NCBI GenBank assembly: GCA_964016885.1
Contig: OZ024744.1
Span: forward strand, 17,050,001-17,114,000
Source of the DNA: Eledone cirrhosa
Taxonomy: Eukaryota
Direction of reading: 5' to 3'
Length of the DNA stretch: 64,000 nucleotides
Every line of letters begins with the position of its first letter. Within the stretch, counting starts at the first letter, position 1. A program made the position numbers and the translations under genes. The notes under the pieces were generated by a model that worked only from the letters and a program-made list of their open reading frames with translations, searched no databases and was not told the DNA's origin. Below are positions 1 to 64,000 of this stretch, piece by piece.

Positions 1-224
1 CTGGAAAAGCACGGCAACCCATCCCCCGATCCTGGACGGCTGGGAGATGTATATACATCGTAGCCGCCGAAGATCGGTGCGAAGGCTCGTGCTTCGGAGA
101 TTCTGGTCTCGCTGATGGACACCACATCTATGTTTAGTGACCTGAGGTCGTTGAGCAGGTGACCCTGCTTCCAAGATGACCCCAGGCCACGTACATTTAT
201 ACATCCTATTCTAAGTACGGCCAT
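1..224 (-). CDS. LINE ORF2 N-terminus, apurinic-like endonuclease (partial)
   Basis: Manual translation MAVLRIGCINVRGLGSSWKQGHLLNDLRSLNIDVVSISETRI, homologous to MASLRVGSVNVRGLEMPWKQGQLLNDVR at 33626. Confidence 0.85.
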   Translation of the reverse strand, partial: MAVLRIGCINVRGLGSSWKQGHLLNDLRSLNIDVVSISETRISEARAFAPIFGGYDVYTSPSRPGSGDGLPCFS

Positions 225-259
225 GTTGAATGAGAAACGGGGTAAGTAAGAAAGGATCA

Positions 260-2200
260 CTTACCTTGATCGTGTGGTGAAGGGACAGTAGAAGCGTCCC
301 TTTGGCTGGTCATGGGTGTTTCCAAGAGGATGTCGGTGTATATCCTCTTGGTAACCGACACTCTGAAGTCTCCAACTGCGTTGGAGACCTTTTGTTTTAA
401 AAGTTTGGAATGTTCTATTCATATTTCAATTATGCTTATGTTTGTCGGGAGAGGTGTTGGTGGGGTGTAGTAGTTTTTCTGTGATGTCTGTGTGCTGCTT
501 TATATGTTGTAGGAGTTCTTTATTTGCCATGTGTATTGGCTGTGTACTTTTTGTGGGGGAGGGGGGTATTGTGTTGCTGTTTTCTTTTTGTTGCTGTTGG
601 GTGTGTAATTTGTTGTGTTTGCAATGTTGATATTTTTAGTGATACTGGTGGTGGTGTGGTTGTTGTTGGTGGTGATGCCTGTGGTGGTGATGGTGGGATG
701 GTGGGATGGTGGTGGCGTTGTTGCAAGTTTCCTTGCAGCCTTTACCCCTCTCCGTTTACCTTCGATTTTAGAGAGTGAAGCTAAGGGGTCTTTCCTTTTT
801 TGTTTTTTTGTGGCAGACCGTTTGCCTCTTCCCTCCCGCCTCATACTCCATATCGAATTCCGTGGCGTCTGGGAGGGGTATGAACTCCACTGCTGTTGGT
901 GGTGGTAGTGGAGCCCGCTCCGGCGATATTGCCGCCGGTGTAGCTACTGCGACTGTTGGTGTTGCCGCCACTGCTGCCGCTGTTGTCCCTGGCCTTGGAA
1001 TAAGTGCCACGGACGTTGCCCTCCTATTCACCATGGAAGGGTTTTCTCCCGCTGTTGCCTGCCCCGCTCTTGGTAGCAGCGGATCCGGCGTCGAAAGGGG
1101 GGAGTGCTCTTCTTGGCTGTCTTCTGCGGGCAGAAGGCCCTAAGGTGACCCTTCTGTCCACAGAGATAGCACTTTAGGCACCTTCCCTCCACGCTTATAG
1201 GGAGTTGGAGTCCTTCCTCGACCTCTATGATATCGGGGACAGCGTCGATACATTCTTGGTCAGATTGTATAAGCATTTGCATGCCTATACCTGACCAGTT
1301 CTCTCTCCCTATTTTCTCTACTTGCAGAGAAAATAAGGAGAGAGAACTGTCCTCGATTCCAGCAAGGACAGACGCGGCCAGCCAGGGTATGGGCAGGTCG
1401 GGTGGGACCTGGGTCACTTTTACCCTCATAATTTTCTGTCCGCAGTAGGAGGGCACCAAGACTATCTCCTCACTCTTTAGGGTTTCCAAAGCGTGAGACT
1501 TCGCTTCTTGGGGGGTGGCGAAAAGTACGTCTATTGTGGCGTACTTTCTGCCTCGGGTGATGTGGGTTTTGCGTGTCCAGACGCATCTCAAGGCCTTTTG
1601 GATTTGAGCCTCCGTGGCGCTCTACACCTGATGTGAAATTTTGCTTACGGTGCGGTAAGTCACCGTGCGCAGCTGTGGTCTTTGAAGAAATCGGGTGGAG
1701 GTTTCAGGGAAACTCTATTGTCGTTTCTCGACACCATGGCTCTTTCCACTGCCATCTCCTCCTCCGTGACTAACACTGTCTCTATATTTCGGGCCACACC
1801 TGCGAAAGAAGTGGCCCCTCTTTCAGCGGCACCATTATTGTTGCCGCTATTGGTCTTGTTGTTGGTGCTGTTGCTGTTGCTACTGCTAAAACGGTGTTGT
1901 TGGTGTTGTTGCTGTTATCACTTTTGAAGTTGGTTGTGTTTTTGGTGCCACCGTTGTTGTTGTTTCGGTGCAATTTGTATTGTTGCTGTTGGTGTTGTCG
2001 TTGTTTATTTTCTTGTTAGTGGTGTTAATATCGTTGTTGCATTTGTTGTCATTTTTTTCTGTTGTCTGTATTTTGGTTGACGCTGTTATTGTTGTAGTTG
2101 TTGTCGTAATTTTTTAAAAATTAGTTTCTCAGTGTTGTCTTTGTTCACGTTGTTTGTGGTGGTGTCTGTTGTAGGAATTTCACTAACCCTCCTCTCAACT
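260..2200 (-). pseudogene. Tx1-type ORF1 (CCHC nucleic-acid chaperone), frameshifted
   Basis: Split across ORFs 1782..1973, 1028..1591, 768..1034 and 500..844; CX2CX4HX4C knuckle plus low-complexity T/N/P linkers. Confidence 0.75.
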
Positions 2201-2463
2201 CTTACACCGTTGTCACGCGACAGCAGACATATTGCTGGGGGGCGTGACTCAGCCATGTTATCTTTTGATTTTTTTAATTTTCAAAAGTAAAATGTTCAAA
2301 TATTGTTTAAATATTTGGGCCAAAAGTCTCAAATATACTTTCCCCTTCACAGGGCAAAGTCCAAGGGCTTATATCCGTTACACAACAAGAAAGATTTCAC
2401 AACAAATAATTATAACAGGTAAATAAAGCGACTTACTCGGAGCGAGCAAAAAAGACGTCCGAA

Positions 2464-4832
2464 CAGACCACAAAACCTTGGTGGAAGAAACAACTGAATG
2501 GTCAAATCAAGGAAATGAGAAATGACATTGGAAAGCTTGAGTCCCTACTGAATGGGACATTACAAAACACAGACACTAAAAATAGACAGGAAATAAAGTA
2601 CAAAACTAGGATGAAAATCTAAATATCATCATAGAGGAACTGAAGCAACGCATTGTAGCAAAAAGTGCAAGGATTAGGCGGTATGAGAACAGAGTTAGTC
2701 AGTATAGACAGAACCGCATGTTTGACAACAACCAGATGTTGTTTGGACAGCTTGAAGGGAAAGAATGAGGCAACGACTTGATCCCTGAGGCGGAACAGAC
2801 TAAGACATTCTGGAGAGGAATATGGGAGCAGGGTGTTGAACATAATGATCAGGCAGTGTGGATTGAGACAGTACAAAAGGAGATTAGTGAATAAGCACAC
2901 CAACAAACTGATTTGAGTATCACATTTAAACTCTTAAAGGGCAGGCCAAAAAACTAACCAACTGGAAATCACCAGGCCCAGATGGTGTGCAGGGGTATTT
3001 GATCAAAAATATAACATCCCTCCACCCGAAACTGACAACCATGTTCAATGACTGCTTGATGTCGGGTGAGGTACCAGAGTGGTTGACAAAAGGTACCACA
3101 GTTCTGGTAATGAAAGACTGAATCAAGGGTAATGATGTTACCAACTATAGACCTATCACATGTCTGTCCATAATGTGGAATCTGTTAACAAGCATTGTGT
3201 CTGAGGAAATCTACCATCACCTCCACATAAACAACTTGTTACCGGACGAACAGAAAGGATGCCGAAAGAAGTCCCGTGGTACAAAAGACCAGTTACTTAT
3301 TGATAAGATGGTAATGATGAATTGCAAGCGGAAACACACTGGTCTTGCCATGGGATGGATAGATTACAAAAAGGCATTCGACATGGTACCTCATTCTAGG
3401 ATAACCAAAAGCCTAAATATCTTCAAGGTGGCAGATAGCATCAGACAGTTGTTGAGCAAAAGTATGAAGTCCTGGGAAACAGAGTTAACATCGGGTGGAG
3501 AATCCTTGGGAGGCCTGAAGATCAAGAGAGGTATCTTCCAGGGAGATACTTTGTCCCCTCTGTTGTTTGTCCTTGCCATGATATCCCTGACCATTATACT
3601 GCGAAAAGTGAGAGCAGGATACAAGTTGGGAAAGGGAGGGCTTACCATCAATCACCTCCTCTTAATGGACGATCTTAAGCTCTTCGGGAAGAGTGAGAAG
3701 GAGTTGGATGTACTTGTTGACACTGTCCGTATTTTCAGCAATGATATATGTATGCAATTTGGTATTAGTAAATGTGGAGTCCTTGTGATGAAGAGGGGTA
3801 AATTGAGCAGAAGCAACGGAATCCAGGTACCAACAGGTGAGATGATAAAATAAATTGACACTGACGAAGGATACAAATATTTAGGTGTTCAAGAACAAAA
3901 AAAAAAGGAAGGAATTGATAAGATCTGAGTACATTAGGAGAGTAAGGAGCGTATTAAAATCACATCTGAACAGTAGGAATGTCATAAGTGCAGTAAATTC
4001 CCGAGCTGTGTCTATTATTAGGTACAGTGCGGGAATTCTGAAATGGAATGTTGCTGAACAAAAAGAAATGGATAAGAAGACTAGGAAGCTATTGACTATC
4101 TACAACATGTTCCACAAGAGGATTGATGTCGATAGATTCTACTTAAAGAGATCTGAAGGTGGAAGAGGTTTTATCAGCATAGAGGACTGTGTTCAGATGG
4201 AGAAAAACAACCTGCACAAATACGTGACTAACAGTAGGGAGCCAATGCTCAGAATTGTACAGAAGGAGGGGACAATAGACCAGGGGATGTCCAAGGAGGA
4301 AATAACAAGGAGGAAGAGCAACCTTCATGAAAAATCCCTTCATAGTACCTTCTTTGAGAAAACTAAATTTAGAGATCCACAGATATGGAACTGGTTGAAA
4401 AGAGGAGACCTTAAAAAGGCTACAGAAAGAATGCTAATGGCTGCGCAAGAGCAGGTCCCCAGAACGAAGTGGCTGAAACACCATATTTACAAGGAGGAGG
4501 CTAGCCCACTGTGCAGGATCTGTGGAGAGAGAGAGGAGACTCTGGCTCACATTGTATCCGAGTGTAAACACCTAGCCCAGACTCACTATAAAGGCTGGAG
4601 ACATGATGTGATGGGCAGGTTGATCCACTGGCACCTATGCAAAGTAAACAATTTACCACATTCTGAGAAGTGGTATGAGCATAAGCCAGAGTCGGTGATA
4701 GAAAACGATCAGGTGAAGGTGCTATGGGATTTTAGGATACAGACGGACAAGAAACGGGAACACAATAGACCTGACCTGGTGGTTTTGGGCAAGGAAAAAA
4801 GATCGTGCGTGATTGTAGATGTAGCCTGCAAA
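2464..4832 (+). mobile_element. R4/Dong-like RLE non-LTR retrotransposon, degenerate and truncated at both ends
   Basis: RT motifs [44 protein letters not shown] (3173..3853). CCHC finger CRICGEREETLAHIVSEC and RLE motif HNRPDLVV...IVDVAC (3885..4874). Stops and frameshifts present. Confidence 0.9.
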
Positions 4833-4985
4833 TACCCAATGCATTACTGGTACTTTATTTTATCGACCCCGTAAGGATGAAAGGCAAAGTTAACCTCGGC
4901 AGGATTTGAACTCAGAATGGCAAGGGCCGTAACTCTATGCGTCAAAGCATGGTGTCCGACCCTCTACCGATACTGCCAATCCAAT
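4832..4985 (-). mobile_element. tRNA-derived SINE
   Basis: Minus strand has A box TGGCAGTATCGG, B box GAGTTCAAATCC and the body GCCTTTCATCCTTACGGGGTCGATAAAATAAAGTACCAG shared with four other copies in the window. Confidence 0.85.
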
Positions 4986-5094
4986 AATAATAATAATTTG
5001 CCTTAGGTGTCAGTTTGCTCTCGGATTCAGGAAGACAATCGGCATATATCTCAGATTCAATAATGAAAGAAAATAAAAATAACAATAATAATAA

Positions 5095-5975
5095 TGCTTT
5101 CTTTATTAACCACAAGGGTTGACACAAAGTATAACATTAAGGACAACACAGGACAATAGAGGACGGTACAAATGGGCATTTCTGCGTGTAAAAAACAAAA
5201 ACAGAGTATGTGACAAAAAAAGCAACGATGAAAAATTCCCCAATAGGGGGAGACATCCGAGGGTCGCTCGTGGACAAAGCCCACAAAAAAGCCACGGTCT
5301 CACTGACCGCTAGGGCAAATGCTCTCTTCCAGTTTTCCTCCTATGATGCTACAGGCACACGCTCAGGGTAGGCCCATTCACACGGGCCATTCTTGCCTCT
5401 CTCACCCACCTTTCAACGAACTGGCTGGAAGGCATCACTTCCCTCTCCACCCTGATTTTTTCTTTTCAGGTGAAACTTGAAAAAGTTAAGGAGGGCGTCA
5501 CAGAAGAGGAAAGTACCCGTCTTCAATCCTTTCAGACGTGTCCAGCATATGATCCCTTTTACCATTGCCACCAGGCAGATAAAAACTGCTTGCCCCTCCC
5601 GGCTAAAGGAAGGCGGCGGGGAAATTCTCACGATAGATTCAGCTGATAACCGGATCCGTTCTACACGTGACAGCAGGTGTTCGACATAAACCCACAAGTC
5701 AGCAATGCTCGGACACTGGATGAGTGTATGGAGGACGGTTTCAACGCCCTGCGCGCATGTCGGTCAGGCCCGGCTGACGGTACTTCCATGCCTGTAGAGT
5801 TTATCCCGAACTGGCAAGGCTCCTCGGTAGCACTGCCAGGGCAGGATTTCTGGAAGTTGTCCATGGGCCCCGGGCCGAAAGTTCTCCCGAGGAGATTGGC
5901 TAGTTGGTTTTCGTCGACGCCTAGACTTTCCCCAAGTACGTCGTCGCTCTTTCCCTCCACTAATGATTTCATTTA
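5095..5975 (-). mobile_element. L1/Tx1 3' fragment (ORF2 C-terminus and 3'UTR)
   Basis: ORFs 5661..5972 and 5413..5697 (LGESLGVDE...FGPGPMDNFQKS; LSAESIVRI) match 30450..30845. Ends in AATAAA and an (ATT)n tail. Confidence 0.85.
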
Positions 5976-6009
5976 CTGGCCAGAAGGGCCGACATGTCGG
6001 GGATAATCG

Positions 6010-6285
6010 ACAGTGGGGGGTTTACAATAAGGTCGAGTAAAAGTACACAATGGCAAGACTAATTTAACAATGGAAATATATAAATATAAAATAAACTATA
6101 TATAAATATTAAAAAATAGATTTCCCATAGTGGGGTGGACGACTCAGGGGTGACTCAGGTACCCCACCAATCCTGAACCACCCTGCGCTTCTAGGCTACT
6201 CGGGGTGAGCACCCCTCTCCTCCTCAAATTAGCCAGCCTATAGGCGCATGGTGAGAATAGGCCCACTCACACGGGCCATTCTCAA
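6010..6285 (-). mobile_element. Second short Tx1-like 3'UTR fragment
   Basis: GGCCCACTCACACGGGCCATTCT near 6260 matches the ORF2 end at 5371 and 30268; similar T-rich 3'UTR. Confidence 0.5.
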
Positions 6286-6691
6286 AAATAATAACATTAT
6301 TAATAATTATTAATTAATTCTATAGTGCAATGCCTGTGCGAGAAGATTATTTTTAAAGTGAGGAAAGACTGTGCACTGAGCCAATCCCACTCTCTGAGCG
6401 ACAGTAGCTATAACCCGAAAAGAAGAAAAGATCAACATCATCGGTAACTACTGAGCCGCAGGTTTTATATCGGAACTATCCCAGTTTCCTGAGTTGCCTG
6501 TCCTAGAAGAATGCCCTGACAAGGGCTAGGGGTCCTTCACTCCCAGTGGTTTAACCGCGCGATCGGGTATCCAGCCCGATTATTTCTGTCCCCGTACATA
6601 AAAAACCTCACTTAGTGACACTCATACATACAACACACGCCATTCACTTACACACACAAACACACGCATACATATATATTACTGTTATTAT

Positions 6692-7325
6692 CGGTGGATT
6701 GGCAGTAGAGGGTCGGACGCCATGCTTTGAAGCATAGAGTTCAAATGATCTGAGTTCAAATCCCGCCGAAGTTAACTTTGCCTTTCATCCTTATGGGGTC
6801 GATAAAATAAAATACCAGTAATACAATGGGTAATTGCTGGCCTTGTGCCCAAAGTAGAAACAATTATTAATATTAGGGCGGTGGATTGGCAGTATCGGAA
6901 GATATTCGGACGCCATGCTTTGAAGCATAGTGTTACCTCCCTTTATGATCTGAGTTCAAATCCCGCCGAGGTTAACGTTCATCCTTACAGGGTCGATAAA
7001 ATAAAGTACCAGTAATACACTGATATAATTGCTGGCCTTGTGCCAAAAGTAGAAACAATTATTAATATTATAGATGTGGCAACTGTTGTCTTTTGAAAGG
7101 GTTCGCACAATTGAAGTTGTTCGTGTGTTACTGTTCAGTATTTGGCAGAATCCGTAGAGGGTCAGACTCCATGCTTTGCAGTATGGAGTTACAGGCTTTT
7201 ACGATCTGAGTTCAAATCTCGCCGAGGTCAACCCTGCCTTTCATCTTTACGGGGTCGATAAAATAAAGTACCAGTAATACACTGATATAATTGCTGGCCT
7301 TGTGCCACAAGTAGAAACAATTATT
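6692..7325 (+). mobile_element. Three tandem copies of the tRNA-derived SINE
   Basis: Units at ~6692, ~6878 and ~7143, each with TGGCAG..., GAGTTCAAATC and a tail ending GGCCTTGTGCC...AAGTAGAAACAATTATTA. Confidence 0.85.
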
Positions 7326-7454
7326 ATAGTTGTTGTTTTCTTAAGGCCCGATCGGAAAAATTAATTGGATACATTTCACTGCACCCACCCCGCCACCACA
7401 ATAACATCTACACTCTCTCCCCACCACCACATTTACACTCACACAAGTCAATAC

Positions 7455-8105
7455 CCATGTCGCTATGGATCCACCGTGGACTCTTTCAGCTTCCATCCGC
7501 TTTCCTGTCGCCACAGTGCCGCCCGCCTTCCACGCCATGCTGCCCTCAACGAGGTCATAAAGCATGGCTTGGAGGCTGCAGGCTTCCCTTCTCAGCTGTA
7601 GCCGATGGGGCTGGACCGAGGGGACGGCAAATGGGTAGACGGTATGACCATCTTCCTGTTCCACGGTAGCAAACTCCTCGTCTAGGATGTCACTTGCAGC
7701 GACACTTTCTCCAGCCGCAAAACCTCGTACAGTCTGCGACTAACCCAGGTTCTGCTGCACTTTGGGCTGAGGAGGGGAAACTCTCCAAGTACCGGTCACT
7801 CTCCGACAGGTACGTGGTCGTGCCCTTAGCAGTGGAGATTTCTGGTGTTCTTAGCCCTAGGTCTACCTCCCTATTCACCACCTTAGATGCTGAGCTGACC
7901 AGCCGCATGTGTGAGCCTCGCGAGTTGGAATGGCTCTTCCAGCGCGTCTCCCTTACCATCCTCTGGGGAAACGTCTTCTCCATCCTGTCCGCTGGGGCTG
8001 TGGGGAGGCCATGACAGTGGGAATACGGCTGTTCTTTCATGTTTACTTAGGTTACTATTTTCTATTGTATAATGATTGTACAATGTAATACATTCTTTTG
8101 TAAAC
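7455..8105 (+). mobile_element. CRE-clade RLE LINE, 3' fragment
   Basis: CRHSAARLPRHAALNEVIK, PLAVEISGVL, LFQRVSLTILWGN; homologous to 25689-26230. Confidence 0.85.
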
Positions 8106-8147
8106 CTATCTAGACTAAAGTCACTGACCTGCTACCGGGCCCCCTAC

Positions 8148-8153
<6 letters not shown>

Positions 8154-8200
<47 letters not shown>

Positions 8201-8207
8201 ATATAAA

Positions 8208-8262
<55 letters not shown>

Positions 8263-8265
8263 AAG

Positions 8266-8345
<80 letters not shown>
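8154..8345. repeat. (TA)n microsatellite (one of many)
   Basis: Seen directly. Confidence 0.95.
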
Positions 8346-8348
<3 letters not shown>

Positions 8349-8692
8349 TCAGTCTAAACGACCAACGTTAAACCCCAACATCTACAACACCACCACCACC
8401 ACCACCACCACCACCACCACCACCAACAGCAACAACAACAACACCGGCACCAATGTCTACAGCAAGAACAGCATCAGAATGAAAACCAACACCAATATCT
8501 GCAATAACATCAAGAGGAAAATCAGCAACATCTGCAACATGTGCGGCATCAAACGATAAAAAAGCCAAACAACAACAACTGCCACCACAATCACCTGGAG
8601 CGAAATCGCTCTGTATAATCAGCTCTTGATTATTACTGGAATTCTATAAGAATCCAGCTTCTATAATTTTCGACAAAGGCAGGTGAGTACGT

Positions 8693-8733
8693 GGTTTTGA
8701 TGATCTCCAATCAGCGTGAAACAGCTGTCAGCC
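8693..8733 (+). ncRNA. Decayed minimal hammerhead ribozyme
   Basis: ggtt-TTGATGA-(weak stem II)-GAAAC-agct-GTC-agcc; palindromic stem III, C3 mutated. Confidence 0.45.
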
Positions 8734-8964
8734 TCTCTCCCTTCTTTCGCCGAAAAGAAGTAAGTGACATAGTCACTACATTAAAGCTGATAGCGTAAGG
8801 TCTTCTAAATGTTTTTAATTAAACATACGGTATATTGCCAAATATACTATACATACATTTATGTATATATCGCTATTTCAGAGAACCAATACTAAAACCT
8901 TATATATATATCAATAGATTAGTGGAGTAAGCTTGTTGAATCCCAACAAATTAAATATAACCTC

Positions 8965-9011
<47 letters not shown>

Positions 9012-9104
9012 TTAGGTTAATAGGAGTTAGGTATTGTATACCCGTGTCCCATTAAAGTATTGGCAGTATAATAATTAGCTCAATGCTTTGGAGCAGAGCC
9101 GTAT

Positions 9105-9480
9105 ATATGATAAAGAACACAAGAGCGTCTACATCAAACATTTTTCATTGGCTTACAATATTTCTTCCTTACGTAACCGTAGGATTCGTCAGAGCTATAA
9201 AAGGGGTTTGATTGGTGTTATGGACTCTACCAACCAAACATTCAAGAACAAAGAGTAAAGAGAGTAAAGAGCAAAGGCGGGGGACAATAAGTCTAATTTA
9301 GATGCGGGAGGGTGGGGTGTGGGTCCTTGTTTACTAGCTGTGGTCATATTCATTCCCGGGAGTCGAGTGGTTAGTGGAGCCATAGATGGGGTGGCATTGA
9401 TAGTAGGGTGCAGAGGGTGTGCAGAGGCTACACACAAACAAGGGGCATATAATATATATATAACGGAGGAGAAAGTACAT
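9105..9480 (-). repeat. Dispersed repeat, probable PLE pLTR; second copy at 43948-44328
   Basis: Near-identical sequence at both loci; contains a hammerhead motif. Confidence 0.75.
9151..9195 (-). ncRNA. Type I hammerhead ribozyme
   Basis: gct-CTGACGA-atcctacggttacgtaaggaa-GAAAT-att-GTA-agc. The copy at 43996-44040 has GAAACattGTA but a mutated core. Confidence 0.65.
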
Positions 9481-10089
9481 GAGGTAATTAGAAATGGAAT
9501 AATAATTTATAGTTAATAATGTATAATAAGGCATAGGGAAGATTACACTATAATAAGGTATAAAAGTAAGAATAAAATAAAATATAATAAAATATAAGGA
9601 GGCTAAAAATGAAAATAAAAATAAAAATAAAAAAATATATAAAAAATATATAGAGAATATATAAAAAATATGAGCAAGTATCAGAAAGGGAAAAGCACAA
9701 TGTAAAAAACAGCTTTTGTTAAATAAAAATATTATAAATGTGGGGGGAGAAAACGGGAGAGAGAAATATAATCATAATGTGATTAGTTGAGAGAATATAA
9801 GATTATAAGTGTGTCAAGTTTATACATCTTAATAATAAATAATATGTATACTAGAGTTACACATCTTTCAATGCACTCGCAAGTCCAACCCATAGGGCAT
9901 AGTCCATCGCTCATCTGTGCGGTCGTGTGTGCCTGCGTTCGACCTCACAACAGATCCACAAGTTCGTATATTTCAATGCAAATAGAATTCTATTTGTGCT
10001 TACCCGGTCATTGACGGTGCATCCAATATTCCTAGTTCGTTGTTGACCCAATATGTGTGTAGTGTTATTTTGGTCGCATAAATCAGTCA

Positions 10090-10400
10090 CTTGGTTCTAT
10101 ATTATGGAGTATGGTATTCTGGTCTTCGATACACTATCAGTGGTTGTATTTCTCAAAATCACAAGGATCACAGTACTCCGGTTTGGTTTGATTATCGGTC
10201 ATCCAACTATGTTGTCGGTGGTTGGATTCAAATCTATTGCCCAGAACGTAGAACTTTGGTGTTGATTGAACATTAACGAGGCAGAGTGAAATCGTATCTG
10301 TGGTAAATAACGGTACGCAAGGAAATTCTTCGTCTTCGTTTCATCCGGGTCTAGCAGTCACGTGCAAAAACTGCTACGTAGTAACTGTGAGGGCAAGATA
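10090..10400 (+). repeat. Unclassified dispersed repeat; inverted copy at 24605-24912
   Basis: Colinear reverse-complement match. Confidence 0.8.
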
Positions 10401-11489
10401 GCAACTGACCGAAAATTCTCTTGGGAATTCGGTCAGGCATGACAGGTATATCTAGGTCACCAGTTTTTTCGTGTGTACGTGTGTCCGATACACACAGACA
10501 CATATTTATATGTATTTCAACGCGAAAAAAATTCGATTGATGCCCTTATTGATATTATATCTGATATTCCTAGATCTCTGTTGTTCCGATGTCCATGTTG
10601 TGATGTTTTGGTCGTGTTTACCAGTCACTGTGTTTTGCCTTGACCTTGGAGTGTGATGTTTTGGTCATCAATATTCCGGCAACCGCATTCCTCTCTTATA
10701 TTGTGGAAAGTGGTGTTCTGGTCTTCAGTATACATTTGGGTCAGCAGGAGGGGAGGTGGTTCTCAGTTACCACTGCGACAATACATATATGTTACTTTAC
10801 ATATCGTGCTCCTCTCAAAGATGAGTATTATAGGAGGAATTCATGCCAAACACCACACATAGAGAGGACTTATACAGAAAAAATTCTCGCTCCAAGAGTT
10901 CCCTCCAAAGAACCTTTCGGCGACACATAGCAAAATACATAATATATAATATATAGTGTGTTATTACATGAGTGGATGTTCACTTGTATCATACAAGAAA
11001 GGCAATAGGGAATAGGGAGGAAGAAGCCCTGCTTTTATGGTGGAGGTTGGGGTGAACTAGTACATGAATGCACACCCGCAGACGTTCCCACGTCTGTCCA
11101 AGTGTACACATGGGCAGCAACAGACACAGTCAAACACACATATATGTATATATTCATGCACACCCACACTCACGCGCACAGACACGCACAGATGATAGAG
11201 GCTGGGGTGTATTGTTATATATGGCCATGCGCGGAGACATACACACACTCTCATACACCCCTATATATGCACGCATGCATACACACACACCCGCACCAGA
11301 GGTTGGGGTGCACTAGCACATGGGTAGATATTCCCCCATATGCATGCGTGCACACATATGTATTCCGCACACAGACACACATACGAGCCCACATTCACCT
11401 ACACCCAGACATATAGATCACTACCCCACGACACGCATGCATACACGTGTGCATATATGGGTGTGTATGAGAGTGTGTGTATGTCTGCG

Positions 11490-14000
11490 CATTTGTTTAG
11501 CAAGATTCTTTATCTGAAAACGGGTGTTGAAACCGATATTGTTATACTTTGGGAGGGTCATGTTGCCAATAAGAAACACACGCACCAGTCGCTTTCACTT
11601 CAATTTATTATAAATTTCCGGTTCGTTGGTTGGTTGGTTCCACAACGGATGGTTGTTCATATATCGTCAAAGTTCTTTCGTCACACATTCTGTTACTTCT
11701 TCAGTGACTGGGGATTCTTTTCTTTGTTTTGTGCCTCTCCTTTGTTCTGTCCTATGCTATCTTGTTTTTGTGTGTGTTGTTTGTTTAGTTTGCGCATGCA
11801 TTACATCCGGGTGACTGTGTGTGTTTTTATTTGTTTATTTATTTGTTTATTTACATGTTACTAGTTAGGACCTCCTCAGCAGAATCAGCGAAAATAACCT
11901 ATCTAGGGACCTAACAGACTGTATAATAGGTAGTATGGATGTAGTGTCCCTATACCCATCCATTGACGTAGATTTTGCTATGGAGAAATGCGTGGAAATG
12001 ATCAGTGAGAGCAATGTTGAATTCCGTGGGATTGATACCAGTGAGCTGGGACACCTACTTAAACTTACCTATAGTAATGATTATCTAGATACATATGACC
12101 TTAGCAACCTGTGCCCTACAAGACCAGCAAGAGGCAGACCACCTACCATTACCTCAATGGCCAACAAAACCCACACAGAAAGATGGAACGGGTGGACCAG
12201 AGCCATACGGACCCCCGAAAACCATGATGAACTAAAGAAAATGATTGCACATGCGGTGGGGGTCAGTATAAAACTAACCCTTATATGTTCAAATTTAGTG
12301 GAAAAACATATGCCCAAGAGGAGAGAGCAGACATTGGTGTTAGCATTGCAGGTAACATAGCTAACCTATTCATGGTATGGTGGCACAATAAACTTAAAGA
12401 ACAATTAGAAGACAGCAACCTCTTAACCCTGATAATGTACTCTCGCTACGTTGATGATATAAACATCGTAGTAAACCCCCCACCCACTAGAGAACAGTCA
12501 GGAATTAGAGAAAAACACCATGGAAAGCATCCAGCAAATAGCTAACTCCATCCACCAGAGTATTAGAGTTACTATAGACTACCCAAACAAACACCCCAAC
12601 CATCGATTACCTGTACTAGACACAGAGCTTTGGTTAGAAACCATTAATAACAAAAAACAAATCCTCCATTCCCATTATGCCAAACCCATGATTTCCAAAT
12701 ACCTGATCCACCGAAGCTCAGCTGTTTCGGATCACACCAAAATCAACATACTGATTGCGGATTTGGTACGGGTGATGAGAAACGTGTCCAGCATGTGCAA
12801 CCTCAAATAACTAGAGAGACATATACAACACTTCATCCACCGCATGCAGTTCTCTGGCTACAATCAGAGAGATAAAATCTGAGTTTATAGAGGAGCCAGA
12901 ACCAAATGGAGAAAAATGGTAAATAATGATACAAATGGGATCTACCCCTTGTACAGGAGAAAATTTTAGAATAGAATAGAAATAACTAGGAATAAGGTTA
13001 ATAAAATAAACTCATGGTATGAAAGCAATAAATACCAGAGTGTAATGTTCATCAATACAACCTCTAGAGGTGAACTAGCTTATAAATTTAGAAGGGCCCT
13101 AGACAAAATTAAACTAAATATTAAGATAGTGGAAAGACCAGGTACCTCCATAAAAACACTTAGTAGTAATACATACCCTTTTCAAAGACCTCCCTGTATA
13201 GATAATAAATGCATAATCTGTAAACTAAGCCCCCATATTAACTGTAAAACTAGAAACATAGTATATAGCATAAGATGTACTGAGGGACAATGTAAAGATA
13301 AGAGTATAGTGTACATAGGTGAGACAACTCGTAGTATAGGAGAACGGTTAAATGAACACTGGCGAGAACTCTAAGATAGAAAAGACTCATCATTACTCCA
13401 CCAACATGTTAAAATAGAACATAAGGGCAAATTAGAGAACATAGAAATAGAAATAAAATCTACACATAGAAAAGACGCAATGTTTAGACAAATCCCAGAA
13501 GCAATAAACATAAATGAACTCCAACCAAAATTAAATAGAAAACGTGAAGGGAATGGCAGCATCACAACTTACAATTAAGGACAAAATGAAAACACACACA
13601 CATAGAACAAACAACTAACTAGTAACATGTTAATAAACAAATAAATAAACAAATAAAAACACACACATACACCTGGATGTAACGCATGTGCAAACTAAGC
13701 ACAAAACACATACAAAAACAAGATGGCGTAGGACAGAACAAAGGAGAGGCACAAAACAAAGAAAATAATCCCCTGTCACTGAACGGGTCACAGAATGTGT
13801 GACGAAAGAACTTTGACAATATATGAACAACCATCCGTTGTGGAACCAACCAACCAACGAACCGGAAATTTATAATAAATTGAAGTGAAAGCAACTGGTG
13901 CGTGTGTTTCTTATTGGCAACATGACATTTCCCCCCCAAAGTATAACAATATCGGTTTCAACACCCGTTTTCAGATAAAGAATCTTGCTAAACAAATTCA
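11490..14000 (+). mobile_element. Penelope-like element (RT + GIY-YIG), 5'-truncated, with inverted pLTR at the 5' end
   Basis: SMDVVSLYPSI, YSRYVDD, NIVYSIRC...YIGETTRSIGER across broken ORFs 11935-13565. 11490-11868 is the reverse complement of 13610-14000. Confidence 0.92.
11666..11708 (-). ncRNA. Hammerhead motif in pLTR
   Basis: gtca-CTGAAGA-agtaacagaatgtgtgac-GAAAG-aa-CTT-tgac. Sister copies at 13774-13818(+), 56900-56941(-) and 62970-63012(-). Confidence 0.6.
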
Positions 14001-14299
14001 GAAACGAAATATATATATATATGTTACAGAATAATGAAAACTATGTTCAAAATATTTTATTGCAGACAATTGTTTCTTCCATACTTTTGTTTGGAATCAT
14101 CGGAGCACTAGCAAGGTTTAGACATATAACTAACCTCCTATTCCACAGAACAATCGTAAAGATATATAGATGTTAGTGTTGTCATTAACAGTGTCATATT
14201 TAAAGAGTGAAGATGATGTGGTCAGTATCAGTGGAAAGAACAAAGATTATAAAAGAATAATACAACAATTATAGAGGATTTAAAGAAGAAAGTTACTCG

Positions 14300-14410
14300 A
14301 GTAAAACATTTACAGGTGTAAAACAATTACAAGTGTTAAACCTTTACAGGCGTAAAACATTTACAGGTGTAAGACATTTACAGGTGTAAGACAATTACAG
14401 GTGTAAAACT
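14300..14410. repeat. Minisatellite, ~17-bp unit AAACATTTACAGGTGTA, about 6 copies
   Basis: Seen directly. Confidence 0.85.
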
Positions 14411-15322
14411 AAGAACAAATTCTGCTCAGAACTCCTGTGATAATTGAACTCACATACAGACTTAGACAAAGCCTACAGTTCTACGATAACCACCAAAGTA
14501 CTGAGCTGTGTATTTGTCTATAATATCACCTGGTGAACTGGAAGTGGAGAAATGACTTAAAGGTTTTAAATAAAAATACAACAGGAATTAAGAAAGAAAG
14601 ACAGAATCATGGGACATGAGGGAAAATAATCAAGTTACGAAAAGGAAGAATATAGTAGCGGCGGAAATGGGGTTATTTGAAACATTTACTGTGTGTTCCC
14701 CAAAACCACTATTTCTCCGTTTTATGTGATCACATTTCTATTGCTAACTGTTTAGAATGTCAATAAACATATATATTTTTCATTTGGTTATTATGGTTCT
14801 GGATAAGGATTATTGAGCTTGCTTATTGAGAAACATAAAATATATATCCTGAGCATTACAAGAAAATAACCATTATAAACAAAAAACGGTTATTTTCTTG
14901 TAATGTTCGGATAGGTGCATCCATTGGATTCTAGGCTCGTCATTGGTCATTCTATAGACTTGTTTGTGTCTGGCTGGATCGTCTTCAGATTTGATGTGAT
15001 ATTTGTTGTGTTAACACTGCTCATAGGATCAGGCAGACTTGGAGTCTGGTCTGGTCTAGAGTATGACCTCAGATCACAAGACGGCTGCCTAGGAAACATT
15101 TGTAACCGAGTTGAATAATAAATCTCATATATAACATCTCTACTTTGTTTTTATTATATAAACTCTGGTCTGTATTGAGTGCTGACATTGGTACTCTCAG
15201 TGGTTTTCTCCGAACTTACTGAACAGTTTTCATCGGACTTACTGAAACGTTTGCACGTATATATATATATATATATATATATTTATGTGTGGGTGTGTGG
15301 GTGTGTGTGTGTGTGTGTGTGT

Positions 15323-15390
<68 letters not shown>

Positions 15391-15871
15391 ACATATACAT
15401 AACATATACATAACATGATGTGACGGAGTAGATTTCTTTAAACCATTTAATCACTTTACAAATGTTTCAATACATCTTATTCAACTAATGTTGTGTGTGT
15501 ATATATATATACATATATATATATACATGTGTGTCTGTGTTTATAGTTTAATAAAAGCACGCATGACTAAGATATTAGTATATAAATTCGAAATGAGGGC
15601 GCACAAAACAATGACAAAGACATTGGTAGAATCATATGAAGGTTGCACAGTAGCACCTCATCAGTCAACTTCTGAAGATGACAGCGGATTCGGTGAATTA
15701 AAGTTAATACCGAAATTGCAGTGTACATTTGGATATATCACAAGTAGAGATAAGTTTAGTCTTTACGGAAATTTCAGAAATATGGAGTGCGTGAGAGGTT
15801 AGCCAAGAAATAAAAAATATATAGAGAAAGGAGAGAAATACACACATATACATAAATACACACATACATAC

Positions 15872-16023
<152 letters not shown>

Positions 16024-16502
16024 TTGAGGTTGGTAATGGCACATGGAATATATAAGAGACAGAATACTTTTTTGTGAAAAAACATAATTTTATAAGGTAA
16101 GGAAATAATAAAGGGTATAAAAAATGACGGGTTTCGATGGGTCTGCAAAAGCCATATTTTCAAATGTTGATTAATATTAAGAAAAATTAATAATACGAAG
16201 AGTTAAAATTTGAGACTTGAAAATTCAAGTATAAAATTCATTGTGGGATTTCATAGCAGTTTTCATCTAGGTAGCAACAACAGGTTGACTGCTGTGTCCC
16301 TTTCTGGTAGTGAATGAGAAGTTATTTGGGGTGTGGGTTATTTTATAAAGGTCAGATTTAGCAATCACCAACTGGCCAGTGAGGGGTGGAAACAATATAC
16401 ATACACATATCTTCCTGTGATGGGTAGGAGAGTGGAGCGTGATAGAAAAGGATTTAGTGCACTTACACCTATATATACACACATACCTTCATCCACACAT
16501 AC

Positions 16503-16535
<33 letters not shown>

Positions 16536-16614
16536 TATATATACATATACACACATACATACACACAGACATACATATACATACACACATACACACACAC
16601 ACATATATATACAT

Positions 16615-16671
<57 letters not shown>

Positions 16672-16710
16672 TATATATACATACACATACATCCAGATAC
16701 ACACATACAT

Positions 16711-16804
<94 letters not shown>

Positions 16805-16953
16805 CCCAACCACAACACATACCACCCCCACCATCACATTCACCCTCATGAAACAACAAGCTACAGACCCACACGCAACAGACCAACAAAATATAATCAC
16901 ACACAAAACAACATTCCTTTTTTAGGGAAAAGCCTGAAATACCAGGATACTCG

Positions 16954-19229
16954 ATGGCCCCCCCTCAGGAGAAACCAAAAATAATCAACCTCTCAAAGAC
17001 ACCTCTAACCAACACACAAATCAACATTTTAAGTAAGGGCCTGAAATTTACACCTACACCACGTAAACCAAACTTCCCCGAAATGAAGGATGACATCATG
17101 GAATACTGCCGAAAGCTGCGACTAACGGAATTCTTCCACAACGACACCAACACTGAAGACGAATCACTGGTTAGAAATAAAAGCAATTTCTGCCCACAAA
17201 AGGGAAGAAATAAAGCACTGGACACGTACTGCGAACACATCACCAACTTTCCCTATGAAAAAATTACAAATAAACACACGAAATCAAACCTATCTACACA
17301 CGAATGGGAAGAATTATTCACACTTAGAAACAACCCTGAGATAACTATCAAAGAAGCCGATAAAGGCAGTACTGTTGTCATTATGAATACGGACTACTAT
17401 AGGACCCTCGCACTTAACATTTTAGAAAACAACACATACTATGAAAAAACAGAAAACTACAAACACACCAAAACAATGGGAACCTTTTGACCTTACTGAA
17501 TAAATACCGCAACAGCTTAACCACAAAAGAGTTTAACTATATAAGCCACTTCAAATGCAATACAAGCTCTTTTTACGGCTTACCGAAACTTCACAAATGT
17601 AAACCCATAAACGATGCATGTGGCACCTCAACCAACAATTACATTGAACTAACACCACCAGAAGACCTAAAACTCAGGCCAATTATAGCAGGCCCTACAT
17701 GTGAAACCCACAGACTTAGCAACTTTCTGGACATCCTACTGAAACCCTTTCTACAACATATACAGAGCTACATACGAGATGACCTTGACATGCTGAAACA
17801 CCTCCCTAAAACAGTAAGTGCAAATACAATTCTTGTCTCCTTTGACGTAATAAACCTCTACACAAACATACCTCACAACTATGGAATAACAGCAGTCCAA
17901 TACTGGCTTAACACACACCCATCAGAAATACCGACACGCATCAACACAGATTTTATCACTGACGGACTCCGCTTTATCCTACAAAATAACTACTTCACAT
18001 TCAATGGTTCAACATACAGACAAGTATCAGGTACGTCAATGGGCACGAAAGTAGCACCCACATATGCCAACCTAGTCATGGGATTCCATGAACAACAAAT
18101 ATACAGTCAGTCCCTTCTCTTATTTGGAGACACTTTCCACACACACCTCAAAGCCAATTGGAAAAGATATCTAGACGACTGCTTTATCCTATGGCAAGAA
18201 GACATGAACTCACTTACTACGTTTAAAAACATGATAAACAACATAGATAATAACATACAATTCACAATGGAATCCAATCCTAAGGAATTAGCCTTCTTGG
18301 ATATTCTCATCTCTGTAATAGACGGGAAATTAGATACAGATATATTCTATAAACCCACAGATTCCAAGCAATACCTCTTTTTCACATCAAGTCACCCAAA
18401 ACATACAAAACTTAACATTCCTTACAATTTGGCCAAACGTATATGTACCATAGTATCAGATCCACCTAAACGGGAGCAAAGACTAAAGGAACTAAAAGAC
18501 ACCCTTATCTTAAGAGCCTTTCCACTTGAAATAATCAACAATGGAATAGACAGGGCAAAACACCTAAATCCCCATCAACTTAACAATCCAAAACAGAAAA
18601 CCACACTCAACACCCTGCCATATGTATCCACTTTCAACCCCAGAAATACCGAAATGTTTGATCACCTACACAAAAACCTCCCCATCCTACTTAAAGATGT
18701 AAAAATGAAGTCTATTCTTGAAACACACAAGATCCTTAAAAGTAAAAGACAACCCAAATCACTTAAACGCATTCTCACTGGACCAAATATACCCAAACCA
18801 ATCCTCAACCCTACAGTTACCAAATGTGGTAGAACAAACTGTGGAACGTGCCTCTACCTCACTGAAGGACAAACATTTACATTCAAAGATGGCCAAACAT
18901 TTACAGTAAAAAACAATTTCACCTGCAACTCGGAGAACTTGATTTACGCAATAACTTGCGGTGGGTGCAAACACAACTACATAGGACAGACGGGCACCTC
19001 ATTACGCAAAAGAATGACCATCCACCGCCAACAAATCCGGGACGCTAACACAAGAAAAATCCCCTTGAGCAGCCATATTGCGAACTGCGCAGGAATGATA
19101 CTACCCAACTTTAAAATCTTCCCCTTCTACAAGTGCTCAGATTCGTTCACACAGCAACAAAGAATAAACAAAGAAAATCTATTCCTTAACAAATTTAAAC
19201 CAAAACTAAACGGGTTATCACCCCAATAG
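16954..19229 (+). CDS. PLE reverse transcriptase-GIY-YIG endonuclease, one frameshift at ~17487
   Basis: [79 protein letters not shown]...YIGQT. Confidence 0.92.
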
Positions 19230-19827
19230 AATTGTCATAAAATATAAACACACATACGCACGGAATCACTACTATTAAAGACCAGAGACCAATTCTGTAG
19301 AATCAGGTTTATTCATTGACAGACCATGCCTTTGTGTGACCAACACATCCATGTTAAACCCTGCACGTGCACACACATATATCTATATATATATGCGCAC
19401 ACAGAATTCACCACTGTCGGTTGCGGGGCTCAATCTACATGAAGAACTCAATGTGATCAGAATGACTTGTATTTTAATTTCACTGCCCCAACTTCTTATA
19501 TTATGGAAAAAATATATGTGTCTGTATGTATATATAAATATATATATTTGAAGGCCATTTCTCTGTGTGTGGGTGTATGTGTATATGTGTGTGTGTGTGT
19601 ATGTGTGTGCATGTGGATGTATGTATTGTGTGTGCGTGTGTGTGTGTGTGTGTGTATGTATGTGGGTATCTGGATGTATGCGTATGTGTATATATATATA
19701 TATATGCGTGTGTGTGTGTGTGTGTATATATATGTGTGTGTATGTGTGTATATGTATGTGTGTGTGTGTGTATGTTTGTATGTGTGTATGTATATATATA
19801 TATGTGTGTGTGTGTGTGTATGTGTGG

Positions 19828-19907
<80 letters not shown>

Positions 19908-19946
19908 ATGTATGTGTGTATCTGGATGTATGTGTATGTATATATA

Positions 19947-20011
<65 letters not shown>

Positions 20012-20496
20012 ATGTGTATATATATATGTGTGTGTGTGTATGTGTGTATGTATATGTATGTGTGTATGTGTGTATGTATATGTATGTGTGTGTGTATGTA
20101 TGTGTGTATATGTATATATATATATATATATATGTATATGTATATGTATGTATGTGTGGATGAAGGTATGTGTGTATATATAGGTGTAAGTGCACTAAAT
20201 CCCTTTCTATCACGCTCCACTCTCCTACCCATCACAGGAAGATATGTGTATGTATATTGTTTCCACCCCTCACTGACCAGCAGCTGGCCAGTTGGTGATT
20301 GCTAAATCTGACCTTTATAAAATAACCCACACCCCAAATAACTTCTCATTCACTACCAGAAAGGGACACAGCAGTCAACCTGTTGTTGCTACCTAGATGA
20401 AAACTGCTATGAAATCCCACAATGAATTTTATACTTGAATTTTCAAGTCTCAAATTTTAACTCTTCGTATTATTAATTTTTCTTAATATTAATCAA

Positions 20497-20540
20497 CATT
20501 TGAAAAGATGGCTTTTGCAGACCCATCGAAACCGGTCATT
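20497..20540 (+). ncRNA. Hammerhead, U3:A8 core variant, in pLTR (mirror copy 16121-16168)
   Basis: TTGAAAA-gatgg...ccatc-GAAAC-cg-GTC; stem I weak. Confidence 0.55.
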
Positions 20541-20841
20541 TTTTATACCCTTTATTATTTCCTTACCTTATAAAATTAAGTTTTTTCACAAAAAAGTATT
20601 CTGTCTCTTATATATTCCATGTGCCATTACCAACCTCAATTTTCTCTATAACCTTCGTTTTGTGTAGAAAATTACACTTTTCATATATATATATACTCCA
20701 AATATTTGTCGAGTGCTCTTATATCAGTTATAAATATTTACTAGTTGTAACCCAACAATTTTAAATATAACTTTCCACATATATATATGTGTGTGTGTGT
20801 TCGAGTGTGTGTTTGTATTTGTGTGTGTGTGTGCGAGTGTG

Positions 20842-21050
<209 letters not shown>

Positions 21051-21624
21051 ATATTTCATGTAGAATGTAAAAGCATGTTACAAGTGTTAGAAATGTTTAA
21101 AATGGCATGCTATATGCTAGAAAGATATGTGGTTATAAAATGGATAGATGTTATGTAAAATGTAATGCAAAAAACGTGATTAAATTAGATAGGAAACTCC
21201 CAATACTATAATGAAGCCTTAGCTCATTCGGACCATAGAGATAAAATTAAATTTAAACCTAAATCGTCATCTATTCATAAGCAATCTCATATAATTTCAC
21301 ATAACATGGCCATGAATATAATTGAATATAATCATAGTATTTAAAATCCTGACTCCAGTACAGAGGCTATCAAAAAGGTTAACTCACACCTCAACGATAA
21401 TCCTAAGAAAACCCACAGAAAGAAAAATTATGTTAAAAACAAAAAATATAAATAATACGTTACCCAACACCACACAAAACAATAATATAAATAACAATCA
21501 TAAGAAGAATAGAAGAAGAAGTAACACATTTTTTTAATCCTCCTTTCAACTTAAATGTCTCCACCAACATACCTAAAAATGTATTCTCTATTTTAGACAA
21601 AAACTTCCCAATTAACCATAAATA

Positions 21625-21773
21625 ACTGTTTCTACTTTTGGCACCAGGCCAGCAATTACCCAGTGCATTACTGGTACTTTATTTTATCGACCCCCGTAAG
21701 GATGAAAGGCAAAGTTAACCTCGGCGGGATTTGAACTCAGATCATACAGGGAGGTAACTCTATGCTTCAAAGC
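21625..21773 (-). mobile_element. 5'-truncated SINE with 12-bp target-site duplication
   Basis: TAACCATAAATA at 21613-21624 and 21774-21785 flanks the SINE body. Confidence 0.88.
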
Positions 21774-22640
21774 TAACCATAAATAACATAACCTGATTAG
21801 CAAAAATACTATTAAAATCTCTTACTCCTCCACACCTAACATTGCAGACCATACAGCTAGTAACAAGAGGAAGATTAATAAGTACTTCATATCACACCAA
21901 GTTAATAATGTCCAACATAGAAATAATCTTAATAACTCAGTTCAAGTAATAGTAATAATACCAATAATAATGATAATAATACTTACCATAATCTTAATAC
22001 TAGAAGTATAAACAGTAATAACCGCTCAACTTCATACCCCCTTAACCACTATACTAGTTACCAAAACAATTGTAATTGTAGACCTAATAGAACATGCCCA
22101 TTAAATAATAACTACCTTATTAAAGACATTATCTACTCCTGTACTGTCACTGCTAATGAAATTTAGAAAGTTTATATAGGTTCAACATCGAATAGTTTTA
22201 AGACCAGATATAATTCGCACCTCTATTCGTTCAGTTACGCTAGACTTAGTAATGTAACATTACTATCCACATACGTACACTCATTAAAATCAAGTAATAT
22301 ACCTTAGAATGGGGAGTGATAGCTAAGGCCCTTCATATAAACCTAACAAATTTTGTAACCTTTACCTCCTCGAGTATAGAACTATTATTCATTCTAAAGA
22401 ATTTATTCCTGTTAAATAGGAAATCAGAGATTTTTTCCATGTGTCCACATTACCACAGATTTTCTCTCTACTACTTCAAACCAAGTAGCTGATATACACC
22501 TATGTCGGAAAGAATACTAGACTACTACCTTTAAATTTATTTCATTAGCTTTTTGTAATTATATAACTACACCTTAACTTAAACAAACCACAACAACTAT
22601 ATCCTATCCGGTATTCTTTCTTAATTATCAAATTATCACC

Positions 22641-22725
<85 letters not shown>

Positions 22726-24008
22726 TTATAAACTTCTTAGATCTCTCATCTAATACAAATCAAATTTTTCTTAATAACCAAATAAATAAATAATGTAGAC
22801 ACCCTGATATACTCTCAATCCTTACCACTAAAATAAGATATAACACTAATTAAATAGCTGACAACAGTGTCCATAACACTAATTACTCCATAATATATTC
22901 TATAAATTCCTATCTTATTATTACACATTTTTTAACACTCTCTACACAATCTGAATAGATAAGAATAACAAATAACTTTTATATATAATTAATTAATAAT
23001 TATTAATAATATTTTATAATTTATAGATATTAATTTATAACACTATTTAATGAAAGATAACTTTCAATAGATAAGAAAATTCATTTACAATAATAAAACA
23101 ACCCGTGTTTTGTCAACAACTTTAAATAATTTCTTTGTTATTAACTCACCTTGAGATTATCGTTTCCTTTATTTTTTAAATTCATAACGTTAAAACAATT
23201 TAACGAATTCTCAACCGCCTAATAACTATTAATGGAACTCTCACTTAAAGCAAAGTCAACTATTTCTTAATAGAAAATTTAAAGATAGGAATGCACTGTA
23301 TAATTTATTTTCTATACTAACATGGCCAGTAATACAGTGAAATTTATCTTTACCAAACACATATTTTAAAACTATAAACATCTGAAAAACATTACATCTA
23401 AAACTAAGAAAATTCCATGGTTAATACATTTGTGTTACACCCAAATTATACATCTATATACGAACTCCAATATAAAAATTCTTGAATGAAAATTACCTCT
23501 CTAATTTAATCACGTTGTTTGCGTTACATTTTACATAACATCTACCCATTTCATCACCACATATCTCTCTAATATATAGCACGCCATTTAAAATATTTTA
23601 AACATTTCTAACATTTGTAACATGCTTTTACTTTCTACATGAAATATACTTGATTCTTTATTATATCACTCTTACCTCATGCATGCGTTCATTAATTTTA
23701 TTAACTATTGCATTATATACCCTTAACATTACCTGATTGCCAATGCTATGATACCTTTTATCTATTTTATCTTACATCTGTTTTTGCTTGTATCTTTTGC
23801 ACATGTATTACCTTAAACAATATCTTTATATATAATATGCTTAATGTTTCACTTTTCACCATTGCTCCTTATAATGGGTTTTCTGTAGCATAACATCCTT
23901 TTGTTACTCCTGATTTTCTATAGGATGTCACTGACACTGACAAGAGTTATGTATCTATATAAATGTTCTGAAGACTAGGATTTTAATTACCTGTTTAGCC
24001 ATTCTCTA

Positions 24009-24055
24009 TGCTCCGATGATATCAGACATCTGTCTGTAAGAAACAATTGTCAGCA
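24009..24055 (+). ncRNA. Minimal type I hammerhead (U4C)
   Basis: tgct-CCGATGA-tatcagacatctgtctgtaa-GAAAC-aatt-GTC-agca. Confidence 0.7.
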
Positions 24056-24440
24056 ATTAAATGTATTAAACTAAGATTTGATAGTTTTAATATTTTGTGT
24101 GTGTATACATATATATATATATACACGCCCATATGTACATACATATATATATACATACAGTAATAATAATAAATTTGAAGACTAAAATTCAAAGAGGGCT
24201 CGATAAGGATGAGTATATATCAAATATATAAGAACCGTAGATCAAATATTTATTAAAATAACAGATTAAAGTGTAAGCAAAGGATCGCTGCTTTCACCCT
24301 TAACGGGATCTTCTGAAACTAAAAAAGACAATCTGTGAACGCAGAAGTAAATATTTCAAAAAACGTTGCAACCGGAGGAAGACAGGAAGACAATACTTTG
24401 GTTCGTGGAAACGTTCCCTGGCAAAGAACGGAAAAAAAAA

Positions 24441-24564
<124 letters not shown>

Positions 24565-25210
24565 TTATATCTCTATATCTCTCTCTCTATATATATATCT
24601 TGACCGCTTACCCTCACAATTACTACGTAGCGGTTCTTGCACGTGACTGCTGGACCCGGATGAAACGAAGACGAAGAATTTCCTTGCGTACAGTTTTGTA
24701 CCATAGATGCGATCTCACTCTGCCTCGTTAATGTTCAATCGACACCAAAGTTCTACGTCCGGGGCAATAGAATTGAATCCAACCACCGACAACATAGTTG
24801 GATGACCGATAATCACACCAAACCGGAGTACTGTGATCCTTGTGATTTCGAGATATACAACCACTGACACTGTTACGAAAACCAGAAAACCATACTCCAT
24901 AATATTGAACCATGTATATATTACCTGTATATTTTGTGAAGGTACGTATACTTTCTCGTACGTATATTTGACTGTTATGGCGTATATTTTATATATTCTG
25001 ATACATATGATTTGGTTATGTGTATACGTGAGTTTTGTGTATGTATGAGTATGCGGGTTCGTACGTATGTAGGGTGTGTGCATATGTGTACTTTGTGTTT
25101 TGGTTGAAGTACGTCTCCGAACATATGTGTATTTACATGTAGATATGTGTGCGCTTGTTATATACGTATTTATTTATTTATATACGTTTATTTAATTATA
25201 TGTATACACG

Positions 25211-25253
<43 letters not shown>

Positions 25254-25511
25254 ATATATATTGTTATGTGTATTTTGGTGTATACATTTGTATGCGTGGG
25301 GGTACAGGCGTTGCATGGGTTCTGTATGTGCGTGCGGGTTTTTTAATTTTTTTTATTTTTGTGTACGTGCGTGTATTTGTATACCTATGGCGAGTGTTTT
25401 CGCGTATGCTTGTGTATGTACGTATATGGATGCGTTTATGTATTTATTTAATTTCAATTGCCTCTGTATTTTATTTACTTTTTTCTTAAATCTGAAGTCG
25501 AGAATCATTCG

Positions 25512-25599
<88 letters not shown>

Positions 25600-25688
25600 G
25601 TTAGTCCACTTCACAATTCACCATATGATATTATAGATAAATATACAGCTCATTACTTTGGTGGTAACGATGAAAGAATGATATTTAA

Positions 25689-27734
25689 CTAATGTATTGG
25701 TACTCGATGGGGCCCACCCACAGCCCCGGCGGACAGAATGGAGAAGGCGTTTCCCCGGAGGATGGCAAGGGAGACGCGCTGGAAAAGCCACTCCAACTCG
25801 CGGGGCTCACACCTGCGGCTGGCCAGCTCAGCGCCTATGGTGGTGAGTATGGAGGTAGCTCTGGGGCCAAGGACACCAGAAGTTTCCACTTCCAGGGGAA
25901 CGACCGCAAACCTGTCGGAGAGCGACCGGTATTTGAGGAGTTTGGCCCCCTCAGCCCGACGTGCAGCAGAACCTGGGTCAGTCGCAGACTGCACCAGGTT
26001 GCGGCTGCAGAAAGTGTCGGTGCAAGTGGCATCCCAGACGAGGGGTTTACCACCGCGGAACGGGGAGATGGTCAGGCCATCTGGCCTTTTGCCGCCCCAC
26101 CCGTTCGAGCTGGGAAGGGAAGCCTGCAGCGTCCAAGCCATGCTTAATGACCTCGTTGAGGGAAGCATGGCGGGGAATGCGGACGGCACTGTGGCGACAG
26201 GAAAGCGGGTGGAGGCCGAAAGAGTCCACGGTGGAACCGCAGCGACATTGGTGTGGCTGGCAGATCCGGAGGTCGAGACTCAGAGAAACGCTGATTCGCA
26301 GGCTATGGTTGTCTAGCTGCGCGCCAGTAGAGAAGGAGGGCAGAGCATGGAGCCAGGTACTACTGTGGGGTTTGGAGGCCGCACGAAAACAAGCAAGGCG
26401 GTGCTGGTTGAGCTGGCGCGTGAGCCTGTCTGAGGCCAGACTGCACTGGGTGGCATCCCAAGTGCGTTGGGGGGGGACTTGACGTCAACAGGGGAAGAAG
26501 GAGGAGGGACGTCTACTGGGCTAAGTCCCAGCCGGTCCCACGTCTCACAGGCGATATCACGTTCTCTGAAAACAGAGGGTTCTGTTGTGTTTTGAAGAAC
26601 CGTGCTGGGTGTAGTATGGAGCGCTGCGGAGTGTATAGAGGAGCTTCGGCATGGCGAAGCAGTTCCTCAGCAGAAAGAGAGCTGGATGGCGGTCAATCAA
26701 GCCCAGTCGGCTCGTGAGAGTCTGGAGCTGTTGAAGCCTCGATCTGATGGTAGAGCGGATGGCCGGCTGGTGGATCGGTGACCCGAGGATGAGGACATCT
26801 TCTTTGGAGTTCACCTGAAACTGGCGGAGAATGGACCGCACGTCCAAGACGGAGGCTGCAAAGATCGCAGCATCGAGGCTGACATTCACCACCTCCGACT
26901 TAGCCGAGTTGACCTGGAGGCCGATTCCCGCTAGGGCAGGAATCACCGATTGAAGGTCTTGGCAGACCATCCGTACGGGCCCCGCCCAACGTAGCATCAT
27001 TCAGATACCAAACGTTGAGAGGGGCCGAGATATTCCGGGCGATGTTGTCAATACCAAGGGCGAACAGGAGGGGTCCCAAAGGGTCGCCCTGTTGGACCCC
27101 AGTAGCCGAGTGTATGACCGTATCAGCAGCTAGGAGCATGCTCGGGGCTCCATATGACAGGTAGGCCAGCGGGTAGGCAGAGGGGGCTCGGCTGAGGCAG
27201 GCCTCGAGCAGATGATCCCGGCGTAAAGAGTTAAAGGCATTCCTCATGTCACGCTTGACAATGAGGTGCCTGAAGTCCCTGGATGCCGGTACCGATGGGC
27301 AGCTGTGGAAGAACTGCCTGATTGCATCAGCGGCGCCCTCACAGCCACCGGACACGCCGACACCCAGTTGCACCGGACTAAACTCCTCACCCAGTTCGTG
27401 TGTGACGGACTTGCAGATGACCTTGCCCACAGCAATGAGGCGTATGCCACCCTCTTTCTTCCTGAGAGCGGTGAGGCTGGTCGAAAAAAAGAGGCCTCGG
27501 GCGTAAGGGTCGAGGTCACCATGAATGAGCCTATTGGTGAGCGCCACAATTGCACTCAGAAGGCGGCGCCCAACCTCAGCGGAGAGGGAGGATGTCAACT
27601 CCTTGAGGTGGTCTTGTCGGAGACCATCAAGACCTCCGCAGCTGCTAGCTTGGAAGGACCTGATGGCGGACATGATATCTGCATCAGTAGCCACAAGGAG
27701 CAAGTGGGGGTCGGGTGGGGGTATGGGTCTGAGA

Positions 27735-27735
<1 letters not shown>
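25689..27735 (-). mobile_element. CRE-clade RLE LINE, 5'-truncated, frameshifted
   Basis: RT: GVQQGDPLGPLLFAL, WYLNDATL (26900..27703). RLE: GKRPDGLTISPFRGGKPLVWDATCTDT, PLEVETSG (25689..26189). Confidence 0.9.
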
Positions 27736-29315
<1,580 letters not shown>

Positions 29316-29339
29316 GCATATATATATATATATATATAA

Positions 29340-29754
29340 ATATATGCATGCTACTGTACGTCTGTATACATATATGTATGTACGTATACATACATACTTA
29401 TATTTAAGTAAGTGCCGTACTAAGAGTGAGAAATGAAATTTCGTTTCATTTAATTACAACTTATCGTTTTCGGTACGCCTGGCGACTGAACTCACTCGAT
29501 ATGCAAATTAGGCTGCTCAGCCGTTAATTTTCATAAGGAAAGTATATAATTTCGAACGTTCAACAATCTGGCAGAAGGGTATACGGTGCTGATGATAGTT
29601 AAGAAGCTTGAAACTAGTACATCGTTCCTGTGTCAGTGTTGAACAAAAAGGTGACGTGGTTGCCTTAAGACCGTACGGCATAAATCAGGCGACAAAGCGA
29701 ATGTTATAATAAACGTCCGCTAAACTGATACGTACATATATATATGTGTACCTG

Positions 29755-29850
<96 letters not shown>

Positions 29851-29966
29851 TGCTACTGTACGTCTGTATACATATATATATGTACGTATACATACATACT
29901 TACATTTAAGTTTAGTGCCGTACTAAGAGTGAGAAATGAAATTTCGTTTCATTTAATTACAACTTA
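29340..29966 (+). repeat. Retrozyme-like repeat, array 2
   Basis: Same unit as 27735-28385. Confidence 0.8.
29583..29625 (+). ncRNA. Type I hammerhead, intact core
   Basis: acggtg-CTGATGA-tagttaagaagctt-GAAAC-ta-GTA-catcgt. Confidence 0.8.
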
Positions 29967-30249
29967 TTTATATATATTAACATATAGATAGATAGATAGA
30001 TTGGGAGATAGATAGATTTCTTTATTTGCCACAAGGGCGCACAAGAAAAGGGGACAATACAAAGACATGCCGGGGATTTTACATACAGTCGTGTAAAAAT
30101 ATAAAACAAACAATACAACAATCGAAATCCCCAATAGGGGGAAGCTCCACAAGTGGGTTGTATAAAACCCCGTCGATAGAACAACCTCAACTTCAGGAGC
30201 GTGTTGTGCAAGTGCTCCTTTCTTCCTTTTGCTCGGTTCTTTAACCTAC

Positions 30250-33200
30250 AGGTTTATATACAGAGAAGGCCCAATCACTCGGGCCATTTTCGCTTCATTC
30301 ACCCACATGTCAGTAAATTTACTGGCGTGCAGTGCCTCTCTCTCCACTCTGATTCTCCTTCTAAAGTGATACTTAAAGAAGGGAATGAGTTGTTGTCCGG
30401 AGTGAAATGCATATGTCCTCAGTCCTGTCAATCTCGTCCACCATACAACTTATTTCACCATAGCCGCTGTACAGAGGAAAACCGCCTCTCTCTCATTTTT
30501 GAAAGAGGCTGGCGGTTTGATCCTTACTATGGACTCGGCAGTCAACTGGATTTGTCCCATACGCGACAGCAGTTCTGCATAGTTCCACAGGTCGGTTACG
30601 CCCGGGCAGTGTACAATTGCGTGCAGGACTGTTTCAATGTCCTGCGCGCATCTTGGACACGTCCTCTCGGAAGGATCCTTGCCGAGCCGTCCGTGCCTGT
30701 AGATCTTGTCACGAACCGGTAGAGCTTCTCGGTAGCACTGCCAGGCCAGGGACCTCTGGAAGTTGTCCATAGGTCCCGGGCAGAAAGTCCTACCAAACAG
30801 ACTGGTGAGCTCATCGTCTTCGACGCCCAGAGTCTCTCCGAGCACGTCGTCGCCCTTGTAACCTACAATCCTCTATAGAATATCGAAGTGGAGTCTCCGC
30901 TGATTGCTGCGCCCACTTGCCAGGCGCCCATCGTTTTCGGTCTTTTCTTCACCCATGACTGCAGCTCTGTCAGCGAGACGAGCTGTGGGAAGGCCTGTCT
31001 CACAAACGGTGTCCACACTGGTTGGGGGTCGATGAGGAATAGCTGGAGATGCCGCAACCTTAGCGCATGTTTGCACATCATCAGTCACGACATTCCCAGG
31101 TGCTGGAAGGGTGCTGACAACAGATGGATCTCCTCACCAGCGGACCCTGCTTCTTCCACAGAAACTGGAAGAGCATGCGTTCTATCTTGGCGAGGTGTTC
31201 ACGGGGACAAGGCACGACAGTCAAGCGGTAGTAGATGAAGGACGCTATGAAAGTGTTCGCCACCTCCGCTCGACCTTTCAAGGACAGTTTGCACTCTGCC
31301 CACTTCTGGGTAAGCGCAAACTCCTTAGCCGTGATCTCGTTCCAGTTTTTCTCCACCTTGAGGTCTGGACCGAACCAGACCCCGAGCAATTTCACCGGTC
31401 CGTCCAGCGTCCAACGACGCTGTTGGACGTCATCGGTTTGCCTCTCCACGTACCGAGTTGCAAACCGACAGACTTGTCCGGGTTTAGTTTTGCTCCCGTC
31501 AGCGTTTCGTATTATTTCAGTAAGTTGCCGATCACCCCGATTTCCGAGGTGCTCGACACCATTACCGTCATGTCGTCGGCATAAGCCGACGCCGCTTTAC
31601 GCAGTCCCGGTTCTAGAGGGATGCCCTGCAACAGCTCCAATTTCGTCAGTAGTGGCTATAGAGTCAATACATACAGAATAGAGGAGAGAGGGCACCCCTG
31701 TCGAATGGAACGGGTGATTGCGAACGGTTCCGATAGGTAGCCGTTCACCTTGACGCTCGACAGGATGCTGGTGTGCATCGCTTCGATCCAGTCGCTGAAA
31801 ACGGGACCAAAATCGGCCGCCTTGAGAACCGCTTCCAAGTATCGATGGTCGACCCTATCGAATGCCTTAGACTGCAACAAATTGATCAACGCTCCACCGA
31901 AGCCGGGTTTACTATGATGTATCGCATGAGGTGGAGGTTTTCGTGTATGGTCTGGTCGGGATTGCACACGTTTGCGCTTTCCCTACCAGGTTCTCGACGA
32001 CGAGCGCGAACCCCGTTGCTAAAACCTGGGCCAAAATCTTTAACTCTGTTTTGAGCAGAGTTATGGGCCTGAAGTTGTTAATTTCGTCCCCCTTGTTCTC
32101 ATCTTTCCTGATCAGCGTTACTACGCCCTTGCCTGCAGAACTGGGAATTCTCCCGTTCTGCTGCCAATTACAGTAGACGGCTTCGAGGACGTCAGAGAAC
32201 AAGTCCGACATGCCTATGTAAAACTCATAAAATAGACCATCTAGACTGGGTGACTTGCGTTTTCCCGCAGCGGCCCAGAGCGTCCCGTATCTCAGTGTTC
32301 GTGATCGGTCTTTCGCAGAACTCGGCGTCCGTGTTCGAAAGACGCGGCAGCCCGTCGAGGTATGAACTAAAGTCCATTGCCCCGTTCGACTCACCGTTGT
32401 TCTGCTCAAACTCTCGCGCAAAGTGCTGCTGAAAGGCCGCGCACTTTTGCTTGGGACCAAGTAGCACGCGTGCGTTTTGATCTTTCAAAGACTGAATCGT
32501 GGACTTGTTGCCACTTTTTGCCTCCGCCACTCGGGCCCAGCTGACCATTTTCGCGCATTCGTTTCCTAGAGCACGTGTTTTGCTTCTGACCACACAGCCT
32601 TCGTGTTTCGCATCGAAGAACTGGTCGAGTGCCGTTCTCGACGCTAACACTCTAGCCGCGTTTCCACTTCTAAGAGTCTCCTCTACCTTGGCTACTAGTT
32701 CTCTTTCTATTTTGTTTTTATCTAAGGCTAACTCTCTGCTAAACGCTATCGATTCTATTCTAATTGCTTTCTTGAGAGAGTATCACCATCTATTGTTGAC
32801 GATGGCTCCTGTTAACTGTTGCTTGACTAGTCTGCTTATCCGTTCACTGTAAGCTTTACGTGCCGGCAACGACACGTTCAGCTTCCAGTATCCGGGTCCC
32901 TGTCTATGTGTTCTATCACGGTTGACTAAGCAGACGACTAATTTGTGATCTGAATAGGCAAACATGTGCATTCGTGGACAGCTTAACATCTCCTTGTCCC
33001 TTTCTCTAATGAAGAACCTATCTAAATACGATCTAGATGTCCCTCTGCGGTTTGCCCACGCCACTGTGGTGCAGTCGGGAAAACCAGTCGATACCTATCG
33101 GCCAGTTGGAATTGGCCGATTAAAGTTTTGAGGCGGTTTCACCCCCCTCTACTGGGACATGTTCCCACATAGTCCCATCGTGCATCTAGGATAGCATTCC

Positions 33201-33626
33201 AGTCCCTCACTAAAAGTAAGGAACGAGACGTTCCCAGAAAAGACTCTAGACGCTTAAAGAAGTCTGGCCGTGATTGCGATTGCCCGGTCGGGGTATAAAC
33301 GGCCACCAGTCTGAAGGCTCCACCTCCAATACTGTTCACGTCTAGGACTACCAGTCTACCCTCCGGGTCCATGTGTACTTCGACGTCCAGGTTCTTCCGA
33401 AACATGACAGCCCCCCCCCCCCCCATCCACCTCCTGGCTGACAGAGAGATGCGTAGATCTCAAAGTCGTCGAAGATGGGGGTTAGTTGTTGCCTGTTGTG
33501 GATCCTGGACTCGGTGATGGGTATCACATCCATACCGTGTGACCTAACATCGTTTAAAAGTTGGCCCTGTTTCCAGGGCATCTCTAGGCCACGCACATTC
33601 ACGCTTCCAACTCGTAAACTAGCCAT
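30250..33626 (-). pseudogene. LINE ORF2 (APE-RT), multiple frameshifts
   Basis: Colinear ORF fragments from 33348..33668 down to 30246..30431. Confidence 0.9.
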
Positions 33627-33668
33627 GTTGGTGAAGAAGAGTTGGAGAAAAATGACTAAAAGGTGCAC

Positions 33669-35441
33669 TTACCTTTTCGTTTCCTGGAGATCGAGCTGTT
33701 CAATCTCCATTTGGGTGCTGGATGGGGTGTTGGGTGGGGTGGGGAAACATTTTAACAGGACGCGGTTGATGGGTTTCTGGAAGGGGTTGCCCACGTCATG
33801 TGAACATTTATTTTTTAGGTCACTATAGGTTTCCATAGAAACCCTTATAAGTTTAAGGTGGGGAGACGATTCTGCCTTGACGAAATTTTTGCCCTCTGTC
33901 TCCACCTTGGGGTTTTAGGAATTGACCTCCATCAGACTCTTGTTGTTTGTGTTAATGCATGCGTATTGTTGTTTGTATTTTTTTTGTGTTGTTTTAGTTT
34001 GTTGTTCGTCTGGGAGTTTTCTTTTTATGGTGGGTGCTTGTGTTTGGGGTGGTGTTGGTGTTGGTTTTGCTGATAGGGGGATGTTTGAGTGTGGTGTTGT
34101 TAATGTTGTTGTTTGTGTCTGTGGTTGTGTGTTGGTGTTGGTGATTGGAGTTTGGAGGTTTTGTGGTGTCTCTTTTTTTTTTGATTTCCAAGGCTCTCCC
34201 TCTTCACTTAAAGAAGAAGCAGCCTCATCTGTCGTTGAATAATCATCGTCAGGAGTGTGGGGTAGGGGTATGTTGAGTGGTGGTGGTGTTTCTGTGTGTG
34301 TATTTGTGGTAGTGTTTGATGGAATGGGATGAGGTGGGGCTGTTCTCTTCAGGGGTGTTGTCTGTGTTTTTTCTGTTGTTATTGGTTGAGTGGCTGTTTG
34401 TTTTGATGTGTTTGCTCGTTTCGTCTGTTGTTTTACTTGTGGTGGTGGTTGCTTTGGTGTTGGTAATAGAGTTTTTTTAATGATCTTGTTGTGGTGTGTT
34501 TGTGAAGGACAGGAGGATTTCAGGTGTGCTGTGCTACCACAGCGAAAGCAATGAAATTTACGCCCTTCTACCAAAAGGTTTATACTGTTATTGTCGTCGA
34601 AGACGAATTTTTTCGGGTATTTTGGAGATTCTCTCCGGCCTAATTTGCATCAGAATCTCCAAATCAGTACCCGCCCACCTTTGTCTAATAGACTTTCGTA
34701 TCGAAAGAATCATATCTGTCTCTGGCTCTACGAAGCCAGCCAAGATCCACCAGATGTTAATGTTTGGTGGTATATTTTTTATTCTTATTTTTTGTGTCCT
34801 TTTTCCCATGTATGTAGGGAAAAAGGTGAATGCTCTTGACACCATTGGTGTTACAGAATGTTTTTGGGCGAGTGTTTCGCTTTTAAACAGTACGGAAACA
34901 CTTCCGTACTGTTTTCCTTGCTGGAGAAAGTCAATATTTGCTAGAATTTCCTTCAAGGTAGCTTCTATATCTCCTTGACTAACAAATATCGGCTTTCTCG
35001 ACTGTCTCTGCTTTTATTTCGAGGGGTGAGTTCATTCTAAACCCACCCTTGTCTTCGAAAGTTAAAAATGTTCTCCCTTGCTGGAGCATTTCTCTTGCAT
35101 TGGAGATGTCAAGATTTATAAAATCTTGTTTTTTGTTCACTGTTTCAGCGAAATACATTTTTCTTTTTGTGTGGTTTTGCTGTTGTTGTTGTCGTTGTTA
35201 TCGTTGTTAGCCTCGGTGTTGGAAATCTCAATTCCTTGACGAGGTCAAACTTTATGTGTAGATGTATCTGTGGAATTGTTGATGTTGTCTTTTTCATGTG
35301 AATGTATGTTAATAAGTTTAATTCCTGTGTTTTCATGTGAGTTATTGTTATTTTCTCCGCTTCGACGGTAGAAATTTTAAAATCTTCAAGTGGTAATATT
35401 TGTTTCTCTTTGTTGACAGTCGTATCTATGGCGACGTCCAT
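33669..35441 (-). pseudogene. LINE ORF1 (zinc knuckle), disrupted
   Basis: Fragments 35145..35441, 34588..34956, 33915..34574, 33669..33905; similar to ORF 1028..1591. Confidence 0.8.
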
Positions 35442-36037
35442 ACAAGCAGAAGCAGATAGAACAACGATATCTGCCTCTTTCTCTCTCTTTTCTTTGTCGA
35501 CGTTCTCCAGCGTTCTTTTCGAGTTATTCCTGTTTTATAGTTGGCACAATTTGATTTTTTAAAACAACTTTTAAATTAAATTTTCGCCCCCAGAGGGGGC
35601 GAAAAATGGAATTACCACCCAGCTGACAATTCAACTTGGGGGTGAATCTACAAAATGATATGTTTTTTCAAACAATTTGTTCTGTTTTTCGTATACAAAT
35701 TTACAAAAAGTCTTACCTGCGATGTTCCACGCGTCAGGCAGATAAAGAGATAGATAGATACACAAACACACATACATAGTGATATTATCCTAAACGGACG
35801 GTAGTCCGTTTAGTAATATTGTTGTGGTCGTGTTTTCGTTGGCAATCGTCTGTTTACGACAGTACAGCGCGGCTCTACTTTATTTAACTGAGATAAAACT
35901 TATATGAGCATGAACAGTAGATCATTACGCATCTTTTGGCTTAAAAATCTAGAAATTTGGTCCAGCGGGAAAAAGTTTATAATCAAAGTTTGCTGATAAA
36001 TCTTGTGTTCAAGTGAGTGAGTAGTAAGCGCGACGCT

Positions 36038-36167
36038 GGGGGAGGTAATCCATAAATGACGAATTTTTTTCGGCGGAACTCTTGTGATTGTGATTACGTT
36101 AGTCAAATGTAGTCAAATCGCCGAATCCCCTCCTCCTAATTGACTACGTCATTTCTGAACGGCCCTA
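36038..36167. mobile_element. Possible small MITE remnant
   Basis: Imperfect TIRs GG..TCCATAAATGACG / CGTCATTTCTGAACGGCCC. Confidence 0.35.
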
Positions 36168-36720
36168 CTTGCGTCAGTGTGAAACATTACTTCACTTTTC
36201 ACTGCTAAAATGCTTTTTAAATACTTCGTTAAAAATTTATGTTTATTATCAAAGCTATTTTGTGTACCAATCTATCAATAGTTTGCGAAAATATAGGTAA
36301 ACATGTGAGTTATATTTTTTTTAATCGCATCGATCGCTTTGTCGCACCGACTGCGACACTGTCTGGCTGTCTGTCTGACTGACACCTATGTCGGACCGAC
36401 ACCTTTGTTCAAGCGGACAACTTTGTGTCACTGACACCTTTGTTCGTCCCGGCATCTCTGCGAAACACCGATGACAACAACCAGACCAAAATTTCACTTC
36501 ATTCTTCATTCTTCTTCAAGACCGATCGCCGACTGATCGTATCGGTTGCTCTTCATATACCAGGTATTCAACAGATAGTTTGCACTTCTAGTATTATTAA
36601 CAGTCGTGCGATTTTTTGTACCGATAGGTGCGAATAGTGCGCTATATTTTTGTACCGATAGGTGCGAATAGTGTACAATATTTTCTGAGATTTGCATCCA
36701 CTAATTTCGCATAATTAAAA

Positions 36721-37516
36721 ATGATGTTTCGCGGCTTTTTGATCGGCTTATTCATTTTTTCCATGGCACGGAAATGGAGTATTTCCATTTCGAATCAAAA
36801 CTTTTCACTAAAATCAGGCAATTGGACTGATCAAATTCACATTCATGCCAGTTTTTACAAATCCATAATTAGAAATGTGGCGAAATCGAATGACCAGAAG
36901 GTATAAAAATATTAATTCAAATGTATTTACTTATCATACCAACAAAAATACTTAGATATTTTGTATACCTGGGGCCCGTCAGGGCCAGGTAATGTTAATC
37001 GCCAACATTGTTATCTGTTGTTCTTTTGTGAAAGTATTGGTGGTTCATGTCGGCTCTAATGATCTGAATCCTCGTCGCACCGTTGGCACTACAAAGCTGT
37101 GCAAAGTAATACAATAATTTTTGCCCAAGTATTTTTTAATAATCATTTATTTGTAAATTAAGGTCAAAGTGCCCATTCGAGGCACAAAACTGGAAAAACA
37201 GGGGAAGAGTCTCTTTGCAAGGCTACAGAAAATAGCGGAAAAGCACCACTGTACACCCATTTTCTACAGTGGTGTCATTCCACGTCCACAAAGTGTAATT
37301 GAAAATAAAAATGACTTGGGCAAGAGAAATTCTTGTTTGGAAAAGTTTAATTACTGCATGAAAGAAATGATTCAAAAATTGAACTTGCCCAATCTTCACA
37401 ACATTGAAAATTGGTCAAAATTTGACAAATCTGACTTCAAACCACATATGATTCATTTGAGCAATGTTGGAAATCTTAAATTGACACAAATTTTTGCCAA
37501 TGTTTTTGCCACCTGA
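36721..37516 (+). CDS. Spliced SGNH/GDSL-fold protein (exons ..36900, 36956-37105, 37163-37516; start uncertain)
   Basis: Two phase-0 GT-AG introns (55 and 57 nt) join KSIIRNV / FCIPGAR / VVHVGSND / YSGVIPR / MIHLSNVG, i.e. SGNH blocks I, II, III and V in order. AATAAA at 37554. Confidence 0.72.
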
Positions 37517-37696
37517 TCCTTGTTCTATGGCTGACTGACTAATTTTGTGATTTAATAAAATGACATCATACTAGTAATGCACAATGGTCATTTTTAAATT
37601 TAAATTTTATTAAATAGTTGTTGCTTGCATTGCCTTAAAATAGTAACAAGAATGTACACATACTTTTTAAAAATACATCATTATCAGTCAAATCAG

Positions 37697-38162
37697 TCAA
37701 ATGTCACTAAAAACCAGGTGGTCGATAACAACTTCTATAAGATTAGTTACATGCTCACACATTGGATCACCTCTCATCAATGGCATTGGGTGTCTGAGAT
37801 AATCGTGGAGATAACTGATGAAGTCACAAATGAAGTGATGGTCTTCCAGTGTGATTAACTCCCTATATCCATTGATATATGTGATGGCTTCCGATTCATA
37901 GGTGCATTTTATGAGGAATTCCATGCATCCGATTTTCAGTGATTCAATGGGCATTTTATCAGAGATGATAAGGTATTTGACCACGTTTTGCTTTGTAAGT
38001 AAATTGGAGAGAATCACTGCAGTCAAAGTCATTTCTGTGCATGGGTTTTTTGCATGTCCATTCTAAAAAGTTAAAATGATAAAGTATTACTACTATATAA
38101 CTTACATCTATTGTTGTAACACCATTGAAATGCACAAGTTTCACCAATTCACTATTATGCAC
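37697..38162 (-). CDS. Small spliced ORF with BTB-C-terminal/BACK-like helices
   Basis: 43-nt intron 38063-38105 (GTAAGT...TTTTTAG) joins two ORFs in frame. LSNLLTKQNVVKYLIISDKMPIESLKIGCMEFL resembles the post-BTB helices of SPOP-type proteins. Confidence 0.42.
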
Positions 38163-38334
38163 TAATCATCTCAAATGCATTCATGATTTACTAGCTTTGT
38201 CATTAAGCCAGTTGCCTCAATTAGATTGCAACTATACTCAAAAGAACTTTAAAATGTCAATCACTTGTCAGTAATTCACTATGATCATTTAATTATTAGA
38301 TAGTTGTTGCTTGCATTGCCTTAAAAAATAGTAG

Positions 38335-39427
38335 ACCAGATAGAAAAATGCGTACAGCAAAAAAAAGTAATATTGTTGGAATATAAACCTTTAAAAATAC
38401 AGGACAAGAAACTAAAATTAAACTTTAAAAGAATAGGACAAGAAACTAAGATAAAACTTTAAAAGAATAGGACAAGAAACTAAGATAAAACTTTAAAGAA
38501 TTGGACAAGAAATAAAAAATTTTACAATAATATTAGTGGCAAATTTTTTTTATTCGTTTCCTGTGCTATGCCCCAGTATCTTCTTGATTAGTGCATAATA
38601 ATCGTCATGCTCTCATTGTGCGTTGCCCCTGAGCGGTTGGTTCTGGTTGGGGTTGGTTGGCTGACCAGTTCTGCTCCGTCAGAATGACCATTGCAAGAAG
38701 AATTGGCCGATGCAGCTGCAGGTCTCCTCCAAGAATGCACTTCTGGTCCCGCAACACCAGACGAAGATGGAGAAGACGACCGGGACAAGATGTCGACTCT
38801 GACCACCGACTACGACCCCTCCCTCAACCACCGGTCCTCCCTCCCTCTATCCCGTCATCCCTCCAGTCCTCCTGCTCCCCCTTCCTGTACCAGAAAGCTG
38901 TGGCACGCATTCATCTGGACTGCCGGACTTGAACTCAAGGACAAGATGCAAGGAGAAGATGGACTGGTTGGTCAAGATCAAGGATGAGCGGGACGACAAG
39001 ACCGTCCGCTGCTGCTCAAGATCTGTGCTCATGGTCCCATAGGTCCATTCACATTATGCATGACACATGAGGCGTGTCGCCGAATGATGAAATAGGGGTA
39101 TGGTTATGGCCCAATTGGTGTTCAAACCAGGATCAAATGATCCCCTCGGTCTGACGACGACCTCTGAATGTGGAACCCAGAGCCTATGAATGTGGAACTC
39201 GATTTTTTACCAATACAAATTTTGCCACTAATATTATTGTAAAATTTGTTATTTCTTGTCCAATTCTTTAAAGTGTTATCTTAGTTTCTTGTCCTATTCT
39301 TTTAAAGTTTTATCTTAGTTTCTTGTCCTATTCTTTAAAAGTTTTATTTTAGTTTCTTGTCCTGTATTTTTAAAGGTTTATATTCCAACAATATTACTTT
39401 TTTTTTGCTTTACGCATTTTTCCATCT

Positions 39428-39430
<3 letters not shown>
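38335..39430. mobile_element. Foldback/MITE-like element with ~215-bp TIRs built of ~32-bp subrepeats
   Basis: 38335-38550 is the reverse complement of 39216-39430; subrepeat AGGACAAGAAACTAAGATAAAACTTTAAAAGAAT; GC-richer core. Confidence 0.75.
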
Positions 39431-39460
<30 letters not shown>

Positions 39461-39464
<4 letters not shown>

Positions 39465-40517
39465 ATTTAGAGTTTTCACTCAGGAGTCAAATTCAATTAT
39501 TTAGCTCTAAGAAATATTTCTGAGCAGTACAATACAAGTTAATATAAAAAATATATGATCAACACTAATGTGTTTTTATTGCAAATTGACAATAATTTAG
39601 CCAGATAGAAATACCTTAATTCAAATACATATAGTCTACCTGTGTCGATCTAAAAAATAATAAATCTATACTCACAGACGTATATCGGCAACTGCCCTGG
39701 TGCCTAGACAAGTTTAAATTCCAAAATTCAAACCTTTTCAGCAGGTCAGTCCGAACTTCAAAAAATAAACCTGTTTCACAAAGGATGCTATACTATTGAA
39801 ATAATTAATTAATTGTGGAATAACTATTTATGAAATAATTATTAGTGAAATAATCAATTTTCTGTGATTCTCAATAGGCATCCAGAAAAATTAGAGTTAC
39901 TTCACCTAATTATTGTACTGCTCAGAAATATTTCTTAGAGCTAAATAACTGTATTTGACTCCTGAGTGAAAACTCTAAATTATATTATATCTGCTCCTTC
40001 GGTCGAGCTGAATGCGTAATCCCATATAAACGGCTGTTATTTCTAGCGCCATGAGTATGAGCCAGATTGCTGGGGAAAAAATCGTGTGCAAAAGCACATG
40101 CATTTGGCATACGACAAACCAGTCCTTAGATATTTCTCTTAGGTGAAGTAACTCTAATTTTTCTGGGTGCCTATTGAGAATCACAGAAAATTGATTATTT
40201 CACTAATAATTATTTCATAAATAGTTATTCCACAATTAATTAATTATTTCAATAGTATACCATCCTTTGTGAAACAGGTTTATTTTTTGAAGTTCGGACT
40301 GATCTGCTGAAAAGGTTTGAATTTTAGAATTTAAACTTGTCTAGGCACCAGGGCAGTTGCCGATATACGTCTGTGAGTATAGATTTATTATTTTTTAGAT
40401 CGATACAGGCAGACTATATGTATTTGAATTAAGGTATTTCTATCTGGCTAAATTATTGTCAATTTGCAATAAAAACACATTAGTGTTGATCATATATTGT
40501 TTATATTAACTTGTATT
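39461..40517. repeat. Interleaved inverted duplication A-B-A'-C-B'
   Basis: 39461-39534 inverts 39911-39984; 39531-39909 inverts 40139-40517. Confidence 0.85.
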
Positions 40518-40545
40518 TTTATATTTTTATATTAACTTGTATATA

Positions 40546-42844
40546 TGTTACCCTCTCCTCAACTTTCACTCACTCATTCTCTGTCACTACCTCTCCTCCT
40601 CCTCTTTCCTCCTCCTCCTTCAAGTTTGACCTGTGTGTAATTCTTTTCTCGCGCAGTCTTGACCGAGCTGGTATGAAATCTTTTTCTCTCTCTCTTTCGT
40701 CTGCGACTTCACAAAACTTGCGTTTACCGAATTCGTAGACCAGACCACCTTATCCTCTTCTTCTTCTTCTTCTTCTTCTTCTTCTTCTTCTTCTTCTTCT
40801 TCTTCTTCTTCTTCTTCTTCTTCTTCTTCTTCTTCTTCTTCTTCTTCTTCTTCTTCTTCTTCTTCTTCTTCTTCTTCTTCTTCTTCCTCTTCTCTCCTTT
40901 TTCTTTCTCTCTCTCTCTCTTTTTTCCCCCCTGTCGAACTTGGGCGAAATTCTTTCCTTGCTCACATTTCTACCAGGTTCGATGGTCTTTCGTCTCTTGT
41001 TCACGATTTCACAGAGTTTATATTCATAGAGATCTGGGACTTGTCTATTTCTACTCACTTTCCGTTGCTTAAACCCTTTTGTTGTTACTCTAGCGTCCCC
41101 CTTTATTTACGTGTCCCAACGACTTTTTTAGCCGTTGTTCGCACCAACCTGAGGCATATGGCCCTTAAAGCGATGAAATGCCGAGGACGGTTGGAGGGTC
41201 ACTGATGAAGGACTCACTTTTTCATATGTATCCCATTTGCAACGCCGCAGCTCCATTATTATCATCATATTTACACATATTACTTTTCCATGCTGCCTGT
41301 CTGTTTCGTTCCTTGCATCTTTACCACTTCTAGCAGTCTCCCTCTCTGTTACTCTCTCCTCAACTTTCACTCACTCATTCTCTGTCACTACCTCTCCTCC
41401 TCCTCTTTCCTCCTCCTCCTTCAAGTTTGACCTGTGTGTAATTCTTTTCTCGCGCAGTCTTGACCGAGCTGGTATGAAATTTTTTTCTCTCTCTCTTTCG
41501 TCTGCGACTTCACAAAACTTGCGTTTACCGAATTTGTAGACCAGACCATCTTATCTTCTTCTTCTTCTTCTTCTTCTTCTTCTTCTTCTTCTTCTTCTTC
41601 TTCTTCTTCTTCTTCTTCTTCTTCTTCTTCTTCTTCTTCTTCTTCTTCTTCTTCTTCTTCTTCTTCTTCTTCTTCTTCTTCTTCTTCTTCTTCTTCTTCT
41701 TCTTCTTCTTCTCTCATTTTTCTTTCTCTCTCTCTCTCTTTCCCCCTCCCCCCCGGCAAACTTGGGCGAAATTCTTTCCTTGCTCACATTTCTACCAGGT
41801 TCGATGGTCTTTCGTCTCTTGTTCACGATTTCACAGAGTTTATTATATTCATAGAGATCTGGGACTTGTCTATTTCTACTCACTTTCCGTTGCTTAAACC
41901 CTTTTGTTGTTACTCTAGCGTCCCCCTTTATTTACGTGTCCCAACGACTTCTTTTAGCCGTTGTTCGCACCAACCTGAGGCATATGGCCCTTAAAGCGTT
42001 GAAATGCCGAGGACGGTTGGAGGGTCACTGATGAAGGACTCACTTTTTCATATGTATCCCATTTGCAACGCCGCAGCTCCATTATTATCATCATATTTAC
42101 ACATATTACTTTTCCATGCTGCCTGTCTGTTTCGTTCTCTGTATCTTTACCACTTCTAGTAGTCTCCCTCTCTGTTACTCTCTCCTCAACTTTCACTCAC
42201 TCATTCTCTGTCACTACCTCTCCTCCTCCTCTTTCCTCCTCCTCCTTCAAGTTTGACCTGTGTGTAATTCTTTTCTCGCGCAGTCTTGACCGAGCTGGTA
42301 TGAAATTTTTTTCTCTCTCTCTTTCGTCTGCGACTTCACAAAACTTGCGTTTACCGAATTCGTAGACCAGACCACCTTATCTTCTTCTTCTTCTTCTTCT
42401 TCTTCTTCTTCTTCTTCTTCTTCTTCTTCTTCTTCTTCTTCTTCTTCTTCTTCTTCTTCTTCTTCTTCTTCTTCTTCTTCTTCTTCTTCTTCTTCTTCTT
42501 CTTCTTCTTCTTCTCTCCTTTTTCTTTCTCTCTCTCTCTCTCTTTTTCCCACCCCCGTCAAACTTGGGCGAAATTCTTTCCTTGCTCACATTTCTACCAG
42601 GTTCGATGGTCTTTCGTCTCTTGTTCACGATTTCACAGAGTTTATATTCATAGAGATCTGGGACTTGTCTATTTCTACTCACTTTCCGTTGCTTAAACCC
42701 TTTTGTTGTTACTCTAGCGTCCCCCTTTATTTACGTGTCCCAACGACTTTTTTTAGCCGTTGTTCGCACCAACCTGAGGCATATGGCCCTTAAAGCGATG
42801 AAATGCCGAGGACGGTTGAAGGGTCACTGATGAAGGACTCACTT

Positions 42845-42852
<8 letters not shown>
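40546..42852. repeat. Tandem repeat, ~800-826 bp unit, ~2.9 copies, internal (TTC)n
   Basis: Unit landmarks at ~40548, ~41349 and ~42175; copies near identical. Confidence 0.92.
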
Positions 42853-42882
<30 letters not shown>

Positions 42883-43197
42883 GATAAAATGTTATTGTTA
42901 TAGGTAAGCAAGTTAGAGGTTGTGACTACTCTGTATTGTGGATAGTTTTAATGTACGGCGTTGTTTGACCTGTTTGGTTTGCCTCGTCTTTTTGGCTTAG
43001 GTGGTTGATGGCTTCTTAACCGCCATCTCACTTTGTTTCACCTTTTTAACCGATGTTTATTTCTCTGGTCTCTATTTGGTACATGGAGCGCTTGCCAGCA
43101 TAACTCGGATATTGCGTTTCTCTTTGTCTTCGACCATAGCCGAAATACGAATCTCGTTGAAATTATATTTGTATATATATATATATAAATATACATA

Positions 43198-43580
43198 TAT
43201 ATGGAAAACGAAGAATCAGTGATACAACGGAACACAATTTATTAACGTATTACAATTGTTTCTCCGGTGAATAGCTCTGGTTTTGCAAGTTCCTCAGATG
43301 CGTCTAGTGACTTTGAAGCAAATCAAATCCTCTGTCGCTTGGACTCCGACCATTAGAATTTCTATCATCTGCCATCATCTTGTTTGCGCGGCCCATCGAT
43401 TGGTCCAGAGTACGAGACGTCATCTGTATGTTTGACCAGTCAAAGCTGCCCACTGTCACATACGTTAATTCTCTTACCAGAATTACTGGTGCATGGGGTT
43501 CTGATCTGCCTTGTCTGAAACAATTGTAATACTTTAATAAATTGTGTTCCCATGCATAATTCATTCTTCGTTTACCATAT
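43198..43580. repeat. Short element with ~65-bp inverted ends and a hammerhead-like motif (43245-43303, minus)
   Basis: acgcat-CTGAGGA...GAAAC-aatt-GTA-atacgt; inverted partial copy at 43515-43580. Confidence 0.55.
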
Positions 43581-43646
43581 TAACTGAGCATAGCGTGCTC
43601 AACAGGCATACCGCCTATGGACGCATCCAAGCAACCTTACTACAAA

Positions 43647-43717
<71 letters not shown>

Positions 43718-43761
43718 GAGTATGTGTATGTGTGTGTGTGAGTGTGTGTGTGTGTGTGTGT

Positions 43762-43806
<45 letters not shown>

Positions 43807-43947
43807 CAGAGGCTATATTTAATTTGTTGGGATTCAACAAGCTTAAAAATGTATATATATAAAAATGTATATATATATATGTATACTGTTGGCTTCTTGC
43901 TACATTACTTTCTATACCTTTCATTTATATATATGTATATATATATA

Positions 43948-44327
43948 TATGATAAAGAACACAAGAGCGTTGACAACATCAACAGATTTTTATTGGCTTA
44001 CAATGTTTCTTCCTTACGCAACCGTAGGATTCGTAAGAACTATAAAAGGGGTTTGATTGGTGTTATGGACTCTACCAACCAAACATTCAAGGACAAAGAG
44101 TAAAGAGAGTAAAGAGCAAAAGTAGGGGACGATAAGTCTAATTTTGGTGCGGGAGGGTGAGGTATGGGTCCTTGTTTACTAACTGCGGTCATATTAATTC
44201 TCGGGAGTCGAGTTGTTAGTTGAACCATAGATGGGATGGGGTCGATAGTATGGTGCAGAGGGTGTGCAGAGGCTACTCACACACAAAGGGCATACAATAT
44301 ATATATATAAACGGAGGAGAAAGTACA

Positions 44328-44328
<1 letters not shown>
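43948..44328 (-). repeat. Second copy of the 9105-9480 repeat
   Basis: Direct sequence match. Confidence 0.8.
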
Positions 44329-44369
<41 letters not shown>

Positions 44370-44374
<5 letters not shown>

Positions 44375-45054
44375 GTGAGGTTTTTTTTACAAAATGAAAA
44401 ATAACCGAGGTGTCCTACACGAGTGAAAGTATAAAGAAAAAGAGATGAAATCGAAAATGCAACTGGAGTCTTATTTTAAAAAAAAATATATATATTTATT
44501 TGGTTCCTTTACCGGTTTCACAGTTCTTCTGATTTTCAAAAGGTGAGTTGAGATGGAGGGTCTGTGGTTTTTCTCACATCTGGTTGGTCTCTGAATGTTA
44601 CTTGTTTTATATGGAAAAAGTGGCTCGAAATGCCAGGTTTTTCGAGAAGGAATTTGATTGGTTTGTCAATAATTATAATAAATTTCGCGCCAGTTCGCGT
44701 TACAATAGTTCTTGAAATAAGAGGGGGGGGGTTGTCACGGGGTTTTTTTTTCTTATATGAGTGTTTGAATTTCTTTTTACTTGAAAAAAGGGGCGCACGA
44801 AGGCTTTTTTTTTGTTTGGTTATAAATGAAATTATGGCTGTCACGTGAACAAGTTTTCATTAAATTTCCGTGCCCTTATTTGGAAATCCATTCTGTAGCC
44901 TTTTTAGAGAATTTTTTGATGAAAAGATAATGGTCAAGAGAAAGGGATGGGAGAATTGTTCTGGTTCAGTGAATATGGTTAGTTCGCTGGGGTGTCAGAA
45001 TTCAGATTTTCTATAGAATAAAGAAAGTAAAGATATGTGTGTTTCTTTGTGTGC

Positions 45055-45093
<39 letters not shown>

Positions 45094-45830
45094 GTGTGTG
45101 TGTGTTTGAATTTCTTTACTTAAAAAAAAGCCTTCATGAGCCACCCTTTTTTTAAGTAAAGAAATTCAAACACACACACAACACACACGCACACACACAC
45201 AAGCACACAAAGAAACATACATATCTTTACTTTCTTTATTCAATAGAAAATCTGAATTCTGACACCCCAGCGAACTAACCATATTCACTGTACCAGAACA
45301 ATTCTCCCATCCCTTTCTCTTCACCATTATCTTTCACTTATCATAAAATTCTCTAAAAAGGCTACAGAATGGATTTCCAAATAAGGGCACGGAAATTTAA
45401 TGGACACTTGTTCACGTGACAGCCATAATTTCATTTATAACCAAACAAAAAAAAAGCCTTCGTGAGCCCCTTTTTTCAAGTAAAAAGAAATTCAAACACT
45501 CATATATGAAAAAAACAACCTGTGACAACCCCCCCCCCTCTTATTTCAAGAACTATTGTAACGCGAATTGGCGCGAAATTTATTATAATTATTGACAAAC
45601 CAATCAGATTACTTCTCGAAAAACCTGGCATTTCGAGCCACTTTTTACATATAAAACAAGTAACATTCAGAGACCAACCAGATGTGAGAAAAACCACAGA
45701 CCCTCCATCTCAACTCACCTTTTGAAAAGCAGAAGAACTGCGAAACCGGTAAAGGAACCAAATAAATATATATATTTAAAAAAAAAATAAAACTCCAGTT
45801 GCATTTTCGATTTCATCTCTTTTTCTTTAT
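44370..45830. mobile_element. Palindromic non-coding element (~0.7 kb arms), a hammerhead near each outer end
   Basis: Arms invert about ~45135; second copy at 53788-55295. Confidence 0.8.
45718..45755 (+). ncRNA. Minimal hammerhead, U3:A8 variant (mirror at 44506-44543)
   Basis: cctt-TTGAAAA-gcag aagaa ctgc-GAAAC-cg-GTA-aagg. Confidence 0.72.
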
Positions 45831-45844
45831 ATATATATATATAT

Positions 45845-46297
45845 TGAGTATATGTTGGTTGTTTACCGACACCTATGTATGCAGATTGGTGCACTCGACG
45901 AAGTACGCAGGTTTGTTTGTTTACTCCAGAGTAATGTAAAATAATTAAGTCAAATATGTAAAATTTGTCTTCGTTTATTATAAATTATAGATATACTGCT
46001 ATATATATTTCGGTGACGGCCATCATTGGCTGTGACCTCTTCAGGCAGTCCGAATTGGTGTGGGAGAGACAGGCACACATGTTGTTGAAGTGCGTTTTAC
46101 TCCGTCATTCCATCGATATGTCCAGCTCCTGGTTGTGTTGTTATTTCTCTGAGGAACTTGAATCATATTAAGATTCCACTTCCTTAGAGAAATATCGATG
46201 GATTGACGGAGTAAAACGCACTTCAACAACATGTGTACCTGTCTCTACTACACCAATTCGGACTGCCTGAAGAGGTCACAGCTAATGATGGCTGTCA

Positions 46298-46300
<3 letters not shown>
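45845..46300. mobile_element. Solo inverted pLTR pair of the PLE family at 46940-49745
   Basis: Inverts about ~46170; homologous to 46940-47240. Confidence 0.7.
45995..46049 (-). ncRNA. Minimal hammerhead (AUA site)
   Basis: actgc-CTGAAGA-ggtcacagcc...ggccgtcacc-GAAAT-atat-ATA-gcagt. Confidence 0.72.
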
Positions 46301-46378
<78 letters not shown>

Positions 46379-46566
46379 GAACTTTACAACACCACCTGCC
46401 CCTTTGAGGTCAAAAACCAACCCTACTAGCATCTACAAACTGACCAATGAGAATTAAGACTATTTCTTCTGACAACATTAAATTATTCCTAACAAACTCA
46501 TATATCCCAAGGCTCTGATACCATCAACACTATAAACACAGAGCTGGCATATCTAAGAACTGACTA

Positions 46567-46622
46567 ACTGCCTGATGAGGTCATAGCCATTCAATGGCTA
46601 TCATCGAAATATATATAGCAGT
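46567..46622 (+). ncRNA. Minimal hammerhead (AUA site)
   Basis: actgc-CTGATGA-ggtcatagccattcaatggctatcatc-GAAAT-atat-ATA-gcagt. Confidence 0.78.
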
Positions 46623-46663
46623 AAATAAAGGATTATGAGTTCATACAATTGGCTTATGTTTCG

Positions 46664-46713
<50 letters not shown>

Positions 46714-46714
<1 letters not shown>

Positions 46715-46846
46715 TAGAGCGGGTAAAATTCCCGAGATCCATGGACAAGTTCTCTCCAGCGGTCTCTGTCCCTCATTATCGCTGCCATGTCCTGCGTCTC
46801 CAACAGACCGGTGTCTGTCCTTAGGGCATCAATATATGTTAACCTC

Positions 46847-46848
<2 letters not shown>
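46714..46848 (-). mobile_element. RTE-clade LINE extreme 3' fragment
   Basis: PRLTYIDALRTDTG...MRDRDRWR C-terminal signature. Confidence 0.7.
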
Positions 46849-46944
<96 letters not shown>

Positions 46945-47086
46945 GAGTATATGTTGGTTGTATACCAACACCTCAGTATGCAGGCTGGAGCACTCGACGA
47001 AGTGCGCAGGTTGGTTTGGTTACTCCGGAGTAATGTAAAATAAAGTAAAATAAAAGTCAAATGTTTAAAATTTAGCTTCGTTTATT

Positions 47087-47141
47087 ACTGCTATATATAT
47101 TTCGGTGACAGCCATCTTTGGCTGTAACCTCTTCAGGCAGT
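47087..47141 (-). ncRNA. Hammerhead in 3' pLTR
   Basis: actgc-CTGAAGA-ggttacagcc...ggctgtcacc-GAAATatatATA-gcagt. Confidence 0.75.
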
Positions 47142-49639
47142 TCGAAGATGTTGTTGAGGTGTATAATTTTGTCAATACTCTGATATGCCCAGTTCCTGGT
47201 TGGGTTGTTATTTCTCTGAGGAACTGGAATCATATGAATTCAAACAAACGAATTTCATTGGTCAGTTGTTAGAACATTCCTCATTCAAAAGTCTATAGAA
47301 ATTCGTTCTGAGGCAAGCCAATCTGTAGTTGTTGTTCTTGTTATTGTTAGGTACATCTGACCTCAATTCTTGTGTTGGTAGTGTTGTTATTATTAGAGTT
47401 AGCTTTAAAAATTGATAAAGTGGTAGAAGGAACAAGGTGGTAAAGTAACAAAATAACAAAAAAATATCAAACTTCCCATTGGTCAGTTTTGAGAGCATTC
47501 CTCAGTCGGGAAGTCTATAGAAATTCTTTCTGGGGTGAGGCTCCCTGTAGTGTTTGTGTTTGCTATTGTTAAGTATATTTGACCTCTACCATTATTTCTG
47601 TAGTGTTGTTGGTGTTGTGGTCAGCTTATGTCTTGCTGCTGCTGACAATTTAGAAGTATATGTGTGTGGTTTTTCATCCCTCCTGCCACCATGTCCCGTG
47701 GTGGTGGTGGTGGGGGAGGGTTCTTCCATGTATATGAAGAAATATAAGGCAATAAATTAAGAAAACAGAAAATAAATAATAAATAAAGAATAAAGAATAA
47801 AGAATAAATGAAAATTGGTGAAGAAGTAATGAAAATGAATATGGAGAAGTGAAAAATAAAATGAAGGTTCAAATAAAGTAGGATAAAGTGTGTGTGTGCT
47901 ATAACCAATCTCAAGGTCAGAAATATGTTGGATAGATTGGTATGAGGAACAAGAGGTTAAAATAATAAAATAATAAGATAATCAAACAAAATGTGTTTGT
48001 GTTATAATCAATCTCAACTTAAAAATAAATATAAGGTGATACAGTGAGAAGAACAGAAAACAAATAACAAATTAATAAAGAGAAATCAAGATTTAAAATT
48101 GAAAATTGAAAATCAGAAATCAAGTAAATTAAAATGTGTTTGTGTTATATAGATGTTGGCCAAATTATAAAGGCTGTGTCCGATTCAATCTCTAGGCTAT
48201 CATGGTGTCTGCTCAGCCTGGGTTATTCCCTATGGCTTGAGGGGAGTTCTCAAACTACGGTGTTGTTACTGCCCATATAGCTTCAGGGAGGTCTGTCTGA
48301 GAGGTGTCTACATGTTCTGGAGAAGTCATTATAGCTTGAGGGAAGTTCACATCTTATTGTGTTGCTACTGTCCATATATCTTGAGGAATGTCCCGGCCCT
48401 GAGGTGTCTGCATGTCCCGAAGAAGTCGGTTCTGAGGTTTATCATTCCGCTTCCACGTCTTAGTATCTCGAGGATCTCGTTCAGGCATAGTTTGCATATG
48501 CAAGATCACCCTTTATCGGGTGGTACTTTCCTGATTATATACCAGGCCAGAGAGTACGGGGTCCTGTCCGGCTTAAGCTTCCAGATCAGGTCGGAGAGAG
48601 CCGTGCTTTTCCTTTTGGCCTCCTTATTCAATGAATGGCGATGGTTGTACCAGCGGTCTTTAAAGCTCGTTGATGTGGCTCCTATGTAGAGGTGTTCGGA
48701 GTTGGGGTTTTAACCCTACAGCCGTATACTAGGTTCTTCTTAAGGCATTCATTACCAAGGGGGCATGATTCGGGGTTTCTGCAGTTGCAGAGGGTGGTCG
48801 ACCTCTGCGTGCCTAGATTGGGGTTCCCGTTAGGTGTTACATGGTGGTTTTCCTCCAGGCACCACAGTGGGGGACCCCGGGTCTGTTTGGGTTTCTTGGG
48901 TGGGATCTGGGTTCCCCCTTCCCACCTTTCACATGGTTCTGCTGAGTGTTTGAATTGCCATCTTCTGGTTGTGTGTGGTTTTTAAGTCTACTCCTGTTGA
49001 TGCTAGCTATGTGTTGTCCAGATTTCTCGTGGTGGAATACGAGAGCTTCACCGTGTGTCTGTTGAAGATCCTGTGGTATCTATGGTCCCTCGGGAAGCAT
49101 TTATCAAGTGCTCCAAAGAATGATCGTCCAAGCTGTTCTTTAGGGCCGCTTAGTAGGGTGGGTTGTACCACGTGATTTTTCTGTGTCTCCTCCTATATGT
49201 GTGGGTCGGTGGCGTCGTGATTTGTTGGAGATTTGTTGGGCTGCTGGTGGTTCCCGCACTGTTGCTTCCACTTTGGGCGCTATGCTTTTTGTTATCTTCA
49301 CGGCCCGAATCTGTGGGGTGGTCGTAGCCCGCGCTGGGAGATCTACCGTGGGGTGCCCCCCCCCACGTGTCCTGCGGTTGGGGTCGTCGGTCCTCGGGTG
49401 GTTAGCGTCACCCCTGAGACTGCTACTCATATTTGGTTTCCTCACATGGTTAAGCGTATCACCTTATATTTATTTTTAAGTTGAGATTGATTATAACACA
49501 ACACATTCGTTTGTTTGAATTCATATGATTCTAGTTCCTCAAAGAAATAACAACCCAACCAGGAACTGGGCATATCAGAGTATTGACAAAATTACACACC
49601 TCAACAACATATGTACTTGTCTATACCACATTAATTCGG

Positions 49640-49694
49640 ACTGCCTGAAGAGGTCACAGCAAAAGATGGCTGTCACCGAAATATATATAGCAGT
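49640..49694 (+). ncRNA. Hammerhead in inverted pLTR
   Basis: Same motif on the plus strand. Confidence 0.75.
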
Positions 49695-49922
49695 AATAAA
49701 CGAAGCTAAATTTAAAACATTTGACTTTTTATTTTACTTATTTTACTTATTTATATATATATAAATAAGTAAAATAAGTAAAATATTGTGTTTGCTTCTG
49801 TGTTTAGCAATTTTAGACAAGTCTATCATAGAAACAATTGTTAGACTGTAAATAAATTTCCTTGTTTGTATTGTCGACCATGTTATTCTTCAATTTTTCA
49901 ATTATATATATATATATATATA

Positions 49923-52900
49923 CTAGCATTAAAGCCAGGCGTTGCTTGTGGTAATTAAGTTACCAAAGTTAGGTTGCACCACACATTTTCTGGCAGCACT
50001 TTTTTGCCTGCCAGGCACTGGTTGAATGAAATGAAGACCTAGACTGCCGAAGCAGGAGCTGCGCCAGCAGTGACAATTGTAGTTTCGCCTATTGATATTA
50101 TCTCTGTGCAAAGAAGTGTTGAAATTTATTGTTTTACTGTACTTGCGCAGCACGCACGTAGACGATGCAAGCCGAACAACAGAGCTGCGATGGAGTTGTT
50201 CTGCATGACATGTTTTAACGGGGGAGGGGTGGAATGAGGGAACCTCAAACAGGTGCCTGAAAACATTGTCGAATTATGACAACCAAAAAAGAGGAAGAGG
50301 GGTCATTTTATGGTTGGTGCATCATGTACGTCGGACGTAGAAGATGAGCCTGCTGCTGTGCCGACGGGGGGAGGGAAATAGAGCTGAGCGGAGTCCAGGT
50401 GTTGGTGAAGTGTGAAGTAATTGCAGGGAACCGCCTACATATGTAAATCCCGTCATTAAAGCATTGTTCACTCTTTGAGAGTCGCACGGAGGTGAAATAC
50501 TAACTTGTCCACGGTCCTCCGAGGCCCACCAAACAGGGGTTGGTGAGGAGCAACAGCTGATATTTGAGTACGGTCGGAGTTGCAATGAAGCTTTGTAACG
50601 CCGCGAGAATCAGCCTTTGTACGCCCGATGGTGGGGAGTGTCCAGTGCACTGCAGTGAAGGTTAACCTACTTAGAAAGTACTCACGAAAAGGCAGAAAAC
50701 AAAAAGATAAAAAGTTATAAAATTAGGAATCAAGGTACTCCTATAAAACCTCCTTGTACACAATGTTTTTTGTTTTTCCTTGCGGGACGAACGCGAAATC
50801 ATCACTCTTGCTGCCGTGTCGGCAGCAAGAGTGATGATTTGGCGTTCGTTCCGCAAGGAAAAACAAAAAACATTCTGTACATGGAGGTTTTATAGGATTA
50901 CCTCGATTCCTAATTTTGAGCAGCCAACGTAAAGCTGACCATGAGAGAAACACGGCTCTCCCAAATGTATTCCCGCGACAGACAGTGTTTGCCCCTGCGT
51001 TTTGTTAATTGACATTGCGAAGCATGGCCTTACCGGGAACTGGGATCTCCGAAAGGTGAAAGGTAGGTCTGCTCTAGATGGGAAAAGATGCATCCTCGGT
51101 ATGAGCACAACCATGACCCGACCGCACCCTGTGATTATTGTGGCCTCAATCAGATTGGGAGCTAAGGACTTAACGACCAAACGTGTGCCATTGCATTGTT
51201 TCGGCGGAACCAAATTTCGAATGAGCAATATAGGTGCACCAACCTTCAAAGTTTCAAAATGTGTGGGGGTAATCCGGGGGGCTCAAAGGAATTTAGTACC
51301 TCTATTGGATAGTTGATGACGTCCTCGGGGTCAGGAGTTCTATAGATAGACTTATATACGTAGCCATCCGCAGGAATGAGTTTTAGCATTTGATCATTAA
51401 TATGGTTAACAGTTTTATTCCTCGGGGCCAGAATAGCCCTTTGGGCAAGGCAATCAATATTCTGATAATTTACTTGGAGATCTGGGAACACTGCATCCCT
51501 GAGATCAGAAGGCGTACTAACAACGGTACAAAGTGAGTCGATGACAATATTACCCTTTTCATCCCCGGGCGTTTTGCCTTCGCCAAGTGCAAGGAGGGTG
51601 TGAGAAAATGCTGCTGATGTGATATCACCTCGCATATGAGCACGCATGTTAGTTTGAAGTTTCAGAGTCTTCACCAGGGGCCACAATGCGGATAACTTAA
51701 GACACGCAGGTACTGCATCAGCTCTAGTCCCCTTGGGAATAACGGGAAGCGTTTGCCTGAAGTCCCCTGAAAGAAGAAGTGTTATGCCTCCCATGGGAGC
51801 CGTAGAGTCTTTGATGTCTCTCAGAGTTCTATCTAGCGCCTCAAGAGCACCTCTGTGGGCCATCGTCCATTCGTCCCAAACGATAAGCTTGCACCGTCTG
51901 AACACTTCTGCCTGATCGGAGCTCTTACTGCTGTTGCAATTGGGTGTCTCAGCCTTCGCTAAGTCAACCGAGAGCTTGAAATAAGAGTGAGCTGTCCTGC
52001 CGCCCGGCAACAAAGTAGCGGCAATTCCAGATGATGCCACATCTAAGGCAAAGCCTTCTGTTCGCCTAATCTCAGCTAATATTAATTTAGTGACAGAAGT
52101 TTTCCCAGTCCCCCAGAAGCGTCCAGGAAAAAAATCCCCCCAGCTTTTCCCCGGACAGAATTAACAACGGAGTTGTAAGCGAATTTCTGTTCTGGAAGGA
52201 GCTTTGGCTCATTCTCCGCTATGTACTGGGCAAGCTCGTCAACATTATAAGATGTCTCACGCAGAAAATCCGAAGACAGAGTCTTTGCGCCTTCCCGGTT
52301 TGTTGAAGGTAGGCCATACACCGCCAACGCACTACCGCCCATATCGAGAACAGTATATTCGATTTCAGGCAGTGCCCTGTTGTAAATGAGGTCACTGTAC
52401 CCGACCTCCATCGATGGGTTTAGCAACTGAGCGTGACATGTAATCTTTGTAGCTAAGCCATAAAGAGGTCTGATCATCGAAGTCGCACCATAGGAGTAGA
52501 ATAGCGAAAAGCGATCTTAGTCTTTTAGGAGATTTCAACAAAACGCTCTCTGCCATAGTGGCGCCCCATTGTAAATCATCCTCCAAAAGGCCACACCTAC
52601 AGCAGGCTTCCCGGAAAGTATCACATAATTCACCGTCAACAGTTCTTATGTCTCGAAAGCTTTGTGGGCCAAAAACCTCATGAAGGAGAAGGCGCAGGTG
52701 AAAACACTCATGCTGGTTGGGAGGTACAGTGTACACTCTTCCTAGACAACTGTCAAACTTGACACCAGGATGTCCTTCAACATCCTGACCTGACTTCCTA
52801 CGCACCAAAGTGTTGTTTGACCACACGTAGTAGGACGGGACTTGAGGAAATGAAAGTTTTTTGCAAATGTGTCAAGTTTGCAAAGCGTAAAAAAACCAGT

Positions 52901-53696
52901 CAAAGTTGTTTCTTTTGGATTGGCCGCCAAATGAACAGCAGTCTGTTCAGTAAAGTAAGCCCGCTGGCCGTTTTCCAAATGAACAGCTAGTTGTATGATG
53001 GCGGGGTGCCTTTGGTGAAGTGGAAACCCGAATATCCGCCAAAAGCTTCACCACTGCTGATATATCGACCTGCCAAGTGCTCCGAGACCTCGTCCCTGCT
53101 ATTGTGGTTTTGAAGGCCGAACATGGCAGCGTCGGAACCCTTGTTAACATATTTACATATGTACTTTATTGACTTCACTGAATGACAGAAGTCCACATTT
53201 ATATGAGCGGTGAAAGTTTTCATCAGAAATGGACAGTACGGGACCACCCACCTATTATCAACTTGATGACCCCGTAACGTCATAGTGAATCCACCGTTCT
53301 CAGGCCGCCATCGTCTGTACAGTTCTGTCTCTCACTCTCTGGCTCACTCCTTTATTTTTTCTCTGTCTCTCTCGCAAGGAAATTAGTAAGGAGTGGGTTT
53401 ATAAGCGTATATAAGAGAAGGATGCAGCATGTATTTTTTTTTTCAATTTTTAAGGGGAGTAGAGACGGAATCAGATTGTATTAGAGGGGTACAGCGTCAT
53501 GTATTTAGTTTCATCGATAATTTCCGTAATTGTGGGTTATTTTGAAATAAATAAATAGTCGTTGATCTACGTTGAGACCATTTACAACATTCTTACAGAC
53601 TTTGAGTCGAATCGGCTTGAAATTGTGCAAATGTATAAACATGGAACATGCACACACACACACACACAACAACAATCTGCCTTTTATAGATAATGA
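49923..53696 (-). mobile_element. Helitron, internally deleted
   Basis: 5' A|TC at 53696 and 3' ...GCAACGCCTGG...CTAG|T at 49923, inside TA runs; encloses helicase fragments. Confidence 0.88.
50741..53320 (-). pseudogene. Helitron RepHel, PIF1-type helicase portion, frameshifted
   Basis: DNRWVVPY, SIKYICKYVNKGSD, ASSGIAATLLPGGRTAHS, LLSGDFRQTLPV, FAMSINKTQGQT, HGQLYVGCS, TKNIVYKEVL*. Confidence 0.92.
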
Positions 53697-53699
53697 TAT

Positions 53700-53787
<88 letters not shown>

Positions 53788-53790
<3 letters not shown>

Positions 53791-54419
53791 AAAAAGAGAT
53801 GAAATCGAAAACGCAACTGGAGTCTTATTTTTTTTTTTAAATATATATATTTATTTTGTTCCTTTACCGGTTTCGCAGTTCTTCTGCTTTTCAAAAGGTG
53901 AGTTGAGATGGAGGGTCTGTGGTTTTTCTCACATCTGGTTGGTCTCTGAATGTTACTTGTTTTATATGTAAAAAGTGGCTCGAAATGCCAGGTTTTTCGA
54001 GAAGTAATTTGATTGGTTTGTCAATAATTATAATAAATTTCGCGCCAGTTCGCGTTACAATAGTTCTTCAAATAAGAGGGAGGGGGTTGTCACAGGTTGT
54101 TTTTTTCATATATGAGTGTTTGAATTTCTTTTTACTTGAAAAAAGGAGGCTCACGAAGGCTTGTTTTGGTTGGTTATAAATGAAATTATGGCTGTAACGT
54201 GAACAAATTTTCATTAACTTTTTGTGCCCTTATTTGGAAATCCATTCTGTCGCCTTTTTAGAGAATCTTTTGATAAAAAGATAATGGTCAAGAGAAAGGG
54301 ATGGAAGAATTGTTCTCGTTCAGTGAATATGGTTAGTTCGCTGGGGTGTCAGAATTCAGATTTTCTATTGAATACAGAAAGTAAAGATATGTGTGTTTAT
54401 TTGTGTGCTTGTGTGTGTG

Positions 54420-54452
<33 letters not shown>

Positions 54453-55295
54453 TTGAATTTCTTTACTTTAAAAAAAGGTGGCTCACGACGGCTTTTTTTA
54501 AATAAACGTGATTTCATTTATAACCAATCAAATCACGTTTATTAAAAAAAAGCCTTCGTGAGCCACCTTTTTTTAAAGTAAAGAAATTCAAACACACACA
54601 CACACAAAAGCACACAAATAAACACATATCTATACTTTCTTTATTCGATAGAAAATCTGAATTCTGACACCCCAGCGAACTAACCATATTCACTGAACCA
54701 GAACAATTCTCCCATCCCTTTCTCTTGACCATTATCTTTCACTTATCATAAAATTCTCTAAAAAGGCTACAGAATGGATTTCCAAATAAGGGCACGAAAA
54801 TTTTATGAAAACTTGTTCACGTGACAGCCATAATTTCATTTATAACCACCCCAAAACAAGCCTTCGTGAGCCTCCTTTTTTCAAGTAAAAAGAAATTCAA
54901 ACACTCATATATGAAAAAACAACCTGTGACAACCCCCTCCCTCTTATTTGAAGAACTATTGTAACGCGAACTGGCGCGAAATTTATTATAATTATTGACA
55001 AACCAATCAAATTACTTCTCGAAAAACCTGGCATTACGAGCCACTTTTTCCATATAAAACAAGTAACATTCAGAGACCAACCAGATGTGAGAAAAACCAC
55101 AGACCCTCCATCTCAACTCACCTTTTGAAAAGCAGAAGAACTGCGAAACCGGTAAAGGAACCAAATAAATATATATATATTTTTTTTAAATAAGACTCCA
55201 GTTGCATTTTCGATTTCATCTCTTTTTCTTTATACTTTCACTCGTGTAGGACACCTCGGTTATTTTTCATTTTGTAAAAAAAACCTCACTTTCTA
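53788..55295. mobile_element. Second palindromic element with U3:A8 hammerheads (53861-53898 minus, 55121-55158 plus)
   Basis: Arms invert about ~54520; homologous to 44370-45830. Confidence 0.8.
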
Positions 55296-55384
55296 ATATA
55301 TATATATATATTATGGAATACTGTTGGCTTTTTGCTACAATATTTTCTATACCTTTCATATATATATATATATATATATATGTG

Positions 55385-55835
55385 TTTAAGTATGTATGTT
55401 TGTATGTATACGTACATACATATATGTATACAGACGTACAGTAGTATGTATATATATATATACATACATGCACACATATATGAGCACGTATCGGTTTACC
55501 GAACATTTATTATAATGCTCGGTTTGTTTGTTTGTTTGTTGCCCGAATTACGCCGTACAGTGTTTAGGCAACCACGTCACCTTTTTCTTCAACACTGACA
55601 CAGGAACGATGTACTAGTTTCAAGCTTATTAGCTATCGTCAGCATCGTATACCTTCCTGCCAGATGGTTGAACGTCTGAAAGTATATACTTTCCTTATGC
55701 ATATTAACGACTGAGCAGCCTAATTTGCATATCGAGTGAGTTCAGTCGGCCGGGCACACGGAAAACGATAAACATATATATATATTTATATATACACATA
55801 TATATACACACACACATACACACACACACACACAC

Positions 55836-55932
<97 letters not shown>

Positions 55933-56690
55933 TATACATATATATAAGTATGTATACGTACATACATATATGTATACAGACGTACAGTAGTATGTACATA
56001 CATACATACATGCACAAATATATATATGTACGTATGGGTTTACCGAACATTTATTATAATTTTCAGTTTGTTTGTAAACAAACAGCCCGAATTAAGCCGT
56101 ACAGTGTTCGGCAACCATCGTTGCCCTTTTGTTCAACACTGACAAAGGAACGATGAAGTAGTTTCTAGCTTATTAGCAGTCATCAGCACCGTATACCTTC
56201 CTGTCTGACGATTGAACGTTTGAAAGTATATACTTTCCTTATGCATATTAACGTCTGAGCAGCCCAATTTGCATATCGAGTGAGTTAGTCGATCAGGCGT
56301 ACCGAAAAGGATAAATGGAAAAAATGAAATTTCATTTCTCACTCTTATTAAGGCTGATACTTAAATATAAGTATGTATACGTACATATATATATGTATAC
56401 AGACGTACAGTAGTATGTATATACATACATACATGCACGCATATATATATATGTACGTATCGTTCCTTTGTTTAGTGTTGAACAAAAGAACAACGATGGT
56501 TGCCGAGCACTGTACGGCGTAATTCGGGTTGTTTGTTTACAAACAAATCGAGCATTATAATAAATGTTCGGTAAACCCATAGTACATATATATATGTGTG
56601 CATGTATGTATGTATATACATACTAGTGTACGTCTGTATACATATATGTATGTACGTATACATACTTATATATATATATATATATATATT
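55385..56690 (-). repeat. Retrozyme-like repeat, array 3 (about 2.3 units, then an inverted piece from 56459)
   Basis: Hammerheads at 55606-55648 and 56150-56192. Confidence 0.8.
55606..55648 (-). ncRNA. Type I hammerhead, intact core
   Basis: acgatg-CTGACGA-tagctaataagctt-GAAAC-ta-GTA-catcgt. Confidence 0.82.
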
Positions 56691-59480
56691 ATTATACTTG
56701 GGGAGGGTCATATTTGTGTAATATTGTCAGAATTAATAACAGAACTCACTCACTGTTTGATTGGTTTTCGCTTTTCGCTTCTGTGTCTTTTATATCGGTT
56801 ATCTAATTTAATTTATTCGGTCCTCAATGTTGCCATTGACTGACCGACGGTCAACAATAATACAGATACAATATAGACACAAACACATATATATAGTTTA
56901 TCAAAGTTCTTTCGTTGCACATCTGCAACATCGTCAGTGGTGCTATTGTTTCCTCCCGTTACATTGTATGTCTACGCCATTTTTATTTAGTGTGTCTATA
57001 TATTTATTTATTTATTTGTTTGTTTGTTTATTTTATTTTGTCTTCTTTGCGCATGCGTTTGCGTGTGTGTATAGTGTTTTGTTTGATGTGTGTTCGTGAT
57101 TGGGTGACTGTGTTCTATCTTTACTAGTGTGTGTTTATATGTGTTTGTTGTTATTGTGCTTATGTATGTATTTATTTATTTATTTATCTATTTATTTATT
57201 TATACTTCTCTTAGGTCAGTGTTGTTTGTTTGGGTGTTGTTGTTATTCCATTCATTCTTTCTGTTTAGTCTTGGCCTTCTAAGTTCTATTTCACTGGCCT
57301 CTCTGATTTGCCTATCTGCTGGGTCATTTCTATGTTTAGATATTATTCTAATTTCTATGTTGTCTATGTTACCGTCGTGTTGTTGTCTGGCATGTTCGTA
57401 TAGTACTGACCCGTTTTTTCGTCCTTTTAGTTCCCCCCAGTCTTGGTCTATCCTTTCACCTATGCTACGAGCTGTCTCGCCTATGTATGTTGTTGTCATG
57501 TTTCTGCAAGTACCCTCTGTACATCTTATGCTATAGACTACGTTTCTAGTTTTACAGTTTATCCGGGGGTTTACCTTACATATGATACATTTCCTATTAG
57601 TACAGTGGGTTTTCTTAAAAGGGTAGGTTTTGCTGATCAGGGATTCTATGGTGGTTCCTGGCGTTTCTACCACCTTAATCTTTAAGTGGGTCTTTCTCAG
57701 GGCCTTTCTACACTGGTTAGCTAATTTCCCTTCAGGGGTAGCGTCCACAAACATGACACTCTGGTATCTCTGGTTGTCGTACCATGAGGTGGCTTTCCCT
57801 ATCATATGTCTAGCCCTATCTAAGCTATTCCATGATTTTCTCCTGTATAATGGGCAAATTCCTTTCATGTCCAGTTCTATGAGGGTCTTATACTTCTCCA
57901 TGGCTCCTTCGTATACTCTGACTCTGTCTCTTTGGTTGTAGCCAGAGAACTGCATGCGGTTGATGAAGTGTTGGATGTGTCGTTCCATTTCTGTTGGGTC
58001 GCACATGCGGGACACATTCTTCATCACTCGTACAAAATCTGCGATCAGAATATCAGACTTAGCACTACTGGACATTGCTGAGCTTTTGAGTATCAGGTAT
58101 TTGGAGGCCATGGGTTTAGCATAGTGTGAATGGAGAATTTGGGCTCTCTCGTCTATAGTGTTAATCCAGAGGTCCGTGTCTAATACAGGTAGTCTATTGT
58201 TAGGGTGTTTGGAAGGGAAGTCGATAGTTACAGTTATACTCTGGTGTATGGAATTAGCTATCTGCTGGATGCTTTCCATTGTGCTACGTTCTAAATCAAA
58301 CTTGTTAGTGCTCTCTAGTGAGGATATTCTTATAACTATATTGATATCGTCTACGTAACGAGAGTACATGATGAGGTCTATGGAGCTCTCATTAAGGAGA
58401 TCTTTAAGTCTCCTTTCCCACCATACCATGAAAAGGTTGGCAACATCACCAGCTATGCTGACGCCAATGGCTGCTCCCTCATTTTGGGTGTAGATCTTCT
58501 CGTTGAACTTGAAGATGTGGCCCTTTAGGGTAGTTTTGATACTGGCCCCTATTGCATGTGCGACCATTTTTCTTACCTGATCATTGTTTTGGGGGGTCCG
58601 TATAGCTTTGGGCCACCCAATCCACCTTCCCATGGGAGTCTTTTTTGCCATTGAGGTTATGGTGGGGGGTCTACCTCTAATGGGTCTACTAGGGCAGAAA
58701 CGTCTATGGTCATGGCTGTCTAGGTAGTCAGTGTCGTAGGTAAGTCTAAGTAGGAGGCCCAGTTCGTCTGTGTCGACGTCGCAGAACTCCACCTCACTCT
58801 CAATGATCAACTCCACACATTTTTCCACAGCAAAATCAATGTTAATGGATGGGTACAGTGATACCACATCCAAGCTGCCTATTATGCAGTTGGATAGGTT
58901 CCTGTTTTTGTTGCACTCACTGATTCTGCTGAGGGGTCCTCTGTACTGGGGACATCTTGATTATGGGGCGTATAACCATTGAGAGGAAGTAGGAGATCCT
59001 GTAGTTACTAGCTATATTAGCTCCGCATACGGGTCTTGTTGGTGGTCCTGTTGTCGCGTCGTCGACTGTCTTGTGGTCTTTGCGGAGCCCATACAAGGGT
59101 GGTATGCCATTGTTAGACGCCTGGAAGTTGTTGGCAGTGCGTCTGCTTGGCTTTAGGATGTCAGTCCACATCATCATGTGAGCGTTGAGGATTTTCTCTC
59201 TCCCATCGTGTGTTTGTTGTGCAATTTCGCTCGTGTTGGTGATGTGGGGTTACATAGCCTTGATGTAGTTCGGCATGCTATCTATTGACATCCTACCAGA
59301 CTTATCCGTGGGTAGGCATACTACCTCACCATCCCTTGTGCGCTGCTTGAGGCTAACCAAGCCTTCTACAGGTTTCCTCCCAAGTTGTTGGGCCTCTGGT
59401 CTGCTCTGTCTCTTAGTATACCTGTCTACTATTTGTCTAATCTTATTTCTAGCTATGGTGAACTGTGCCTCTGTCTCGTC
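56690..59480 (-). mobile_element. Penelope-like element related to 11490-14000
   Basis: Homologous RT-EN ORF; pLTR 56690-57190 with hammerhead at 56900-56941. Confidence 0.92.
57200..58873 (-). CDS. PLE RT + GIY-YIG (557 aa open; N-terminal part to 59480 disrupted)
   Basis: DVVSLYPSI, GAAIGVS, YSRYVDD, CKTRNVVYSIRC, YIGETARSIGER; PPLYGLRKDHK upstream. Confidence 0.9.
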   Translation of the reverse strand: MDVVSLYPSINIDFAVEKCVELIIESEVEFCDVDTDELGLLLRLTYDTDYLDSHDHRRFCPSRPIRGRPPTITSMAKKTPMGRWIGWPKAIRTPQNNDQVRKMVAHAIGASIKTTLKGHIFKFNEKIYTQNEGAAIGVSIAGDVANLFMVWWERRLKDLLNESSIDLIMYSRYVDDINIVIRISSLESTNKFDLERSTMESIQQIANSIHQSITVTIDFPSKHPNNRLPVLDTDLWINTIDERAQILHSHYAKPMASKYLILKSSAMSSSAKSDILIADFVRVMKNVSRMCDPTEMERHIQHFINRMQFSGYNQRDRVRVYEGAMEKYKTLIELDMKGICPLYRRKSWNSLDRARHMIGKATSWYDNQRYQSVMFVDATPEGKLANQCRKALRKTHLKIKVVETPGTTIESLISKTYPFKKTHCTNRKCIICKVNPRINCKTRNVVYSIRCTEGTCRNMTTTYIGETARSIGERIDQDWGELKGRKNGSVLYEHARQQHDGNIDNIEIRIISKHRNDPADRQIREASEIELRRPRLNRKNEWNNNNTQTNNTDLREV

Positions 59481-59498
59481 ATCTATATATATTATATA

Positions 59499-59591
<93 letters not shown>

Positions 59592-59662
59592 CATGTGGAA
59601 GCTTAGTAAAATCGAAGCTTTGGCAAAGTCGACCTACAATATGAATGAGTTCGCAAAGCACT

Positions 59663-59705
<43 letters not shown>

Positions 59706-60139
59706 CGTTTATGAAACAATATTTTTTCGTGTTTTACTAAATTGAATCAACTTAAACATTAGTTGAATAAGATGTATTGAAACATTTGTAAAGTTATTAA
59801 TTGGTTTAAAGAAATCTACTCTGTCATCTCATATGTATATGTATGTATGTATATATATATGTGTATTAATACAATTACATATATATATATGTGTGTGTGT
59901 GTGTGCAAAATATTCAGTAAGTAGGAGAAAACCAGTGAGAGTACCAATGTCACCAATCACTAGAGAGCAGAGTTTATATAATAAGAACAAAGTAGAGATG
60001 TTATATATGAGATTTATTACGCAACCAAGTTACAAATGTTTCCAAGGCGGCTGGCTTGTGATCTGAAATCATACCAGACCAGACTCCAAGTCTGCCTGAT
60101 CCTTTGAGCAGTGTTAACACAACAAATATCACATCAAAT

Positions 60140-60460
60140 CTGTAGGGCCTACGTAGGGTTAACCGCTAATAAATTCAAGCAGAGTCGTTACAGGCATACC
60201 CATTCTTTTCTTAACCCTTTAAGAAGGAATATGACGTCACTTTCAGCTTCTATCTGGAGTCTAAAAGGCAACTACACCCAATATAGTTTAACGGAAATAA
60301 AAAAAACCATGTGACCTCTGCGCTGCTGAAGCCCTGGAAATACTCTACGCCAATGACCACGTCTTAAACGAAAAATCTGAGGCAATTTCGGCTTGTAAAC
60401 ATAAATTGCAAAAAGCTTTCCTGTATTACACCCCGACATTTTACCCTAACGGATAGTACG
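60140..60460 (+). mobile_element. Naiad-like GIY-YIG fragment
   Basis: YVGLTANKFK..Y.H..SF, TSLSASIWSLK, CDLCAAE, LNEKSE...CKH. Confidence 0.65.
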
Positions 60461-61455
60461 AACTATACGCGGATAATTTACGTCTCGATGTGGTAACTAA
60501 GTATATGTTATGTTTATACCATTACTTATTTATATAGGTAAGTATATAATACCTGTATGTTTTGTGAAGGTACGTATACTTTCGTTTTGTGAAGGTACGT
60601 ATACTTTCTCGTACGTATATTTGCTTGTATTTTTTATATGCGTATATATTAAATTATATATACTGGTACATGTGTATATGGTTATGTGTATACGTGAGTT
60701 TTGCGTTTGTGTGTGTATGCGGGTTTGCATATATGTAGGGTGTGTGTGTATATGTGTACTTTCTGTTTTGGTTGACGTATTTTAGCGAACATGTGTTTTT
60801 ACATGTAGGTATGTGTGTGCGTGCGTTATATACGTATTTATGTGTGTATATTTATTTACGTTTATATAATTATATGTATACGCGCACACACACACACACA
60901 CACACGTATATATATATTTTTTATATATGTTTTATGTGTATTTCGTGTATACGTTCGTATAGGTGCGGGTAGAGGCGTTGCGTGGGTTTTGTATGTGTGC
61001 GCGTGTTTTTTGTGTACGTGTCTGTATTTGCATACCCATGGCGGGTGTTTTCGCGTATGCGTGTTTATGTACGTATATTGATGCGTGCATGTATATATTT
61101 AATTATTGTTGATTTCAATAACTTCTGTATTTATTTACATTATTCTTAACTCTGAAGCCGGGAATCATTCGGTTTCAGGAATAGAATATTAGTCTATGAC
61201 TTCGTTTATACCAAAAACGTGGTTTGTCTTTCCGTGTAATTGTTCTAAACGCTTCACATAACGACGTATTATCTTCGCTTTTTTCCGTTCATTGCAAGGG
61301 AACGTCTTCACGAACCAAGGCATCGTCTTCCTGTTTTCCTTCGGTTGCAACTTTTTTCGAAATATTTACTTCTGCGTTCACCGATTGATTTTTTTAGTTT
61401 CAGAAGATCCCGTTATAGGTGAAAGCAGCGATTATTTGCTTAAACTTTAATATGT

Positions 61456-61540
<85 letters not shown>

Positions 61541-61542
61541 TA

Positions 61543-62362
61543 TCAGCCGTTAATATGCATAAGGAAAGTATATACTTTCGGACGTTCAACTATCTGGCAG
61601 GAAGGTATACGTTGCTGACGATAGCTAACAAGCTTGAAACTAGTACAGCGTTCCTTTGTCAGTGTTGAACAAACAAGCAATGGTGGTTGCTAGACACTAC
61701 GGCTTAATACGGGATGTTTGTTTACAAACACACCGAGCATTATAATAAATGTTCGGTGAATCCATACGTACATATATATGTGTGCATGTATGTATATATA
61801 TATACATACTAATGTACGTCTGTATACATATATGTATGTACGTGTACATACTTATATTTAAGTAACAGCCGTACTAAGGGTGGGAAGTGAAATTTCGTTT
61901 CATTTTTTCCGTTTATTGTTTTCGGTGCACCCGGCCGATTAACCCACTCGATATGCAAATTGGGCTACTCAGCCGTTAATATGCATAAGGAAAGTATATA
62001 CTTTCAACAATCTGGCAGGAAGGTATACGTTGCTGACGATAGCTAATAAGCTTAAAACTACTACAGCGTTCCTTTGTCAAACAGTTTCCTTTGTCAAACA
62101 GCGTTCCTTTGTCAAACAAGCAACGGTGGTTGCTAGACACTACGGTTTAATACGGGATGTTTGTTTACAAACACACCGAGCATTATAATAAATCTTTGGT
62201 GAATCCATACGTACATACATATATGTGTGCATGTATGTATATATATATACATACTACTGTACGTCTGTATACAAATATGTATGTACGTATACATACTTAT
62301 ATTTAAGTAACAGCCGTACTAAGAGTGAGAAATGAAATTTCGTTTCATTTTTTTCCGTTTAT
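61543..62362 (+). repeat. Retrozyme-like repeat, array 4 (2 units, 418-bp period)
   Basis: Hammerheads at 61609-61651 (intact) and 62027-62069 (decayed). Confidence 0.8.
61609..61651 (+). ncRNA. Type I hammerhead, intact core
   Basis: acgttg-CTGACGA-tagctaacaagctt-GAAAC-ta-GTA-cagcgt. Confidence 0.8.
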
Positions 62363-62708
62363 ATATATATATATATAAATTTGAATTGGTGTTTTGAAAT
62401 AGCGATATATATATATGAATGTATATATAGTGGTATTTTGCAATACACTGTATGCTTAATTAAAAGCATTTTGAAAACCTTACGCTATTGTTTTTAAGTA
62501 GTTTTTCGAAATATATACTTCTGCGTTTACAGATTGATTTTTTTTAGTTTCAGAAGATCTCGATGAGGGTGATACCAGCGATTGTTTCCTTAAACTTTAA
62601 TCTTTTATTTTTATAAATATTTGCGCTACGCTTCCTATATAGTTGATATATATTTATCCATATCGAGCCCTCTTTGGATTTTAGTCTTCGAATTTATTAT
62701 TATTACTA

Positions 62709-62769
<61 letters not shown>

Positions 62770-63382
62770 CGTCTCTAAATTTGTTTAGCTAGATTCTTTA
62801 TCTGAAAACGTATGTTGAAGCCGATATTGTTATACTTTGGGAGGGTCATGTTGCCAATAAGAAATACACGCACCAGGTGATTTCATTCCAATTAAATTAA
62901 ATTTATAAATTTAAGAATTTATAAATTGCCGGTTGGTTGGGTCCACAACCGGACGATTGTTCATATATTGTCAAAGTTCTTTCGTCACACGTTCTGTGAC
63001 CTCTTCAGTGCCTGGTGATTCTTTTCTTTGTTTTTGTGCTTGACCTTTGTTCTGTCCTACGCCATATTGTTTTTGTGTGTGTTGTGTGCTTAGTTTGCGC
63101 ATGTGTTACATCGGAGTGTCTGTGTGTGTTTATATTTTTTTATTTATTTGTTTATTTACATGTTACAGGTTGGTTGTTTGTTCTATGTGTGTGTTTTCAT
63201 TTTGTCCTTAATTGTAAGTTGTGATGTTGCTATTCCATTTATGTTTTCTATTTAATATTGGAACCAACCAACCAACCGGAAATTTATAAATTCTTAAATA
63301 TATAAATTTAATTTAAAATAAATTGGAGTTGAAGCCTCAGGTGCGTGTGTTTCTTATTGGCAGCATGACTCTTCCAAAGCAT

Positions 63383-63388
<6 letters not shown>
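62770..63388 (-). mobile_element. Solo pLTR with short inverted copy (family of 11490-14000)
   Basis: 62770-63255 matches the pLTR; 63260-63388 inverts 62825-62945. Confidence 0.8.
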
Positions 63389-63476
<88 letters not shown>

Positions 63477-63477
63477 T

Positions 63478-63525
<48 letters not shown>

Positions 63526-63528
63526 TAC

Positions 63529-63585
<57 letters not shown>

Positions 63586-63610
63586 TATATTTGTATATAT
63601 ATATATATAT

Positions 63611-63692
<82 letters not shown>

Positions 63693-63719
63693 ATATATAT
63701 ATGTATATATATATATAAA

Positions 63720-63770
<51 letters not shown>

Positions 63771-63861
63771 CGAAGGAAATGTGGTAAGGAACCAGGTGGA
63801 CCATAACGCACCAAAGTACTCAATACTTAGGGTAGTAGAGCGGGTAATAGGAACCAGTAAG

Positions 63862-63955
63862 ACCCCGACGGCTGAGCTCAAGCCGTTTCGACGGCTATTT
63901 CTGGACTAAATGAAAATTTATCCTGGTATTTAAATAGCCGAGCTTCTCAAGGGGT
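63862..63955 (-). ncRNA. Type I hammerhead, U3:A8 core, stable stems, GUC site
   Basis: acccc-TTGAGAA-gctcggctattt...aaatagccgtc-GAAACggct-tgagctc-agccGTC-ggggt. Confidence 0.78.
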
Positions 63956-64000
63956 AATTCCATATATGGTCAAAGTGATTGTCACAAGGATTGGTCACAA

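Follow-up and report, generated by a model that had tools for sequence, protein, structure and literature searches.

A predicted intron-bearing SGNH gene in a repeated, possibly Helitron-type element of Eledone cirrhosa

Results

We analysed a stretch of 64,000 nucleotides of Eledone cirrhosa DNA (contig OZ024744.1, positions 17,050,001 to 17,114,000; hereafter the window, in whose numbering all coordinates are given). Our main reading, to which we assign a probability of about one half, is that a predicted two-intron SGNH esterase gene at 36721-37516 is carried by a non-autonomous rolling-circle element, and that the element family encodes an Asp-x-x-His motif whose Asp has been lost in the copy found here.

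Contigs from four public sequencing runs (X1-X4; two samples of one study), which behave as DNA, were placed on positions 35300-40600. Such contigs drop rare variants, and the window may derive from another individual. In the gene region they are nearly unbranched, 160-480 nt long and 560-740 deep in X1-X3, and one-off junction contigs of the same runs have depths of 2.6-8. The SGNH gene sits in a homogeneous repeated element of ~3.64 kb that also exists in internally deleted forms. This does not support a single domesticated host gene; an earlier annotation made from the letters of the DNA (the sequence-only reading) had considered a domesticated non-catalytic SGNH protein. Judged by depth, the family likely comprises on the order of tens to hundreds of copies, the summed contig depth not being a copy number in itself.

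Three deletion joints keep both ends of the element: 36062 is joined to 37335 and 36061 to 38192 in X1-X3, and 36059 to 37918 in X4. The depth of the left module in X1 (2324) is largely that of the full form (631) together with those of the deletion forms (622 and 643), and the right spacer reaches 2009. All three forms break within 4 nt (36059-36062), in the left arm of an imperfect inverted pair at 36051-36157 (arms 36051-36077 and 36131-36157, 70% complementary), possibly a small nested TIR element. The sets of deletion forms differ between the two samples.

The left end is fixed by an X4 contig that begins at 35787 and by a second copy whose flank before 35786 is different; the latter also points to dispersed copies. 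The contigs and the window show 192 differences. Five of the 40 displayed lie in the coding frame, namely one silent change and, read from window to family, V111D, L120P, H205D and S210N; the family allele carries Asp205 and Asn210. This pattern of differences fits a copy that has slightly decayed after insertion.

The neighbours are separate elements: a minus-strand LINE at the left, and other inverted and tandem repeats at the right. The LINE (30000-35500) is frameshifted, has a zinc-knuckle ORF1 and a zf-RVT tail, and resembles what we take to be the L1/Tx1 type. Directly left of the element lies a small high-depth repeat (35545-35786) that contains a hairpin-like part rich in GC and has a tail resembling a microsatellite. 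On the other side, a separate repeat at 39455-40517 has interleaved inverted arms of 80 nt (39455-39534/39911-39990) and 379 nt (39531-39909/40139-40517, 98%), and three tandem units of ~800 bp (40546-42856, 98-99% identity) each contain a (TCT)n run of about 50 units. Elsewhere in the window, a Penelope-like reverse transcriptase (RT) and GIY-YIG ORF (17445-19229) lies between long inverted repeats (16016-20647).

Removal of 36901-36955 and 37106-37162 on the plus strand yields a frame of 227 aa, from the ATG at 36721 to the TGA at 37514-37516. The sequence-only reading had proposed these two introns and had held that their removal restores all SGNH blocks in order; the GT..AG borders, phase 0, in-frame stops and 227-aa frame are confirmed, the full set of blocks is not. 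Predicted exon 1 (36721-36900, 180 nt), drawn from open frame and hydropathy, contains the ATG, a hydrophobic leader (hydropathy up to 2.5 across 11 residues) and a candidate nucleophile, either Ser44 (36850) or Ser48 (36862). It is followed by predicted intron 1 (36901-36955, 55 nt, frameshifting), by exon 2 (36956-37105, 150 nt), which carries block II with Gly66 and a block III of the form Gly-x-Asn-Asp with Asn95, and by predicted intron 2 (37106-37162, 57 nt), which holds two in-frame TAA. Exon 3 (37163-37516, 354 nt) comprises block V, which reads His205-x-x-His208 in this copy and has Asp205 in the family, and the stop; a candidate polyadenylation signal, AATAAA, lies 38 nt past it, at 37554-37559. 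The GC content of both intron-like segments is 18%, compared with 33-45% in the exons.

An open frame by itself is weak evidence for this model, because 60 GT-AG pairings of 40-120 nt likewise give one. When scored against an SGNH homologue described below (P0002), the two-segment model ranked first among 141 splice models, with a score of 138 (runner-up 132; mean 31 and maximum 67 in 1000 shuffles). Exons 2 and 3 were also the top two among the 828 stop-to-stop pieces of the window scored against the same protein. Least certain among the splice sites is the intron 1 donor (138, against 131 for a donor at 36877), and the 5' structure of the gene is uncertain. As P0002 was itself found with exons 2-3, scoring against it is partly circular, and the library-wide E-value given below is therefore the fair number.

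Both intron-like segments are spanned by gap-free family contigs, and the whole family thus shares the frameshift caused by intron 1. Homologous copies that are coding through the segments, named in the sequence-only reading as the case against introns, did not appear. The contigs keep the segments as DNA would, and the missing of spliced joints in them is uninformative. Segments 36901-36955 and 37106-37162 are likely very short introns, and we predict that they are spliced.

A full HMMER scan of 1,835,955,588 representative proteins with exons 2-3 gave P0002 as the sole match (E 1.5e-4), with identity at 49 of 197 columns spanning blocks II, III and V; the homology of the SGNH gene rests on this one protein. 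None of 1000 shuffles matched the score of exon 2 (90) or of exon 3 (79) against it. P0002 is a singleton SGNH protein from a contig of 2,190 nt, with a long insertion after block III, near the site of intron 2 in the present gene. It has GDSL, reaches an E of 9e-4 with Pfam Lipase_GDSL_2, below the curated cut-off, and has eukaryotic GDSL proteins as its nearest Atlas clusters (0.94). Its only match in the PDB is the ZfL2-1 ORF1 esterase 4C1B (E 2.4e-7), which is also the only PDB match of exon 2 alone, there non-significant (E 0.28). Gly66 of block II and Asn95 of block III align with both P0002 and 4C1B, and His208 of block V with P0002. The SGNH fold first proposed from sequence is supported, indirectly, by the P0002 match, the aligned blocks and the path from P0002 and exon 2 to 4C1B; alignment to P0002 supports blocks II, III and V but not block I.

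Other searches gave the following. A Pfam scan of the three exons and the read-through returned no SGNH match and nothing above cut-off. None of 13 candidates matched in a word-index protein search of a 5.8-billion set with exons 2-3, and among 440 candidates of a word-index protein search only P0002 itself matched. Against the PDB, exon 1 and exon 3 each gave only four weak, unrelated matches.

Block V reads HMIH in the window copy, as the sequence-only reading had seen, but this is not the family state: all four public runs carry G at 37445 (C37445G) at full depth, giving Asp-x-x-His. HMIH is peculiar to the window copy or its source individual. With the loss of Asp confined to this copy, the Oskar-like dead protein that had been read from block V loses its ground, and the view of the gene as dead or domesticated is weakened.

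Block I is less regular. No similarity to P0002 is apparent in exon 1, whose score is reached by 483 of 1000 shuffles, and block I is therefore placed by position only; no register is significant or better than background. The YKS stretch named earlier as block I is one of three candidates, and mismatch counts and contig records over 36680-37042 identify it as the family state and not a lesion. Its Ser48, preceded by Lys, stands 15 residues before the block-II Cys, and Ser44, preceded by Ala, stands 19 residues before it, the corresponding distance being 14 in P0002 and about 19 in 4C1B. A putative third intron, from a donor at 36628 or 36662 to an acceptor at 36851, would give Asp-Ser in block I; this register has the best score, which is not significant (among 6,020 random windows centred on Ser, about 4% score as high), and the model has no clear start codon. 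Since SGNH nucleophiles usually follow Asp, Asn, Gln or Thr (PMC10792757), the non-canonical block I is a real irregularity, and a dead or weak enzyme is possible.

The furthest form of this argument keeps the mobile cargo but makes the SGNH domain catalytically dead or nearly so, binding only lipid or nucleic acid. We regard it as doubtful, though worth serious attention, and our estimate for it overlaps with the question of the carrier type. Gly-Asp-Ser is absent from block I in both exon-1 registers, whose scores lie at background, the YKS stretch is shared by the family, and the ZfL2-1 esterase is described as binding liposomes without need of its active site (PMC3905857). A dead domain fits less well with the Gly, Asn, Asp and His of blocks II, III and V that the family has kept, with serines at spacings near those of P0002 and 4C1B, or with the Asp-Ser that the candidate third intron would supply. 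The Oskar type of catalytic death, in which Asp replaces Ser (PMC10792757), is not seen here.

The whole element, likely a non-autonomous Helitron-type transposon, spans 35788-39429 on the plus strand. It starts with TC after an A (35787/35788), which fits the contig start, and its inferred end is CTGG before a T (39429/39430), placed by inverted-repeat symmetry and a (TA)n boundary at which the reads are cut. Directly behind the 5' TC lies a terminal DNA hairpin (35790-35813, plus strand) with a 10-bp stem and a 4-nt loop (-11.9 kcal/mol, z -6.5, none of 200 shuffles as good). That this hairpin belongs to the small left-hand repeat was ruled out by the X4 contig start at 35787 and the different flank of the other copy. 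A 13-bp asymmetric inverted repeat follows at 35812-35824 (plus strand), starting 24 nt inside the element end, and is the exact reverse complement of 39386-39398 (minus strand), which lies 31 nt from the inferred 3' end; only 7 of 15,097 random 60-nt pairs reach an inverted match of 13. A third copy occurs at 38366-38378, within the inner long arm described next.

The right 1.1 kb of the element consists of a ~215-bp inverted repeat round a spacer, and a family contig crosses 38336 into it. The inner arm (38332-38547, plus strand) has four 34-bp units and is 96% identical to the outer arm (39217-39433, minus strand), which forms the right end of the element. A 34-bp motif is present in two copies (97%), at 37607-37640 and 38293-38326; each adjoins a minus-strand poly(A)-like signal, and an X4 contig shows the motif in a third context. 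Metagenome contigs contained no match for the two motifs searched. Viral cargo, another possibility raised earlier, found no match in viral contigs by protein or by terminal motif, which is weak negative evidence.

The element also has a convergent ORF of ~120 codons (37697-38062, minus strand); at 38050 the window copy is 5 nt longer than the family. A strong candidate intron of 43 nt (38063-38105, GTAAGT..TTTAG) lies upstream of it. We found no family or homologue for this ORF in Pfam, in the word-index search (0/3) or in the PDB (two weak, unrelated matches), and its single-sequence fold (pLDDT 41) is not informative. Three further ORFs in the element gave nothing above the Pfam cut-off (12 ORFs scanned).

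The repeat family, its deletion forms and its terminal motifs agree with the proposal that the gene is DNA-element cargo. The ends, with 5' TC and hairpin, the 13-bp repeat and the inferred 3' CTGG, suggest a non-autonomous element of Helitron type. Canonical Helitrons are defined by TC, CTRR and the A-T site. The ends as placed here would combine these Helitron1 traits with traits of Helitron2. The Helitron1 hairpin of 16-20 nt about 11 nt before the 3' end is missing, no hairpin being found near that end (z -0.48, 51 of 200 shuffles as good). Of the Helitron2 or Helentron-HINE features, the element has an asymmetric repeat in the range of 12-16 bp (13 bp), with its 3' copy within 20-60 bp of the end (31 nt), and a terminal hairpin at one end only; it lacks a T-rich (TT) target, its flanks reading A and T, and a 5' repeat that starts no more than about 4 nt from the tip. 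No autonomous partner was seen in the window. A decayed canonical Helitron fragment lies on the minus strand at ~49920-53300 (PIF1 helicase, E 5e-54; apparent CTAG 3' end near 49924), and kinship between it and the element was rejected, as they have no end motif in common.

A cut-and-paste TIR element, or a composite whose mobile ends are supplied by the 1.1-kb unit with the long inverted repeat (38332-39433), seems to us an unlikely carrier. Such an element would account for the ~215-bp arms at 96% with their internal 34-bp units, for a right end that abuts (TA)n and lacks a hairpin, and for an X4 contig that joins different sequence before 38301. However, the left end has no long arm, just the hairpin and the 13-bp repeat, and the inner arm has no TA flank. 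Furthermore, the left and right modules are similarly deep and 38336 is spanned by a family contig, so the modules appear to travel together.

That the gene belongs to a retroelement which retains introns or bears an esterase (Penelope/Terminon-like or Ngaro-like), with a non-autonomous part of it present here, seems rather improbable to us. Terminons are described as carrying GDSL esterases (PMC6431247) and Ngaro elements an SGNH ORF (PMC9210276), the nearest solved structure is a retroelement esterase, the 34-bp motif stands at two places, and a Penelope is present elsewhere in the window. Yet ORF, Pfam and Rfam scans of the element found no RT, recombinase, transposase or hammerhead (three weak Rfam matches, all below the gathering score), and repeat scans found no A1-B1-A2-B2 split direct repeats. 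The element therefore shows neither the split direct repeats, RT/RH and tyrosine recombinase of Ngaro nor the hammerhead ribozyme and linked RT of Penelope/Terminon. Its derivatives, moreover, retain both ends and are not end-truncated.

Finally, it is very improbable that we are dealing with a LINE ORF1 copy in decay or with a single-copy gene domesticated by the host, with chance AT-rich insertions or ordinary host introns in place of the predicted ones: for all its similarity to the ZfL2-1 ORF1 esterase and its modest generic splice-site scores, the gene has GT..AG, phase-0 segments between its coding blocks that are common to the family, it is not an intronless ORF1 upstream of an RT-bearing ORF2 as in the LINEs with ORF1p esterases (CR1/L2/RTEX), there being no ORF2 downstream, the LINE next to the element lies on the opposite strand and has a zinc-knuckle ORF1 of its own, and the high homogeneous depth excludes a single-copy gene. 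The sequence-only reading had likewise argued from the introns that this is not a LINE copy, a view in line with the gap-free segments of the family contigs and the lack of RT in the element.

Discussion

In the mechanism that we propose for a non-autonomous Helitron-type carrier, a Rep-helicase encoded elsewhere would recognise the ends and copy the element as DNA, and copying as DNA would let the introns persist. The ancestor of the gene may have been a LINE-ORF1 type of esterase. Splicing of intact copies would yield an enzyme that slowly hydrolyses lipid esters, its nucleophile being Ser44 or Ser48, and that the hydrophobic leader might direct to membranes; by analogy with the ZfL2-1 esterase, membrane binding could take the place of slow lipid-ester hydrolysis. 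For the element, the enzyme would likely be a passenger or an accessory, a role that has been suggested for texim and for the ZfL2-1 esterase.

SGNH enzyme cargo in transposons is already known from fish texim, and the concept is not new. The texim genes are described as intron-bearing SGNH genes related to CR1 esterases and carried by or linked to Helitrons (PMC4021074). Like the gene of the present element, texim and teximY of platyfish and other fish are multicopy, contain introns, are Helitron-associated and have no RT. They differ in having 13-15 exons and few copies and in lying beside Helitron coding regions (PMC4021074), whereas the present gene, compared here by description, is divided into three short exons, and its carrier is a compact, non-autonomous element whose ends are defined and whose copies likely number in the tens to hundreds.

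The ZfL2-1 esterase works through a Ser-Asp-His triad and can bind liposomes (PMC3905857). Its structure, 4C1B, has the same block II/III pattern as the present gene, but there the domain, with its Gly-Asp-Ser, comes after the coiled coil of a LINE ORF1 (PMC3905857). The present gene is stand-alone, with predicted introns, a hydrophobic leader, a loop after block III that is ~20 residues longer, and the non-canonical block I. The OSK domain of Oskar also combines an SGNH fold with a departure from the block-I consensus, in this case with Asp in place of the catalytic Ser (PMC10792757). The present gene differs in that Ser candidates are present, the family keeps Asp-x-x-His and the gene is multicopy mobile cargo; the LOTUS domain to which OSK is linked was not found in Pfam scans.

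As for the carrier, Helitron2-type elements have been described whose hairpin is on the 5' side only and whose 3' repeat lies 20-40 bp inside the end (PMC5148889). Non-autonomous Helitron2/Helentron elements (HINE, DINE-1, FoHeli) share with ours the 12-16-bp asymmetric inverted repeats, the terminal hairpin and deletion derivatives with both ends (PMC4067079, PMC5148889), and FoHeli3-5 have, as here, a hairpin at the 5' terminus and none at the 3' terminus (PMC5148889). The present element departs from this group in its left repeat, 24 nt inside, in its A/T flanks and in inferred TC/CTRR tips as in Helitron1, as well as in its whole-gene cargo and the ~215-bp inverted repeat at its right end. 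A long inverted repeat of this kind is not described as a Helitron trait in the parts of the Helitron literature consulted here (PMC4067079, PMC5148889). One review regards the capture of whole genes by Helitrons as exceptionally rare (PMC6431247).

A search of the literature on Helitrons with SGNH, texim or GDSL, which covered few subscription papers and was made without Repbase, gave no compact non-autonomous Helitron-type element with an SGNH gene among the matches listed. A bolder interpretation would be that a LINE-type esterase was recruited, independently, by a rolling-circle element whose ends are a hybrid of Helitron1 and Helitron2, and that this element added introns of ~55 nt and a membrane-targeting leader and keeps the gene intact with its partner ORF across a recent burst of copies. 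We hold this to be speculative and on balance unlikely. If true, it would provide a second, independent Helitron-SGNH pairing beyond fish texim and would mean that the use of lipid esterases for crossing membranes or cells extends to DNA transposons.

SGNH esterases recur in unrelated mobile elements, namely LINE ORF1, Ngaro, Terminons and Helitron-linked texim. Genes such as the one described here escape ORF and Pfam scans, and the reading of a single copy can mislead about catalytic death. In the present family, near-identical copies with and without the gene coexist, which makes it a compact test case for expression, activity and selection.
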